DNA from: Halorutilales archaeon Cl-col2-1 | GTDB taxonomy: Archaea > Halobacteriota > Halobacteria > Halobacteriales > Afararchaeaceae | Length of the DNA: 64,000 bases | Reading direction: 5' to 3' | NCBI GenBank assembly: GCA_041891055.1 | Contig: CP169074.1 | Location: 448,001 to 512,000 of the forward strand | Part shown: positions 1 to 64,000 of the stretch, one piece after another | Position numbering within the stretch: the first letter of the stretch is position 1 | Layout of the letters: every line of letters starts with the position of its first letter | The notes under the pieces: model-generated | What the model was told of the DNA's origin: nothing | Seen by the model: the letters and a program-made list of their open reading frames with translations, nothing else | Databases searched by the model: none | Program-made: the position numbers and the translations under genes

Positions 1-1
1 C

Positions 2-868
2 ATGAAAGGAGAAGACACCGATGAGGTAATAAGAAAGATACGCGAGGTCGAGATACAGGGAGCGACCTCGGTCGCGAGAGAGGGAATCCGTCTTCTGCGA
101 CGTATGGAGGAAGCAGGTAGGAGCCGCGACGAAGTCGAGGACGTAGCAGAGAGACTCCGGGAAGCGCGTCCGACTGAGCCACTTCTATTCAACTCGCTCG
201 ACATGGCTCTCGGAGGTCGGGAGAGCTACGACGCCATACTCGGACACATAGACGAGTCGCGTGACGAGATAGTATCTAACGGAAGAGGGATTCTCAAGGA
301 CTCCGAGGTGGTCTACACACACTGTCACTCGTCGACAGTCACACGTGTTCTGAGGCAGACCTACCGAGACACCGACTTCGAGGTACGTGCGACCGAGACA
401 CGTCCTCTCTACCAGGGTAGAGAGACAGCCAGAGAGCTCTCGAACAGCCGTATTCCGACGAGTCTCTACGTCGACTCGGGGGCGCGTCTCGCACTCGAAG
501 GGGTCGGAGAAGACCCAGCCGATGTGATGTTGATAGGTGCCGACGCTGTCGGATCGAGAGGCAACGTCATAAACAAGATAGGAAGCCGTGTCTTCGCAAA
601 CGTAGCCGACTCGCTCGACGTTCCTGTCTATGTACTCGCCGACTCGTGGAAGTACCTCCCCGATGTCGAGGAAGAAGTCGAGAAACGTCTTGAGAGACGT
701 GACCCCGACGAAGTCTGGGAGGAGGCTCCCGACGGAGTCGATGTCGTCAACTACGCCTTCGAGTTAGTGCCTAACGACGTCTTAGAAGGGATAGTCACCG
801 AGATCGGAATTATAGAGCCCGGTGAGTTCGGGGAAAGAGTAGAGTCGGAGTATCCCAAACTCGCTTAG
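2..868 (+). CDS. Ribose-1,5-bisphosphate isomerase (eIF-2B alpha/beta/delta family)
   Basis: EIQGAT, ARPTEP, THCHSSTV, ETRP, GADAV and NKIG motifs. Confidence 0.85.
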   Translation: MKGEDTDEVIRKIREVEIQGATSVAREGIRLLRRMEEAGRSRDEVEDVAERLREARPTEPLLFNSLDMALGGRESYDAILGHIDESRDEIVSNGRGILKDSEVVYTHCHSSTVTRVLRQTYRDTDFEVRATETRPLYQGRETARELSNSRIPTSLYVDSGARLALEGVGEDPADVMLIGADAVGSRGNVINKIGSRVFANVADSLDVPVYVLADSWKYLPDVEEEVEKRLERRDPDEVWEEAPDGVDVVNYAFELVPNDVLEGIVTEIGIIEPGEFGERVESEYPKLA

Positions 869-870
869 GC

Positions 871-2097
871 TTAAGCCATTATCGAGGCGAGGTCAATCTC
901 CTCTTCGAGGAGCTCGTGCTCGTGTCCCTCGATGTCCATCTTGTCCTCTATTATCTTCGTGAGCTTTCCGACGGGACGTACGTTTCCTATGAGTATCGCA
1001 CCGATGAGACGTCCGTCCTTGTAGCACAGTCTTCTGTACTCTTTCTCGCCGTACTTCCTCGACTCGTAGGTGTCAGCCATCGGCGGGCTTCCGAGCGATA
1101 TGAACGGCATCGAGAAATGGGCGACCGAGTAGGTTGAGACGAACTCGAACGCCTCGGCGTCGTCGGGGTTGAGCATGTTCTTCGCGGCGCGCTCACCCTG
1201 TGCCATCGCTGAGTCCCAGGAACCGTTCGTCTTGTACTCCTGTGTGATCGGGTCGTAGAACTCGGCTATGTCTCCCGCAGCGTAGATGTCCTCGTCCTTC
1301 GTCTGGAGTGTCTCGTCGACGACTATGCCGTCGTTTGTCTCGACCTCGGTTCCTTCCATGAGATCGGTGTTGAGGTCGAGTCCTATACAGACACCGGCTA
1401 TGTCACAGTCATAGACCTCTCCCGAGGTTCCGACACACTCCTCGACGCTTCCCATGCGGTCGACTCCGAATCTCTCGACGCCCTCCTGGAAGACGGGCTC
1501 GACTCCTATCGATCTTAGCTCGTCGTGGATTATCTCAGCGCCGTCCTTGTCGATGCCGTATCTCCACCATCTGTCTCCTCGCATGAGGTACTTCGCGTCG
1601 ACGTTGTTCTCCCCCATCGCGTACGCGAAGTCTATTCCGAGGAGACCCGCTCCGACTATGACGCCCGAGTCGGCTTCCTCGGCGTCTCTCCTTATTCTGC
1701 GCGAGTCGACGAAGGTCCAGAAGTTGTGTATTCCGTCGGCGTCTCCGTGTGGTACGGGAAGGTTCCACGGCTTACCTCCTGCGGCGACGAGGAGCTTGTC
1801 GTACTCGACTGTCTCCTCGTTGTGGAGTATTACCTGACTGTTGTCGTTGTCTATCCTGTTGACACGTGTGTTGAGCATCAGGTCGATGTCATTCTCGTCG
1901 TACCACTCCTCGTCATGCATCCTGATCTCTTCCTCGGGCATCTTGCCCTTGGCGTACTCCTTTATATTTATACGGTTGTAGAGCGGCTCGGGCTCGTCGG
2001 TAATAACCGTGATTTCTGCGGAGTCAGACTCCTCCCTAAGCGTCTCTGCTGCGGTTGATCCCGCGATTCCGTCTCCGATAATTACGTATTCAGACAT
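871..2097 (-). CDS. NAD(P)/FAD-dependent oxidoreductase (ferredoxin/rubredoxin reductase-like)
   Basis: GDGIAG FAD motif, GAGLLG NAD motif, YAAGD. Confidence 0.85.
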   Translation of the reverse strand: MSEYVIIGDGIAGSTAAETLREESDSAEITVITDEPEPLYNRINIKEYAKGKMPEEEIRMHDEEWYDENDIDLMLNTRVNRIDNDNSQVILHNEETVEYDKLLVAAGGKPWNLPVPHGDADGIHNFWTFVDSRRIRRDAEEADSGVIVGAGLLGIDFAYAMGENNVDAKYLMRGDRWWRYGIDKDGAEIIHDELRSIGVEPVFQEGVERFGVDRMGSVEECVGTSGEVYDCDIAGVCIGLDLNTDLMEGTEVETNDGIVVDETLQTKDEDIYAAGDIAEFYDPITQEYKTNGSWDSAMAQGERAAKNMLNPDDAEAFEFVSTYSVAHFSMPFISLGSPPMADTYESRKYGEKEYRRLCYKDGRLIGAILIGNVRPVGKLTKIIEDKMDIEGHEHELLEEEIDLASIMA

Positions 2098-2176
2098 TCG
2101 TATTGTTCGGAAGTACCTTCATTTATATATATTAATTGGTATGTTCCTGTGTGCCAGTGTGACTTACCACAGGCTG

Positions 2177-2572
2177 TCAGTCTATCGACTCGAAGAATCC
2201 CTCGGGCGGCTCAGTGGGTGTCCAGTCTCCTTCCTCGACGACTACGGGAGTGATCTCGCCCTCTACCGCAGGATCGTCGTCACCGTTCTTGTAGACCTCG
2301 AATCCGACAGTGAAAGACGTCTCTCCTGTCTCTTCCACCCGAGCCACGACCTCGATCTCATCGTCGTATCCTAGGGCGTCGTTGTAGTTAGCCTCGGCGT
2401 TGGCTCTGGGTATGTCGTATCCCTCGTCATGGAGTCTGTCGAGCGACCAGCCCGCCTCTCTCAGAAGCTCCATCTCTGCGTCCTCGAAGTACCTGAAGAC
2501 GCTGGCGAAATGTATCTGTCCCGAGGCGTCGGTGTGTCTCCATCTCACGCGTGTCGAAAACGTGTGTTCCAT
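2177..2572 (-). CDS. Acyl-CoA thioesterase (4HBT/YbgC hotdog fold)
   Basis: VRWRHTDASGQIHF..YFE motif. Confidence 0.85.
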   Translation of the reverse strand: MEHTFSTRVRWRHTDASGQIHFASVFRYFEDAEMELLREAGWSLDRLHDEGYDIPRANAEANYNDALGYDDEIEVVARVEETGETSFTVGFEVYKNGDDDPAVEGEITPVVVEEGDWTPTEPPEGFFESID

Positions 2573-2924
2573 GTAGTCGGCTTTGGCGAGACACGACTTA
2601 TCTACTTCGGAGACTTTCCCTTTCCTCTCTCTGGACAGTTTCCTGTGCCTCTTTCTTGGCTTGGCGTTTTCGAGACTCTCTGGTTCGAGTTAGTTTTTCC
2701 ACAAGCCACTCGTCTATCGACTTTTTTCGGGTTCAGCGGGCTTTTCAGAGGACATCTCTGTATCTCTCGATTGGTTCTTGTATTCTTCTGTTGGGTCATA
2801 TAATACCTTCTTACTCTTCCGGTGGCTCTTTAGTAGAGTGGTGTCAAATAGGAGGAATCTCGAACCTGATCATCGAAAGTGAGCGATATACGTGTCAGCT
2901 TCTCACCGAACTCGACAGCCGTTC

Positions 2925-3353
2925 TCAGCCGATTATACCGAACCCTGCCCAAGCTCCGTGTACGACTCCGTAGACGAGATGGAAGAAAAGAGACATTCCC
3001 AACATCTTCGTCCTAATCTTGACGCCGAGTATCAGTCTCATCCAGAAGCCGACGCCTATTACGAAGAGGAGAACGCCGTACATAGAACCCCAGAGTACGC
3101 CGCTGTCTACGGTTCCTATGTCTATCTTGAGTACACCCGCGGCGTGCTCGAAGACACCACCAGCGGACGCTCCGTATACTAAGTGAAGCGCCAGACCGTG
3201 TAACGTGTACTCTTCGGGGCTCGCGCCACCGATGTACTTCGACCAGAATATTGCTGTGAGAGGTGGTGATTCGTCTCCGAGTAACTCCATGAATACCGTC
3301 ATGACTACGGTGGCTATCAGTCCCCCCACGAGACCGTTGACTACGGATGACAC
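2925..3353 (-). CDS. Small multi-pass membrane protein (DUF6789-like)
   Basis: GGLIATVVMT, repeated HLVYG, four hydrophobic helices. Confidence 0.75.
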   Translation of the reverse strand: MSSVVNGLVGGLIATVVMTVFMELLGDESPPLTAIFWSKYIGGASPEEYTLHGLALHLVYGASAGGVFEHAAGVLKIDIGTVDSGVLWGSMYGVLLFVIGVGFWMRLILGVKIRTKMLGMSLFFHLVYGVVHGAWAGFGIIG

Positions 3354-3436
3354 TCTATAACATAGACGTCGGGGCTTAATAGTTCCAGCGTGGTTGTGGT
3401 GGGTTTTGGAACTCGTGGACAGAAATAGAAATGGAC

Positions 3437-3955
3437 TCAGGCGACCTCGAACACGACCTTCCTCTCCTCTACGCCGTCATCCATGTCTATCCCGACTACT
3501 TCGAGGGAGACGCCGTCTATCGGGAGGTCGTCCCAGCCGAGACTCTCGAACTCTATCTCGTTAGTGCCGTCACGGAAGACGTACTCCCTAACTTCCTTGA
3601 GTACAACACCGTCGTCGTTGAGTTCGAGTTTTCTCCGTGTCTCCGGCACGTCGGCTACGTCTGTGTCAACCGAATCTATCTTGAGTATCACCGACTTCTT
3701 GTCCTCTGATTCGCCCCTAAAGCCTATGCCGACAACTTCGAGACGGACGTCCTCGACGGGAAGCTGGCTCCACTGGAGTTCGTCGCGTGGAACCTGGACG
3801 GGATAGTCCTTGAAGACGCTCTCCGTAATCTCGTTGAGAAGTAGACCCGAGTCGTTTATCTCAAGAACGTACTGTATCTCCTCGTCGTAGAACTCGGGGT
3901 ACTTGTCGAGACGGCTGTCTGAGTCGGAGAACGACTGTTTTCGTCTTTTCGACAT
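3437..3955 (-). CDS. Hypothetical acidic protein with two internal repeats
   Basis: Acidic 172-aa ORF with typical codon usage; duplicated LE.ND.G..L.E..E.VF.D...L.W..LP...V.LEVVGI. Confidence 0.7.
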   Translation of the reverse strand: MSKRRKQSFSDSDSRLDKYPEFYDEEIQYVLEINDSGLLLNEITESVFKDYPVQVPRDELQWSQLPVEDVRLEVVGIGFRGESEDKKSVILKIDSVDTDVADVPETRRKLELNDDGVVLKEVREYVFRDGTNEIEFESLGWDDLPIDGVSLEVVGIDMDDGVEERKVVFEVA

Positions 3956-4003
3956 CCTCGGGCTTTCTTCGTCTCCCCGAGTTAAGATTCTGTCGCTATG
4001 GTA

Positions 4004-6580
4004 CTACTGTCTCCTCCGACGTCTTACGACTGAGACAGCGGCTACCACGGCGACAGCGACTAATACGGTTACGAAACCGAAGCCAGGCTGATCTTCACCC
4101 TCCTCGCGCGACTCGTTCAGCTCTCTCAGACGCTCCTCTAAGCTCTGCCTCTCCGACTCTAAGTCGTCTATGCTCCGGCTCAGATTCTCGTTCCGGCTCG
4201 TGAGATTCTCTATTCGTGTCTCAAGCTCCCTGTTCTCCGTAGTGACGTTCTCTATACGTGACTCAAGATCCTCTATCTCCGAGGTTAGGTCGTCACGGCT
4301 CCTCATCTCCTCGGCTCTGCGTTCTCCCTCGGCGACGACACGTACAGTCACAGTGTCCGAACTCTCACCGTCGCCGTCCTCGGCTCTGAGGACGTACTCA
4401 TCTGTTTCGAGACCCTCAGTGTCTACCGACGCCGACCACTCTCCGGTCTCCCTGTTCCACGTCTCGACGGTCACGAGAGGGAGTTCGTCGGCGGAGGCGC
4501 CCTCAGTAGCCTCGAGAGTTATGGATGTGTCGTCGGGGTTACGGTTAGTGGTTCCTCTCACAACTGCGGTCTCACCCAGTTCTAATGTACGTACTCCCGT
4601 AAGGTTCGCAAACGAATCAGGAACCACGTCATCTATCTCAGTACTCGGCGACGCTACTCTTATCTCGTCCCTCTGGAGTAGGTCGTCGGTTCCCCTCTCG
4701 TCGGCTGACTCGCTCAGAATCCTCTCGACTATCTGATCCTTCGCGAGACCCCTCCTATCGAATCCCTCGACGAAGCTGCTGAATGAAGACGCCGATCTAG
4801 TCGAAACGGGCTGTCCTCTCGCGCTCGTCGCGGAGCCGTCGCCGAACTCTCCGTCTCTTCCCGGCGTAGTAGCCAGAACCGTCGCGTCTCCCCGACGTAT
4901 ATCGCCGAGGTCGATGTTCTCCTCAAACAGGTTGTTGTCCCCGACGTCTATGACCTCCGAGACTACACGTCCTCTCTCACCTATTACCGACACAACGACT
5001 TCGTCGGAGCCGACCGAGACACCGCTAACGTGGAGTCTGTCGCCCTGAGCGACCTCATCCGCTGTCATACGTGCCGAGAAGTAGGGCCCGACCGACCTCA
5101 GACGGTTACGGCTCGGACTGTACTCCGAGATCTCAGACGGAGGTATACGTACGGGTATCGGGTCGGGAAGCGAGTCGGCGTTCACGGCGGCGATCTGGTA
5201 GGTTCCGGGGTATCTGAGTATCTCCCTTCCGGCGTACTTCTCGTCGGAGAGTACGACGTCTCTAGCCACCCACGTACCGTCAGCCCTCACGCCAGTCGTG
5301 TTCCTGCCGTTTAGCTGGAGAAGAGTCCAGTCTCCCCTGTCCCTGACGTAGATTGCTATCCCGTCGACGCCTGACGACGCCGTGCCGCGGAGTGTGGTGC
5401 TGTCACCTATGGCGTACGAGAAGCCGCCTATGTTAGTGACTATACGTCCCTCTTCGACTCGTAAGCCTCTGTCGTCGGCGTCTAATCCGTCCTCCAAAGC
5501 TTGTCTTGCCCTACTCCGTGTGTTCCTTCCCTCAAAGAGAGTGGCTGTCACACGCGTGTCGTCGAGGAGTCCCGTGTCTATGATACCGATTCCGACTCCG
5601 TCATCGTCGATCTCAACCACTCCGTAAGCGAATCCCTCCGTGCTACCCGTCTCGATAGTGTCGCCCGCTAGACGGAAGACATCGTCGGGATTGGCATTCT
5701 GGTTACGCAGGTCTTGTATGGGTATCCCGACCGCGTGGTATCTTCCGGGATCAGATCCCACAACCGTAAACCTGAGTCTCTCGCCCTGTGTCACTGTGCT
5801 TCTTTCGAGGCTAAGAGCCGGACGTGTCTCGGCTCCGACGTCTATATTAACTGACTCGGTCGCGTCACCGAAGTCGAGGTCGTCGACTCCCTTCACGGTG
5901 AGGCTATGGCTCCCGTCGTCAAGCTGATCGAGGTCTATGAGCCAGTAAGCCGTCCTGTGTCCAGTCGTTCCGATACCCTGGCTCTCACGTTCGAGGTATC
6001 CGTTGTTAAATCCCGACGGGAGTATCTCCTCCTGATCCTCCGACGGACTGTCCGAGAGTGCCTCCCTTACTACGTTCACGCCTCGGTCGTCAGTGAGTTC
6101 TAGCTCTACGTCCTCAGCGTCAGCGAAGTTCCACGTAGCCCTGACGAGTAGCTTCTGGTTCTGTCTCAGACTACTTCCCGATCCTATCTCGACCCCGAGA
6201 TGGTTGTACATGTCAACTGAGACTATACGCGGCTTGGCGACCAGAGCCGTGACATCCGTGTCAGCGTACCTACCGGTCTCCTGTGACCTCGGCACAGATG
6301 AGACGAGTTCGAGCTGTTCGCCCTCGGCGCCGCCGTTCGGAACTCCGGTGAGTATACTATCCGAAATGTCGGTGCCGTTAGGGTTCTTCCAGCCCTGTAT
6401 GTCCTCCTCTCCCTGGAAGACACGGTAGTAGCTGTCGGCGTCGAGGATTATCTCGCCTGTGCCCTCGGCTTGATCCCAGTCCTCGCGTGGGGACGACTGA
6501 GCCACTGCGGTAGTAGCCACCGCACCTAAGACGAACATTGTTATTATGAGGGCAACAGACAGCTTTGTTTTCGTGGGCAT
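4004..6580 (-). CDS. S-layer/cell-surface glycoprotein-like PGF-CTERM protein with C-terminal coiled coil
   Basis: Signal peptide, VFQGE, GTTNR, QPGFG + TM + RRRRR archaeosortase signal. Confidence 0.85.
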   Translation of the reverse strand: MPTKTKLSVALIITMFVLGAVATTAVAQSSPREDWDQAEGTGEIILDADSYYRVFQGEEDIQGWKNPNGTDISDSILTGVPNGGAEGEQLELVSSVPRSQETGRYADTDVTALVAKPRIVSVDMYNHLGVEIGSGSSLRQNQKLLVRATWNFADAEDVELELTDDRGVNVVREALSDSPSEDQEEILPSGFNNGYLERESQGIGTTGHRTAYWLIDLDQLDDGSHSLTVKGVDDLDFGDATESVNIDVGAETRPALSLERSTVTQGERLRFTVVGSDPGRYHAVGIPIQDLRNQNANPDDVFRLAGDTIETGSTEGFAYGVVEIDDDGVGIGIIDTGLLDDTRVTATLFEGRNTRSRARQALEDGLDADDRGLRVEEGRIVTNIGGFSYAIGDSTTLRGTASSGVDGIAIYVRDRGDWTLLQLNGRNTTGVRADGTWVARDVVLSDEKYAGREILRYPGTYQIAAVNADSLPDPIPVRIPPSEISEYSPSRNRLRSVGPYFSARMTADEVAQGDRLHVSGVSVGSDEVVVSVIGERGRVVSEVIDVGDNNLFEENIDLGDIRRGDATVLATTPGRDGEFGDGSATSARGQPVSTRSASSFSSFVEGFDRRGLAKDQIVERILSESADERGTDDLLQRDEIRVASPSTEIDDVVPDSFANLTGVRTLELGETAVVRGTTNRNPDDTSITLEATEGASADELPLVTVETWNRETGEWSASVDTEGLETDEYVLRAEDGDGESSDTVTVRVVAEGERRAEEMRSRDDLTSEIEDLESRIENVTTENRELETRIENLTSRNENLSRSIDDLESERQSLEERLRELNESREEGEDQPGFGFVTVLVAVAVVAAVSVVRRRRRQ

Positions 6581-6673
6581 GTCTATTGCCGTATATAACT
6601 CAAGGAATAAAACAGTAGCTCCAAAGAACTTAAACCAACAGAGGAATTATATTGATTTTCAGAACTGCCGGAG

Positions 6674-7084
6674 TCAGTAGCCCTGTTTTATGACCTCGCC
6701 CTTCGCGAAGGTCTTCTTGACGTCGTCTATCCTTATCGTGACGGTATCGTCGACGTCGGTGTTGGGAACGAAGATAACGAAGTTTCCGTCGACCTTAGCG
6801 ACTCCGTCGCCGTCGTCTCCGAGGCTTTCGATAGTGACCTCACGTATCTCGCCTTCTTCCACAGGCGGACTGTAAGCCTGTGATCCGTCGGAAAGATCCT
6901 CCGACTCTATATCCATACTCTGACTTTCTGTCGGCGAGACCTGCTCGAAGACACCGAACCTGTAACTTCCTCTCTTCTCGATCTCACCGTAATCTATCTC
7001 TGTCTTAGGGACTTCGATGACGTAGGAGTCATCGCGCTCTTCGACTCGTGAATTGAACAGACATAGGAGGTCTTCCGGAATCAA
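6674..7084 (-). CDS. TRAM-domain protein
   Basis: PPVEEGEIREVTIESLGDDGDGVAKVDGNFVIFVP. Confidence 0.9.
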   Translation of the reverse strand: MIPEDLLCLFNSRVEERDDSYVIEVPKTEIDYGEIEKRGSYRFGVFEQVSPTESQSMDIESEDLSDGSQAYSPPVEEGEIREVTIESLGDDGDGVAKVDGNFVIFVPNTDVDDTVTIRIDDVKKTFAKGEVIKQGY

Positions 7085-7156
7085 TTTCGTTCACTCATAT
7101 AAATTTAGGCTCGGTTCGACTTGTATCCACCGACTTAGACCGATAAATGACTCTGT

Positions 7157-7573
7157 CTACTCGACTGAGGTGAGATAGACGGCTACGACTGCGAGTGAGA
7201 TACCCACGATCTTTCTTGTGGTTACTGACTCGCCGAGGAAGACCATTCCCACGACCGAGCTAGTGACTATGAACATCCCGAATATCGGAACCACGACGCT
7301 GATCTCTCCCATCGAGAGCGCCCTGTAGTACGACAGTATTCCAACTGCGAGGAAGACTCCTGCGGCGTAGACGTAGACCGAACGCGGCTGTGTGAGGTAG
7401 GGACGTACTGACCTTCCCTCGAAGACGACAACCCCTGCAGTTATGACTACGAGTATCGAGTTCGAGATCATAGCAGCGACGTCACTCGGTATCTCCTCGG
7501 TAGCTGCCTTCATGAGGATCGGAACCATCGTATACGACCCAAGTGCTACGACTGCCCAGGCTACGTAGTTCAT
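7157..7573 (-). CDS. EamA/DMT family transporter (single repeat)
   Basis: Start moved to MNYVAW; YYRAL..GEISVVVPI..FLGE motif. Confidence 0.85.
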   Translation of the reverse strand: MNYVAWAVVALGSYTMVPILMKAATEEIPSDVAAMISNSILVVITAGVVVFEGRSVRPYLTQPRSVYVYAAGVFLAVGILSYYRALSMGEISVVVPIFGMFIVTSSVVGMVFLGESVTTRKIVGISLAVVAVYLTSVE

Positions 7574-7654
7574 ACTGAGCCGTCTTCTCTCAGACGGATA
7601 CGTCTTCCGTCTGTGTCTTATCGGCGATAGATATTTAAGAGGGGAGCTACTACT

Positions 7655-8098
7655 ATGAGATACGTTATCACACAACAGGTAAGAATGTTTAGATGTAACT
7701 GTCAGAACCCCGAGACTGAGGACAGACTTAGAGTCAACATCTCCGACGCGGGCGCAGGGACGCGAGTAACTGTTTACAGGAGCGGGGAGCCCGTAGAGTC
7801 GGAAGATTCGGAGATAGACCACTCAGTGTCCGAAGCCTACTGCCCGAGATGTGAGGAGACGGCGGAGTGGGTTGATCCCTCCGACGAAATCTACCCCAAC
7901 GACTTCGTTGTCTTCGAGTGGAAGGGCAGGGAGAGACAGGGTGAAGTCTACCGTATAAAGGCTGAGTCTGACAGGATAATCATACAGGAGTACACCGAGA
8001 GCGGTAAGCCCAAGAACGGTGTCGTAAGAGGAGTCGAGAGGGAAAAGGTCGATCTTCACTCCGAGGGGCGTCCTCTCGTGAGTCAGGCTGACTCGTGA
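7655..8098 (+). CDS. Hypothetical protein: Zn-ribbon (CxC...CxxC) plus SH3-like domain; start may be 7685
   Basis: CNC and CPRC pairs; YPNDFVVFEWKGRERQGEV segment. Confidence 0.65.
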   Translation: MRYVITQQVRMFRCNCQNPETEDRLRVNISDAGAGTRVTVYRSGEPVESEDSEIDHSVSEAYCPRCEETAEWVDPSDEIYPNDFVVFEWKGRERQGEVYRIKAESDRIIIQEYTESGKPKNGVVRGVEREKVDLHSEGRPLVSQADS

Positions 8099-8150
8099 CC
8101 TTTTCGGCATAACGTAACTGTTTTGATACTTTCGGTCACACAGGGAGTAG

Positions 8151-9491
8151 ATGTGTGTCCGAAGAAGAGTAAAGGTAGATCTGTCTCCCGTCGAGGTATA
8201 CGACGCCTTGGACGGTGACGTTATTCTCGAAGGAACCCAGAGAGGCTGGGAGACCACGTACGTCGGAGCCGATCCGTTCGGGAGCTTTCGTTACACGAGG
8301 AGCGACTCAGGGGACGACGGTCTCGGGGGGCTCTCCGACTGGCTCGACAGCTTCGAGGACGGGTTTGAGGGAACCGGAGCGAGAGCCTTCGGATATATAG
8401 GATACGAGATCTCGGAGGAGATAGAGGACACTGTCGAGGTCTCAACCTCTCCGGAGTACGGTCTTCCCGACATAGCCTTTGACATATACGGCACTGTCGT
8501 GGAGATAGACGACAACACGGTGGTCTCGGCGGTCGAGTACCCCGGACAGTCAGTACCAGCCGAGAGACGCGCTGAGGAAGCTAAGGAGGCTCTTCTCGAC
8601 TATGACGGCTTCAGACGTGTCGGATCAGATGAGGTAGATATCACCGAAATAGAGTCGAACTTCACCCAGGAGTCCTACCGAGAAGCCGTCGAACGAGTCA
8701 AGGAGTACATACGTGAGGGCGACACCTTCCAGACTAACATCTCACACCGCCTGAGCTTCGAGACAGACGCCGATCCACTCAGACTCTACTCCGAGCTTCG
8801 ACGGACAAACCCAGCGCCGTACATGGGCCTTCTGAGTTACGGAGACTACGCCGTCGTCTCGTCGAGTCCCGAGCTTCTCGTGAGGAAGAACGGTGAGGCT
8901 GTCGAGACGCGTCCGATAGCGGGGACACGTCCGCGGAGTGACGATCCCAACGAAGACGAGAGACTCGAAAGACAGCTCAGAAACAGCAGTAAGGAGATAG
9001 CCGAACACTCGATACTCGTTGACCTTGCACGTAACGACCTCGGAAAGACCTCGGAGTACGGAACTGTCGAGGTCGAGTCCTTCGCGGGTATCGAGAAGTA
9101 CGCCGAGGTTCAGCATCTCGAATCCGTCGTAAATGGGAAGAAACGTGACGACGCCGACCTCGTCGACGTGATAGAGGCAGTCTTCCCCGGAGGAACCGTT
9201 ACGGGGGCTCCGAAGCCACGTACCCTCTCGATAATAGACGAGACGGAGCCTCACGAGAGGGGTCCTTACACGGGTTCGATGGGGGTCATAGAGCCCGACG
9301 GAGACATGACACTCAACATACTCATAAGAACAGTCTTTAAGGACGGCGATGAGCACCATCTCCACGTCGGCGGAGGCGTCGTACACGACTCAGGTCCGAA
9401 GGTTGAGTACGACGAGACGCTTCAGAAGGCAGAGGGGAGTCTGAGAGCTCTGGGTTCGTCAGTAGATACGGGTGAGGTGACCAAACAGTGA
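8151..9491 (+). CDS. pabB: Aminodeoxychorismate synthase component I
   Basis: NPAPY, SSSPE, PIAGTRPR, DLARND, PGGTVTGAPK; operon with GATase and class IV aminotransferase. Confidence 0.85.
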   Translation: MCVRRRVKVDLSPVEVYDALDGDVILEGTQRGWETTYVGADPFGSFRYTRSDSGDDGLGGLSDWLDSFEDGFEGTGARAFGYIGYEISEEIEDTVEVSTSPEYGLPDIAFDIYGTVVEIDDNTVVSAVEYPGQSVPAERRAEEAKEALLDYDGFRRVGSDEVDITEIESNFTQESYREAVERVKEYIREGDTFQTNISHRLSFETDADPLRLYSELRRTNPAPYMGLLSYGDYAVVSSSPELLVRKNGEAVETRPIAGTRPRSDDPNEDERLERQLRNSSKEIAEHSILVDLARNDLGKTSEYGTVEVESFAGIEKYAEVQHLESVVNGKKRDDADLVDVIEAVFPGGTVTGAPKPRTLSIIDETEPHERGPYTGSMGVIEPDGDMTLNILIRTVFKDGDEHHLHVGGGVVHDSGPKVEYDETLQKAEGSLRALGSSVDTGEVTKQ

Positions 9492-10036
9492 TTGCGATAG
9501 TCGACAACTACGACTCTTTCGTTCATAACCTAGAGCAGTACGTCGGCGAGTTCACGGAGGTCGAGGTGGGGAGGTACGACTCGCCGCCAAAGGACGCCGA
9601 CGGCATAGTATTCTCACCGGGTCCGGGAACCCCCGACGAGGACGAGTTCGAGGTCATGCAGGACGTACTCCGCGAGACCGACGTTCCCGTCCTGGGAGTC
9701 TGTCTCGGACACCAGTCGATAGCCGACTTCTTTGGCGGCGATATTCGATACGCCGACGAGGTCGTCCACGGCAAGACGTCAGAGATAAGCCACGACGGAA
9801 GGGGAATCTTCGAGGGACTACCCGACCCGATGGAAGTCGGGAGGTACCACTCTCTCGTGATCGACGACACGCCCGACGAACTCATCGTGACGGCTCGGGG
9901 TGCGGACGAGATAATGGGAGTTCGTCACGAGACTCGTCCCCTCTACGGCGTCCAGTTCCATCCCGAGAGCATTCTCACTCCCGAGGGAAAGAGTCTGGTA
10001 AGAAACTTCGTGGAGATAGTCGAGAATGAGCGGTAA
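9488..10036 (+). CDS. pabA: Glutamine amidotransferase component II
   Basis: DNYDSF, SPGPG, GVCLGHQ, RYHSL, QFHPES. Confidence 0.85.
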   Translation: MIAIVDNYDSFVHNLEQYVGEFTEVEVGRYDSPPKDADGIVFSPGPGTPDEDEFEVMQDVLRETDVPVLGVCLGHQSIADFFGGDIRYADEVVHGKTSEISHDGRGIFEGLPDPMEVGRYHSLVIDDTPDELIVTARGADEIMGVRHETRPLYGVQFHPESILTPEGKSLVRNFVEIVENER

Positions 10037-10922
10037 TAGGGAAGACGTCTCGTCTTCTGGCGAGACATACGTGATAGTCGAAGACGAACTCGAAGCCGAG
10101 AATAAGACGGAAGCCGAGGTCGTCAGACCCGGCGAGGCGTCGGTCTCGCCCCTCGACAGAGGCTTCCTGTACGGTGACGCAGTCTTCGAGACGTTACGGT
10201 GTTACGGATCGAGTCCCGCGTTTCTCGGCAGACACACCCAGCGTCTCAACTCGGCTCTCGACGAAGTCGGAATACCCGCGTCATTCACTGTTGATGACCT
10301 CGAATCACGTATACGGCGGCTTCTCGATAGAATACACGACGACGCGGGCTACGAGATAGACGCTTACGTCCGTGTTTCGGTCACTAGGGGCGAGAGACGC
10401 GGGCTCCTGTCCCCCACCGAGAAGTCTCCGACACTCGTCGCCGTAGCCAAGGCGTTAGACGGATCTAGGAGGTATCCGCCCGCAGACGTCGAGGTGGTCG
10501 AAGAGACGAGACCCGATGGAGCCATGGGAAGTCTCAAGACACATAACTACCTGCCGAATATACTCGCGAAGTCGGAGACTGAGACTGACGAGGCTCTGAT
10601 GCTCGACGGATCGGGATGTGTAGCCTCGGGCGCGGTCTCGAACGTCTTCTTCTTCGACTCCGACGGCGTCCTCGTGACCCCCGGGACACGTATACGTAAA
10701 GGTGTCACGCGTGAGGTCGTCTTGGAGACAGCCGAAAGTCTCGGGATCGAGGTCAGAGAGAAGAATCCAAGACGTGACGCAGTCGACGAATATGTCTCGG
10801 GCTTCCTCACTAACTCGACCTGGGGCGTGCGGCGTATATCGAGCATCGACGGACGCCGACTCGGAGACTCTGAGAAAGTAGAGGCACTTGCCGACGAGTA
10901 TATCAAACGAGCGACTTTGTGA
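10026..10922 (+). CDS. pabC: Aminodeoxychorismate lyase / aminotransferase class IV
   Basis: DRGFLYGDAVFET, LKTHNY, GVTR; operon context. Confidence 0.8.
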   Translation: MSGNREDVSSSGETYVIVEDELEAENKTEAEVVRPGEASVSPLDRGFLYGDAVFETLRCYGSSPAFLGRHTQRLNSALDEVGIPASFTVDDLESRIRRLLDRIHDDAGYEIDAYVRVSVTRGERRGLLSPTEKSPTLVAVAKALDGSRRYPPADVEVVEETRPDGAMGSLKTHNYLPNILAKSETETDEALMLDGSGCVASGAVSNVFFFDSDGVLVTPGTRIRKGVTREVVLETAESLGIEVREKNPRRDAVDEYVSGFLTNSTWGVRRISSIDGRRLGDSEKVEALADEYIKRATL

Positions 10923-10937
10923 TACTTCGTGCGGTGC

Positions 10938-11978
10938 TCAAGGCTTCACGAGAACCTTGATCGCCTCGCGGTCGTCCATCGCACGGTAGCCCTCAGCGAT
11001 CTCGTCGAGACTCACCGTCTTCGTGAATACCGGTGATGGATCGAGAGTACCCTGTAAGACGTCTTCCATGAGATCGTCGATGTACCCCCGGACGGGAGCG
11101 ACGCCTCCACGTAACTCGACGTTCTTCCGGAAGAAAGAGAAGAGATCCATGCCTCCCTCTTCGACGCCGTATGGGACTCCGACGTATCCGACAGTACCTC
11201 CAGGTCTACACACCTCGACAGCGGTCTCCATCGAAGACGCCGCACCTACACATTCGAGTACGTGGTTGGCACCGCCGTATGTGAGTTCACGTACGCGTTC
11301 GATGGCTTCCTCACCCCTCTCCGAGACTGTCTGGGTCGCTCCGAACTCCTCGGCGACTTCGAGCCTGTCGTCGTGGTGTCCCACCGCAATTACACGTTCG
11401 GCTCCGAGACGGCTTGCGGCTAGGACTCCACAGAGACCAACCGCTCCGTCCCCTATAACTACACACGTGTCGCCCTCTCCGACGCGGGCACTCTTCGCGG
11501 CGTGGTGTCCCGTACCCATGACGTCGGTGAGGGGAAGAAGGGCTTCGAGTGTGTCGTCGTCGGCGGCGTGTCTGTCAGGTATTCTCACGAGAGTTCCGTC
11601 GGCGTAGGGACACCGGACGTACTCTCCCTGTGCCCCGCCGTTTTCGTCGTCCCACGACTCGGATTTAACGCACGACGTGTAGAGACCCTTCCTGCAGAAC
11701 TCACAGTCTCCACAGCTTATAGAGAAGGGTGCCAGGACGCGGTCTCCGGGCTCGACAGACGTGACGTCGTCGCCGACCTCCTCGACTATCCCCATCGGCT
11801 CGTGACCAACGCGTGAACCCGGCTCCTGATCCTTCTCGCCGCGGTAGAACCAGAGGTCAGAGCCACAGATCGCAGTGTGTGTGATACGTACCACGGCGTC
11901 GTTCGGGCTGTCGACCTCCGGCTTCGGAACCTCCTCGACTGATATATCTCCGGGCGAGTTATAGACTGCGGCTCTCAT
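10938..11978 (-). CDS. Zinc-dependent alcohol dehydrogenase family protein
   Basis: Start MRAAVY; ICGSD, GHE, CGDCEFC, GDGAVG. Confidence 0.9.
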   Translation of the reverse strand: MRAAVYNSPGDISVEEVPKPEVDSPNDAVVRITHTAICGSDLWFYRGEKDQEPGSRVGHEPMGIVEEVGDDVTSVEPGDRVLAPFSISCGDCEFCRKGLYTSCVKSESWDDENGGAQGEYVRCPYADGTLVRIPDRHAADDDTLEALLPLTDVMGTGHHAAKSARVGEGDTCVVIGDGAVGLCGVLAASRLGAERVIAVGHHDDRLEVAEEFGATQTVSERGEEAIERVRELTYGGANHVLECVGAASSMETAVEVCRPGGTVGYVGVPYGVEEGGMDLFSFFRKNVELRGGVAPVRGYIDDLMEDVLQGTLDPSPVFTKTVSLDEIAEGYRAMDDREAIKVLVKP

Positions 11979-12080
11979 ATACGTATATCCTCGTCGGGGC
12001 TGTAAAAGCCTTCCACTGCGTTCTCGCCTATACATATAGGCTCCGTCTTTTTCGGAGTCGAGGGAGTACTTAGACACGAG

Positions 12081-12632
12081 ATGAACCGAGTAAACGGACT
12101 CCCGACTCAGAAGCTGGAGAGCCTCCTCGAAGACGTCAACCAGAACCCCGAAGCCGCGTCGTTCACCTTCCGATCCGAGACCGAGTGGACGGGCGGGTTT
12201 TCGAGCGTAACGAGGATATCCGACTTCGATCACAACGGCGAGACGGTCGAATCCCCCGAGTTCGAGATCGTCGGCGACGAGCCAGAGGCACTTCTCGGAG
12301 AACGCGAGGGGCCTAACGCAGTAGAGCTACTCCTTGGCGCGGTTGGGTCGTGTCTCAGCGTCACCTACTCGGGACACGCAGCCGCGAAAGGCATCGAGAT
12401 AGAAGATATGGAGTTCGAGTTCGAGGGCGAGTTAGACCTCCGCGGATTCCTCGGAATCGGTGACGTCAGACCCGGCTACGACGAGATAAGCTGTAGACTG
12501 AGTATAGAGACCGAAGCCTCCGAAGAAGAGATCGAGGATCTCCACGAGGAGGTCAAACAGACCTCGCCACTCTACGACAACGTCACTAACGAGGTCAGCC
12601 TCGACATCTCTCTTGCAACTGATACATATTGA
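12081..12632 (+). CDS. OsmC-family protein (one Cys)
   Basis: DEP..L.G...GPNAVELLLGAVGSCL, DLRGFLG, TSPLYD. Confidence 0.85.
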   Translation: MNRVNGLPTQKLESLLEDVNQNPEAASFTFRSETEWTGGFSSVTRISDFDHNGETVESPEFEIVGDEPEALLGEREGPNAVELLLGAVGSCLSVTYSGHAAAKGIEIEDMEFEFEGELDLRGFLGIGDVRPGYDEISCRLSIETEASEEEIEDLHEEVKQTSPLYDNVTNEVSLDISLATDTY

Positions 12633-12642
12633 TACTGACACA

Positions 12643-12816
12643 ATGATATGTGAAAGCTGTGTCTACTATCCGCCCAACCTCCAGAGAGCCGACTACTCCG
12701 ACGAAGAGTGGGAGGAGCTTCAGTCAGTCGACTGTTCGGTAGGAGCCGAGCCCGGGGACGAAGTATGTGACGAGTTCCGGACTGACTCTTGTGACTTGGT
12801 CAGCCTCCGAGAATAG
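12643..12816 (+). CDS. Small acidic Cys-rich protein (57 aa)
   Basis: ATG 10 nt after the OsmC stop; MICESC...DC...VC...SC; acidic composition. Confidence 0.65.
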   Translation: MICESCVYYPPNLQRADYSDEEWEELQSVDCSVGAEPGDEVCDEFRTDSCDLVSLRE

Positions 12817-14080
12817 ACGAGAGTATCTCGCTCTCGGCTTCACGTATGTGTTCTGAGAAGGTGGGCTGAGAGATCCCGAGCATATCGGCGACCTCGTCGG
12901 AGGTCTTACGTCTCGGATACTCGAAGTATCCGCTGAGATAAGCCGTCTCCAGGACTTCCGTCTGTCTCCTCGTCAGACCGTCAGTCGGTGAGGACACGAC
13001 ACGTCTGTCTCCGGATACGTCTCCGTCTGTGTCTTCACCCACGATCCCGCGTCCTCTGGGTCTTCTCGCGGGATCACGTCTTGCTAGTATCTCCACTCCT
13101 TCGTACTCCGACTCTAACGACTCCATTAGACCCGACACGTCAGACTCGGGCGGAAGACGGGCTACTACTGTTCCCTCGCCGTCGTCAGCGGCTGCCGTCT
13201 CAAGCTTGCCCCCGTACTCGGCTATGACTGCGGCTATACACGGCTTCGAGGTGACTACAGCCCATCTACATCTACTCTCGGTCGCGGTGTCATCCGGGAC
13301 GGCTATCCTCGCGTACTCGTCAATCTTCCCGAACCCCTCCGCTATCTCACGTATCTCAGAGTCGGCGGTACCGTCTACCTCTACTGTGAGTATCTGGAGG
13401 AATCTACCGTCAGGACGTTGTACCATGCTTTCGATCTCGACAGTCGAAGACAGCTCTTCCGAGACATAGACAGAGAAGAGACGTGAGTCCGAGACACCGA
13501 ACTCAAGCTCGACGTATCTGTCTGACAGGAGGCTCTTTCTCGTCTCGGCGGAGCTTATAGTGAATCCTACGAGGTCGCTCAGGCTCTCAAAGGTCTGTAC
13601 CTCGTCGTCGCCGAAACGTCTCTCGGAAACCACACCGAGGACACCGTAGGGAACGTCCTCGAAACTTATCGGAACTGTGGCTATGTACTCAGTCTCGGCG
13701 TCGGTACCCGTGTCTGTGTCGTCGGTATCTGTATCTGTGTCTGTGTCTGGCGTACCGCGGCTCTCGACGACTCGTCTCTCACGTCTCCCGGCGGATTCGA
13801 GGACGGCTTCCTTCTCTGTGTCTGATAGGAACTCTCTTGGATCTGTCTCCCCTTCGACGCCGTACTCACGTAAGACGACCTCGTTCCGATTTTTCACCTC
13901 AGAAACCCAGGCTCGTGTGTACGTCGCTGTCGAGGTAAGAGTTTCACAGACTGCTTCCTCTATGCCCTCACGTGTCCTCCTCTCAAGTATCTCGTCGGAA
14001 CTCTCACGGAGTATGTCTGTCACTACATACTGTAGTAGTCTCGTGACGAAATACGTTCCCACTCCTTCTCGGATAGACAA
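12800..14080 (-). CDS. Bacterio-opsin activator-like regulator (GAF + BAT + HTH_10); start uncertain
   Basis: LTRRQTEVLETAYLSGYFEYPR...FSEHIREAE C-terminal HTH. Confidence 0.9.
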   Translation of the reverse strand: MSIREGVGTYFVTRLLQYVVTDILRESSDEILERRTREGIEEAVCETLTSTATYTRAWVSEVKNRNEVVLREYGVEGETDPREFLSDTEKEAVLESAGRRERRVVESRGTPDTDTDTDTDDTDTGTDAETEYIATVPISFEDVPYGVLGVVSERRFGDDEVQTFESLSDLVGFTISSAETRKSLLSDRYVELEFGVSDSRLFSVYVSEELSSTVEIESMVQRPDGRFLQILTVEVDGTADSEIREIAEGFGKIDEYARIAVPDDTATESRCRWAVVTSKPCIAAVIAEYGGKLETAAADDGEGTVVARLPPESDVSGLMESLESEYEGVEILARRDPARRPRGRGIVGEDTDGDVSGDRRVVSSPTDGLTRRQTEVLETAYLSGYFEYPRRKTSDEVADMLGISQPTFSEHIREAESEILSSILGG

Positions 14081-14085
14081 GATAC

Positions 14086-14535
14086 TTGAGAGTTCGGAAG
14101 ATACTCACGGACGTGTTAGACTTAGCCTCTATATTGGGGTTCCTCAAGGACTCGTCCTCTGAGTCGAGGGACTACTACTCACCCCACTCGTCGGAGGTGT
14201 TGAACGAGGCGACCGAGGGTCTAGACATATCCACATCCGAGGCTGACAGACTCCTACAGAAGTTCGAGGAGGCAGTTCTGACGGAATCCGTACTGTCGGA
14301 TCTCAGAGACAGGGCAGCCGGAGACGGTGGCTCTTCGGGGTTTATCTACATCGCAGACGAGAGTCAGAGGTATCTCGTAATCGGGGGTGCCTCACGTCTC
14401 TACGACGGTCTCTCAGAGGAGGTGCTGTCAGAGGATGACGTCGAGGTTATACGGCGGATCTACGACGTCGCTGCGTCGAAGAACGGAGATAGCGAGGACA
14501 TAGCCCTTGAGGACGTAATCTTCGTGGAGAAGTAG
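14086..14535 (+). CDS. Hypothetical acidic protein (start may be GTG 14113)
   Basis: Acidic ORF divergent from the Bat-like regulator. Confidence 0.55.
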   Translation: MRVRKILTDVLDLASILGFLKDSSSESRDYYSPHSSEVLNEATEGLDISTSEADRLLQKFEEAVLTESVLSDLRDRAAGDGGSSGFIYIADESQRYLVIGGASRLYDGLSEEVLSEDDVEVIRRIYDVAASKNGDSEDIALEDVIFVEK

Positions 14536-14820
14536 TTCACTTTGTCCATATACGGTAATATTTCCATGACTCCTAAACTTTTACATATATTCCACATCCT
14601 ACGGAAGATTTAATATTTACTGGAGATATGACTTATCAGATGTCGAAATCCGACACCACGTCTGAGAGGATAGGAGTTCTGACAGAGGAGATCCAAGGCT
14701 TCCTGTCTGTGATCTCAGCCGAGCCCGGATTACACAGAACCGACCCCGTAACCACAGTCGGGGACGCAGTCTCGGAGACATGTCCTCGTCTCAGTCGGTT
14801 CTTCTTTCTCTTTTTAGTCT

Positions 14821-15795
14821 TCAGACGACGTCGTCGAACGACCTCCACAGACGTATCTCGAAGACTGTGCCCTCGGGATAGCTGTCCCTGACCCGTATGT
14901 CACCCCTGTACTCCTCCACCAGCTTGTCGGCGAAGAAGAGAGAGATTCCCTCTCCGTGCCGAAGGTCGTCCTTTTCCTCGTGTCCGAAGACGAGACTCCT
15001 GTCTTCCTCGGGAATACCCGGACCGTTGTCCTCTACTGAGACAGTCACACTGAGCCGGTTTCTCTCGACGTCTATCTCAAGACGCGGCTCGTCTTTGTCG
15101 TTGTGTACGACTCCGTTCTCAGCCACGGCTCGGATGACTGATCTCAGATCTTCGTCAGCCACGACTTTCAGACTGTCTGTCCCGTCGAGTCCGAGACGTA
15201 TATCGGCTTCGTCGAACCTCTCCCTGAGCCTCTCGACCTCTTCTTCGAGTATTCTGTCGAGACTAACCGAGTGAAGCCGTCGGCTTTCTGCGAGTATGCT
15301 TTCGAGACGACGGGCTTTACTCGCAGTCCTGTCCATCCTCTCGATCTCCCTCTCCGACTTAGCTAGGTGATCCCGAACCCGGGAGTAGTCTCCGTTCTCG
15401 ATCTTGGTCTCTACGAGGTCTATCTGTCCCTTGATTACCGTAAGGCTGTTTCTGAGATCGTGTCTCATCACCCTGTCGAGGACGTCCTTGCCTTCCTTTA
15501 TCTTCTTCTCCTCGTTTATGACTCCGAGTGCGAAGTAGGCTGAGAATCCGGCAATCAGGTTAGTAGCCGTCTCTACAGCCTCGAACTTCGAGACTATCAC
15601 TGCGTCCCCCGTCTGTATGAATGAGACCGTCTCAACTGACTGGTGTATAGCCATCGACCAGAGTAGTAAGACTACAGTCAAGGGCTTCCAGCTTCTCAGC
15701 CTGTTTGTCCTGAGTATTACGTGTGATATAGTGAGGAACAGAAACACCATCGGAAACACGCTGTACAGATATATCTCCCATGTCCCATCAAACAT
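14821..15795 (-). CDS. Membrane sensor histidine kinase (3 TM)
   Basis: RHDLRN H-box, ENGVVHN, DNGPGIP, HGEG. Confidence 0.9.
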   Translation of the reverse strand: MFDGTWEIYLYSVFPMVFLFLTISHVILRTNRLRSWKPLTVVLLLWSMAIHQSVETVSFIQTGDAVIVSKFEAVETATNLIAGFSAYFALGVINEEKKIKEGKDVLDRVMRHDLRNSLTVIKGQIDLVETKIENGDYSRVRDHLAKSEREIERMDRTASKARRLESILAESRRLHSVSLDRILEEEVERLRERFDEADIRLGLDGTDSLKVVADEDLRSVIRAVAENGVVHNDKDEPRLEIDVERNRLSVTVSVEDNGPGIPEEDRSLVFGHEEKDDLRHGEGISLFFADKLVEEYRGDIRVRDSYPEGTVFEIRLWRSFDDVV

Positions 15796-15944
15796 ATCCA
15801 GTTCGAGTACACCAACCGTTTTAGATATAATAAGGCTGTTGGTGAGTTGCGGGTGTACGTAAGAGTCAACGGCTCAGCCGAGTTCAGCTTCGGTCCTCAC
15901 GTCTTCAAGGTGCCTTTCGAGACGACTACTCAGAAGAGACTGAC

Positions 15945-16457
15945 TCAGTTTAGAACCCAGAACCGGTAGTTGAGATACGTCGCGAACGAGACCCAGAGGA
16001 GATACGGGAGAAGAGCTACACCGGCGCGTCGGCTCACACGGCTGAACGACCACACAGTAGCCAGGACAAGCAGCCAGAGAACTACTATAGTCAACAGACC
16101 GAGACCTATCCTCCTCATCCCGAAGAAGACAGCCGACCAGCCGATGTTGAAGACGAAATGGAAGGCGAATATACCCGCAGCGAGACGTACCTCAGTTGGC
16201 GACTCCTCGGCTTGACGCCAGACGAGCCAGACCGCAACCCCCATGAGACCGAACAGGAGAGTCCACACGAGACCGAATACCCATCCCGGCGGCAGTATAC
16301 TCGGCTGTCGGAGTGTCTCGTACCATCCGTCGAGTCCGCGTGCGGTGAAGACTGACCCGGATGCACCGACAGCCTCGACACACAGAATACTGAGGACGAG
16401 AGTAGCCAGCGGGCTTTCTCTCGGCAGTCTCCGAAGACGGCTTCTGAGGGATGCCAT
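15945..16457 (-). CDS. tspO: TspO/MBR family tryptophan-rich sensory protein
   Basis: WYETL..P...PPGWVFGLVW, WSAVFFG, PYLLWVSFATYLN; start MASLR. Confidence 0.92.
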   Translation of the reverse strand: MASLRSRLRRLPRESPLATLVLSILCVEAVGASGSVFTARGLDGWYETLRQPSILPPGWVFGLVWTLLFGLMGVAVWLVWRQAEESPTEVRLAAGIFAFHFVFNIGWSAVFFGMRRIGLGLLTIVVLWLLVLATVWSFSRVSRRAGVALLPYLLWVSFATYLNYRFWVLN

Positions 16458-16565
16458 GTAGTTAGAGACACGAGTCCACAGCCTCTTTGACATCCTCCCG
16501 CGCCTAAAGTCGCGGGAATCCCACCTTGGGATATTAGGGTTTGTAGTCTACCTGTTCTTGTGGCA

Positions 16566-16612
16566 TCACCAAATCTACGATTTGGTTAGCCTCCAGATAC
16601 CGCATCTGGAGA
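16566..16612 (+). repeat. Twin-hairpin micro-insert 1 (CA duplication)
   Basis: ACCAAATC-TAC-GATTTGGT, TAGC, CTCCAGAT-ACCGC-ATCTGGAG; removal restores the TnpB tail. Confidence 0.8.
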
Positions 16613-17881
16613 CACTATTCCAGCCGTAGTATCGAACAGATAGACTCCGGGCTGTGCCAAACAGCCGTTACTCATATCCTCCGAGGGAGGACTCTGAGTT
16701 ATCTCTGAACTTCGTTCAGAGGTTAACGAAGCTTTGCTTCGTGATATCTTTCTGCGTATGTTCACCGCACCGTTCACGTCTGCGTTCATCACCGTATCAC
16801 ACGAACTACAGACGTATAGACCACGCTCTACACGGTTGCTGTCGTCTATCTTACCACAACAACAACAGGTCTTTGACGTATTTTCCTCGTCCACTCGGTC
16901 TACCAAGATACCGTACTCTTCGGCTTTGTACTCAAGCAGACGGGTGAAACGGTTGAACTCCCAACCGTGTAACTTCTTGTTACCTGACTTACCCCAGCTA
17001 CGACTCTCTCTGTCTTCGTCCTCTCGTATATCGCTCAAGTCACCTACCGCGATAGTTCCGACACCTTTCTCTACACATCGCTCTACGATGTGGCGAGACA
17101 ACGTGTGAAGGAAGTGGTCTTTCCTACGAGAGAGCTTACGACGCGCGCGTAACGCTCTTTTTGAAGGTCCGTCTTCACCTTCCGTCTGGTACTCTTCCCG
17201 CGTGAAGTAGTGTTTGTCCTGCTTGAGCCGGTTGCCGGGGTAGAGTTCTGCGTCACCGTCTTCGTAGGCTATAGCGACGTAGTTTTTTATTCCGAGGTCG
17301 ATACCCGCTACGTCGTCACCGGGAGCTTCTTCAACGGGAATTTCTTTCTTACAGACGATATGGACTTCCCATCTGTCTCCGTTCCACACCGCTCGTACTT
17401 GCTGTACGTTCTCGACTTCTACGTCTGGACGAGTCTCGTACTCCACGAGGATGTAGTCGCTACGACTCCCTTTTAGGTTCCAGCCTTTGGAGAGTCGTAG
17501 ACGGTTGTACTCGTCGTCGTGCTTGATGCCGCGTTTCTTCCATGTAACGGTAGAGCGTGGGTGGTCGTCGCCACGTTTTCTGTAGCCAGGGGGATTGTTT
17601 TCGTTGTCGGAGTTGTACCAACCGTTGAACGCCTCAGAAAGCTCTTCAAGAACTCTCTGACTGGACTGACTATGTAAGTCCTTGTAGCGTTCGTGGTCTT
17701 TCAACTCCGACTTGAGTTCGCTTTCGTCAGGTATCTCACCGTCTTCGTCCCAGCGTTCTTGGATGTAGTGGCGACCAACGTTCCATAGTTTCGAGGCGGA
17801 AAACCCGCACTTGTCGAGGTCGTCTTTGACCTGACTATGATTGGCTATCTTGCCAACATAGGTGCGGGTTGTTTCCAACAC
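16586..17881 (-). CDS. tnpB: RNA-guided endonuclease TnpB (C-terminus altered by an insertion)
   Basis: GIDLG, VGDL, EYKA, TSKTCCCC...CSSC, NADVNGAVNI; GTG start at VLETTRTY. Confidence 0.93.
   Translation of the reverse strand: MLETTRTYVGKIANHSQVKDDLDKCGFSASKLWNVGRHYIQERWDEDGEIPDESELKSELKDHERYKDLHSQSSQRVLEELSEAFNGWYNSDNENNPPGYRKRGDDHPRSTVTWKKRGIKHDDEYNRLRLSKGWNLKGSRSDYILVEYETRPDVEVENVQQVRAVWNGDRWEVHIVCKKEIPVEEAPGDDVAGIDLGIKNYVAIAYEDGDAELYPGNRLKQDKHYFTREEYQTEGEDGPSKRALRARRKLSRRKDHFLHTLSRHIVERCVEKGVGTIAVGDLSDIREDEDRESRSWGKSGNKKLHGWEFNRFTRLLEYKAEEYGILVDRVDEENTSKTCCCCGKIDDSNRVERGLYVCSSCDTVMNADVNGAVNIRRKISRSKASLTSERSSEITQSPPSEDMSNGCLAQPGVYLFDTTAGIVSPDAVSGG
16702..16744 (-). repeat. Twin-hairpin micro-insert 2 (TA duplication, in frame)
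   Basis: Minus strand: ACGAAGC-AAA-GCTTCGT, TAAC, CTCTGAAC-GAA-GTTCAGAG. Confidence 0.8.
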
Positions 17882-17978
17882 ATAATCGGTTATGTACCGT
17901 TCTATATTAAAGGAAACGAATATCCAAAACAGTCTGCACTTCATGGTTAGCTGAGTAGTTCGACGGATTCATCACCCG

Positions 17979-18027
17979 TCATCAGACGCGGAGCGTCTGA
18001 TTGGCTCGTAAATCTTCGATTTACGAA
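17979..18027 (+). repeat. Twin-hairpin micro-insert 3 (CG duplication)
   Basis: ATCAGACGC-GGA-GCGTCTGAT, TGGC, TCGTAAATC-TTC-GATTTACGA; splits the IS left-end stem. Confidence 0.85.
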
Positions 18028-18195
18028 CGCCTAAAGGCGGGTGTATTCTCCTGTACTATCTATAAACTGACGCCGCCGAACCGATCTATCTCATTTCTAA
18101 ACTGAGTTCTACCTCAGTCATACTCCAGTGTTTGAAGACCCCGCTTGGAGATAGCCTGCACAAATGCTTTAAATAGGTGATCTGTAGTCGGTTCC

Positions 18196-19737
18196 ATGCT
18201 TCGGCGTGACTTCCTCGGAGCCGCGGCTAAGATCGGCATAGCGAGTGGAGTAGCCGGCTGTCTCGGATCTGATCGAAGCCAAGACCAAGACGTGGAATCA
18301 CGGCTTAACCGATCAGACGCCTCACTTGACAAGGGGTCTCAGATACCCCGTCCCGATCCTACTCTGTCGGCAGACGAGATCGACGCCAGGTTTGAAGAGG
18401 TGTCTCAGGTCGTCGACTACGAGACTCTACCTCTGACACTCTCGGCGCATCGGGTATTTGGATCGGTGTCAGCCGGTATCGGTATCACAGAGACCGCAAC
18501 TCAGGAATCTCCTGCGAAGATAGAGATATCCGTCGTAAACAGAAATGACTTCGAGTACGTCTACAAGATATCCGAGGCTCCGCCCTATGATACCAAGCCG
18601 ATACTCTACAACCAAAGCCACGATCCTCTCTACCTCGTACCGACACCGAGCCATCCGTTAGTGGATTACGAGGACGAACCCTACACCTACGCTCAGGAGG
18701 GAACGTGGCATGTTAGCGGTGGTATAATAGACTGGCTTCCCGAAGTCTTCAGACTCGAATCCGGAAGAGGATTCATAGGCGAGTACGCCGTCGTGGGACA
18801 TCACAACCGCTCGGGTAGACCGACAGGTACCTACAGTACACAGGGAGACGGCGGAACTCTCTCGCTTGCTCTCTGGGAGACTGAATCGCCGGGTCCAGAC
18901 CGTGAATCCGTCTTCGAGAACGTCGAGGTGCCCGATCTGTCACAGACTCCTAACCGAGACAAAGACGACGAAGACAACGAAAAGACAGACACACACTGGT
19001 TCCACGAGGCTGACTCCGAGACACAGATATACCTACGTCCGTCGATGGAAAAGACGGATCTTCCCGCCGACATAGAGTTCGAGTTCGTAAACCGGAGTCG
19101 GAAAAAGGTCTCCGGAAACCCCTATGGCTGGGATCTATACAAGCTCGTTGACGGAGACTGGTTCCACATAGCCCCACTCATCGTCAACCTGCCTATGTCA
19201 TATGTCTACCCAGGCGACACCGAGAGGTCTTCTTTACATCTCTTCCACGGAGAGGGACTTGGATGTGAGTGTCAGACTCCAGACGGTAAGGTCAGAGACG
19301 TCGACCGTCTCGGGGGAGGAAGATACGCCTATACTGTCGACTTCGGAAGAGAAGGAGAAAGACACGCCGCGCTTCTCGATATCGAGGCTCCCGAGCTAAC
19401 CATAGAAAAGCCCGACGACGTCGAAGTCGAGAGGAGAGGAAGTACTGTAGTAGTCAGTACCGTCGACTCGGAGGACGGATCGGATCTGAGTATACGTGTC
19501 GAGAGGTCGGACGGGACGGAGGGAGACAGACGTGTCATAGCCGAAAATATCTACAGAGGAAACAGCCATCTGAGGTACTCGGTGCCCTTCTTCGAGGGCG
19601 GAGTCGAAGCCGTCGTAGTCGAGACCGAGAAACGGGCTGTCTTCCCGTCTTTACCGTTTTCTTCAGAGACGAGTAAGAGCTACGTCTACAAGGGCAGAAC
19701 ATACACGGCTGAGGTCTTAGACGACGGAAGCACGTGA
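18196..19737 (+). CDS. Tat-exported lipoprotein of unknown function
   Basis: MLRRDFL twin-arginine motif and VAGC lipobox. Confidence 0.85.
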   Translation: MLRRDFLGAAAKIGIASGVAGCLGSDRSQDQDVESRLNRSDASLDKGSQIPRPDPTLSADEIDARFEEVSQVVDYETLPLTLSAHRVFGSVSAGIGITETATQESPAKIEISVVNRNDFEYVYKISEAPPYDTKPILYNQSHDPLYLVPTPSHPLVDYEDEPYTYAQEGTWHVSGGIIDWLPEVFRLESGRGFIGEYAVVGHHNRSGRPTGTYSTQGDGGTLSLALWETESPGPDRESVFENVEVPDLSQTPNRDKDDEDNEKTDTHWFHEADSETQIYLRPSMEKTDLPADIEFEFVNRSRKKVSGNPYGWDLYKLVDGDWFHIAPLIVNLPMSYVYPGDTERSSLHLFHGEGLGCECQTPDGKVRDVDRLGGGRYAYTVDFGREGERHAALLDIEAPELTIEKPDDVEVERRGSTVVVSTVDSEDGSDLSIRVERSDGTEGDRRVIAENIYRGNSHLRYSVPFFEGGVEAVVVETEKRAVFPSLPFSSETSKSYVYKGRTYTAEVLDDGST

Positions 19738-19756
19738 GTACCGGCGGTATCCTGAA

Positions 19757-19954
19757 TCAGTCTTCCACGGCTTCGGCTATACGTTCGTGAGCACGTACGA
19801 ACCGCCAGACGAGGTACAGGAAGACTATGATAGCTCCCATCACAGCCCCGAGGAATATCTGCTGGACTACAGCCATATACAGTACGAGAGCCACAGCTAC
19901 TCCGACTCCAGCCTTGACGAGGAAAGTCCTTTCGTCCGTATCAGACCGTGTCAT
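19757..19954 (-). CDS. Small 2-TM membrane protein
   Basis: Two hydrophobic helices; YLVWRFVRAHERIAEA tail. Confidence 0.7.
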   Translation of the reverse strand: MTRSDTDERTFLVKAGVGVAVALVLYMAVVQQIFLGAVMGAIIVFLYLVWRFVRAHERIAEAVED

Positions 19955-19981
19955 GTCTTATGTATTCTATGTACTTCCTGC

Positions 19982-20698
19982 TTAAGAAGCTGAAGCCGAC
20001 CCAGACCTTAGCTGAACGAAGGCTTCGGCGATGATTCCGAGCGAGACTACCGAAACTGCCATTGAGATCGCGGTGCCGATTATCTGTGTTCCTGTGGCTA
20101 AGGCGATCAGGCTGCTTATACCTCCGGCTACGATTCCGGCTCCGAATATGATAAGCAGAACCACGAAGAGACGTAGCCAGTGACCACGTGTGAGGTTCCA
20201 GCTCTTCTTGAGGGCAGTGACGAAGCTGTCGTCCTCGACAGCGATGTAGGGCACCATGAAGACGAAAGCGACGTACGCTATGATTCCCGGTATGAGGAGG
20301 AGAAACGACCCGACCACGACGAGTATGCCGTAAGCGACCCCTCCGACGAATATGTTTATGAGAGCCCAGCCGATGTTTCGACTGTAGTACTCAGAGGGTA
20401 TAGAGTCTGTGTGTCCTCCGACGAAGGTACGTGTAGCGAGTATACTCAAGTATCCGAGAAGGATGAACATCACAACGCCCGCAACTCCGAGAATACTCAG
20501 TGGCAGATCCACCGTGACTGCGAAGGTGTCTCCCGTCATCTCGGCACCCCTTTCCCTCATCATACTCATCATGAAGCTGTTGACAGTCACCTGCCAGATG
20601 ACTCCCACCAGGGCGTAGACTACCACGAACAGGGCTCCGTTCCGGTTGGCTATACGTCTGATGCCGCCTGATACCGACGATCCTATGCTCAGACTCAT
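19982..20698 (-). CDS. Multi-pass membrane protein
   Basis: LLLIPGI, ALKKSWNLTRGHWLR motif. Confidence 0.8.
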   Translation of the reverse strand: MSLSIGSSVSGGIRRIANRNGALFVVVYALVGVIWQVTVNSFMMSMMRERGAEMTGDTFAVTVDLPLSILGVAGVVMFILLGYLSILATRTFVGGHTDSIPSEYYSRNIGWALINIFVGGVAYGILVVVGSFLLLIPGIIAYVAFVFMVPYIAVEDDSFVTALKKSWNLTRGHWLRLFVVLLIIFGAGIVAGGISSLIALATGTQIIGTAISMAVSVVSLGIIAEAFVQLRSGSASAS

Positions 20699-20808
20699 GT
20701 TTATGTTTTCGGAAATCCGGCGGATATATTAAGCATTTCTGATACATGGAGCCTCTGTATGCTGAATTAACAAAAAGTTACTTGAACAGCCGTTCCGACT
20801 CTGAAGTA

Positions 20809-21576
20809 ATGTCAGCTCCGGCTATCGAGGTATCGGGACTCCGGAAGGAGTACGACGAAACTACTGCTATCGACGGGCTCGACCTCACCGTAGAGGAAGA
20901 GACTGTCTTCGGATTTCTCGGCTCGAACGGAGCGGGGAAGACGACTACGATAGAGATTCTCTCGACTCTTCGTCAGCCGACCTCGGGTGAGGTACGTATT
21001 CAAGGGCACGACGTCTCTAACCGATCCGAGGTAGTTCCACTGATCGGCTATCTCCCCGAGGAGCCTCCTGTCTACGACGAACTCACGGGGCGCGAACAGC
21101 TTTCGTACGTAGCGGGTCTCAGGGACTTCGGAGACGAGTCGGGGTTCGAAGACCTAGCCGAGAGGTTCGGACTCAGACAAGACCTCGACAAGAGGGTCTC
21201 AGCCTACTCGAAGGGGATGAAACAGAAGCTGAGCCTGATACAGGCTGTGATGCACAGACCCGACGTACTCTTTCTCGACGAGCCCACGAGCGGACTCGAT
21301 CCCAGAGCCGCACGCACTGTGCGTGACTTCATAGGAGAGATCGCAGACTCCGAGACGACAGTCTTTCTGTCGACCCATATACTCCCAGTAGTCGAGGAGA
21401 TCGCCGACGAGGTGGGTGTTCTGTACGAAGGAACTCTTGTGGCTAAGGGATCTCCCGAAGACCTAAAACGTCGTGTCCGTGACGAGGAAACCGACACTGG
21501 CGGTACGACACTTGAAGAGGTCTTCCTCGACCTGACCAGATCCAGAGACACCGGCACGGGGAGTCAGAATGGCTGA
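20809..21576 (+). CDS. ABC exporter ATP-binding protein
   Basis: GSNGAGKTT, YSKGMKQK, LDEPTSGLD. Confidence 0.93.
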   Translation: MSAPAIEVSGLRKEYDETTAIDGLDLTVEEETVFGFLGSNGAGKTTTIEILSTLRQPTSGEVRIQGHDVSNRSEVVPLIGYLPEEPPVYDELTGREQLSYVAGLRDFGDESGFEDLAERFGLRQDLDKRVSAYSKGMKQKLSLIQAVMHRPDVLFLDEPTSGLDPRAARTVRDFIGEIADSETTVFLSTHILPVVEEIADEVGVLYEGTLVAKGSPEDLKRRVRDEETDTGGTTLEEVFLDLTRSRDTGTGSQNG

Positions 21577-23173
21577 AACGTCTCAGATAGACACGAGTAA
21601 GATACTCCTCGTGGCGAGAACAGAGCTCCGCCGAAGCTACCGGAAACTCAACTCTAACACGAAGGCAGCTGCGATGACGGTCATCGGCGCGGGATTCGGA
21701 CTTCTCTACTCAGTCGGCTTAGGTGTCGGATCTTACTTCTTCGTCAGGTCGCTCGTGTCGGAGGGTATGAGTCCTGAGAGTCCCCTTGCGGTCGGTGTCA
21801 CGTTGACGGGCACTGCCGCCTTTGTCGGCTTCTTCACGTTACAGAGGACGGTCAAGTCGGTCGGAACAGTCGACGAAGACAGGGCTGTTCTCTCAGCCAC
21901 CTCCCACTACAACGTCTTCCTCGGGGTTCTTCTCGGAGAGGTAGGACGGTGGCTCGCGGCGGCTGTCTTTCCTGTCGTCGTCCTCTCGGTAGGTGTCGGC
22001 GCGGGCGCGCGCTCGGCTCTCGCCTTCGGTCTGACCGGGGCTGTACTTCTACTTCTAATGGGACTCGGGGTGACATTGGGTTTCACGGCTGGTGTCTTCG
22101 TAAAAGTAGCCGCGGCACGTTCGAGGCTCGTAGCTAGTCACAGGACGAGCCTGAGTCTCGTGGCGTCTGTCGTGTCACTCACGGTCTACTTCTTCTTCAT
22201 GACTGAGGAGTCTACGGGACGTATCGTCTCCGAGACTGTCGGCTATCTGCCGAGTAGCTGGCTAGGCGACCTCATACTCGTGTCTTTACCCGTCTCTGCC
22301 GGAGATCTGACACGTGGACTCGGGGGTCTCACAGTCTGTCTCATGGTGATTACTCTCGGAGTCGTAGCCTCGGGAAGACTAACACGGAGTCTGTGGTTCA
22401 GCGACAGTCTGAACTCCGGGACGGCGAACCCCGACACATCCTCTGTCTTCAGCCTCTTCGAAGGCAGACTCCCGAAAGCCACTCTTCGGACAGCCGACAA
22501 AAGCTGGAAACGCGCGAGACGCGCTCCCTTCACGCTCCAGTACGCCTTTGTCCCCGTGTTTATGCTCGTGTACGTTTTCGTCATGTCGGTAAGATCTGGC
22601 TTCTCTCCCGTGGTCGCGCCGGTTACTGGGGCAGCAGTCGCCCTCAGTGCGTCGTCGGCTTTTACACTCAACCCGATAGGAGGCGAGGGATCGGTTCTGC
22701 CCTTGGTTCTGACCTCACGTGTCGAGCCGAGACAGTTCCTCGGAGGACTCGTTCTCGGAGGTATTACGGTGGGTCTTCCCGTGTCTGTGCTCGCCACGGC
22801 TGTCGTGGGAGTCGTCGGACCCAACGGGTCTGTGAGTACAGCGGCTTCGGTAGTCCTCGTGGCGGTTATGGCAGCCTTCGGACCCCTCCTGTCGACGGGA
22901 TTCGGGGTCGAGTTCCCTAAGTTCGAGAAGACAGCCGTACAGGGTCGTCGTGAGGCTGTGGTTCCGAGTGGCTGGGCTTATCTCTTCTTCGTACTCACAT
23001 TCGGCATCGTCTCAGCACCGGGTATAATCGCACAGTCGGGTATTGACCTGGTCGACAGCCTGCTGCCCTTAGGAGGAGTAGGCGCGGTAGCTCTGTCGTC
23101 GGCTCTCTTCGTCTCGGCGTCTCTTCTGAGTTTCCGCCATGCTGTAGCTGTCTTCGAGGACTACTACCTCTGA
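21569..23173 (+). CDS. ABC-2 type permease
   Basis: About 12 TM helices; overlaps the ATPase stop. Confidence 0.8.
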   Translation: MAETSQIDTSKILLVARTELRRSYRKLNSNTKAAAMTVIGAGFGLLYSVGLGVGSYFFVRSLVSEGMSPESPLAVGVTLTGTAAFVGFFTLQRTVKSVGTVDEDRAVLSATSHYNVFLGVLLGEVGRWLAAAVFPVVVLSVGVGAGARSALAFGLTGAVLLLLMGLGVTLGFTAGVFVKVAAARSRLVASHRTSLSLVASVVSLTVYFFFMTEESTGRIVSETVGYLPSSWLGDLILVSLPVSAGDLTRGLGGLTVCLMVITLGVVASGRLTRSLWFSDSLNSGTANPDTSSVFSLFEGRLPKATLRTADKSWKRARRAPFTLQYAFVPVFMLVYVFVMSVRSGFSPVVAPVTGAAVALSASSAFTLNPIGGEGSVLPLVLTSRVEPRQFLGGLVLGGITVGLPVSVLATAVVGVVGPNGSVSTAASVVLVAVMAAFGPLLSTGFGVEFPKFEKTAVQGRREAVVPSGWAYLFFVLTFGIVSAPGIIAQSGIDLVDSLLPLGGVGAVALSSALFVSASLLSFRHAVAVFEDYYL

Positions 23174-23264
23174 GACTGACGTGTTTCTCAGCCAGCCTCC
23201 CATAAATGCTTTACATACCTATCCGTGAGAAATGCTTTATATACGTAAGAGAGTGCGTCTATAC

Positions 23265-24524
23265 ATGAGAGACCTAAAAACAGTGGCGGCGTTACTGTTA
23301 GTCTTGGCGGCTCTGCCCGTCGCGGGTGCACAGATGTCCTCGAGTGGAGGCTCAGGAGCCTCAGCGACAGCTACCGCGTCGGAGGCTACGGTACAGACAC
23401 AGTCGGGTATCACCAACTACACGAATATATACATAGACGATAACTACCGTGACTTCAGCGTGAAGCCCGGGGAGTCGGAGTCGTTCAGTCTGACTCTGGA
23501 GAACAGGGAGGACTCCTCCGTGACTGTGAATCCACGACTCGTACAGCCACCCATACCGAACCAGAACTTCGTCGACTCCTCGTGGCTCGAGATCCAAACG
23601 GGAGAGACTACTCTCGAAGCCGACGGGTCGGAGGAGTTCGAGTTCACTGTCAACGTCCCCGAAGACGCTAGCCTTGGAAACTACGACGGCACTGTAGCGT
23701 TTACGAACGAGACGATCTCGTACCCCGGGAGACCGTCTAGACACGTACACACGGCTAACTTCAACGTCGATGTATGGCGTGAGCCCACGGTCGAGATACT
23801 CTCAGACACCTACGTACATACTCAGGTGAAAGCCGGAGAGTCAGTGACACGTGAGATCAGGATAGAGAACACGGGAGAAACCTCGGTTCCCCTCAATCCC
23901 GAGATGAACGGTCAGGACAGGAACGTAGTCTACAGCGGGGACACGCCGGATAAGATAGACAGATCGTGGCTCTCGGTAGACGCGCCCACACAGATAGGTT
24001 CGGGTGAGACCGCTACCGTCGAACTGACGGTCTCACCACCCTCGTCAGTCAACAGAGGCGACTACCGCGGAGAGATCGACCTCGGGATAAAAGACCCGAC
24101 GAGACAGTCCGAAAACGGCTACTGGCAGAGGGTACGTCTCAGAACCGAGGTCTGGAAACAGCCGTCCGAAGCCTTCGAGGTACCCTTCAGTGTCGACTCG
24201 AACACGACCGAGGTTAGAGTCAAGATAACGAGTCAGTCAGCCCACGGAGAGTCCCAGAGACCCGAAGTCGACTTCGACGTGAGTCTTACGAGCCCGAGTG
24301 GGGACGAGGTAGAGCCCGAGATGGTCAGGACGACTAACAAGGGTCACGTCAGCCTCGGAAACGGCGGAGTCCGTGACTCACAGACAGTGGGTGAGTACGG
24401 TGTAGCAGGCGGCTCGAAGGAGTTCGTCTACACGGTCGAGAACCCGTCGAGCGGAGACTGGAGTGCAGACATAATGCCCCACAACACGATGAGGTTCGAC
24501 TACGAGGTAGTGAGGGTAAGGTAG
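23265..24524 (+). CDS. Secreted protein with tandem Ig-like (NEW3-like) domains
   Basis: Signal peptide; repeated VKxGES...ENxG...SWL...V.PP...G.Y.G. Confidence 0.75.
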   Translation: MRDLKTVAALLLVLAALPVAGAQMSSSGGSGASATATASEATVQTQSGITNYTNIYIDDNYRDFSVKPGESESFSLTLENREDSSVTVNPRLVQPPIPNQNFVDSSWLEIQTGETTLEADGSEEFEFTVNVPEDASLGNYDGTVAFTNETISYPGRPSRHVHTANFNVDVWREPTVEILSDTYVHTQVKAGESVTREIRIENTGETSVPLNPEMNGQDRNVVYSGDTPDKIDRSWLSVDAPTQIGSGETATVELTVSPPSSVNRGDYRGEIDLGIKDPTRQSENGYWQRVRLRTEVWKQPSEAFEVPFSVDSNTTEVRVKITSQSAHGESQRPEVDFDVSLTSPSGDEVEPEMVRTTNKGHVSLGNGGVRDSQTVGEYGVAGGSKEFVYTVENPSSGDWSADIMPHNTMRFDYEVVRVR

Positions 24525-24534
24525 CACGATAGGC

Positions 24535-26070
24535 TCACACCCTCCTGAGCTTCATCCTGAAGTCGGCACCGCCGAGTTCGGAGTCCTCGACCCAGATACG
24601 TCCACCCGACCTCTCTACTATCCTGTCCACGAGGAATAGCCCCATCCCTTCGCCGTGGCGGAGATCGTCGATCTCACGTCTTCCGAATATTTCCTCCTTC
24701 GCTCTGTCCGGAACTCCGGAGCCGTCGTCGGCGACCGAGACGACGGCAGTCTCCTCGTTCCTTTCTACGCCGACCTCGATCCTGTCGGTGGCGTGTTCGA
24801 CGGCGTTCTCGATCACCTCCTCGAACGCCATACGTACGTACCTCTCTCCAATTCCGTTAACATCTGTCTCGGAGTCGCCGTAGAGACATTCTACCTCTAC
24901 CTCGACGGAGTCGGGGTTCGGTTCGTCTCTGACCCTGTCTATGCTGTCGTCTAAGACCTCCTCCAAGCAGACCTCGGCGTCTGGGGATAGCTCGGCTTCG
25001 AGTATCTTCCTCGTTTCCCTCGCCTGATCCGCCTTCTTGTTTATACGTTTGAGTTTATCCTCGGCGTCTTCGAGACTCCCAGCGACCTCGTCCGAAGACG
25101 ACCGTTTCTTAGCTATCCCTATCCTTCCGAGTGCGACACTCAGGTCGTTACGGAGGTCGTGTCTCAGTGCCCTGTTTATGACCTTGAGGGACTGGGTCAT
25201 CCTCTCCATCTCGGTCACGTCGGCGAAGACTCCCGCGTAGCCGATTCTCCGTCTGTCGACTTGTATCGGGACTACGGTGAGATGTAGATGAAGACGTCTG
25301 CCGTCCTTGGCTCTGTCAGTAATCGTGTTGGACCACGTCTCTCCATCGTCTAGCTTCCCCCACATCTCATCGTAAGTCTCGTCGGGGGTCTCGGGAGATC
25401 CGACTATACTGGGATTCTCCCCTACGAGCTCGTCACGTGTATAGCCGAACTTCTCGACGTAGGCGTCGTTGACCTCGACTATCTCGGGCGACGTGTCGGT
25501 AATTACGACGGGGTTCTCGGTGCTCTCGAAGACCTTCCTGTACTTCTCCAGTCTCTGTCTCCTGTCTCTGAGCTTTTCGAGGCTCGTGATGTTTCTGGCG
25601 TTGTAGACTCCCACGGCTGTGCCGGCTATTATCCCTGCCTCGGAGACTAGAAGAACCGTGTTGAGAGGATTCGCCGAGACGCCGCCTCTTATGTCGTTCT
25701 GTAAGAGTATGACCCCCGCAGTTACTACGCCAGCGAAGCCTCCGAAGACCATCCACGACACCACACGTCTCTTACACGGCACCGCGAGATCGGAGTACCG
25801 TAGCTTATACGCGAGTGCCACAGAGCCGAGAAGTGCCGAGAACATCGGAAGGACGACGAAGAAGAGATGTGAGACGGATGGAGCGGAAGCGATGTCCGAG
25901 ACAGCCGAGGCTTCCTCGTAGAGATAGCCTGTGAAAAGAAGAACCCCAATTCCAACTACCGAAGCCTCGTACCCCGAAGACGTCTCGAAGAAGTATCTGT
26001 CCGAGTCTTGACACTGTTTTGACCCTGTGTCGCTGGTTAACCCCGACCCCACCTCTGAGTCGAATGACAT
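24535..26070 (-). CDS. Membrane PAS sensor histidine kinase
   Basis: TM helices, PAS (VNDAY...GY..DELVGENP), RHDLRN, DDGSG. Confidence 0.9.
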   Translation of the reverse strand: MSFDSEVGSGLTSDTGSKQCQDSDRYFFETSSGYEASVVGIGVLLFTGYLYEEASAVSDIASAPSVSHLFFVVLPMFSALLGSVALAYKLRYSDLAVPCKRRVVSWMVFGGFAGVVTAGVILLQNDIRGGVSANPLNTVLLVSEAGIIAGTAVGVYNARNITSLEKLRDRRQRLEKYRKVFESTENPVVITDTSPEIVEVNDAYVEKFGYTRDELVGENPSIVGSPETPDETYDEMWGKLDDGETWSNTITDRAKDGRRLHLHLTVVPIQVDRRRIGYAGVFADVTEMERMTQSLKVINRALRHDLRNDLSVALGRIGIAKKRSSSDEVAGSLEDAEDKLKRINKKADQARETRKILEAELSPDAEVCLEEVLDDSIDRVRDEPNPDSVEVEVECLYGDSETDVNGIGERYVRMAFEEVIENAVEHATDRIEVGVERNEETAVVSVADDGSGVPDRAKEEIFGRREIDDLRHGEGMGLFLVDRIVERSGGRIWVEDSELGGADFRMKLRRV

Positions 26071-26172
26071 GCTCCCCCTATGTTATGTACTCCAACTGAG
26101 TATTATTCTCAGCGGCTAGCTTATTAACCTTTGGGTAGTGTTGACACATATACGTGTACACACCACAGACCG

Positions 26173-26499
26173 TCAGCCCCTCCAGTCACGTACCCTCCGG
26201 CTCTTGTCGACCTGTATACGTGTCTTGTCGGTCTGACGTATCCAGCCGAGGAACTCCGACATCCTCTCTGATTCTCTTATGTCTTCGGGGCTGTTGTACT
26301 CGTGTCTTAGCTCGTGGTTGGTGAAGACTGCGTGTATCTGTCTGTGGCACGCCTCACAGACGTCTGCGGTCTGAGAGCTCTTCCTGTCCTTCGGTGTGAG
26401 ATGGTGTACCTCGGTCTCTACGTCCCTGCCACAGATCTCACAGTCTGGGGAGTCACTATGGCTCTCGAAGACGTGGTCAGGTATCTCGTCGTCGGACAT
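26173..26499 (-). CDS. Small HNH-type protein (YisB-like)
   Basis: CEICGR...HHLTP...CEACHRQIH...FTNHEL. Confidence 0.8.
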   Translation of the reverse strand: MSDDEIPDHVFESHSDSPDCEICGRDVETEVHHLTPKDRKSSQTADVCEACHRQIHAVFTNHELRHEYNSPEDIRESERMSEFLGWIRQTDKTRIQVDKSRRVRDWRG

Positions 26500-26603
26500 C
26501 AGAGACTCTACGTCGGGTATCGTCTTAAGACTGTCTGGCTTGTGTAGTATCAACAGGGACAAGAGTTTTGGAAAAGCACTACGCGTGTCGAACACGGAGC
26601 ACA

Positions 26604-28955
26604 ATGACAGACCCTCTCAGTCTTCTCGTCTTAGATCCCTCAGAAGACGTCCTCGGAACAGCCTCCGAGTATCTCAGAGACGCGGGATTCGACGTGTCTA
26701 CGACGTCGACGGTCGCCGAGGCGAGCGCCTGCGTCGAAAGGCGTGGTACTGAGATCGACTGTGTGGTTACTGAGTACCGGCTCGGCGAGGCTGACGGGAT
26801 CGAATTCATGAGGGAGATCCGTGGCGAGATGCCCAAGATACCCTTCGTCTTCTACTCAGACGTCGACAGCTCAGTTGCGTCCGAGGTACTCGGCTACCGT
26901 CTCACCGAGTACGTCGAGAAGAGCAGAGCTGACTCCGACGACAGACTCGACCTCCTCGTGAAGAGGATAGAGGAGACTGTTGAACACAGACGTGCTGTCG
27001 AAGACGAGAAGGAGCGGAGTAGGGTGCTCGGAGTCATACGTGAGGTAAACCGCGCTGTTACCAGATCCTCGACTCAGGAAGGGCTAAAGCAGACTGTCTG
27101 TGATGTGATAGCCGGGTCTGAGCCGTACGTATTCGCGTGGTTCGGCGAGTACGATGACGAGACACGGACGGTGGTTCCGACCGAGTACGCCGGCGTAGAA
27201 GCGGGATACCTCGACGAGATAGAGATAAAGGTAGACGGCGAGACGTCGGAGGGTCCTACGGGACGTGCAGTCCGAAACAGGGAGGTCGAGGTGATGCAGA
27301 ACATACCCGAGGATCCGAGTTACGAGCCTTGGCGGGAACAGGCTCTCGAACGTGGTTACAGATCGAGCGCGTCAGTCCCAGCGGTCTACTCCGGAGAGCT
27401 CTACGGTACTCTCAACATCTACGCAGACAGGAAGTTCGCCTTCGACGAGGACGAAAAGGAGCTTCTGAGGGAGATAGGCGAGGACATAGGCTTCGGTCTC
27501 AACGCGATACGGACACGTCGGGAGACGGAGCGGAAGAGTGAGTTCCTCTCGATCACAGAGATGACAGCCGGCATCGGAGGCTGGGAGTACGTCCACAGTG
27601 CCGACAAGTCGGGGGTGGAGGGAAAGATAAGATGGACTCAGGGAGCCAGACGTATCTGCTGTGACTCAGAGGAGATGCCACTGGAGGTTGAAGTCGAAGA
27701 AGCACTCAGCTTCGTGCATCCCGAAGACAGAGAAGAGATAAGAGACGGCTTGGTCAACAGGTCGGAGTTCGACGTAACTGTCCGTTCGGACTCAGGTCGA
27801 AGCGACGACTCTGATTCGGGTTCAAAATGGGTACGTGTAATAGGCAAGCCATCGAAGCCCGAAGCCGAGACTCACGCAGGAGAAGCGGTTCTGATGAGAG
27901 GTTCGATACAGGACGTTACGCTCACGAAGGAACGTGAGATGCGTCTCGACAGTTACAGGAGAGTCATAGACTGCTCCGAGGATCTCATAGCCGCTGTCGA
28001 TACCAACTATAACTATATCTTTGCCAATCAGAGGTACGTCGAGACCCACACCTCAGTTTCCTCACCGGCTGCGGTAGAGGGGGAAAGTCTCAGAGAGATC
28101 GTGGGCGATGAGATATACAACGAGATAATAGACGATGTCGACAGGGCTTTCGATGGAAACCACGTCGAGTACGAGATGGAACGCCACGGGAGTTTCTTCC
28201 ATATCCAGTACTACCCCATGTGGGAAGAGGGCGAGGACAAGGTACGTGGAGTTGCAGCATCACTCCGTGACATAACCGACTACAAGGAGTACGAGAAGCA
28301 GATCGAGAACAAGAACAGACAGCTTACGGTTCTCAACAGAATCACTCGCCACGACATACGTAACGACATGAATCTCATACTCGGCTGGGGGGATATCCTG
28401 AGAGACCACGTCGACGAAGAAGGCGAGGAGTGTCTCCGTAAAATCCTCGACGCTGCGAGACACACAGTCGACCTCACTAAGAACGCGAGGGACTTTGTCA
28501 AGACTATCGACGGCTCCGAGACGTCCGAGATAGACCTCCGCGAGAGACTCAGCCACGTGGTGGAGAAACGTAGAGAGGCGTACGATAACGCAGTCTTCGA
28601 GACGGCTGAGATACCCGATGTGACTGTCTGTGCCAACAGTCTGATCTCGACAGTCTTCAGAAACCTCCTCAACAACGCAGTACAGCATAACGACAAGGAG
28701 ACTCCGAGGGTCGAGGTCTCTGCCGAGGAGAACGACGAGGAAGTAGTCGTCTCTGTCGCAGACAACGGTCCCGGTGTACCCGACGACAGGAAGGACGAGG
28801 TGTTCGGCGAGGAAGAGAAAGGACCCGAGAGCGAGGGTACGGGAGTCGGTCTCTATCTTGTGAAGATGCTCGTCGATGAGTACGGTGGTGAGGTCTGGGT
28901 AGAGGACAACGAACCCGAGGGAGCCGTATTCAGGATCAGACTCAGAAAGGCTTGA
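26604..28955 (+). CDS. Cytoplasmic receiver-GAF-PAS-PAS histidine kinase
   Basis: Degenerate REC (DCVVTEY), GAF (GPTGRA, PWRE), RHDIRN, NAVQHN, DNGPG. Confidence 0.9.
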   Translation: MTDPLSLLVLDPSEDVLGTASEYLRDAGFDVSTTSTVAEASACVERRGTEIDCVVTEYRLGEADGIEFMREIRGEMPKIPFVFYSDVDSSVASEVLGYRLTEYVEKSRADSDDRLDLLVKRIEETVEHRRAVEDEKERSRVLGVIREVNRAVTRSSTQEGLKQTVCDVIAGSEPYVFAWFGEYDDETRTVVPTEYAGVEAGYLDEIEIKVDGETSEGPTGRAVRNREVEVMQNIPEDPSYEPWREQALERGYRSSASVPAVYSGELYGTLNIYADRKFAFDEDEKELLREIGEDIGFGLNAIRTRRETERKSEFLSITEMTAGIGGWEYVHSADKSGVEGKIRWTQGARRICCDSEEMPLEVEVEEALSFVHPEDREEIRDGLVNRSEFDVTVRSDSGRSDDSDSGSKWVRVIGKPSKPEAETHAGEAVLMRGSIQDVTLTKEREMRLDSYRRVIDCSEDLIAAVDTNYNYIFANQRYVETHTSVSSPAAVEGESLREIVGDEIYNEIIDDVDRAFDGNHVEYEMERHGSFFHIQYYPMWEEGEDKVRGVAASLRDITDYKEYEKQIENKNRQLTVLNRITRHDIRNDMNLILGWGDILRDHVDEEGEECLRKILDAARHTVDLTKNARDFVKTIDGSETSEIDLRERLSHVVEKRREAYDNAVFETAEIPDVTVCANSLISTVFRNLLNNAVQHNDKETPRVEVSAEENDEEVVVSVADNGPGVPDDRKDEVFGEEEKGPESEGTGVGLYLVKMLVDEYGGEVWVEDNEPEGAVFRIRLRKA

Positions 28956-29381
28956 TCACCCGACCGGAGTCACGCCGCCCGTGACTGTTCTCACGACCCT
29001 ACTCCGGTTCCCCGACTTCGCCACGACATCGAACTGATTTCTTTCCGTGGTCACGGTGTCGCCTTCGTCGTACATCTCAGTTCCGCTTATCTTCTCGCCA
29101 CCCACCTCGGCGAGATAGACGACTTCACCGTTCGTCGACTGTAGGATGACACGCGTTCGGCTGTCTGTCTCGACCATCCGGAAATCGGCGGTGAGTCGGG
29201 CTTGAGTCTCCTCGGAGTCTCGGCTGTCCCCCATCAAAAACACGAACCCGAAGACTCCAGCCACGAACACGAGGAGGACTACCGACACAGCCGCGATCTG
29301 AACCGAGTTCAAGCTCGCCTCAGTCTCAGTCGAAGTCGAGGCTTCCGTCTCTGTGACTGTCTCAGATCCGTCTCGTCTCAT
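28956..29381 (-). CDS. Single-TM protein, possibly pilin-like
   Basis: Hydrophobic helix followed by a small beta-rich domain. Confidence 0.55.
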   Translation of the reverse strand: MRRDGSETVTETEASTSTETEASLNSVQIAAVSVVLLVFVAGVFGFVFLMGDSRDSEETQARLTADFRMVETDSRTRVILQSTNGEVVYLAEVGGEKISGTEMYDEGDTVTTERNQFDVVAKSGNRSRVVRTVTGGVTPVG

Positions 29382-29405
29382 CCTTCCGTCGTTTGAGCTC
29401 CAGGC

Positions 29406-30089
29406 TCAAGAAGTTAGCTCCTCCGCCAGATCCGAGAGGCTCTCGACGACAAGATCCGGCTCTCCGCCAACCCTTTCCTCTGGCTCCGTCTTCCTGTTCA
29501 CCCAAGCTGTCGCCATACCTGCCTGTGAGGCTCCTGCTATGTCCCACGCGTTCGACGACACGAGACGGCAGTTACCTATCTGCCTGTCGAGTCTATCCGC
29601 GGCGTTCTCGTAGACGACGGGCGACGGCTTGAAGTCAGAGACCTCGTCGGCACTTATTATGTCGTCCACGTAGCCGTCTATCCCCGTGTTCTCGGCGAGT
29701 CTTTCGAGCATATCGGGGTTTCCGTTCGAGAGTACCGCGAGTCTGTAGCCGTCGGAGAGTGAGTTAAGGGCATCTAAGGTGTCGGAGAACGGGTCGAGAC
29801 TGTCGTATGACTTCATCAGGCGTTCTGTCTCGTCGGAAGTTGCATCGATCGAGTAGAAGTCGAGTGAGTAATCGAGAGCCTTTGAAGTAATCTCCCAGAA
29901 GGTCTCGTACTCCCCCATCTGGGCGGACTGGTACGAGTACTGGAGCTGTTTACGTCTCCAGAGTTCGTCTACCGAGGCTCCGAAGCTCTCGGTGAGACCG
30001 AGGACGTCAGATATCTCTTCCCTGACGCTCGAAGTGTCACACAGGGTTCCGTACATGTCGAAACACAGAGCTTCGCCTTGTCGTGTCAC
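29406..30089 (-). CDS. Haloacid dehalogenase type II
   Basis: FDMYGTL, WRRKQL, LSNG, FKPSP, SSNAWD. Confidence 0.9.
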   Translation of the reverse strand: MTRQGEALCFDMYGTLCDTSSVREEISDVLGLTESFGASVDELWRRKQLQYSYQSAQMGEYETFWEITSKALDYSLDFYSIDATSDETERLMKSYDSLDPFSDTLDALNSLSDGYRLAVLSNGNPDMLERLAENTGIDGYVDDIISADEVSDFKPSPVVYENAADRLDRQIGNCRLVSSNAWDIAGASQAGMATAWVNRKTEPEERVGGEPDLVVESLSDLAEELTS

Positions 30090-30173
30090 GGCGTCGTTTA
30101 GCCGCCGTGATCGGATATAACTTCTGGAGAACAGAGGAGAAGGCATATACACAGACCCGACGAAGACTAACCG

Positions 30174-30812
30174 ATGTCAGATTACAGAGTTCTATCAGTC
30201 GACGACGTCGGAGACGACACAGTTAGCGTCGAGATCGAGTCACCAGCCGACCTCTCGGATTCGGCGTCGCCGGGTCAGTTCGTCGAGATTTCGGCTGAGA
30301 TAGACGGCGAAGAGGTCTCTCGTTACTACACTATCTCGTCGCCGTATGTCACCGAGACCTTCGAGACGACCGTCGAGGTCGATCCCGAGGGAGATCTGAG
30401 TCCTTACCTTTCGACTCCGGAGGACTCGGTCTCCGTCTCAGTCGAGGGTCCTTACGGCAGTAGCTACTACGAAGGGGAGAAAGATGTCGTCGTCTTAGCT
30501 GGAGGACCTGGTGTAGGTCCCGCAGTCGGTATAGCCGAGAGGGCAGTCGACGACGGCGGTTCGGCGACAGTTATCTACTACGACGACGATCCCGTCCACC
30601 GCGATAGACTCAACGCCGTCGACACTAGTGAGAGAGGCGAGGTCATCTACGTCGAGACCGACACTGACTTCACCGACTCTGTCTCGGATGCCGTCGAGTC
30701 GGGAAGTCAGGTCTTCGTCTACGGCTTCGAGGAGTTCGTGGAGAAAGCGCGCGACGCCCTCGAAGACGCTGGCTACGACATCGAAGAAGCCAAGATAGAG
30801 TCGTTTGGATGA
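30174..30812 (+). CDS. FAD-binding oxidoreductase (FNR-like)
   Basis: PGQF, RYYTISS, GPYG, AGGPGVGP, ESFG C-terminus. Confidence 0.85.
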   Translation: MSDYRVLSVDDVGDDTVSVEIESPADLSDSASPGQFVEISAEIDGEEVSRYYTISSPYVTETFETTVEVDPEGDLSPYLSTPEDSVSVSVEGPYGSSYYEGEKDVVVLAGGPGVGPAVGIAERAVDDGGSATVIYYDDDPVHRDRLNAVDTSERGEVIYVETDTDFTDSVSDAVESGSQVFVYGFEEFVEKARDALEDAGYDIEEAKIESFG

Positions 30813-30863
30813 GGTATGGGATCAGTACGGTAAAAGTATTAGACTGCGTGACTTATACCGGGT

Positions 30864-31085
30864 ATGACTGACACTGATACTGACACTGACACCGACACCG
30901 ACACCAACTTCGACAGTCTTCTGTCCGAGGCGGATCGCATAGAGGACGAGATAGACGACTGTGATGACTGTGAGGGGGACTACGTATGTGAGACCCACAC
31001 AGCCAAGCTAGCCACTCTCGGAGGCGTCGTCGATCTCGGTGCGGAAGACAGCAATAGCACGGATTCCGAGGAACGCGACGTCTGA
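30864..31085 (+). CDS. Small acidic protein with (DT)n tract and CxxC-x5-CxxH
   Basis: TTATA upstream; CDDC..VCETH. Confidence 0.55.
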   Translation: MTDTDTDTDTDTDTNFDSLLSEADRIEDEIDDCDDCEGDYVCETHTAKLATLGGVVDLGAEDSNSTDSEERDV

Positions 31086-31141
31086 GTCCAGGGAGAAAAG
31101 TATCGTCCTTAATATAAACCCGAACAACAATAGACGTCTTA

Positions 31142-31654
31142 ATGGCGTCCGACACTGAGAGAGACACTGAGACTGATAACGGCTCCGACACGGAGGACGA
31201 AGACGTCCCAATAGACCTGACAACTGTGAGGGGTATGATAGACGACGCCGCGTTCAATGAGGTTGAGACGGTGACCTCTGACGACGACGTCTTCCAGATA
31301 AACTGCTGGTTACAGAACACCGCCGTCTCTGTCACGGGGATACCCCACGAGGAAAGGATAGTCGTCTCGGGACGTGTCGAGATCGAAGACTGGCGTGAGT
31401 TCGACTCTCTCTCCGATCCTGACAGACACGCCTTCTACGAGAGGATATCCGAAGTGGTAAGTGGGCAGCCGGTGACACGCCACTTTGTCGACGAGTTAGG
31501 GCAGCCAGTCACCTTCGACGAGGCGAGGGAGATAAGAGTCGCAAGACGTCTCTACGGCGACGTGGGTAAGCAGGAGATAATGGACGCCGTCTTCCTCGTG
31601 AGACGTTACGTCGACCTACTCAACGTCTCAGTCGACAGGTTTCTGGTGGAGTAG
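31142..31654 (+). CDS. Hypothetical protein (DUF2299-like)
   Basis: Acidic ORF; RRLYGDV.KQEIMDAV..V. Confidence 0.65.
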   Translation: MASDTERDTETDNGSDTEDEDVPIDLTTVRGMIDDAAFNEVETVTSDDDVFQINCWLQNTAVSVTGIPHEERIVVSGRVEIEDWREFDSLSDPDRHAFYERISEVVSGQPVTRHFVDELGQPVTFDEAREIRVARRLYGDVGKQEIMDAVFLVRRYVDLLNVSVDRFLVE

Positions 31655-31843
31655 ATCGAGACTGCGTGCGACATAAGGTCTGTCTCCCCAGCTTCTGTGC
31701 GGAGAGATAGCCGTTATCAAGCTCTGAGCTTTGTCGTGGATGGTAGTTACGTAGGATTGGACATGTCTTGCACACTGTCGACTACGGCTACTGCCCTTCA
31801 GTACCAGTATGGTTATACACGGGTATCACTTACTCCTCGAACC

Positions 31844-32854
31844 ATGTCTCCCTTTGATACAAAGCTAACTAAGACTCTCAACATAGATCTTCCAATAGTC
31901 CAAGCACCGATAGGGAGTGCGACGTGTCCCGAGCTCGTAACCGCTGTGTCTGAGGCGGGAGCCTTAGGAATGCTGTCCGTGACTTGGAGGGACGAAAGCG
32001 AGACACGTGAGGTTATCGAGAGAACGAAACGTGAGACACAGAGCATGTTCGGAGTAAACATAGTCGTAGATCCCGACGCGAAAGAGATACCGACGGAGAC
32101 ACACGTCGATATCTGTCTTGACGAGGGCATCGAGATATTCTCGTTTTCATTCGGCGAGGCGGCTCCATATGTCGAAAAGATACAGTCCCAGGGAGGAAAA
32201 GTTCTCGAGACAGTTGGGAGTGCTCAAGAAGCAAGGGAGGCTGTGGATGCTGGAGTGGACATAGTAGTTGCTCAGGGATGGGAGGCAGGCGGACACGTTG
32301 AGAGCGACGTAGCCACACTCCCGCTGATCCCTCGCGTACGCGACGCAGTCCCCGATACACCGGTGGTTGCGGCTGGGGGAATCTCAGACGGAAGAGGTGT
32401 TGCTTCCGTTCTAACACTAGGCGCCGACGGTGCGTGGCTAGGGACGCGTTTCGTCGCGACTCACGAGGCTTATGCTCACCAGATTTATCAGGATAGTATA
32501 TCTCAAGCCGACGAGACGGAGACCGTCTATACCACACTGTTCGACAGAGGATGGGAGGGGGTTCCTCACAGAGTGATCGAGAACCAGACGGTCTCCGAAG
32601 CAAAACACACAGAAGACAAGCCGAGCGAGAGCGAGGTAATCGCAGTCACCGACGACGAGAGACGGATTCGAAGATACGAGGACGCGCTTGGAGTTCCCGG
32701 AATGGAGGGGAACTTAGAGGAACTACCCCTCTACGCGGGACAGAGTTCGGGTCTAATCGACGAGGTAAAGCCCGCCAAAGAGGTCATAACCGATCTCGTG
32801 GACGGAGCTACTAAAGCTCTCGAAGAGACGTGTACGGATCAGGTAGAGGGCTGA
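31844..32854 (+). CDS. Nitronate monooxygenase / FabK-like FMN oxidoreductase
   Basis: PIVQAP, QGWEAGGH, AAGGISDG, LGTRF, YAGQS. Confidence 0.9.
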   Translation: MSPFDTKLTKTLNIDLPIVQAPIGSATCPELVTAVSEAGALGMLSVTWRDESETREVIERTKRETQSMFGVNIVVDPDAKEIPTETHVDICLDEGIEIFSFSFGEAAPYVEKIQSQGGKVLETVGSAQEAREAVDAGVDIVVAQGWEAGGHVESDVATLPLIPRVRDAVPDTPVVAAGGISDGRGVASVLTLGADGAWLGTRFVATHEAYAHQIYQDSISQADETETVYTTLFDRGWEGVPHRVIENQTVSEAKHTEDKPSESEVIAVTDDERRIRRYEDALGVPGMEGNLEELPLYAGQSSGLIDEVKPAKEVITDLVDGATKALEETCTDQVEG

Positions 32855-32857
32855 TCC

Positions 32858-33118
32858 TCAGCCGTCCTCTGTCTCATCGGGATCGGTGACCTCTATCTGA
32901 GTCATACCTCCCTGGCTTGTCGATTCCTTCGAGACAGTCTTAGACGTCTCGAACTCTACTCCCGGAATCCTCGACAGTGTCTCGAAGGTCTCCGACGGAT
33001 CTATACGTATCTCCGACGGCTTCTGTACTGTGACGTTGGGGAGTGGACCTTTTCCTCTTATACGTATCTCGTCTTCGTCGACAGTCATACATCCTCGGAA
33101 GAATCTGTTGTGCGACAT
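32858..33118 (-). CDS. Hypothetical small protein
   Basis: 86-aa ORF filling the gap; acidic C-terminus. Confidence 0.5.
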   Translation of the reverse strand: MSHNRFFRGCMTVDEDEIRIRGKGPLPNVTVQKPSEIRIDPSETFETLSRIPGVEFETSKTVSKESTSQGGMTQIEVTDPDETEDG

Positions 33119-33230
33119 CCGTATGTATACTCACTGTTTGAGGTCTTAGGGTTTGGGGCACCCGATCCGACCGAATCCGAGTACCGAACTCGTACAAGGT
33201 TTTATGTTGAAGACCTTCCCATTAAGATCA

Positions 33231-33569
33231 ATGTCGGATGACTCGGACCGCGATCGGAGCCAGAGCCAGGGTCAGGATCAGGATCAGAATCAGAATCAGA
33301 ACCAGGACTTCCCACCGAGCAAGAAGGAGTTCAAGGAGCTGATCTCAGAGGGTGGGGATCTCAGCGACCTCGAAGGTTTCGACGAGTCAGTTACGGAGCT
33401 GTCTCTTGAGGAGCTCCTTCACGACTACAAGTGCCTCGACTGCGAGGCACTCTGGAGCTACTGGAGCAGTCTTCATATCGAGACCGAGTACTGCCCCAAC
33501 TGTGGCTCTGACAGAGTACTCACGACTAGAGAGCTCGACTCGCTGAGACGTGAGTCGAAGTCGGAGTAG
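33231..33569 (+). CDS. Zinc-ribbon protein with QD/QN repeat N-terminus
   Basis: YKCLDC...YCPNCGS. Confidence 0.75.
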   Translation: MSDDSDRDRSQSQGQDQDQNQNQNQDFPPSKKEFKELISEGGDLSDLEGFDESVTELSLEELLHDYKCLDCEALWSYWSSLHIETEYCPNCGSDRVLTTRELDSLRRESKSE

Positions 33570-33594
33570 CTCGAAACACGCCGAAGAGAAAGAC

Positions 33595-33726
33595 ATGGCT
33601 CCCGAACCGAAGACGAATATGAACGGCTGTCCCACATGCGGAGAAGATCTCAGAACGAGACACTGTAAGATACTCTGCCCCAACTGCGGCGTAGTAGCCG
33701 ACTGCTCCGACCCGTTCTATCTGTAA
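33595..33726 (+). CDS. Zinc-finger micro-protein (HVO_2523-like), 43 aa, below the ORF-track cutoff
   Basis: Manual translation: MAPEPKTNMNGCPTCGEDLRTRHCKILCPNCGVVADCSDPFYL. Confidence 0.8.
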   Translation: MAPEPKTNMNGCPTCGEDLRTRHCKILCPNCGVVADCSDPFYL

Positions 33727-33736
33727 TCCTCTATTC

Positions 33737-34210
33737 TCAGAGAAGATCGGTGACGTCTCCCTTGACGACCGTCTCGCAGTAATGGCACTGGAGTTCAGCT
33801 GACTCCATCTCGTGAGGAACCACAACGTCGAAACGCGTCTCAACAGGTTCGTCGGTGTTGGTTATGCAGTTGGGGTTGGGACAGTCGAGTATTCCAACTA
33901 TACAGTCAGGCATAGAGACCTCGTACTTCTCGACGACATCGTACTCACGTATCATGTTGACAGTCACCTCGGGTGCTATCAGAGCGATTATAGCCGCTTC
34001 GTCCTCCTCTATCTCTCTTCCCTCGACCTTGACTATGTCCTTCTTACCCATCTGTTCGCTCGGGACGTTCATAGCGACGCTGACTGTGTCGCGTGTCGAC
34101 TCATCTATCCCGAGTATATGAAGTACGTCGATAGACTGTCCCTGTGGTATGTGATCGATCACGGTTCCGTTACGTATCGGACTTATCCTGAGTTCCTCCA
34201 TCTCAGTCAC
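33737..34210 (-). CDS. pyrI: Aspartate carbamoyltransferase regulatory subunit
   Basis: [29 protein letters not shown]. Confidence 0.96.
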
Positions 34211-35096
34211 CTCCTAAGACTAAGTCGAGTATAGCCATTCTGACCTCGACTCCGTTGTGTGCCTGTTCGAAGTACTTCGCCTGTGGCATCGAGTCGACCT
34301 CGGGGGTTATCTCGTCTACCCGGGGAAGAGGATGCATCAGACCGAGTTCGTCCTTAGCGGACTCTAGGGTCTCAGGTGTTATCTGGTACGAGTCCGAGAC
34401 CTTCCTGTACTCCGACTCGTCTGGGAACCTCTCTTCCTGTATCCTCGTCGCGTAGAGGACGTCGAGTTCGTCGATTACACCGTCGAGATCCTCAGTCTCC
34501 TCGAAGTCGGCGTCGGAGTTATCGAGGTCGAAACGCACCCGCTCTGGGAGACGTAGCTGAGGAGGCGATATGAACTTCATGGTGACGTCGAACTTCGTGA
34601 GAGCGAGAGCGAGCGAGTGTACAGTCCTGCCGTACTTGAGATCCCCGAGTATACCCACCGTGAGGTCTTCGAGACCGCTGTTCTGTCTCATGGTGTAGAG
34701 ATCGAGAAGTGTCTGTGTCGGATGCTGACCCGTGCCATCGCCCGCGTTTATGACAGGGACGTCTACGAACTCCGAGGCGAGACGTGCAGACCCCTCCTTG
34801 GGATGGCGTATGACTATCGCGTCGGCGTATCCCTCTATGACTCTCACGGTGTCTGCGAGCGTCTCGCCCTTCTTCACGCTACTCGACTCGACGCTTCCGA
34901 GGTCGATACTCCTCCCTCCGAGACGTTTGACTGCGGTGTCGAAGCTCATACGTGTACGCGTCGACGGCTCGAAGAAGAGAAGTGCCAGAACCTTGTCGGA
35001 GAGTTCCGATCCCGAGCCTTCGATCTCAGAAGCCCTGTCGAGAACCGACTCTATCTCGGCTCTCGACATCTCCTTTATACTGATGATACTGTCCAT
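34203..35096 (-). CDS. pyrB: Aspartate carbamoyltransferase catalytic subunit
   Basis: [32 protein letters not shown]. Confidence 0.97.
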
Positions 35097-35162
35097 TCCG
35101 GCTTGAGTATCGGTGTCCGAATAAAAAATCTTTCCTGATACTGCGGTGGATCGAGCTCAGAC

Positions 35163-36980
35163 TCAGTCCGCCTGTGTTCCCATCTCGGTGTCATCGGAAC
35201 CCGCGTTCGAGTTTAGCTCCTCGACAGCGTGTCCAATCTCGTTGACCCTCGACGTCTGCTCCTGGTTCGACGCCGCTATGTCCTTTATCTCGTCGGCGAC
35301 CTGATCCGCCTTCTCCGCAGCCTCATCTATCATGCTAGCGACCTCTTCTGTCGAAGCCGCTTGGTCGTCGGTGGCGTCGGCGACCTCGTTCATTCCCTGT
35401 GACGCCTCACGGACGGCGTCGGCAATCTGACTCAGGCTGTCTCCGGCGTCCTCAACCATCTCGACGCCCTCGGAGATCTCCTCGTTGGCAGTGTCAAGGC
35501 TCTCGACTGTCTCCTCTGTGTTCTCCTGTATCTCGTTGACTATCTTCTCTATCTCTGTCGCACGTTCCTGCGACTGTTCGGCGAGATCCTTGACCTCGTC
35601 GGCGACGACTGCGAATCCGTCGCCCGCCTCTCCCGCCCTCGCAGCCTCTATGCTCGCGTTGAGTGCGAGGAGGTTAGTCTGGTCTGCTATGTCGTTTATG
35701 ACGTCTACGATCTCGTCTATCTCCTCGACGTTCTCGCGGAGACGGTAGACATCCTCCGAGACCTCGTTCGCGGCGTCCTCGACGTTCGCCATAGTCTCAA
35801 CCGCCTTCGTAGCCGACTCCTGACCGTCCTCGGCGAGATCCTCCGCCTCTTCGCTCTTGGCGTTGACCTGGTTCGCACTCGAAGCGATCTCCTCGACAGT
35901 CGCACTCAGGTTCGAGATCTCCGACGATATCTGTTCTATCGACTCCGACTGCTCGTCGGCAAGCTGGCTTATCTCCTGTGAGCTGTCGGAGACGCCCTCG
36001 GAGGTTCTCTGGAGGTCGTCTATCGACTGCTCTATCTGTGAAGAGACTTCTTTGCGTCTCTCTAGCTCTTCCTCCATCTGCTGACTGTACGAATGTATGT
36101 AGGTGTCCATCGCCATCTGCTGGTCGAGGTTGGCGAGACGCAGAAAAGACATAGCCCTATCGACGGTCTCGTCGACTGCGTCCTCGACGTCCTGGGAGGT
36201 GACCTGGGAAGACGGGGCTTGTGAGGCAGCTTCGGACGTACGGGTGCCACCGTCTGTGGCTGTCGTCTCCGTCTCGTCGTCGGCTCCTGTCTGAGTCTCT
36301 AACTCATCTGAGGCGCCGAATCCGAGGAAGGAAGAGACCTTCGACGCCGCCCTGTGTAGAACTGACCCTTCCTCGTCGTCTGTCCCGGTTCCGGTTCCGG
36401 TCTCAGTAGCCGTATCCGTCGGTGTCTCCTTCGGTGATTCGGTGGATCGGGTCGGAGCCATACCTCGCTCCTTGTCTGTGACACCGACGCCACCTCCGTC
36501 TGTCATCTCCTCGTTCTCCGTGTACTCGTCTTTGACGTCCTCGGCTATGGCTTCTAGTACGCCTTCGTAGTACATCGAGTAAGCCCCGAGGTAGATCTTG
36601 GGACCGAGGTCGAGTATGTCGTGGATCTTTCCTATACGTGCCCTGTCCTCGAAGTAACCCTTACCGTACTCTCCGCTTCCGAGATCGACGAGGTACTCCT
36701 TCTGTGTCCGTTTAAGCTGTTCGACTGTTCTCGTCGACTTCGAGAGGATCTCCTTAGTCTCGGAGTAATCCTGGAGATGTCCGTAGAACTCCTCGACGAG
36801 ATCGTCCTGTATATCCTCGAAGACGTGTGACATCTCTTCGAGACGGCGCTCGTCCTCTCTCGTAAAGCCCGTGTACTCCTTCCTCCACTCTATCTCCTGT
36901 CTGTCTACCCCTATCTCATCCACGAGACTCTCACCGTCAACCCGGTGTCGGATAGCCTCGCCTCCCTCAGATCCTGACAT
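35163..36980 (-). CDS. hemAT: Globin-coupled methyl-accepting transducer (HemAT-type) with a long insertion
   Basis: Sensor globin ([18 protein letters not shown]) plus MCP signature [17 protein letters not shown]. Confidence 0.88.
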
Positions 36981-37024
36981 GGAGTAACGTTGGATCTACT
37001 CGCATAAATATCTGGGTACTCGGG

Positions 37025-38383
37025 TTACGACGACGAGTTGGAGGCGGCTTCTGAGTCCGTCTCGGACTCCGCCTCCGAGACGGGTATCACGGCTCTGGAG
37101 TCGGTCACTGCGTACGCGTCTATCTTCGTAGGCAGATTACGTGCCACGGTTCGGACGTTTTCGGGAGTGTCGCCCGCTACGACGAGGTCGTATCCCGAGT
37201 CGGGAGCCGTAACGACCACTGTATCACTTCCCTGTAACGGCGACTCGACGAACTCGGAGGGAACGTCGGCGTCCATTCCCTTTCCGCGCAGGAAGCCGTA
37301 CGTCGTCACGAGGACGTCTGTGTTCGACGGTGACGGGCTCTCACCGTATACCGCAAAAGACCTGCGTCCCGCGTCCTTGAGGTCACGTCTGATGCCCACC
37401 GACGCGGAGGCGAGCGAATGGGACGTATACCTTACCGTGGCGTCGTCGCCGACTACGTAGGGGTAGTCGAGGAGGTCGCGTCTTCTGTCTCCACTCACGA
37501 GGAACTCGGCTATGTTCGAGATCAGAACCTCGTTGTCGGCGACGTTGTACTTACCTCCTTCGAGGAAGGTCGTGTCTCCCACGCCTAAGACGTTGCCGTT
37601 GACAACTGAGACCGAGTAAGCTCCCGGTGAGTCGCCGCCCGATCTCCTGGTTCCCGGAACCGCAGTCGCTACTGTGACACCGCGTGTTGACGAGACGTGG
37701 GTAGCTGTGTAAGTGGAGATACGGTTGACTCCGTCGGCGATGTCGGAGCCTGCACGTCCCGAGGCGAGGACGTTCTTGTAGTTGCCGTCGGTCGCGTCAG
37801 ACTCCATGTTGTAGAGGTAGTCGGAGCCGAATCTCAGACCGAACCTCGAAGCCAACGGGTTGATGTAGCTCTCCTCCGACGTAGTTCCGAGGACTCCGAG
37901 ACGTGAATCCGAGGGTTCGCCGAGAAGGAGGAGACGTCCACCGTCGTCGACGAAGGACTCGACTGCGTTAATCTCACGTTCGGAGTAACTCCTTCCGGGG
38001 TCGGCGACAACGAAGGCGTCTGCCCGGCTAAGTGTCTCGCCCAGATCCCTTCTTTCTTCGAGGTACTCGACCTCGTATCCCGTTTCGGTGACCGTAGAGA
38101 CTACTGAGTCGATCCCATCACGTGTTATACGGTTAGAGTGTGCGAGGTCGACCGCTACGACTCCCGTGTCGGGGCTGAGGTTGACGTCTGTCCTCCCCGA
38201 CGACTCCAGCCTATTGGGTGTCAGGTCGGACGTGTCGTAGATATCGGTGTCGGACCGGGCTGACTCCAGCCCTGCTTCGAGGTACGTCGAGACTCCCGAA
38301 ACCATCACGACAGCTACGACTATCCCTAAGAAGATAACGAGTCGTTTTGTGACTTCGGAGTTACCGTCGTTATCTCGTGGCAT
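37025..38383 (-). CDS. Membrane-anchored GATase-like (DUF4350/GldG-like) protein
   Basis: N-terminal TM; DLAHSN, FVDDGGRLLL, GDTTFL...DN. Confidence 0.75.
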   Translation of the reverse strand: MPRDNDGNSEVTKRLVIFLGIVVAVVMVSGVSTYLEAGLESARSDTDIYDTSDLTPNRLESSGRTDVNLSPDTGVVAVDLAHSNRITRDGIDSVVSTVTETGYEVEYLEERRDLGETLSRADAFVVADPGRSYSEREINAVESFVDDGGRLLLLGEPSDSRLGVLGTTSEESYINPLASRFGLRFGSDYLYNMESDATDGNYKNVLASGRAGSDIADGVNRISTYTATHVSSTRGVTVATAVPGTRRSGGDSPGAYSVSVVNGNVLGVGDTTFLEGGKYNVADNEVLISNIAEFLVSGDRRRDLLDYPYVVGDDATVRYTSHSLASASVGIRRDLKDAGRRSFAVYGESPSPSNTDVLVTTYGFLRGKGMDADVPSEFVESPLQGSDTVVVTAPDSGYDLVVAGDTPENVRTVARNLPTKIDAYAVTDSRAVIPVSEAESETDSEAASNSSS

Positions 38384-39317
38384 TTTCCACCTCCGCCGTC
38401 TCCCATGTCCGTGTGGAGTTTCCGGAGACCAACTCGGGAGGAAGCATAACGGGATTAGGGAACTCGGTTCGCGTGTCGACTCCGGTTATGTAGGAGGGGT
38501 CAACGAGCTTCTTCTCGGAGGCGTCCGACGCGACGTAGTTGGAACGCGAGATGAAACGCACTATTCCGTCGCGTCTCATACGTGTCACGGAGTAGCTTTC
38601 CATTCCCGCTAACTCTGCCGCCTTTTCTGCTGCGGCGTCCAAGCCACCTATCTCGTCGGCGATGCCGTTCTCGACAGCCGTAGGACCCGAGTATAGCTTA
38701 GCGTACTCAACCTCTTCCCTCGTTATGTTTAGGTCGTCATCCCTGTGCTTCATCACCGATCCCACGAACGCCCTCTTCGCTGTCTCTATACGGTAGTACC
38801 AGTCCCTCTCGTCCCCCGCATTGAGCTTGTTGGGTCCTGTGGTTATCACGCCCTCTACCGACCCGGGGTTCTGTGGCATCTGCATCACGACGCCGACGCT
38901 CCCGATGAAGGACGACGGCTTAGCATAGATCTCATCGCTCGGGAGTGACGAATAGTAGGCTCCCGACGCCGCCGACGAGTCTACACTCGTCACCACGGGC
39001 ATCTCGTCCGCCGTCCTCAGAACTTCGAGGTAGATCGTCTCGCTCGCCGACGCCGACCCGCCGGGACTATTGACTCTCAAAACTACCGCCTCGACCCCGG
39101 GGTCGTTTCTCGCTCTTTCGAGCATCCCTGTCACCGTGGTCGCAGTACTACCGTCTATGCTTCCTTCGAGAGGAACGACTGCGACCTCACCCTCTGTCGT
39201 AAGCCAGCCTGAAACCACGGGAGAGATCATGAGACCTAAGAGGAGTGCGGCGGCGACAAGGGCTACGTAAGACCTTCCGATCCTCGTGAGGACGTCGGGT
39301 ATCTCTGGTCTCCACAT
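38370..39317 (-). CDS. S49 family signal-peptide peptidase (SppA-like)
   Basis: LRVNSPGG, AASGAYY, GSVGV; start MWRPE. Confidence 0.88.
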   Translation of the reverse strand: MWRPEIPDVLTRIGRSYVALVAAALLLGLMISPVVSGWLTTEGEVAVVPLEGSIDGSTATTVTGMLERARNDPGVEAVVLRVNSPGGSASASETIYLEVLRTADEMPVVTSVDSSAASGAYYSSLPSDEIYAKPSSFIGSVGVVMQMPQNPGSVEGVITTGPNKLNAGDERDWYYRIETAKRAFVGSVMKHRDDDLNITREEVEYAKLYSGPTAVENGIADEIGGLDAAAEKAAELAGMESYSVTRMRRDGIVRFISRSNYVASDASEKKLVDPSYITGVDTRTEFPNPVMLPPELVSGNSTRTWETAEVENATR

Positions 39318-39480
39318 CTGAGCCAATTTGGTGTCGGAGTCCCAAAAACACACGGGTTCGGGACTCCGCTCCCCGGTTCCTCCTCCTCTGGGTATAGTTA
39401 GACTTTTGTTGGAATCGGTACTATCGTGTGTCAACACGTGACAGAGACACAGTCTTCCGGGAAGGTAGGAGCCGACGGAG

Positions 39481-39960
39481 GTGCGTGAAAAGATCCGTTC
39501 GCGGGAAACCGGTACTAGAACGGATCGGGGGTCGAGACGTGTCGCAGTCGACATAAGCGGGAGACATGAGAGGGAAGGCAGGTATCTCATGGTCTGTGCC
39601 GCGGTCTCAGTCGACCTAACATCCGACTCTGTCGACGAAGTCAACGAGATTGAGTACTCGGTCGTAGACACCCCCAAGAAGCCCGGCTTTGACGTCGTAG
39701 TCGACGCCGTGAGTGGCACTGTCGGAAAGATGTCCGACGACACGAGTACCGTCGTCGCCGAGGAAGGCGAGTTCTACAACAAGCCAGACTGGGTCGTCGA
39801 GGGGGCACTTGGACTGAGGCGCGGCAGGTCGTTTAAGTACATAGAAACCATAAGTGAACGTAAGGCGGTGGGGATAGCCCACCACGCCGCTTACGGCGGC
39901 AGGAAGCTTCTGATTGAGTACACAGACTCCAACACCAAGAATGAGAGACCGAAAGGATAA
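39481..39960 (+). CDS. DUF2209-family archaeal protein
   Basis: VAVDISGRH...YLMVCAAV...EGEFYN...ER.A...AHH. Confidence 0.75.
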   Translation: MREKIRSRETGTRTDRGSRRVAVDISGRHEREGRYLMVCAAVSVDLTSDSVDEVNEIEYSVVDTPKKPGFDVVVDAVSGTVGKMSDDTSTVVAEEGEFYNKPDWVVEGALGLRRGRSFKYIETISERKAVGIAHHAAYGGRKLLIEYTDSNTKNERPKG

Positions 39961-41299
39961 GGCAGTAATTGTAAAACGCGTCGGCTCGGGCGAGACGGCT
40001 GACACGTCCGAGATAACCGAGTTATCTGAGTCGGCAGGGTACGAGATAGTCGGCGAAATCACACAGTCGAGGAAACAGGACCCCGCGTACCAGATAGGAC
40101 GCGGAAAGGCGGACGAAGTAGCGCGTCTCGCTGAGACGGAAGACGCCGACAAGGTGATATTCGACAATCAGCTCGGTCCTTACCAGGTCTACAACCTCGG
40201 AAACGTGATAGACGCCGAGGTCATAGACCGTTTCACACTCATACTTGAGATATTCGGGCAGAGGGCAGGAAGCCGGAAGGCTCAGCTTCAGGTCGAGCTC
40301 GCGGAACTCAGATACGAGCTACCGAGGGTAGACGCCAAGACTTCGCTCGCCAAACGTGACGAGAAGCCGGGTTTCATGGGTCTCGGAGAGTACGACGAGA
40401 AACGTAAGAGCGACATAAAGGACAGGATATCGAGGATACGTGACGAACTCGACTCTCTCGCCGACAAGGAAGAGGCGTGGAGACGTGAGAGACGTAACTC
40501 GGGATTCGAACTCGTCGCCCTCGCGGGATACACCAACGCCGGAAAGTCGACTCTGATGTCGAAGCTCGCCGAGGTCGACCCCGACGAGAACGAGAGCCAT
40601 CCCGACATAGACGAGACGGCGAAGTCGGAGAACCGTCTCTTCACGACGCTCGGAACGACTACGAGGAAGATGGAGGTTCCCGGCAGGGACGTCCTTCTGA
40701 GCGACACCGTCGGATTCATAAGCGACCTCCCCCACTGGCTCGTAGACAGCTTCAAGAGTACACTCGACGAAGTCTATCTCGCAGACCTCGTCCTCCTGGT
40801 TGTCGATGTCAGCGACCCTGTCGAGGAGATGCGTGAAAAGCTCGTGACCTCACACGACACTCTCTGGGACAGGGTCGAGGCTCCGATAGTCACTGTCTTC
40901 AACAAGGCTGATCTCGTCTCCGACGAGGAGCTTGAGACAAAGATACGTGAGGTCGAGTACCTCACACCTGAGCCCGTCGTCGTGAGTGCGAAGGAAGGCG
41001 AAGGTATTGATGAGATACTTTCGAGGGTCAAGGACGAGCTTCCCGACTGGGACGAGGCGGAGGTCTCACTCTCAATGGACGACGACGGAATGAGCACCGT
41101 CTCGTGGCTCTACGACAACGCCGAGGTCTTAGACGTCGAGTACGGCGACCAGATACGTGTCGAGTTCAAGGCACGTGACGAGATCATAGCCAAGGCATAC
41201 GACAGGTCAACGGTAGAGGTCGAACCCGCGCTCGAATCAGACGCCACCGAGACGGGAGAGATCCGGAGCCGCGCCCACGCCGAGACCCAGACCCGGTGA
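39941..41299 (+). CDS. hflX: GTPase HflX
   Basis: IGRGK, DRFTLILEIF, GYTNAGKST, DTVGFI, NKAD. Confidence 0.95.
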   Translation: MRDRKDKAVIVKRVGSGETADTSEITELSESAGYEIVGEITQSRKQDPAYQIGRGKADEVARLAETEDADKVIFDNQLGPYQVYNLGNVIDAEVIDRFTLILEIFGQRAGSRKAQLQVELAELRYELPRVDAKTSLAKRDEKPGFMGLGEYDEKRKSDIKDRISRIRDELDSLADKEEAWRRERRNSGFELVALAGYTNAGKSTLMSKLAEVDPDENESHPDIDETAKSENRLFTTLGTTTRKMEVPGRDVLLSDTVGFISDLPHWLVDSFKSTLDEVYLADLVLLVVDVSDPVEEMREKLVTSHDTLWDRVEAPIVTVFNKADLVSDEELETKIREVEYLTPEPVVVSAKEGEGIDEILSRVKDELPDWDEAEVSLSMDDDGMSTVSWLYDNAEVLDVEYGDQIRVEFKARDEIIAKAYDRSTVEVEPALESDATETGEIRSRAHAETQTR

Positions 41300-41362
41300 G
41301 AGATAAAGAAAGTATTAAAAAGAGGCAAGACAAACGGTTTAATGCGAAGAACGAAACACGGT

Positions 41363-41435
41363 GCCGCCATAGCTCAGCTGGTAGAGCACCTCGCTGTTAA
41401 CGAGGTAGTCCCAGGTTCGAGCCCTGGTGGCGGCG
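41363..41435 (+). tRNA. tRNA-Asn(GTT)
   Basis: GCCGCCA/TGGCGGC acceptor stem; CCTCG-CTGTTAA-CGAGG anticodon arm; GGTTCGA T-loop. Confidence 0.97.
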
Positions 41436-41477
41436 CTTCTCTTATACGTCGGTCTCACTTATTTACTCAATACATCC

Positions 41478-41912
41478 ATGAATCCGGACTCGGTCATAAT
41501 ATACGACGGCGAATGTCCCTTCTGTTCGACGGCTTCTAGGGCACTCGAAAGACTCGAAGACGTCGGTGCTGTCTCGTGGTACGACGACGAAGCCCAGTGG
41601 TTCCTCGAAGCCGAGTTCGGCGAGACGCCTTTCGTCCTCTTCCTCGTCGACTCTGAGGAAGGCAAGGTATACGCTGGAGGTGACGCCGCCGAGGAGCTAG
41701 CCGACAGAGCCGGGCTTCCGGGTCTCGTGGGCGACCTTTTGGGCGACAGGTACGAGACGGTCTCGGAGGTCATACGTAAGGTCACTCGAACCGAGGGGAG
41801 TCCAGAGAGCTTCGACGGTGTCTACGAAATAGAAGACGAGGCGAACGATCTCTTCGACGAACTAGCCGAGGTGTCGGAGACGGCTGAGGACAGAAGGCGG
41901 GACACATCTTAG
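41478..41912 (+). CDS. DUF393/DCC1-like thiol-disulfide oxidoreductase
   Basis: IYDGECPFC motif. Confidence 0.85.
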   Translation: MNPDSVIIYDGECPFCSTASRALERLEDVGAVSWYDDEAQWFLEAEFGETPFVLFLVDSEEGKVYAGGDAAEELADRAGLPGLVGDLLGDRYETVSEVIRKVTRTEGSPESFDGVYEIEDEANDLFDELAEVSETAEDRRRDTS

Positions 41913-41972
41913 CTTAATTAACCCGAAGCGTCAGACGAAACTGTCTTCTACTTAGACAGTTAAATCGGAACC

Positions 41973-43280
41973 ATGGACGCGGTTCTTCTCGGATCGGTAG
42001 GTCTCCGAGTCGTCGGGGTCGTCTACTCTATCTATCTTCTCTACCAGGTCGGTGACCCACGTTTCGGCTACCTGACTCTGATGCTGTCCCTCATGGCTAC
42101 GCGTCAGATTCTCACGTACCTCAATCTCCTGCCACAGTCCCTGACAGAGCTACCGGGTCTCGTGGTCAGTTTTCTCGCACTGGTTCTAGTATACTACCTC
42201 GTCGAGTACACCGACCATGAAGCCGAGATGCAGGAAGCTCTTAGGGAAAGAAACGAGAAGCTCAACGAGTTTCGGAAAGCCATCGAGCACGCGGGGCACT
42301 CGATCTACATAACAGATGACGACGGAAGGATAGAGTACGTCAACGAGGAGTTCGAGGAGACGACAGGATACTCGGAGGAAGAAGTAGTCGGCGGGTCTCC
42401 CGAGATACTCAAGTCAGGGAAGCAGGACGAGAAGTACTACGACAGGCTCTGGAGGACTCTGAGAGAGGGTGAAGTATGGGAGGAGAAGATAATCAACCGC
42501 AGGAAGGACGGTAAGATCTATACGGCGTACCAGACAATAGCACCCGTCGAGAACGACGAGGGCGAGATCACTAAGTTCGTCGCGGTTCAGTCGGATATTA
42601 CAAAGAGGGAGATGCGTGAACAGCGTCTCGAAGTTCTTCACAGGATACTCCGACATAATCTGCGTAACTCTCTCAATCTCATAAAGGGAAACGTCGAGAT
42701 ACTCCTCGACGAGATCGACGACGACTACTGTGAGGAGAAGCTCGTCGAGATATCTGAGAGTGCAGACAGCCTCGTCGAACTCAGTGATAAGACGGAGGAG
42801 ATCAACGAGACTATCGAGTTCGTGAGAAACGCCGAGACAGACACGAGACGTGTCTCCGAAATAGTAGACGAGGCGGTCGAGAATCTGTGCGAGAGATATC
42901 CCGAAGCCAACGTGTCGGTCGAGTACTCTGACGACGTCGCGGAGAGACGTCTCCCCGTGGTTCTGGGATCGGCTGTCGAGGAGGTCGTCGAGAACGGCGT
43001 GCTACACAACGACTCCGGGAGACCGTGTGTCTCAGTCGAAGTCTCGGAAGAGGACGGCGGAGACAGAGTCAGGATAGACATCGACGACAACGCCGGCGGA
43101 ATTCCCGAGTACGAGAGGGAGGTTCTCAGAACCGGCGAGGAGACCCCTCTGATACACGGAAGCGGCCTCGGTCTCTGGTTCGTCTACTGGATACTCAGAA
43201 TGGTGGGTGGAAGCATAGAGATAGAAGACACTGAGGCGGGAAGTAGGGTGAGTCTTCTGGTTCCGACACCGTCGGAGTGA
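41973..43280 (+). CDS. 3-TM PAS sensor histidine kinase
   Basis: PAS (YVNEEFEETTGY, ILKSG), RHNLRN, HGSGLGL. Confidence 0.92.
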   Translation: MDAVLLGSVGLRVVGVVYSIYLLYQVGDPRFGYLTLMLSLMATRQILTYLNLLPQSLTELPGLVVSFLALVLVYYLVEYTDHEAEMQEALRERNEKLNEFRKAIEHAGHSIYITDDDGRIEYVNEEFEETTGYSEEEVVGGSPEILKSGKQDEKYYDRLWRTLREGEVWEEKIINRRKDGKIYTAYQTIAPVENDEGEITKFVAVQSDITKREMREQRLEVLHRILRHNLRNSLNLIKGNVEILLDEIDDDYCEEKLVEISESADSLVELSDKTEEINETIEFVRNAETDTRRVSEIVDEAVENLCERYPEANVSVEYSDDVAERRLPVVLGSAVEEVVENGVLHNDSGRPCVSVEVSEEDGGDRVRIDIDDNAGGIPEYEREVLRTGEETPLIHGSGLGLWFVYWILRMVGGSIEIEDTEAGSRVSLLVPTPSE

Positions 43281-43286
43281 GAAGGA

Positions 43287-43799
43287 TCAGAACTCGACAT
43301 CTGAGACGTCGAACCCGTCTTCGGCGGGCGACACCTCGTCAATCTCTATGTCTTCGAGATGAAGTGCGGCGTTACAAGGCTCAGTGAGCCAGGGCTTCAT
43401 GCTGACGTAACGTTCTAGGTCGAAGTCCCTGTCCCAGTCCTGTTCGGCTATCGGCACGTTGGGTTTTCCGACGAGGGTTCCCGTCACGAGAGCCTGTATC
43501 CCCGAGTCGTTGAGATGGCTCTCGTCTATCTCCTCGACACGGCAGTCAGAACACCGCGACTCTATGTAAGTCGTGCCGTATTCGTCTATGTTGACAAGTA
43601 TCTGAAGCTCATCGTACTCGTCAACGTCACCGATTCCGTCTTCGTGTATGTTACACGTAGCCGTCGATGGCTCCCTGTCGAAGCCGACGTACTCTCCGTC
43701 TACGACAGTCTCGACTATCTCCTCGGCGTCGTCTCTGCGTGTCGGGTTCCAGTCAGTCTTCGGCTGAGACTGTGACTCTGACTGTGACTCGGTATCCAT
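43287..43799 (-). CDS. Hypothetical acidic protein with CxxH...CxxC
   Basis: Starts 5 nt after the KH gene stop; CNIH and CSDC. Confidence 0.65.
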   Translation of the reverse strand: MDTESQSESQSQPKTDWNPTRRDDAEEIVETVVDGEYVGFDREPSTATCNIHEDGIGDVDEYDELQILVNIDEYGTTYIESRCSDCRVEEIDESHLNDSGIQALVTGTLVGKPNVPIAEQDWDRDFDLERYVSMKPWLTEPCNAALHLEDIEIDEVSPAEDGFDVSDVEF

Positions 43800-43804
43800 T
43801 CACC

Positions 43805-44350
43805 TCACCTCTCGTAGTACTCTATGGCGTTTCTCTTTAGCTCGCGGCGTTTCTCCTCTAAGAACGAGTAGACAGTGCCGTGGGGTGCTCCGTCGAGTAT
43901 CATCTCCGCCGCAGTCATCGCCACGTCGACCTGTTCATGCGTACCTATAACTCCGAAGGTGTTCCCGTAGATACGTACCTCGGCACCCGTGAGATCCTCC
44001 ATTAGCTCACGTGTCTTCCCGTTCCTGCCTATGAGACGCCCCTTCTGTGACCTGCGTTCGGAGTCGCTTCCGGTGGCTTTCTTGAGGTCGATGGTCTCGA
44101 AGACCATCATCTCGTTTTCGAGTAGCTTGAGTGCCGACTCAGGCGGAAATCCTCTCCCGATAGCCTTGACTATGTCGGAGCCCTTGAGTCCCTTTATGGG
44201 GTCACCCGTCTTGTCTATTCTGACGCTCCCGCTGTCGGAGTCGACTGTGAGAGAGACCTCGGCGGCTTCCTCTATCTCTCTCTTGGTCTCACCTCCCTCT
44301 CCTATTATAACACCTATCCTGTCCTGTGGTATCTTTATGTGTTGTGACAT
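43805..44350 (-). CDS. KH-domain ribosome biogenesis protein (Dim2/Pno1-like)
   Basis: IGVIIGEGG, AIGRGF, GRLIGRNGK, GAPHGTVY. Confidence 0.93.
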   Translation of the reverse strand: MSQHIKIPQDRIGVIIGEGGETKREIEEAAEVSLTVDSDSGSVRIDKTGDPIKGLKGSDIVKAIGRGFPPESALKLLENEMMVFETIDLKKATGSDSERRSQKGRLIGRNGKTRELMEDLTGAEVRIYGNTFGVIGTHEQVDVAMTAAEMILDGAPHGTVYSFLEEKRRELKRNAIEYYER

Positions 44351-44410
44351 AATATCGTAGAACTGAGTTGTCTCGGAGTAGGTGTCCTACCGACTTAACC
44401 CTTTTGAGGC

Positions 44411-45226
44411 TCAAGTCTCGGTTACGTCTTCGAGTATCGCGTCGGCGTCGACTTCGACGCCCCTCGACGAGAAGAACCGCGCGACGTTACGGCAGTCGCG
44501 TTCCAAGAAGTCGCGCGAGTTGGGATGGTGGATCGTAACCGCCTGTCCGACGTCTATAATCACTATATCGCCCTCGTGTACGAGTATGTTGTACTCGCTC
44601 AGGTCGCCGTGTACGAGACCTGCGGAGTAGAGACGCCTCATGTACTCGACGACGACATCGAGGGCGGTCTCGGGGTTCTCAAGTCTGACCTCCTTTAGCG
44701 TCGGAGCCCTTTCTTCGTTCCTGCCTATGAACTCCATTACGAGGACGTTTCTCTGTACAGCGATAGGGCTCGGGACTCTCACGCCCGCCTCCCTGGCTCT
44801 CTTGAGGTTCGAGAACTCCTTCTTCGTCCACGCTATCACGGTGTCTTTCTTGTCATTCTTGACGCCCTCGAACCTCGGATCGCCCTCGAAGTAGTCCCTC
44901 ATGTCGCGGAAGTTCGAGGTCGCGACCCTGTATATCTTGAGTGCGACGCTCCCCTCTTCACCGTCTGCCTCGAAGACGTTCGCCTCCTTCCCCGTCGAGA
45001 CCGGGGCTCCGACTGCGTCTACGTAGCCGTCCTCGACGAGCTTATAGACCGCCTTGAGAGTCGGGACGTCGAAGACCTCTGCCTCCGTGTCGTAGTCCTC
45101 CGAGTCCTCTATCCTCTCCCTGAACCTGTCTATCTCGTCTGCCCACTCGCGCTCCTTTTCGAGAGTAATCTCATCACGTACTGTGATTCTTTCCCATCCG
45201 AAACCGTTCTCTGATACGTCTTCCAC
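44411..45226 (-). CDS. rio1: Serine/threonine kinase Rio1
   Basis: STGKEANV, LVHGDLSEYNIL, IDVGQAV. Confidence 0.95.
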   Translation of the reverse strand: MEDVSENGFGWERITVRDEITLEKEREWADEIDRFRERIEDSEDYDTEAEVFDVPTLKAVYKLVEDGYVDAVGAPVSTGKEANVFEADGEEGSVALKIYRVATSNFRDMRDYFEGDPRFEGVKNDKKDTVIAWTKKEFSNLKRAREAGVRVPSPIAVQRNVLVMEFIGRNEERAPTLKEVRLENPETALDVVVEYMRRLYSAGLVHGDLSEYNILVHEGDIVIIDVGQAVTIHHPNSRDFLERDCRNVARFFSSRGVEVDADAILEDVTET

Positions 45227-45446
45227 GGGGAGTGTACGGAAGTCAAGGACAAAGGCGTACTGATACGCGTACTGGTACCAACTATCTACGTAGTACTATC
45301 CTATTAATATTCAACCATTTATACTCTGACTCCACTGTTTCAGACGTAAATGCCCCTCGTGGGGGTGGGGGTATTACGGAAACTACTGTAAGTTCCGAAA
45401 CAGTCTTTCCCCAAACATCTGCAGCCGCATTCTCCTTCTTTTCGGA

Positions 45447-46148
45447 TCAGAATACGAACGTTCTCAGACCGTACCTTTCGGCTGTCTCGGGTGAGATAGA
45501 GTCGCCCGTGTAGTCGACGACACCGTCCTCCAGAACTGCGATACTGTCTCCGACTTCGAGACCGAATCCGGTGTCATGTGTCGATATCACGAGAGTTATT
45601 CCCTTCTTCGAGAGCTTCTCGACTATCTCGACTATGGCGTCACAGCCCTCTCCGTCGAGTCCCGCTGTGGGCTCGTCGAGTAACACGTAGTCGGGCTCCA
45701 TGACTAAGACGCCCGCGAGAGCGACACGTTTCTTCTCGCCACCGCTGAGTGTGTTACAGAGGCGGTCGCCGTATCCCGAAATTCCCATGGTTTCGAGAGC
45801 TTCTTCTACGCGTCCGTCGTCCTCGATACCGGCGTTCTTCAAGCCGAACCTCACGTCCTGGGAGACGGTCGGAGCTATTATCTGGTCGTTGGGGTCTTGG
45901 AAGACATAGCCGACCCTCTGACGCAGATCTTCGAGGCTGTCGTCGTCGTATCTGACTTTTTCGCCACCGACATAGACTTCTCCCGAGTCGGGCTCCAGGA
46001 GACCGTTGAAATGACGGAGTAAGGTCGACTTCCCCGCACCGTTTTTCCCCATGAGAACGGTCACCTCTCCCGACTCTGCCTTGAAGTCGGTGCCGTTGAG
46101 TACTGTGTCGTCGCCGTATCCGAAGACTAGATCACGCGTCTCTATCAT
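45447..46148 (-). CDS. cbiO: Cobalt ECF transporter ATPase
   Basis: [34 protein letters not shown]. Confidence 0.9.
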
Positions 46149-46888
46149 CAGACCACCAGTGTCGACGAGAGCAAGAGGAGTATCATAGCCGCGTATACGT
46201 GTCCCGAGCTCTGTCTGCGTGGACTCGGCATCTCGCCCGAGTACGATCTCGATCTCATCGACTCTTCCATCCTCTCTGCCCTCGTTAGTGATTTCAGAAA
46301 GAGGGAGAAGCCGATTAGCTTTGTCGATCTGAAGAGAGAAAGTCTGTCGGAGTAGCCGAGACGTGACCTAGCCGCAGTCTGGAGCCTCTCCGACTCTTCG
46401 GTGAGTATCTGTATTCCTCGGTAGGTCAGAAGGCAGAACTCGACGAAGAAATCAGGGAGACGTAGTCTCTTGAGTGCCGAGAAGGTCACGGGAACCGTCG
46501 TCGTGAGTATGAAGTAGACGAGAACTGACAGCGATGCCCCTGATCTGACCGCAGTCGTGACCCCTCTTTCGACTCCTCTGTCCGAGAAACGTAAGACGAA
46601 GTCGAAGATGAGAGGAACCGAGAAAGCCGTCTCCCCCGAGGTAAAGACGAGTATCACGCCTATACTCGGCACCGCGAAGTAGATGGGGAGACGGACGAAG
46701 TCGAGGTAGTCACGTCCAACTGCGTGGAGGCCCAGTGTTACGAAGACCCCAGCTGTGGCTAACTTTGTCAGACGGCTCGGAGCAGCGACGGCTAAGACGA
46801 GACCCGCGAGCGAGAAGTAGACGTTTAGCTCTCCGTCTACAAGAGGGGTAGAGGACGACTGTGTCTTCTCCAGGCTCGCGTGGTGCAT
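46148..46888 (-). CDS. cbiQ: Cobalt ECF transporter T component
   Basis: LTT, LTYR, A..SRLGY, SM.SR.Y motifs. Confidence 0.88.
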
Positions 46889-46907
46889 CTATGTAATAAC
46901 TGTTTGT

Positions 46908-47231
46908 CTACGTCTGAGTCTGTGACGCGTCTGTCGAAGTCGTCTCTGTCTCTGTCTCTTCGGGCTCCGAGCCTCTGAATCTGCCGAGGTAGTAGCCTAT
47001 CGCGAGCCCTCCTACCGCCGCCTGTAACGAGAAGAGGAGACTCTCTATCTCGCCGCTCGGCGGTGTCCAGACGGGGTTGAACCACGGCTCATAGCCCGGG
47101 CTGATCTGGTTTATGCCCTCCTGTGCCTGACCGTCGGCTCCTCCCCAGGCTGCCGAAGACATCACGAAGCTTCCGACTACGAGGACTGCGAGGAGTCCGA
47201 TCCCTATGGCGGCGTATCCTCTCCCCTTCAT
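46908..47231 (-). CDS. cbiN: Cobalt transport protein CbiN
   Basis: WGGADG...GYEPWFNPVWTPPSGEIESLLFSLQAA. Confidence 0.93.
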   Translation of the reverse strand: MKGRGYAAIGIGLLAVLVVGSFVMSSAAWGGADGQAQEGINQISPGYEPWFNPVWTPPSGEIESLLFSLQAAVGGLAIGYYLGRFRGSEPEETETETTSTDASQTQT

Positions 47232-47887
47232 GCCGGGACCCCCATGCGTTTTCTGACTGAGTCCTTAGCCTTGACGAGGTATCCCACGACAGCCGCCGCG
47301 AGTGCCCCCTCGACTATGCCTATCGGAATCTGAGTCACCGCGAATATTCCCATGAACCGAGCCGCCGAAGACATTATTCCGTCGATACCCGCCTCCGACG
47401 GGAACGCGACTGCTAACTGTAACGACGTAAAGACGTAGGTCGTCCAGTCGGTGACCACCGCAGCGACAAAGGTCGACTTACGTATGTCGGTTCGGGGTCT
47501 GACGAGCTTATAGGCTCCGTAGCCGACGAAGGGTCCTATGACACCCATCGAGGCGACGTTCGCTCCGAGTGTCGTGATTCCGCCATGAGCCAGAAGTAAC
47601 GACTGGTATAGTAAGACGACAGCCGAGAGGAAGGAAGTCACCACGGGACCGAAGAGGACGACTGCGAGACCGGTTCCCGTGGGATGTGACGTACTGCCGG
47701 TTACCGACGGCATCTTGAGAGCCGAGAGGACGAATATGAAACCCGCCGAGACGGCTAAGAGAGCCTTCGACCTCGAACTGTCCATCGACTTTGCTGTCTT
47801 GTACGCTCCGTATCCGACGAAGGGAGCCGCGACTACGTACCATGCCGCAGCCCACTCTACGGGTAGAAACCCTTCCATTATGTGCAT
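47228..47887 (-). CDS. cbiM: Cobalt ECF S component CbiM
   Basis: MHIMEGFLP N-terminus; GSTSHPTG, AHGG. Confidence 0.95.
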   Translation of the reverse strand: MHIMEGFLPVEWAAAWYVVAAPFVGYGAYKTAKSMDSSRSKALLAVSAGFIFVLSALKMPSVTGSTSHPTGTGLAVVLFGPVVTSFLSAVVLLYQSLLLAHGGITTLGANVASMGVIGPFVGYGAYKLVRPRTDIRKSTFVAAVVTDWTTYVFTSLQLAVAFPSEAGIDGIMSSAARFMGIFAVTQIPIGIVEGALAAAVVGYLVKAKDSVRKRMGVPA

Positions 47888-48029
47888 GTCCGTGTCACCA
47901 CACCCCCTTCTACCAGAGAAGGGATTAAAACAATTTTGGTTGAACTAATACAAATGAAGTTTAATTCAGGGAGCGTGAGACGAGGCTCGTCGAGGTCAAA
48001 ATAAAAAAGAGTCTGTCGTCTGTCCCGTC

Positions 48030-48707
48030 TTACTCTTCTTCTAGGTCGGTAAGGCAGAACCACCAGTCCTTACAGTCGTAGCCCTCTGCCTCGGCTTCTG
48101 CGAGTCTGTCCTCGGCGTCCTGGTCGCTGCCGGGCGGCGGAACAAGAACCTGGTCGCCGAAGTTCTGGTTCTCGGGCCAGTCGGCGGGTGTGGCGACTCC
48201 TTCATCGTCGCTCGTCTGGAGTGCTTCGAGCGATCGGAGTATCTCGTCTATGTTACGTCCGATCTCGAAGGGGTAGTAGAGAGTGAGACGTAGGACACCG
48301 TCGGGGTCGACTATGAAGACCGCACGTACTGTCGACGATCCCATTCCAGGATGGAGCATTCCGAGCTCCTGTGCGACTCCACCCATCTCGTCGGCTATTA
48401 TGGGGAAGCCTATGTCTACGCCTATCTCCTCCTCTATCCAGTCGGTCCATTTGATGTGGGAGTGGACGCGGTCGACCGAGAGACCTATGAGGTTCGCGCC
48501 TAACTCCTCGAACTCGTCACGTCTCTGTTCGAACGCGATGAACTCGGTCGTACAGACGGGCGTGAAGTCACCGGGGTGGCTGAAGAGCACGAACCACTCG
48601 CCCTCGTACTCGTCGGGGAGCTTCATCTCTCCGTGTGTTGTGGATACTTCGACTTCGGGGAACCTGTCACCAAGCAGCGGCATCGTGGGTTTTTCTTCTG
48701 ACATCAT
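48030..48707 (-). CDS. Peroxiredoxin (archaeal Prx6/TdxH type)
   Basis: FSHPGDFTPVCTTE, GRN..E, CKDWWFC. Confidence 0.95.
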   Translation of the reverse strand: MMSEEKPTMPLLGDRFPEVEVSTTHGEMKLPDEYEGEWFVLFSHPGDFTPVCTTEFIAFEQRRDEFEELGANLIGLSVDRVHSHIKWTDWIEEEIGVDIGFPIIADEMGGVAQELGMLHPGMGSSTVRAVFIVDPDGVLRLTLYYPFEIGRNIDEILRSLEALQTSDDEGVATPADWPENQNFGDQVLVPPPGSDQDAEDRLAEAEAEGYDCKDWWFCLTDLEEE

Positions 48708-48859
48708 ACTACTACACGTGTGGAGAGGACTTAAAGCTTACTCAACGCAAGAAATATTCGCAATTCCACATTCGTAATTATCCTATAGGAAAAGATATTT
48801 TATATTAGGCAAACTACATTCTCCGGTGGACTTTTCGTCGACGAAACCAAGACATATTC

Positions 48860-49399
48860 ATGGAATCCGACTGGGAAGAACGCATAAGAGCGATGAGGGA
48901 CGAGAAAGACGACTTCTTCGGGAGTTCGCGCAGGTCACCTATACCTGCCGACGAACGCGACGACTTCGACGGTCTCAACTACTTCGAACCCGACCCCGAC
49001 TACCGTTATGAGCTGAAGCTCGACGAGTTCGACGACAAGAGCGTGGTCGAGATAGGCACGACGGAGGAGGGTGAGAGGAAGTACCTCGACTGGGGAGTCT
49101 TCAGTTTTACTGTCGACGGAGAGGACTGTGAGCTACACGCTTACAAGAGCGACCCCGACGAGAGCCGTCTCTGGGTTCCCTTCAGGGACGAGACCAACGG
49201 AGACGAGACCTACGGCGCGGGGAGATACCTCGACCTCGACGAGGATAGCCACAGGCTCGACGATGACAGATGGATACTCGACTTCAACCAAGCCTACAAC
49301 CCTTTCTGTGTCTACTCCGACGACTACGAGTGTGCTCTCATACCCACGACCAACTGGCTAGACGTAAGTATAGAGGCGGGAGAAAAGAGCTACAAGTAA
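48860..49399 (+). CDS. DUF1684 domain protein
   Basis: PFRDETNGDETYGAGRYL, DFNQAYNPFC, AGEK. Confidence 0.92.
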   Translation: MESDWEERIRAMRDEKDDFFGSSRRSPIPADERDDFDGLNYFEPDPDYRYELKLDEFDDKSVVEIGTTEEGERKYLDWGVFSFTVDGEDCELHAYKSDPDESRLWVPFRDETNGDETYGAGRYLDLDEDSHRLDDDRWILDFNQAYNPFCVYSDDYECALIPTTNWLDVSIEAGEKSYK

Positions 49400-49406
49400 T
49401 AAAAAG

Positions 49407-49604
49407 CTACCTCTTCCTTACGACCTGTTTCGAGATCTTTCTCTGTGTGCCGCTGGGATGCTCTAAGAGAACGACCGAGTCACCGTCTATCTCACGTACC
49501 TCGCCCTTCCTGTCGGTACCGTCCTTCCAGTGGAAGACGACCCTGTCGTGGGGGTATAGTTTTTCGGGGCTGTGAAGCTCTGACTCGTGTTCTTGGGCTT
49601 TCAT
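49407..49604 (-). CDS. Small SH3-like protein, paralogous to the C-terminal domain of 7655..8098
   Basis: YPHDRVVFHWKDGTDRKGEV; TATA-like TTAATAT upstream. Confidence 0.65.
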   Translation of the reverse strand: MKAQEHESELHSPEKLYPHDRVVFHWKDGTDRKGEVREIDGDSVVLLEHPSGTQRKISKQVVRKR

Positions 49605-49729
49605 CTGACATCTATCTCTAAGTAGTCTGACATATTAAGCCTTTCCTCGGCTCTGATTCTCCTTCAGTATATACGTTCGGATTCGTCTTCTGTCAGACAG
49701 TATAAGTAGCTAGCCCACGAAGATAAGGT

Positions 49730-50131
49730 ATGTCGAAGTACGAGGATCAGCTTGAGCGTGCTTTATCTGAAGCTTCCGAGACTGAAGAGATAGGTAGGTT
49801 CTCTCTTCCCGAGCCCGACGTGAGACAGGAGGGCAACACGACAGTCTACGAGAACTTCCAGGACTTCGTCCAGACGGTCGACAGAGACGAGAACGACGTC
49901 TTGGAGTTCCTCCAGAGAGACATGGGAACGAGCGCACACCTCGACGAGAAGGGACGCGCACGTCTCGTCGGAGACTTCAACGCCGGACGTATAATGGAAG
50001 CAGTCGAGGAGTTCACCGACAAGTACGTTATCTGCCCCGAGTGTGGCTCTCCTGACACACGTCTCGAAGGCGACGACGAGAACCTCTCGATAAAGTGTGA
50101 GGCGTGTGGCGAGAAGTCGCCCGTAGAGTAG
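49730..50131 (+). CDS. Translation initiation factor aIF-2 beta
   Basis: YEDQLERA, EGNTT..ENF, YVICPECGSPDT...CEACG. Confidence 0.95.
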   Translation: MSKYEDQLERALSEASETEEIGRFSLPEPDVRQEGNTTVYENFQDFVQTVDRDENDVLEFLQRDMGTSAHLDEKGRARLVGDFNAGRIMEAVEEFTDKYVICPECGSPDTRLEGDDENLSIKCEACGEKSPVE

Positions 50132-50176
50132 TACCGCCCCCATAACTAATACTCCTGGAGTCTTTTCTTGTGTTGT

Positions 50177-50458
50177 ATGATAAGAAGGCTCGTCCTGGAC
50201 ATAATGAAGCCGCATGAGCCGCCGATGCACGACGTAGCCGTCAAGGTCGCAGACACCGACGGCGTCTCGGGTGTAAACGCGAAGCTCATAGAGACCGACA
50301 GTAAGGTTCAGAACATAAAGATGACAGTCGAGGGCGAGGACATCGACTACGACGCGGTTAAAGACCGTATAGAACACCTCGGGGGAAGCGTCCACTCGGT
50401 CGACGAGGTGGCGTGTGGTGAGACCATAGTCGAGGAGAGCATCACCCCACAGGACTGA
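50177..50458 (+). CDS. DUF211 family protein
   Basis: IRRLVLD..KPHEP...GGSVHSVDEVACG. Confidence 0.9.
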   Translation: MIRRLVLDIMKPHEPPMHDVAVKVADTDGVSGVNAKLIETDSKVQNIKMTVEGEDIDYDAVKDRIEHLGGSVHSVDEVACGETIVEESITPQD

Positions 50459-50461
50459 GAG

Positions 50462-51040
50462 ATGTGGGGAATCGACTTCGTGCGTGAGACGCTCCAGGAC
50501 GAGGAAGCACGTTCGATATCGCGGCGTTACTTCATATCGAACGGCTTCGACGGTGCTCTCACGAGTGTCGGAATCACAGTCGGCTCGTACCTCTCGGGAG
50601 TCCCCGACGGTCTCACGGTAGTCAAGGTCGGAGTGGGTGCCGCAGTCGGTCTGTCGACGTCGGGTGTCTGGAGTGTCTGGGAGATAGAACGTGCCGAGAA
50701 GCTCGCTGAGCTACAGGGCGTAGAGGCAGCTATGCTGAGAAGCCTCGAAGACACCTCGATACACGCCGAGAAGAAACGCGTAAGGATAGTCAACTCGGTT
50801 ATGAGCGGTCTGGGTCCAGTCGTGGGTATACTCCTTCCCGTCTTAGTCTTCGCCTTCGAGGGCGTCTACCTCACGATGCTCGAAGCCACCCTCCTCTCTG
50901 TGGCTGTCGCAGTCTCTGTCCTCTTCGTCTTCGGTGCCTACATGGGATCTATCTCCAAACAGAGATGGTACGTCGCGGGTCTCCGTATGGGCGTAGCAGG
51001 AGTCGTAGTCGCAGGAATCAACGTTCTACTCCCGGGATAA
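50462..51040 (+). CDS. VIT1/CCC1-like membrane protein
   Basis: RRYFISNGFDG, EIERAE, five TM helices. Confidence 0.85.
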   Translation: MWGIDFVRETLQDEEARSISRRYFISNGFDGALTSVGITVGSYLSGVPDGLTVVKVGVGAAVGLSTSGVWSVWEIERAEKLAELQGVEAAMLRSLEDTSIHAEKKRVRIVNSVMSGLGPVVGILLPVLVFAFEGVYLTMLEATLLSVAVAVSVLFVFGAYMGSISKQRWYVAGLRMGVAGVVVAGINVLLPG

Positions 51041-51042
51041 GA

Positions 51043-53796
51043 ATGAAAGAAGGATGGAAGTCGAAGAAAACGGACGAGGTGATAGAAGATATCGGAACCT
51101 CCGAGGAGGGTCTAAGCTCGGAGGAGGTGGAGGCGCGGCTTGAGGAGTACGGCGAGAACGATATACGCGGTGATGAGGGCGTCTCTCCTCTGAGGATACT
51201 CGTCTCACAGTTCGACGACTTCCTGATATATCTCCTCGTGGTCGCGGCTCTCCTGTCTCTCGGCGTCGGACTCCTACCCGGGAGACAGCCCGAGTATGTC
51301 GACGCCGGACTCATAACTGTTATACTCATCGCGAACGGGATCTTCGGCTTCGTCCAGGACTACCGCGCCGAGAAATCGATAGAGGCTCTGCGTGAGCTGT
51401 CGACACCCGACGCTACCGTGGTGAGAGACGGAGAGAAGGTCAGGGTCGACTCGAAACGCGTCGTCCCCGGAGACGTCGTCTTCATCGAACAGGGCGATGC
51501 AGTTCCCGCAGACGCGCGCCTGATCGAGTCACAGAGCTTAGAGGTCGATGAGTCGGCATTAACCGGAGAGAGCACATCGGTGCCAAAGGAGACGGGTGTC
51601 GTCGAGGAGGACACACCTACTGCCGAGACCTCGAACCTCGTCTTCATGAACACGAACGTCGTGAGGGGAAGAGGTAAGGCTGTCGTCGTCGAGACGGGGA
51701 TGGAGACAGAGGTCGGGAAGATAGCGACACAGATCACTCAGGCTGAGGAGAGACAGACTCCGTTCGAGAGGGAGGTCGACAGACTCGGGAGGACAATAGG
51801 CTACGGTGTCGTGGCTCTCATACTTGTAGTCGCAGGCGTACAGTGGGGGTTCACATCGGCATCACTCATTACGGTCTTCCTCGTCTCTATAACACTCGCT
51901 GTCGCCGCAGTACCCGAGGGTCTCCCCGCAGTCGTGACACTCACTCTCGCTCTGGGTTCGAGGAAGATGCTAGACAGGAATGCGATAGTACGTAACCTCC
52001 CCGTCGTCGAGAGCCTCGGGTCGACAGACGTGATCGTGACTGACAAGACGGGAACACTCACCGAGAACCTCATGACGGTCAGACGCGTCTACTTCTCGGA
52101 TGAGACCTACGGTGTCACGGGAACCGGACTCAAGACCCAGGGCGAGTTTGTCGAGGAAGAATCGGAGACCGAAGTCGATCCTGAGGTGGTCGAACCTCTT
52201 CTCAGGGCGGGTGTCGTCTGTAACAACTCCGAGAGATCCCTCAACGACTCCGACGACGACTACTACGGCGATCCCACAGAGATAGCCCTACTCGTCTCGG
52301 CACAGAAAGCGGGTATCGACGTCGGGGTTGGAGACGAGAGACAACGAAGAAGAACCGACGAGGTACCGTTCACCTCGGACAGGAAACGGATGACTGTTAC
52401 AGTGCCCAGCGGTGACGAGAACGGCGGGTACATTTCCTACATGAAGGGAGCTCCCCAGGAAGTTCTCAGCCGGTGTGACACGCATCTCGTCGAGGGTGAT
52501 GCCGTAGAACTCGACGACGAGGCGAGGAAAGATATCAGAGACAGACAGACCGAGTTCGAGGAAGATGCTCTCCGTGTCCTCGGGTTCGCGTACAAGGACG
52601 GACGTGTCTCCGACGAGGACGACGAGGACGGCTTTGTCTTCCTCGGGTTACAGGCTATGATAGATCCGCCGAGGGACGGCGTCAGGGGTGCTGTCGACGA
52701 CTGCCGGAGTGCGGGGATAGATGTTATCATGGTCACGGGCGATGGAATGGGGACGGCTAAGGCAATTGGAGAGGAGGTCGGATTCGATCCCGAGAACGCG
52801 ATGTCGGGGCGCGAGGTCGAGAAGATGGAAGACGACGAGTTACGTGAGGTCGTCGAGGAGACGGAGGTCTTCGCGAGGGTCTCACCGAGCCACAAGGTTC
52901 GTATACTCAAAGCGTCCCAGGAGAACGGTCACAACGTCGCTATGACGGGTGACGGAGTCAACGACGCGCCGGCTCTCAGGAACGCCGACGTCGGTATAGC
53001 GATGGGACAGAGGGGAACAGACGTCGCCCAGCAGGCTTCCGACATGGTTCTGAGAGACGACAACTTCGTGACCATACGTGACGCGATAGCAGAAGGGAGA
53101 GGGATATTCGACAACATACGTAAGTTCGTCAACTACCTACTCTCGGCGAACGCGGGCGAGATCTTGGTCGTGACCTTCGGAATTCTGCTCGGAAGCCTCG
53201 TCTTCCCGGATCTGTTCGCGGGTGCAGGCGAGTCACTCATACTCACACCCGTGATGCTCCTCTGGATAAACCTCGTGACCGACGGACTCCCCGCACTCGC
53301 CCTCGGAGCCGATCCCCATTCTCCGAGCATAATGGAGAGACAGCCCCGACCCAGCGACGAGCCAGTCATCGATCTGAGGATAGGCGCGTCGGTGGTGGGA
53401 ATAGGTCTCGTGACGACACTCACGGGTCTTCCGCTCTTCTTCGAGACTCTCTCACGTACACGTAGCCTCGTCCTCGCACAGACTTCGCTCTTCACCTTCC
53501 TCGTGGCTGCCGAGATGGTACGTATCCAGGTCATACGCCACAGGTACGGTCAGTCGATCTTCTCAAACCCGTGGCTCATCGGCGCTGTGGGTCTCTCGCT
53601 CGTCCTCCATCTCGGCGTCCTCTACACCCCCGTGTCGTCTCTCTTCGAGGTCACACCTCTCGGTGCCGGCGCGTGGCTCAGGATAGGCGTCGGCTTCGTG
53701 GGCTTCCTGGTCTTAAACGTCGTAGTATCGTGGCTCCTCAACCGCTTGGTAACTGACCAAAGCCTCAAGACCCACGATCCGGAGGATATAGTATGA
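51043..53796 (+). CDS. P-type ATPase (P2A, Ca2+-type)
   Basis: TGES, PEGL, DKTGT, KGA, DPPR, TGDGVND, NLVTD. Confidence 0.95.
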   Translation: MKEGWKSKKTDEVIEDIGTSEEGLSSEEVEARLEEYGENDIRGDEGVSPLRILVSQFDDFLIYLLVVAALLSLGVGLLPGRQPEYVDAGLITVILIANGIFGFVQDYRAEKSIEALRELSTPDATVVRDGEKVRVDSKRVVPGDVVFIEQGDAVPADARLIESQSLEVDESALTGESTSVPKETGVVEEDTPTAETSNLVFMNTNVVRGRGKAVVVETGMETEVGKIATQITQAEERQTPFEREVDRLGRTIGYGVVALILVVAGVQWGFTSASLITVFLVSITLAVAAVPEGLPAVVTLTLALGSRKMLDRNAIVRNLPVVESLGSTDVIVTDKTGTLTENLMTVRRVYFSDETYGVTGTGLKTQGEFVEEESETEVDPEVVEPLLRAGVVCNNSERSLNDSDDDYYGDPTEIALLVSAQKAGIDVGVGDERQRRRTDEVPFTSDRKRMTVTVPSGDENGGYISYMKGAPQEVLSRCDTHLVEGDAVELDDEARKDIRDRQTEFEEDALRVLGFAYKDGRVSDEDDEDGFVFLGLQAMIDPPRDGVRGAVDDCRSAGIDVIMVTGDGMGTAKAIGEEVGFDPENAMSGREVEKMEDDELREVVEETEVFARVSPSHKVRILKASQENGHNVAMTGDGVNDAPALRNADVGIAMGQRGTDVAQQASDMVLRDDNFVTIRDAIAEGRGIFDNIRKFVNYLLSANAGEILVVTFGILLGSLVFPDLFAGAGESLILTPVMLLWINLVTDGLPALALGADPHSPSIMERQPRPSDEPVIDLRIGASVVGIGLVTTLTGLPLFFETLSRTRSLVLAQTSLFTFLVAAEMVRIQVIRHRYGQSIFSNPWLIGAVGLSLVLHLGVLYTPVSSLFEVTPLGAGAWLRIGVGFVGFLVLNVVVSWLLNRLVTDQSLKTHDPEDIV

Positions 53797-54707
53797 TAGC
53801 CGAGGTGCTCCTGTTCGGTCTCGGACTCACAGTTCTCGTCGTCGGTGCTGACACAGCGGTGAGGTCGGCGGGAGACCTCGCACTCTACTACGGTGTCTCA
53901 GCGTTTTTCGTGGGAGTAACAGTCATCTCGATAGGCACGTCAGTTCCCGAGATGACGACTTCGGTCTATGGCGCCGTCTACGGATCGGGAGACCTAGTAG
54001 TCGGAAACATAGTCGGCTCCGAGGTCGCCCAGATCACACTCGCTGTAGGAATCGTGGCTCTGATATCACCCATATCCGCCGAGAGACGGAACACGGCAGT
54101 CTACGGCGGGGCGATGATACTCGCGATGGTGATAATGTATCTCACAGTCGAAGACGGCGTAATAACACGTTCGGAGGGCTTCCTCATGATGCTGTCGTAC
54201 GTCGTCTTCATACACGACCTCTACTCCTCAGAGGGCGGAGAAGAGATAGCCGAGGAGGTAGAGGAGGCTGAACCCCCTAAGAGAGCAGTCCCTCTCATAC
54301 TCTTGGGCGTCGGACTCGTCGTAGTCGGTGGACATCTCTTAGTCACTAACGGAGCCGAGATCGCTCGTCTTGTTGGCGTGCCCGAATACACAGTGGGCGT
54401 CTTGACGGGACTTGGGACGACAACTCCCGAGATAGCAGTCGCAGGTCTCGCCGCACACAGGGGCAAAGCCGGAATATCGGTGGGATCGATACTCGGGAGT
54501 AATATTACCGATCCCGTCTTCTCTCTCGGCGTAGGAGCTCTCGTCTCAGATGTCATAGTCTCGGATGTCGGGTCGGTACTCGTCTCGTCGCGGTATATGA
54601 TTGGCGTCTCGGTCTTTGTCCTCGGACTCCTCTACTGGAGACGAGGGATCAGCCGTCGAACCGCCCTAGTATGTATGGCACTCTATGTCCCGTTCTTCTT
54701 CGTCTAA
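53793..54707 (+). CDS. Na+/Ca2+ exchanger (CaCA family)
   Basis: GTSVPE/GTTTPE alpha repeats; GNIVGS/GSILGSN. Confidence 0.9.
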   Translation: MIAEVLLFGLGLTVLVVGADTAVRSAGDLALYYGVSAFFVGVTVISIGTSVPEMTTSVYGAVYGSGDLVVGNIVGSEVAQITLAVGIVALISPISAERRNTAVYGGAMILAMVIMYLTVEDGVITRSEGFLMMLSYVVFIHDLYSSEGGEEIAEEVEEAEPPKRAVPLILLGVGLVVVGGHLLVTNGAEIARLVGVPEYTVGVLTGLGTTTPEIAVAGLAAHRGKAGISVGSILGSNITDPVFSLGVGALVSDVIVSDVGSVLVSSRYMIGVSVFVLGLLYWRRGISRRTALVCMALYVPFFFV

Positions 54708-54752
54708 AACTCCATAAATATAAGAAGACAGACCGCGGATACGGGACACGGA

Positions 54753-56090
54753 ATGGAATCCGAGAAGCTCGGTCTCAAGGAGGTCGTCGCCATGGGTGTC
54801 GGCGGTATGGTCTCTGGAGGCATCTACGCTGCACTCGGGGTTGCGATGCGTCAGGCGGGGAACGCCGTCCCAGTCTCGTACCTTCTCGCAGGCGTCATCA
54901 CGCTCCTCACTGCGTACTCGTACGTCAAGCTCACAGTCCACTTCGGAGAGAAGGGCGGTGCTTTCGCCTTCATCGACCACACGACGGAGAACCCGCATAT
55001 AGCAGGCGTCACGGGATGGGTTCTGATAGTAGGGTACGTCGGCGTGATGGCGATGTACGCCTTCGCATTCGGGGCTTATACATTGACCGCGGCGCGCGAG
55101 ATCGCGTCCGTCAGCCTGCCTCAGATACTCAGACCCATGATCTCTGTGGGAATCGTGGGGCTCCTCGTAGGTCTCAACCTCGCCGGGGTGAGAGAGACAG
55201 GCTTGTTCGAGGACATAGCAGTATATCTCAAAATAGTAATACTTCTGTCCCTCGCGTCTCTCGGAGTCGTCTTCTACGACGGCAGCCTCGCGGCTGTCGA
55301 CTTCTTCAACAAGGGATACGTGAGTCCAGTCACGGGTTTCGCTGTGATCTTCGTGTCATACGAGGGCTTTCAGCTCCTGACATACGACTACAACGACATA
55401 GAGAACGTCGAGACTAACCTCCGACGTGGCATATACATAGCCATCGCCATAGCCATCCTCATCTACGTCTCGGTGTCCTTCATGGCGACCCTACATCTTA
55501 CCCCCGAACAGCTAGTCGAACACAAGGAGACAGCACTCGCAAAGGCGGTCTCGAACATACCCGTACTCGGGGGTGCGGGCTTCATTCTCGTGATTCTGTC
55601 GGCGATGAAAAGCACGTCTTCGGGGATAAACGCCACACTCTTCGGCGCTTCAAGGCTCGCACACAAGGTCGCAACCGAGGGGAAGATGCCACAGGTATTC
55701 TCGTTCCGTGACAGACACGGAGTGCCCAAGTACGCCCTCGTCGTGATGGGGGTTCTCACGGCGATCTTCGCCGCACTCGGCACCCTGAGACAGATAACCG
55801 AGTTCGGCTCTGTCGCATTTCTGATCTCCGACGCGATAGCCAACTACACCAACCTCAGAATCTACGACGAGACGGGGTCGAATCCCGTATTCCCCGCTCT
55901 CGGATTAGTCGGTACAGTCGTTGCGATACCCATAGTTCTCCACCACCTCTACGTACATGAGTTCGGTGTCTTTGTCTCTGTGGTAGGAATATTCGCGGCT
56001 GTCTTAGTCCTCGAATTCTTCTACCTCGAACGTGAGTCGGTCGAAAAGGGGGTCAAGGAGATAGAAGATGGAGTGAAGGACAGGATATAG
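54753..56090 (+). CDS. APC family amino-acid permease
   Basis: GVGGMVSGGI, SYEGFQL, about 12 TM helices. Confidence 0.88.
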   Translation: MESEKLGLKEVVAMGVGGMVSGGIYAALGVAMRQAGNAVPVSYLLAGVITLLTAYSYVKLTVHFGEKGGAFAFIDHTTENPHIAGVTGWVLIVGYVGVMAMYAFAFGAYTLTAAREIASVSLPQILRPMISVGIVGLLVGLNLAGVRETGLFEDIAVYLKIVILLSLASLGVVFYDGSLAAVDFFNKGYVSPVTGFAVIFVSYEGFQLLTYDYNDIENVETNLRRGIYIAIAIAILIYVSVSFMATLHLTPEQLVEHKETALAKAVSNIPVLGGAGFILVILSAMKSTSSGINATLFGASRLAHKVATEGKMPQVFSFRDRHGVPKYALVVMGVLTAIFAALGTLRQITEFGSVAFLISDAIANYTNLRIYDETGSNPVFPALGLVGTVVAIPIVLHHLYVHEFGVFVSVVGIFAAVLVLEFFYLERESVEKGVKEIEDGVKDRI

Positions 56091-56097
56091 ATAGCTA

Positions 56098-56871
56098 CTA
56101 CTCGTCACTCTCGTTCTCGTCTTTATTACAGTCACACTGCTTACGTTTACGTAGATGTTTGATGGTCTCAGAAGCCTCGTTAACAGTTCCTATTAGAGTG
56201 GTTATTTCCCTCTTAGTGGGATGGCACCTACCGAGGACACGTCTCATCATTCTCGCTGTCTTTTCGCGTCTTCCCTCGGGATGGTCGACCGCTGCGAGGA
56301 GATCTCCGAAGACGGTGTGGAACCTCTCTATGTACTCGTCGTCTGCCCTGTCGTGTCTCTGTTTCTGTCTCTCGTTGTCGTTGTCGTCTTCTTGAGACTT
56401 CCTCATCTCGTAGAGAGCGACAGTGACAGCCTGTCCGAGGTTGAGAGACGGATACTCGGGGTTCGCGGGTATCGAACAGACACGGTCGAGACGTCCTATC
56501 TCCTCGTTGGTGAGTCCCGTCGACTCCCTACCGAAGACTAGTGCGACTTTGGCATCCAGATCCTCAATCTCGTAACGTATCTCCTCGGGAGTCGTATAAG
56601 GGAACCTTGCGTGCTGTTTGGGTGAGCCCGTCGTCGCCGTAAATCCCACGGTGTAGTAGCTCTCGACGACCTCATCGAACCCCACGGATCGGCGCGACCT
56701 GAGTACGTCGTCGGCGTCCTGTGCGAAGCCGTACGCCTCGTCGCCCTCCTCTATACCGGGAGGGTCTACCACGAGGAGTTCGTCAAAGCCGAAGTTCTTG
56801 ACAGCCCTCGCCGCAGTACCGACGTTCCCCGGAGTCTCGGGATCAACTAAGACGACTGAGAGCTTCGGCAT
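56098..56871 (-). CDS. trmJ: tRNA C32/U32 2'-O-methyltransferase (SPOUT, TrmJ family)
   Basis: PGNVG..ARA.KNFG, FGRESTGL, YPSLNLGQAV. Confidence 0.88.
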   Translation of the reverse strand: MPKLSVVLVDPETPGNVGTAARAVKNFGFDELLVVDPPGIEEGDEAYGFAQDADDVLRSRRSVGFDEVVESYYTVGFTATTGSPKQHARFPYTTPEEIRYEIEDLDAKVALVFGRESTGLTNEEIGRLDRVCSIPANPEYPSLNLGQAVTVALYEMRKSQEDDNDNERQKQRHDRADDEYIERFHTVFGDLLAAVDHPEGRREKTARMMRRVLGRCHPTKREITTLIGTVNEASETIKHLRKRKQCDCNKDENESDE

Positions 56872-56878
56872 ACCTCAC

Positions 56879-57370
56879 TCAGTCGAGATTCTCGTTCTGG
56901 TGTGACCCTGAGTAGGTCTCCGAAAGCTTCTCGGTCTTCTCGAAGACTATCTGGCAGATCCTCATGTCCGCCTGTATCTCCATAGGAACGTCGATCCTCA
57001 GACCGCCTTCTCCTCTTCCCTTGTAGCCCGAGTCCCAGACAGCAGTGAAGAGCATACCGCCGCTCCTCATGAGCCTGCTCCGCGGGTAGACGAATCCGAC
57101 GTGGTTCTCGGGTATCTCGACGACCTCGGCGTACTCGACTACGTAAGAGCCGGGTTCGAGCGAGTAGAACTCCCCTCCGTCTCTCTCCTCTGTCTCAATA
57201 CGTCTCCTATCGGGCTTGTCGTAGTCGTCGTCGGTAAGAGTGGCTCGGGTCTCGTGTCTGTATATCTCCCGTATGCTGAGGTCGAAGCCGTTAGGCTGTA
57301 TCGCCTCGTCGAAGTCGGTCGAGTCGGCTGGCTCGATGTGGTCAGCGACGAAGCTACCGGATCTTATCAT
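56879..57370 (-). CDS. dUTPase (archaeal dCTP-deaminase-like)
   Basis: QPNGFDL, PRSRLMR, AVWDSGYKG, RICQ, Y.G..Q.E. Confidence 0.88.
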   Translation of the reverse strand: MIRSGSFVADHIEPADSTDFDEAIQPNGFDLSIREIYRHETRATLTDDDYDKPDRRRIETEERDGGEFYSLEPGSYVVEYAEVVEIPENHVGFVYPRSRLMRSGGMLFTAVWDSGYKGRGEGGLRIDVPMEIQADMRICQIVFEKTEKLSETYSGSHQNENLD

Positions 57371-57442
57371 ATACCCAGTTCGAAGTCGGAGGTAACAAAC
57401 CTCCCGGAATCGGATCGGGAGACGGGGACTTCCCGTTACTCC

Positions 57443-58195
57443 TTACTTTTTCTCCGCAACGCGGCGGGCTCCGAAGAACAAGAGGGAGGCTAGGACTCCG
57501 ACGACACCGAAGCCGGGCATTCCGTTTCCGTCCTCGGCACCTTCTCCGTCAGCTTGGCTGTCTTCTCCTTCTGCACCTCCATCACCACCATCTCCTTCCT
57601 CCGATACGTAGACAACGCCGAGTGTCCGGTCAACCTCGACAGGACCTTCGAGAGTTACCGTGTTTCCGTCCACGGCTCCCTCTGGAATCTCCGAGTCGCC
57701 CTCCGAGAGACTGTATCCCTCGGGAGCTACCACGGATAGGCTCTGTCCCTCGGAGAGGCTGAGACCTCCCTCGAAGACGTCGCCCACGTAGACTCGGCTG
57801 TCGTCAACACGCCCGAAGTTCTCCCAGCTTAGTGTGATTGAGATGGTTCCCGTCTCGCCGTCTCTGGTTCCTTCTACTGACTCAACCGAGACCGACATAT
57901 CCCTCTCGACTTCTTCCGACGCTCTCTCGGCGAACGACTCGAAGGGGGCGGCGGCTTCGGCTCCCATCTCATCGAGCCTCGTCTGGTTCGAGAGTATCGA
58001 GTCGAAGGCTCGTCTCTCGGACTGTGTACCGAGCGAGACGTGGTTGTCTATGACCAAGTCTGCGTCGCCGTTGTCGTCGATGTCTATCTGTATGTCGGTC
58101 TGGCTAGGGTTCTGTGCCGAGACAGAGACCGCGACTGCCGATAACGCGATAAGGAGTAGGAGACTGACGCCTAAGAGCCGCAGTCTACGGCTCAT
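57443..58195 (-). CDS. Secreted PGF-CTERM protein
   Basis: Signal peptide; VGDVF.GG; MPGFG + TM + RR. Confidence 0.85.
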   Translation of the reverse strand: MSRRLRLLGVSLLLLIALSAVAVSVSAQNPSQTDIQIDIDDNGDADLVIDNHVSLGTQSERRAFDSILSNQTRLDEMGAEAAAPFESFAERASEEVERDMSVSVESVEGTRDGETGTISITLSWENFGRVDDSRVYVGDVFEGGLSLSEGQSLSVVAPEGYSLSEGDSEIPEGAVDGNTVTLEGPVEVDRTLGVVYVSEEGDGGDGGAEGEDSQADGEGAEDGNGMPGFGVVGVLASLLFFGARRVAEKK

Positions 58196-59082
58196 CTTCT
58201 GTCACCTCCCTGCCCTTGTCCATCCATTCCCACGGCTCCGTTCGAGCCTGGGTTACTCCCTCCCCCTCCCCCTCCGCGATCGGAGTTCTGACCTCCGTTC
58301 ATACTTTGACTCCCCTGTTGTGCTCCGTTACTCCCCGACCCGTTCGTGTTGTCTGCCTGCTGTCCCTGACCCGGGGCTCGGTCGGTTCTGTTTGTGTCGA
58401 CCGGGGGAGCGTGGACACGGTCACGGCTGAGGTTGCGTGCTCTCTGGGCGACCTCGTGTCCCGTCATGTTACTCGCGTTCCTCGCGAGACTCATCGCACG
58501 TCTCGCCGTCTCGACTGGCCCTAATCCACGCGGATGTGTCGGTGTCTCGTTACCGACGATTCCACGTGCGAGACCCCGTGTCTGGTTGAGACGGCTTCTG
58601 TTGAGGCTGACGTTACGTCTCTCGGATACATTCTCGACGCGTCCGAGGCTACGCCCGGCTTCGGAGACCCTCGTGTTTATCTCAGCCATCCTCATCGCGA
58701 ACTCGGTAGGGGATATACTCCCGTTCTGAAGCTCTTCTACGAGGCGTTCACGTTCCTGGTGTGCGTCGGCTATCTCCTCGTGAATCATCTCCACCTCACG
58801 TTCGGCGACCCTCGACCTGTTGGTCTCGGAGGCGTTCTCGAAGGCTAGGCGGAAAGACTCACGTTCGACTGCGCCCTCAACGTATCCCCTCTGGGATCTG
58901 AGAGCGATGCTTATCTCGTGTCCGAGTCCGAGACCCGGTGGTTCGGACTGTGTGACGTTCGTGGCGTTCGTGTCCGTGTCGTCGGCGTCCTGCGCGGCTA
59001 CCGAGATCGTCCCTGCGACTACGATCCCGGTTAAGACGACTAATACGGCTAATACCGCGACACGTATGTCTATATCAGACAT
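58192..59082 (-). CDS. Secreted helical protein with Gly/Asn/Gln-rich tail
   Basis: Signal peptide; many N-x-S/T sequons; overlaps the downstream gene by 4 nt. Confidence 0.75.
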   Translation of the reverse strand: MSDIDIRVAVLAVLVVLTGIVVAGTISVAAQDADDTDTNATNVTQSEPPGLGLGHEISIALRSQRGYVEGAVERESFRLAFENASETNRSRVAEREVEMIHEEIADAHQERERLVEELQNGSISPTEFAMRMAEINTRVSEAGRSLGRVENVSERRNVSLNRSRLNQTRGLARGIVGNETPTHPRGLGPVETARRAMSLARNASNMTGHEVAQRARNLSRDRVHAPPVDTNRTDRAPGQGQQADNTNGSGSNGAQQGSQSMNGGQNSDRGGGGGGSNPGSNGAVGMDGQGQGGDRR

Positions 59083-59188
59083 GGGCTCCCTTACCTAACC
59101 CAGGCTTATATATCTACCTGCGCCCCAAACGTCTGTCTCTCGGGTGTCAGTCTTAACATAAATAAGGGACTGACACAAAGACGGTTCT

Positions 59189-59824
59189 ATGTTGATAGCC
59201 TTCGACTTCGACGGAACGCTCTCTGACTCAGAGATGACTGTACTTCTGGGTGAGGAAAAGGACGTAGCCGAGGAGATAGCCGGAATTACCGACAGGGCGA
59301 TGAACGGCGAGATAGGATACGCCGAGAGTCTGAGACAGCGGATAGAGCTTCTCGAAGGTCTTCCCGAAGAGAGGATGAACCACGCCTTCGAGAGAATAAA
59401 GTTCCACGAGGGCGCAGCCGACCTCATAAACGACCTGCGTGACGCGGGAGTCTTCGTCGCCATACTCACGGGGGGATTCGAGAGGGGAGTCGAGTCGGTT
59501 CTCGAACGCAACGGTATAGAGGTCGACGAGATAGTCGCCAACAGGCTCGTCCTCGAAAACGGTGCCCTCACGGGTGAGGTTGAGGGAAGCCTCATAGAGG
59601 GAACCAAGGACGAGGCTCTCGAACGTCTGGCTACGTCAGAGGGGGTAGACCTCGAAGACACAATGGCTGTCGGCGACGGTGCGAACGACCTTCCGATGCT
59701 CAGAATTGCCGGCGATGCGATAGGATACGAGCCGAAGCCTACTGTCCGCGAGGAGTGTGACACAGTCGTGGCTTCTGTCGAGGAGCTAAGACGTCTCCTC
59801 GAAGAGAAAGGAGTCCTCGGGTAG
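59189..59824 (+). CDS. serB: Phosphoserine phosphatase
   Basis: FDFDGTL..SE, ITDRAMNGE, TGGF, GDGANDL. Confidence 0.93.
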   Translation: MLIAFDFDGTLSDSEMTVLLGEEKDVAEEIAGITDRAMNGEIGYAESLRQRIELLEGLPEERMNHAFERIKFHEGAADLINDLRDAGVFVAILTGGFERGVESVLERNGIEVDEIVANRLVLENGALTGEVEGSLIEGTKDEALERLATSEGVDLEDTMAVGDGANDLPMLRIAGDAIGYEPKPTVREECDTVVASVEELRRLLEEKGVLG

Positions 59825-59862
59825 ATTTTTTAGTTTTCAGTCTGAGTTTGACGGCTCATACC

Positions 59863-61104
59863 TCACGTCGATGTAGCCTCGGACTCTGTCTCTTCTGACA
59901 CGGGTGTCTCCCAGACTAGGATCGCTCCTGACCCGAGTATCAGGACGACACCGCCCACGAAGAGTGCGAAGAGAGGCGAGACGTAGTCCGAAATCACTCC
60001 GCTTCCGAGCTGGAACGGGACGACTGCGAGACCGCTGACCATTGCCATCCCGCTCAGAACCGTGGCTCTTCCTAAGGTGGCTATCCTGTCGTTCACGTAC
60101 TGTCCCGCGAACGACTTAGTAACGTCCGAGAGTCCTCTTACGAACAGAAACGTCAGAAGCGAAAGCACAGGGAAGAAGTACATTCCCACGAGTGCGGCTC
60201 CGACACCGAACGGCAGGTAGAGGAACCAAGCTCGGACGCCGATGTACTCCTTTATCGCCCCCGCGTAGTAACTGATCACAGCCCCCAGGAGACTGTAAGC
60301 CGCGTAGAACCATCCGAGGAGTGACTCGACCTGGCTCGCGGCGACACCCAGATCTACGACGACCGTCTCGAATATGGGCTGGAGAAAAACGAATATCAGG
60401 TAGGTGACCGCGGAGTAGAGGACATAGTAGTAGACGACGAACGCCCTGAGGTTCTTCTGTGAAACAGCGTCTCTGACGATCCGCGCGGTTCTGCGGAGAC
60501 TCAGGCTCTCTGTGTCAGCGGCTTCGTAGGTCTCGGGCTCGTCGACTGTCACGAGGACTAAGGCTCCCAAGAAGGTGACAGCCGCTCCTACGAACCACGG
60601 GTACGAGAGGTCGATGCCTCCGAGGTAGCCGCCCACGACAGCCGCGACGGCTCCCGTTCCGAGAGAGACTGCCTCTCCTCTACCGCGTACGTGGGCGAAT
60701 CTCTCCGATCCCAGGTCGTCGATCAGAGTGTCGTAGAGCCAGGCGTCCTCACTCCCCGACCGGAAGTTATACCCCGTAGACCAGAAGACATAGAGGAGTA
60801 CGACGGTGGCGAAAGACTCCGAGAGACCGATCCCTACGAGTGTCACCGAGATGAGGAGGGTTCCGATCAGAAGACTGTTGCGTCGTCCGACCCGGTCGCC
60901 CACGTATCCCGTCGGAATTTCGCCCACTACCGTCGTTATGTTATAGACGGCTTCGAGGATTGCTATCTGTGTGAAACTAAAACCATTCGAGAGGAAGAAG
61001 AGGTACATGATAGGACGGTAGAACTCGTCGGCTCGCGTCGACTTGTAGAGGTAGTACTTGAGTATACTGCCTAACTCGGAGTGTTTACTGCCTGGGACGT
61101 CCAT
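59863..61104 (-). CDS. MFS transporter
   Basis: EIPTGYVGDRVGRR, SGSEDAWLYD. Confidence 0.9.
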   Translation of the reverse strand: MDVPGSKHSELGSILKYYLYKSTRADEFYRPIMYLFFLSNGFSFTQIAILEAVYNITTVVGEIPTGYVGDRVGRRNSLLIGTLLISVTLVGIGLSESFATVVLLYVFWSTGYNFRSGSEDAWLYDTLIDDLGSERFAHVRGRGEAVSLGTGAVAAVVGGYLGGIDLSYPWFVGAAVTFLGALVLVTVDEPETYEAADTESLSLRRTARIVRDAVSQKNLRAFVVYYYVLYSAVTYLIFVFLQPIFETVVVDLGVAASQVESLLGWFYAAYSLLGAVISYYAGAIKEYIGVRAWFLYLPFGVGAALVGMYFFPVLSLLTFLFVRGLSDVTKSFAGQYVNDRIATLGRATVLSGMAMVSGLAVVPFQLGSGVISDYVSPLFALFVGGVVLILGSGAILVWETPVSEETESEATST

Positions 61105-61153
61105 CGAACATATCCAGCTTCGACAGGACAGACCAACTTTCTTCCGGTTCTAG

Positions 61154-61606
61154 TCAGTCAAAGTTCTCGTAGCCGAGGTACTCGTCAGGACTGTCCCAGC
61201 CTTCTCTGTCTTCGAGACTGTGTGCTTCCTTGAGTATCTCGTTCTGGCTGTAGACTATGTCCATGAGAGTGACTACTCCTTCGAGTTTGAGACTGTCCAT
61301 CACGACGAGCTTCTTCACCGAGTTGGACTTCATCTTCTCACTAGCAGTTCTCACCGAAACGTCGGGCTCGACGGTGACGAGAGGTGAGCTCATGACATCC
61401 GAGAGAACCACGTCGGTGAAAGGCTTCTGTGTCTCGTAGGTGTGTTTTAACACGTCGCTCTCGGTCATTATCCCCGTCGGATCACCGCTCTGTGTAACTA
61501 CTACGCTTCCGACACGGTTCTCCAGCATCTTACCAACCCCCTCCTGAACCGTATCGTCGACCTCGGCTTTCACTACGTCTTTCGACATTATCTCCTCTAC
61601 AAGCAT
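61154..61606 (-). CDS. CBS-domain pair protein
   Basis: Two CBS repeats (VEEIMS..GIMTESD; DVMSSP..GVVT..D). Confidence 0.92.
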   Translation of the reverse strand: MLVEEIMSKDVVKAEVDDTVQEGVGKMLENRVGSVVVTQSGDPTGIMTESDVLKHTYETQKPFTDVVLSDVMSSPLVTVEPDVSVRTASEKMKSNSVKKLVVMDSLKLEGVVTLMDIVYSQNEILKEAHSLEDREGWDSPDEYLGYENFD

Positions 61607-61690
61607 GGCTTCCCGTACCGTATACGTGAAAATATATCTGTGGGTGGTGTCAGTCGAAATGTCTTATCGGGAGTTAAAGTAAACGAAGTA

Positions 61691-61773
61691 CGCCGAGGGA
61701 GGGATTTGAACCCCCGTGGCTTGAAGCCACACGCTTTCCAGGCGTGCGCCCTGCCAGACTAGGCGACCTCGGC
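61691..61773 (-). tRNA. tRNA-Ser(GGA)
   Basis: GCCGAGG acceptor stem; CACGC-CTGGAAA-GCGTG anticodon arm; long variable arm GTGGC-TTCAA-GCCAC. Confidence 0.96.
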
Positions 61774-61856
61774 TCATCCAGTCGTATGGGGTTCGGGATT
61801 TAAAAGCTTCCGTTAGAACGCCGAAGTTATTAGTCCTCACGACCTCGTAATACTCA

Positions 61857-62780
61857 ATGAACGACCTTCCTACGTCGGTTGCTCTCGAAACTATACCCGT
61901 GTCACAGGGTGTCAGAAAGGGGGCGACCGTCGAACTCGACAGGGACTACTTCGAGGGACAGAGAGGAGCGATAGGTAGGACTTACGACGAGAAGGCGGCG
62001 AACCTCTCCGACAGGCTTCAGGGTCTCCGTGAGTCGTACGACACCGTCGTCAACGTCAAGGTCAAAATAGGCGGAATCGATACTGAGACTCTCACAGAGG
62101 CGTCTGAGGAGCTACGCCAGAAGTTCGAGGAGACTTACGAGGCGGAGTTCCTCGACGACAACACGCCCGACGACGTGGAGGTCTTCGTCGTTCCCGAGTG
62201 GGTTCGTAGACGCGGGGGTCTGAGCTACACAGCGAGAGCCTACTTCCTCGGTGAAGACGTCGACGTGAGCCCCGACGGTATCATACAGAAAAACGTCGAG
62301 TCGGTCGTCTCGGAGGAAAACGACGGCGACGGCTTCGACTTCGAGGAGTACAGGAAGTCAGTCCTCGGATACCCCGACTGTCCCGACGACGAAGACGCCG
62401 ACAGTCAGAATGTCACAGAAATAGACGGATTCGATGTCAGGGAGGACGAGATAGGAGACAACGTCGACGACATAGTCCCGTACATATTCGACAGTGACTA
62501 CGCATACATGTACTTCTCGTCGGGATTCTCTACGACAGAGACGTGTGATGACGCAAAGGAGATCGGAAGAGAAGTCTACCGGTGTCTCAGGGAGGAGGTC
62601 AAGGAGGGACTCGTGAGGGACTTCTTCAGGATGAACTACCTCCGATCTTGGTTAGACGTGCAGGAACACCGACGAGGAAAGATCCAGAGTCAAAGCCGCG
62701 GAGGTAACGCGATAGCGAGAGAGGAAGAGTATCTCTATCTCCCTCTCGGAGAGCTAATCGAAGGTACGAGCTATGTCTGA
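61857..62780 (+). CDS. Hypothetical protein with LGYPDC motif (DUF483-like?)
   Basis: Acidic 307-aa ORF; overlaps the tgtA start by 8 nt. Confidence 0.7.
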   Translation: MNDLPTSVALETIPVSQGVRKGATVELDRDYFEGQRGAIGRTYDEKAANLSDRLQGLRESYDTVVNVKVKIGGIDTETLTEASEELRQKFEETYEAEFLDDNTPDDVEVFVVPEWVRRRGGLSYTARAYFLGEDVDVSPDGIIQKNVESVVSEENDGDGFDFEEYRKSVLGYPDCPDDEDADSQNVTEIDGFDVREDEIGDNVDDIVPYIFDSDYAYMYFSSGFSTTETCDDAKEIGREVYRCLREEVKEGLVRDFFRMNYLRSWLDVQEHRRGKIQSQSRGGNAIAREEEYLYLPLGELIEGTSYV

Positions 62781-64000
62781 GGATTTCGGTTTCGAGATCG
62801 AGTCGAAGGCAGCGATGGGACGTATAGGGAGTCTCGAAGTCGGCGACAAGACTGTACAGACTCCCGCACTTATGCCTGTCATAAACCCTCATCTTACGCG
62901 TCCCGACATCTCTGAGGCACAGATACTCATTACGAACGCCTACATCATAAACAAGAGCGACGACTACCGCGAGAAGGCAGTCGAAGACGGTCTCCACGAC
63001 ACTCTCGACTTCGACGGCGTCGTCGTGACTGATTCGGGTTCGTACCAGATGAGTGTCTACGGCGAGGAAGAAGTCACCCTCTCGAACCGCGAGACTGTCG
63101 AGTTCCAAGTCAATATCGGAACCGACATAGCTACTCCACTCGACATTCCCACACCACCCGACTCGTCGCACGAGACCGCCGGGGACGACTGGGAGACCAC
63201 CCTCAGTAGGATAAAAGAGGCGAGGGAGATTCTCTCAGAACTCGATGCCAAGGCAGGTCTCAACGTCCCCGTGCAGGGATCGACACACCCCGACCTGCGT
63301 GAGAGAGCCGGGAGGGAGGCTTCGGGTCTTGGCGACATCTACCCCGTGGGTGCGGTCGTCCCTCTGATGCAGGAGTACAGGTTCAGCGACCTCGTCGACG
63401 TCGTAGCCGCAGCGAAGAGGGGACTCGACTCCGACGCCCCCGTACATCTCTTCGGAGCGGGACATCCGATGGTCTTCAGCCTCGCAGTCGCAGTCGGCTG
63501 TGATCTCTTCGACTCGGCGGCTTACGCTCTCTACGCCGAGGACGGACGTTACATCACTCCCGAAGGAACCGAGTACGTCGACGACCTCAGGGAGCTACCG
63601 TGTTCTTGTGAGGTCTGTGTCTCACACGACGTCGATGACCTCCGTGACTCTCTCAGTCTCCTCGCACAGCACAACCTCAACGTCTCGTTCGCCGAGATGA
63701 GACGTGTGAGACAGGCGGTCAGAGAGGGTAACCTCATAGAGCTCGTCGAACAGAGATGCCGCTCCCATCCGAAGCTCTTAGACGGTCTGAGGAGCTTTGG
63801 AGACCACGCCGATCAGATAGAGAAGTACGATCCGTCCTCGAAGTCGACAGTCTTCAGTCTCGGGCTTGGACGGCGTCCCGAGGTCGTGAGACACCACAGA
63901 CGTCTCGATAGGATAGATGTCGACGACGGCGACCGGATTCTCGTGGTTCCCGCGACTGACTACCTCGAAGACGGCTGGGAGGACGAACTCGATATCTACA
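62773..64000 (+). CDS. tgtA: Archaeosine tRNA-guanine(15) transglycosylase (runs off the window; absent from the ORF track)
   Basis: Manual translation: MSEDFGFEI...TPALMPVINP, ITNAY, TDSGSYQ, VQGST, HLFGAGHP, DLFDSAAY, HNL. Confidence 0.95.
   Translation, partial: MSEDFGFEIESKAAMGRIGSLEVGDKTVQTPALMPVINPHLTRPDISEAQILITNAYIINKSDDYREKAVEDGLHDTLDFDGVVVTDSGSYQMSVYGEEEVTLSNRETVEFQVNIGTDIATPLDIPTPPDSSHETAGDDWETTLSRIKEAREILSELDAKAGLNVPVQGSTHPDLRERAGREASGLGDIYPVGAVVPLMQEYRFSDLVDVVAAAKRGLDSDAPVHLFGAGHPMVFSLAVAVGCDLFDSAAYALYAEDGRYITPEGTEYVDDLRELPCSCEVCVSHDVDDLRDSLSLLAQHNLNVSFAEMRRVRQAVREGNLIELVEQRCRSHPKLLDGLRSFGDHADQIEKYDPSSKSTVFSLGLGRRPEVVRHHRRLDRIDVDDGDRILVVPATDYLEDGWEDELDIY

Follow-up and report, generated by a model that had tools for sequence, protein, structure and literature searches.

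The TnpB-only element and its three inserts

The window (the whole 64-kb stretch of DNA that was analysed) carries on its minus strand, at 16487..18052, an IS1341-type (TnpB-only) element of the IS200/IS605 family, whose approximate limits were drawn from similarity to a paralogous copy on contig C2 (C2:36393-37784, 84% identity upon alignment). Pfam matches within this host IS were to the OrfB_IS605 and Cas12f1-like_TNB domains. The tnpB reading frame (16586..17944, minus strand, 452 aa) reads through one of the inserts described below, insert 2, and stops inside another, insert 1. Insert 1 also breaks the sot/omega-RNA region (16496..16704, minus strand) found by Rfam search, where the full RF02656 sot0042 model (1-174) was matched across 209 bases with 74 bits, below the gathering score of 88, and E 1.4e-18. 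The right-end subterminal hairpin (16496..16517; 7-bp stem, 8-base loop) is intact and aligns with the hairpin of the paralogue. The left-end subterminal hairpin (17973..18043), as read from the sequence and the paralogue alignment, is split by insert 3, with 6 bases of its 5' arm at 17973-17978 and the remaining arm, loop and 3' arm at 18030-18043; in the C2 paralogue this hairpin is uninterrupted at the insert 3 position and shows compensatory stem changes. In both the host IS and the paralogue, the end hairpins are rich in G+C and have loops of 4-8 bases.

All three twin-hairpin inserts described in the earlier note lie in this TnpB transposon where that note had placed them. Insert 1 (16566..16614, plus strand) is a twin hairpin plus one CA, 49 bases in all, with hairpins at 16568-16586 and 16591-16611, the linker TAGC and flanks CA..CA. 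Insert 2 (16702..16746, minus strand; 45 bases including one TA) lies in frame in the C-terminal part of tnpB, has hairpins at 16703-16721 and 16726-16742, and is flanked on either side by the direct repeat TATCT; an identical twin occurs at C1:335177, at the same site in a diverged solo right end. Insert 3 (17979..18029, plus strand; 51 bases including one CG) is a canonical twin hairpin with the linker TGGC and hairpins at 17981-18001 and 18006-18026, the second being of the common TCGNNAATC type. The tag letters at the heads of the three inserts are CATC, TATC and CGTC, respectively. When folded as single-stranded DNA, each insert formed a pair of hairpins whichever strand was taken (-12.7 to -16.1 kcal/mol; z -5.3 to -7.4), and none of 200 shuffled controls folded as well as any of the three. 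A structural scan placed three clusters in the window, all inside the host IS, in agreement with the claim that none occurs elsewhere in the 64 kb.

The C2 paralogue is without inserts 1, 2 and 3. Excision of each insert with one copy of its flanking pyrimidine-purine (YR) dinucleotide had been said to restore a feature of the host: removal of insert 2 with one TA gave the TnpB C-terminus as in the paralogue, and removal of insert 3 with one CG rejoined the halves of the left-end hairpin. Removal of insert 1 rejoined the sot/omega-RNA region, but the junction was 2 bases off the paralogue. In the protein, insert 2 adds 15 residues and insert 1 replaces the last 10 residues of the paralogue. 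Among four runs that gave metagenome contigs at least 85% like the stretch, all four jumped over exactly 45 bases at insert 2, with 5 letters ambiguous; three jumped over 51 bases at insert 3, and three had insert 1 replaced or skipped. None of the public runs holds more than 30% of the words of the stretch, so this organism is not shown in them, and the contigs were used only as homologous elements of other organisms. These empty sites uphold the proposal that the inserts are a non-coding mobile unit. The insertions have split the left-end hairpin, interrupted the omega-RNA scaffold and altered the TnpB C-terminus, and this copy of the host IS has probably been disabled by them. The end hairpin, the omega-RNA and the end of the reading frame are the three functional non-protein parts at which the family would disable TnpB elements, which bears on how RNA-guided transposons are restrained by genomes or by rival parasites.

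Architecture, copy number and target sites of the family

The repeated unit opens with CGTY and continues with a stem of 8-9 bp, whose loop, mostly of 3 bases, is closed by a C-G pair; the return stem leads into a short GSC tail. The element is a gene-less, tail-to-tail dimer of two such tagged palindromic units and, since the two share the GSC tail, it reads CGTC-hairpin-TGGC-hairpin-AACG. The dimer measures 43-49 bp (45-54 bases including the flanking repeat) and is the unit that is present or absent between related sequences. Its two hairpins stand in inverted (dyad) order, as inverted REP units do, and differ in sequence, and the inverted ends (ACGTY ... RACGT) span 4-5 bases. The parts conserved across the family are the CGTY head, the TGGC/GGC linker, the AACG end and the C-G pair that closes the loop. 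Hairpins with a 3-base loop were in excess genome-wide (454 vs about 200 in simulations); among 514 loop-3 hairpins, 126 had CGT at a constant spacing from the loop (-12 to -10), with C or T as the next base and a G-C-C tail after the stem, and the first stem positions were mostly C and G. Near the loop the twin hairpins are A/T-rich, unlike the G+C-rich ends of the host IS. Dimers also occur adjacent or nested in arrays of up to 9 hairpins in alternating orientation, as in bacterial BIMEs, with junctions that read AACGTC; head-to-head junctions are confined to these arrays, and in the nested case the insertion was within the linker of an older twin. Sequence subfamilies exist, with identical copies at unrelated loci, and these, along with the conserved tags and linkers, do not support the idea, as worded in the earlier note, that the unit is recognised by shape rather than sequence.

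Pairing within the stems is well kept across the genome: of 194 AATC-NNN-GATT sites, 84% had complementary bases at the two variable stem positions. Compensatory evolution in place was rejected as the source of this pairing by the twins common to this genome (G000) and its congener (G001), where the differences were mostly single and uncompensated, with the stem broken in one genome; the perfect stems across the genome are therefore a matter of which copies are amplified, not of repair at the site. A single compensated pair turned up between copies carried in tnpB in G000 and G011. One hairpin had its loop inverted between this genome and the congener. No Rfam family matched the twins, the only matches being the host sot0042 (below gathering score) and a chance-level one to HgcC. 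A MAFFT alignment of twins placed gaps in the first hairpin with inconsistent registers, and a structure scan of 400-kb samples from four genomes was used in place of a covariance model.

Adjacent hairpin pairs (twins) numbered 153 in the 2.06-Mb genome, 135 of them chromosomal, whereas five simulations of the 1.9-Mb chromosome under a second-order Markov model gave 1-4; the structural pattern confined to one element in the window is therefore abundant genome-wide. A sequence motif was counted 43 times in this genome and 36 times in the congener, whereas 39 other Halobacteriales had 0-8 copies, 33 of them with none. The structure-only scan of the 400-kb samples found 72.5 twins per Mb in the congener vs 7.5-22.5 in three others, and twin density was about 70 per Mb in both congeneric genomes. 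In this haloarchaeal genus the family has undergone a great expansion.

At least 12 filled/empty pairs were found among paralogous repeats. Five orthologous sites occupied in this genome were empty in the congener, the difference being 48-54 bases; one twin was specific to the congener and an array of 8 hairpins was specific to this genome. At C1:1843458 an apparent insertion is more readily accounted for by gene conversion, with a paralogous IS as donor. Direct repeats of 2-5 bases stand on the flanks of most copies. The flanking YR is usually CG: the left flank is mostly CG and the right end repeats it in most copies (33 of 41 oriented twins, scored by eye, were CG/CG; CA/CA and TA/TA also occur). 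Empty sites with a single YR, which the earlier note had anticipated, were indeed the rule within the genome, where CG, CA or TA occurred just once at the site in most empty paralogues; in three cases a filled site with CG at left and CA at right was matched by CG when empty. In all five orthologous pairs, however, the empty allele differed from the repeat that flanks the insert. For this reason the flanking repeats are no simple target duplication, and the flanking YR is not a clean one.

The association with IS200/IS605 elements that the earlier note had suggested was strong. Counting a cluster as TnpB-associated when it lies between -1900 and +500 bases relative to a TnpB TNB domain, 51 of 144 clusters were in TnpB elements, where about 5 were expected, and 23 of 32 TnpB loci carried clusters. 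Palindromes with a stem of at least 8 bp were likewise preferred (26/144 clusters vs 16/432 controls), and end hairpins were split both by insert 3 and by the array at locus L001. IS200/IS605-type (TnpB) elements are preferred landing sites, in or beside their end palindromes and omega-RNA region.

Housekeeping genes are hit in frame less often, and there the insert is read through as 15-18 extra residues. An M24 peptidase has a 16-residue in-frame insert that the congener (96% identical) and three other genomes lack; the SAM synthetase has an 18-residue in-frame insert, with both congeners filled and four other genomes empty. Further genic copies lie in Hel308, an aminotransferase, ThiN, PolB, ArgG and a Xer-like integrase, and some genic copies filled in this genome are empty in the congener. 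All genic copies examined were multiples of three bases and free of stop codons, which argues for translation; removal at the RNA level, by a mini-intron or by translational bypass, was rejected on the same grounds.

Mobilisation of the element and candidate enzymes

The explanation that on balance we favour overall is that each insert is a copy of a small gene-less mobile DNA element. Its movement would depend on a protein acting in trans, one able to recognise a folded hairpin together with a short ACGT-containing tag, and the substrate would be single-stranded or cruciform DNA. Recognition of folded DNA would account for the preference for palindromes and for transposons that pass through a single-stranded stage. 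Copies within an IS may also spread passively with that IS and by gene conversion between IS copies. For the further suggestion of the earlier note, that insertion occurs into the RNA stage of IS200/IS605 elements, we obtained no support. The distribution of tagged single hairpins by strand (47 plus, 54 minus, with no regional switch) is uninformative, since the dimer is nearly symmetric and each has one tag per strand.

Co-occurring HUH or RAYT genes were looked for, as the earlier note had advised. The genome has a single Y1 HUH transposase, an IS605-type TnpA at C1:979038-979397, whose 135-aa product is the only PF01797 match and whose gene is divergent from a tnpB; no RAYT was found in the genome, and there was no RAYT-like arrangement of such a gene flanked by repeats. 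This TnpA, an ordinary IS605-type one, is the best available candidate for the enzyme, and Y1 TnpA genes are present in both high-copy genomes. Across 41 genomes there was no presence/absence correlation of TnpA with the motif (TnpA occurs in 3 of the 8 genomes with the motif and in 13 of the 33 without it), the five motif-positive genomes without TnpA being 78-91% complete. The hairpins beside tnpA lie inside the IS end palindrome, showing that the IS605-type element was itself invaded. Further points against TnpA are the lack of resemblance between the twin hairpins and the end hairpins of the host IS, the inverted hairpin order, whereas the left and right ends of IS608 stand in direct order, and the 2-5-base direct repeats on the flanks, which are not made by IS200/IS605 transposition.

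The dyad-symmetric ends, and the same dinucleotide on both flanks in most copies (CG/CG in the 33 of 41 noted above), are what would be left by MITE-like cut-and-paste movement, in which a DDE transposase binds ACGTY ... RACGT and cuts with a 2-base stagger at YR, mostly CG, to give a 2-base duplication; the single CG, CA or TA of most within-genome empty paralogues would fit as well. We consider this unlikely, as the inverted ends are only 4-5 bases long and no parent IS with such ends was met in a non-systematic look, the three CG-left/CA-right sites have CG when empty, and the flanking repeat was missing from the empty allele in five of five orthologous pairs; a bias to palindromes and IS605-type ends would also be unexpected for such an enzyme. 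The mixed CG/CA flanks could instead represent unresolved heteroduplex left by a tyrosine or serine recombinase acting on a folded hairpin site, with an excised circle or hairpin of junction AACG|TC joining YR-TC-like secondary sites. Integron attC cassettes and the single-stranded integration of CTX phage would be comparable cases. The targets often resemble the head of the element (about 5 of 11 empty sites have TC after the dinucleotide) and AACGTC does occur at array junctions; we nevertheless give this scheme only a slim chance, given that it is without a candidate recombinase, that no circular junction was observed, and that the Xer-like integrase examined is itself a target of the element.

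It may also be that no dedicated enzyme is involved and that only the carrier IS is truly mobile, the twins arising by template switching at palindromes, microhomology-primed copying from arrays, and gene conversion. Untidy junctions and empty alleles unlike the flanking repeats would then be no surprise; gene conversion fits one twin specific to this genome, with flanks 95-97% identical at a paralogous IS, and both a deletion in the congener between short repeats in hairpin arms and the loop inversion noted above are of the kind expected. The likelihood of this account is small all the same, because identical twins stand at unrelated unique sites, including housekeeping genes without flanking homology, because the inserted unit is constant at 45-54 bases, and because the tags are conserved at both ends.

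Returning to the element moved in trans by a hairpin- and tag-recognising protein, a broader reading is possible, though doubtful: a haloarchaeal REP/BIME-like system, consisting of a dyad-symmetric tag-plus-hairpin parasite and a non-RAYT enzyme, might home on the folded ends and guide-RNA genes of TnpB/IS200-IS605 elements, either as a hyperparasite or as a host-favoured anti-transposon agent, and might also take up in-frame positions in essential genes. If so, the mismatch of the empty alleles would be a chemical footprint of the reaction, representing excision scars or conversion of the target to the ACGT-type ends of the element.

Relation to known palindromic repeats

REP-like tagged palindromes have been described for bacteria, and in the literature searched we found no archaeal family except the differently built SMR-A and PATE of Haloquadratum. 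The REP/BIME/REPIN repeats served by RAYT (TnpA-REP) are high-copy palindromes in alternating orientation, with compensated stem variation and a doublet that is likely the mobile form. The twins resemble them in being high-copy palindromes in alternating orientation with a doublet as the likely mobile unit and with compensated variation in the stems; they differ in that the GTAG tag is missing and no RAYT (Y1) gene stands in single copy between repeats. The two REPs of a REPIN pair with each other, whereas the two hairpins of a twin differ in sequence.

The SMR-A repeats of Haloquadratum walsbyi (HqIRS42/43/55) are, in the sections of Dyall-Smith et al. (2011; PMC3119063) drawn on here, frequent small repeats without genes, about 110 bp long, with prominent inverted terminal repeats and no target duplication, which insert preferentially in near-terminal palindromes of IS605-type transposons and PATEs; inactivation of IS605-type elements was proposed by these authors. 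The twins are likewise gene-less and haloarchaeal and favour IS605-type elements and palindromes, but by that description they are set apart by their 43-49 bp, two different short hairpins, 4-5-base tags and a usually repeated flanking dinucleotide. The same sections describe terminal-only PATEs, 52-bp core-deleted forms of HqIRS46 / ISHwa23 with two near-terminal palindromes and no gene, suspected to be mobile (PMC3119063). These match the twins in size (about 50 bp), in having two palindromes and in lacking a gene. The PATE palindromes, as there described, are those of the parent IS605-type element in direct order, while those of the twins are unlike the host IS ends and in inverted (dyad) order, a comparison that covered the host IS family and the tnpA-bearing IS, a part of the 32 TnpB loci. 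For PATEs, insertion 3' of a fixed 4-6-base target without duplication would be expected; twins have a YR left flank, mostly CG, that is repeated at right in most copies but not all, and from which the empty orthologous alleles differ.

The CGTC-tagged REPs, in the parts of Di Nocera et al. (2013; PMC3733652) used here, were reported only in bacteria (5 phyla), with no dedicated transposase known; they have an unpaired CGTC/TGTC/CCTC tag, 8-9 bp stems whose first two pairs are A-T, 4-5-base loops and a 3-base tail, CCA, and they form dimers, predominantly head-to-head, and clusters, some of them genic. The terminal CGTY tag beside the stem and the 8-9 bp stems are shared by the twins, which differ from that description in having mostly 3-base loops, stems that start with C-G, a GSC tail and a tail-to-tail mobile dimer. 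The Rickettsia palindromic elements (RPE) are described in the same source as palindromic selfish DNA lying in frame in housekeeping genes and translated (PMC3733652). The twins, too, are palindromic and lie in frame in housekeeping genes, and the copies in SAM synthetase, PolB, Hel308 and other genes form an archaeal parallel to the RPE so described. RPE-1 is longer than the twins and comes from an unrelated bacterial lineage. The mobilisation of SMR-A was termed 'enigmatic' in the sections cited (PMC3119063); the twins, with two closely related genomes at about 70 per Mb and many presence/absence differences between them, make the mechanism of mobilisation testable.

The three inserts and their host element

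The insertion sequence that holds all three inserts is of the IS1341 type (TnpB-only) and lies at 16487-18052 of the window on the minus strand. Its 452-aa TnpB frame, likewise on the minus strand, carries OrfB_IS605 and Cas12f1-like TNB domains; positions 16496-16517 form its right-end hairpin, and 16496-16704 matched in Rfam as a sot0042/omega-RNA-like region with 74 bits (E 1.4e-18), below the gathering score of 88. The inserts were all confirmed at the places named in the earlier note, i.e., 16566-16614 (insert 1), 16702-16746 (insert 2) and 17979-18029 (insert 3). Insert 1 is within the omega-RNA region and takes the place of the last 10 residues of TnpB; insert 2 is in frame within TnpB and adds 15 residues; insert 3 splits the left-end hairpin. 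When folded as single-stranded DNA, each insert formed two hairpins whichever strand was used, with energies of -12.7 to -16.1 kcal/mol (z -5.3 to -7.4), and 0 of 200 shuffles folded as well.

Empty sites in homologous IS copies, which the earlier note had proposed to look for, were found in a paralogue 84% identical to the window IS on contig C2 of the source genome (G000; 2.06 Mb, four contigs). This copy is without insert 1, the junction there being 2 bases different; insert 2 is cleanly missing, with one TA at the site; and at the insert 3 site the left-end hairpin is whole, its stem changes being compensatory. In metagenome contigs of homologous elements exactly 45 bases were missing at insert 2 (4/4 runs) and 51 bases at insert 3 (3/4 runs), and insert 1 was missing or replaced (3/4 runs); these contigs represent other organisms, because at most 30% of the words of the stretch were present in any run. 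A solo right-end remnant on the chromosome (C1:335177-335216) has a 100% identical insert 2 at the same site, within flanks that match the window IS at just 85-91% identity, and this points to a possible site-specific re-insertion or gene conversion.

A genome-wide family of tagged twin hairpins

The statement that there were none elsewhere held for the 64-kb window, where the only three clusters (sites with a twin, i.e., two adjacent hairpins, or an array) are those in this IS, and failed for the genome, where a scan for perfect hairpins (stem at least 7, loop 3-6) returned 1117 hairpins and 153 adjacent pairs. On the chromosome, 985 hairpins and 135 pairs were observed vs 721-788 hairpins and 1-4 pairs in five second-order Markov simulations; the hairpin surplus was made up of those with 8-9 bp stems and 3-base loops. 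Loop-anchored alignment placed CGT at a fixed distance in 126 of 514 loop-3 hairpins and gave the consensus A-CGT-Y, a stem ending AATC, the loop (starting with T in 75%), a return stem starting GATT, then G-C-C; two variable stem positions were complementary in 84% of 194 AATC-NNN-GATT sites. A twin is two tagged units joined tail to tail (CGTC-hairpin-TGGC-hairpin-AACG), and in arrays the units alternate with AACGTC junctions. First and second hairpin types are combined in modular fashion, and identical or near-identical twins occur at unrelated loci; thus there are sequence subfamilies and shape alone does not define the family. Together with the conserved tags, this leaves the proposal of recognition by shape rather than sequence unsupported as worded.

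A relaxed scan gave 144 clusters, 51 of which were near a TnpB TNB domain (-1900 to +500 bases) vs about 5 expected, so the enrichment in IS200/IS605-type elements that had been put forward for testing was upheld. Along TnpB elements, clusters are most frequent on the right-end/omega-RNA side and around the left end; 23 of 32 TnpB loci have at least one. Removal of the cluster restored a palindrome (stem at least 8 bp) at 26/144 sites vs 16/432 control sites, and repeated DNA borders 88 of the 144 on one or both sides. An insertion of about 780 bases at C1:256043-256821, specific to G000 and missing in its congener G001, contains a twin in its 5' part; its translation resembles part of a different IS type, in which case twins would not be limited to IS605-type hosts.

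In-frame copies were seen in genes for SAM synthetase, M24 peptidase, Hel308-type helicase, aminotransferase, ThiN, PolB with inteins, ArgG and a Xer-like integrase. The 16-residue M24 peptidase insert is missing in G001 and three other genomes; the 18-residue SAM synthetase insert is common to G000 and G001 and missing in four others. Every genic copy that was inspected has a length divisible by 3, which makes translation most likely. The gene for the family-B DNA polymerase (L088, C1:641649-646688) forms a frame of 1679 aa with matches to Hint/intein and LAGLIDADG, and its G000-specific 51-base twin lies at residue 1171, within the intein-splicing domain match (975-1359).

Gain, loss and distribution

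Inside G000 at least 12 filled/empty pairs (with and without a twin) were found among paralogous repeats. Alignment of about 130 kb with G001, at 92-96% DNA identity, revealed five G000-specific twins (48, 48, 48, 51 and 54 bases), one G001-specific twin (48 bases) and one G000-specific array of eight hairpins. In four alignments covering about 42 kb, where indels as short as 15 bases were scored, none of the six indels of 15-29 bases was a single hairpin, so the moving unit is the dimer. Three copies of a 210-base unit consist of an IS end palindrome carrying six hairpins in its loop; a fourth version has the outer two only, which shows a nested insertion, made in an older twin's linker. Twins common to both genomes differ mostly by single changes, each of which disrupts a stem in either G000 or G001. 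Arrays decay by repeat-mediated deletion too, as shown at C1:246240-246288: on contig C4 of G001, 49 bases have been lost between two AATCTC repeats, each in an arm of a different hairpin, and the arms of the chimeric hairpin that remains are not complementary. In the Hel308 gene (C1:1726850; L142 about 11840-11870) the stem is the same as in G001 (C17) and the 3-base loop is reverse-complemented (GTA vs TAC), which suggests either a palindrome flip or independent insertions in opposite orientation.

Of 41 genomes searched, 33 had no match to the motif of the commonest hairpin type; G000 had 43 matches, G001 36 and six other Halobacteriales 1-8 each, and the reversed control pattern gave 0. 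A structure-only scan of 400-kb genome samples gave 72.5 twins per Mb for G001, 12.5 for G011, 7.5 for G005 and 22.5 for G002, the last being mostly chance pairs, rich in G+C like the G002 genome itself (67%). In Natronorubrum, Halarchaeum, Halosimplex and other genomes, homologous TnpB elements have twins next to their right ends. A distinct subfamily (first stem beginning CGAGA, TGATCA-like linker, second stem beginning CGAAA) occurs in distantly related Halobacteriales, often just past TnpB right ends (C1:13883 and 916699 in G000; L217 in G001; L187 in G002; L224 and L227 in G005; L028; L050); this subfamily may represent an older lineage or belong to some IS ends. A near-identical twin is located within the tnpB coding sequence in three paralogues of G000 (C1:129993, 219451, 1930867) and about 580 bases downstream of tnpA in G011, a genome of another family (L246 15998-16040, one compensated stem pair); twins can thus travel between genomes inside IS elements.

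Mobilisation and relation to known repeats

Twin flanks are mostly CG on both sides, with CA/CA, TA/TA, CG/CA and CA/CG also seen. In 5/5 orthologous filled/empty sites (C1:1618559, 1621354, 1774564, 1851606 and 645159) the empty G001 allele was 1-2 bases off the 3-5-base direct repeat flanking the G000 insert (CGTC vs AATC, CTTC or CATC; AACGT vs AATGT; ATC vs ATA). Outgroup M24 proteins match the G000 flanks, so the G001 M24 allele is derived. The mismatch could be an excision scar, target conversion, or survival of resistant alleles.

The twin is most likely a unit mobilised in trans, which would be recognised as hairpin plus tag while folded as single-stranded or cruciform DNA. The pattern may also have arisen by cut-and-paste with a 2-base stagger, by site-specific recombination at the ACGT core, or by repair-driven spread of hairpins. 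For the trans-mobilised unit, TnpA is the best candidate enzyme, putative and unproven. G000 has one Y1 transposase, a 135-aa tnpA divergent from a tnpB, and hairpins have invaded the end palindrome of the IS to which it belongs. No RAYT-like arrangement was seen, and TnpA was present in 3/8 motif-positive vs 13/33 motif-negative genomes.

The dyad arrangement of the twins resembles that of BIME REPs, in contrast to the direct arrangement of IS608 ends. No description of the family was found in the literature searched. SMR-A repeats are described as about 110 bp with inverted terminal repeats; their targets are palindromes near the termini of IS605-type elements and PATEs, their mechanism is termed "enigmatic", and terminal-only PATEs of 52 bp are included in the same work (Dyall-Smith et al. 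2011, PMC3119063). By that description the twins behave alike but lack defining features of SMR-A. CGTC-tagged REPs in bacteria, whose transposase is reported as not known and some copies of which are intragenic (Di Nocera et al. 2013, PMC3733652), differ from the twins in defining features of the REPs as described there and share their unit architecture.
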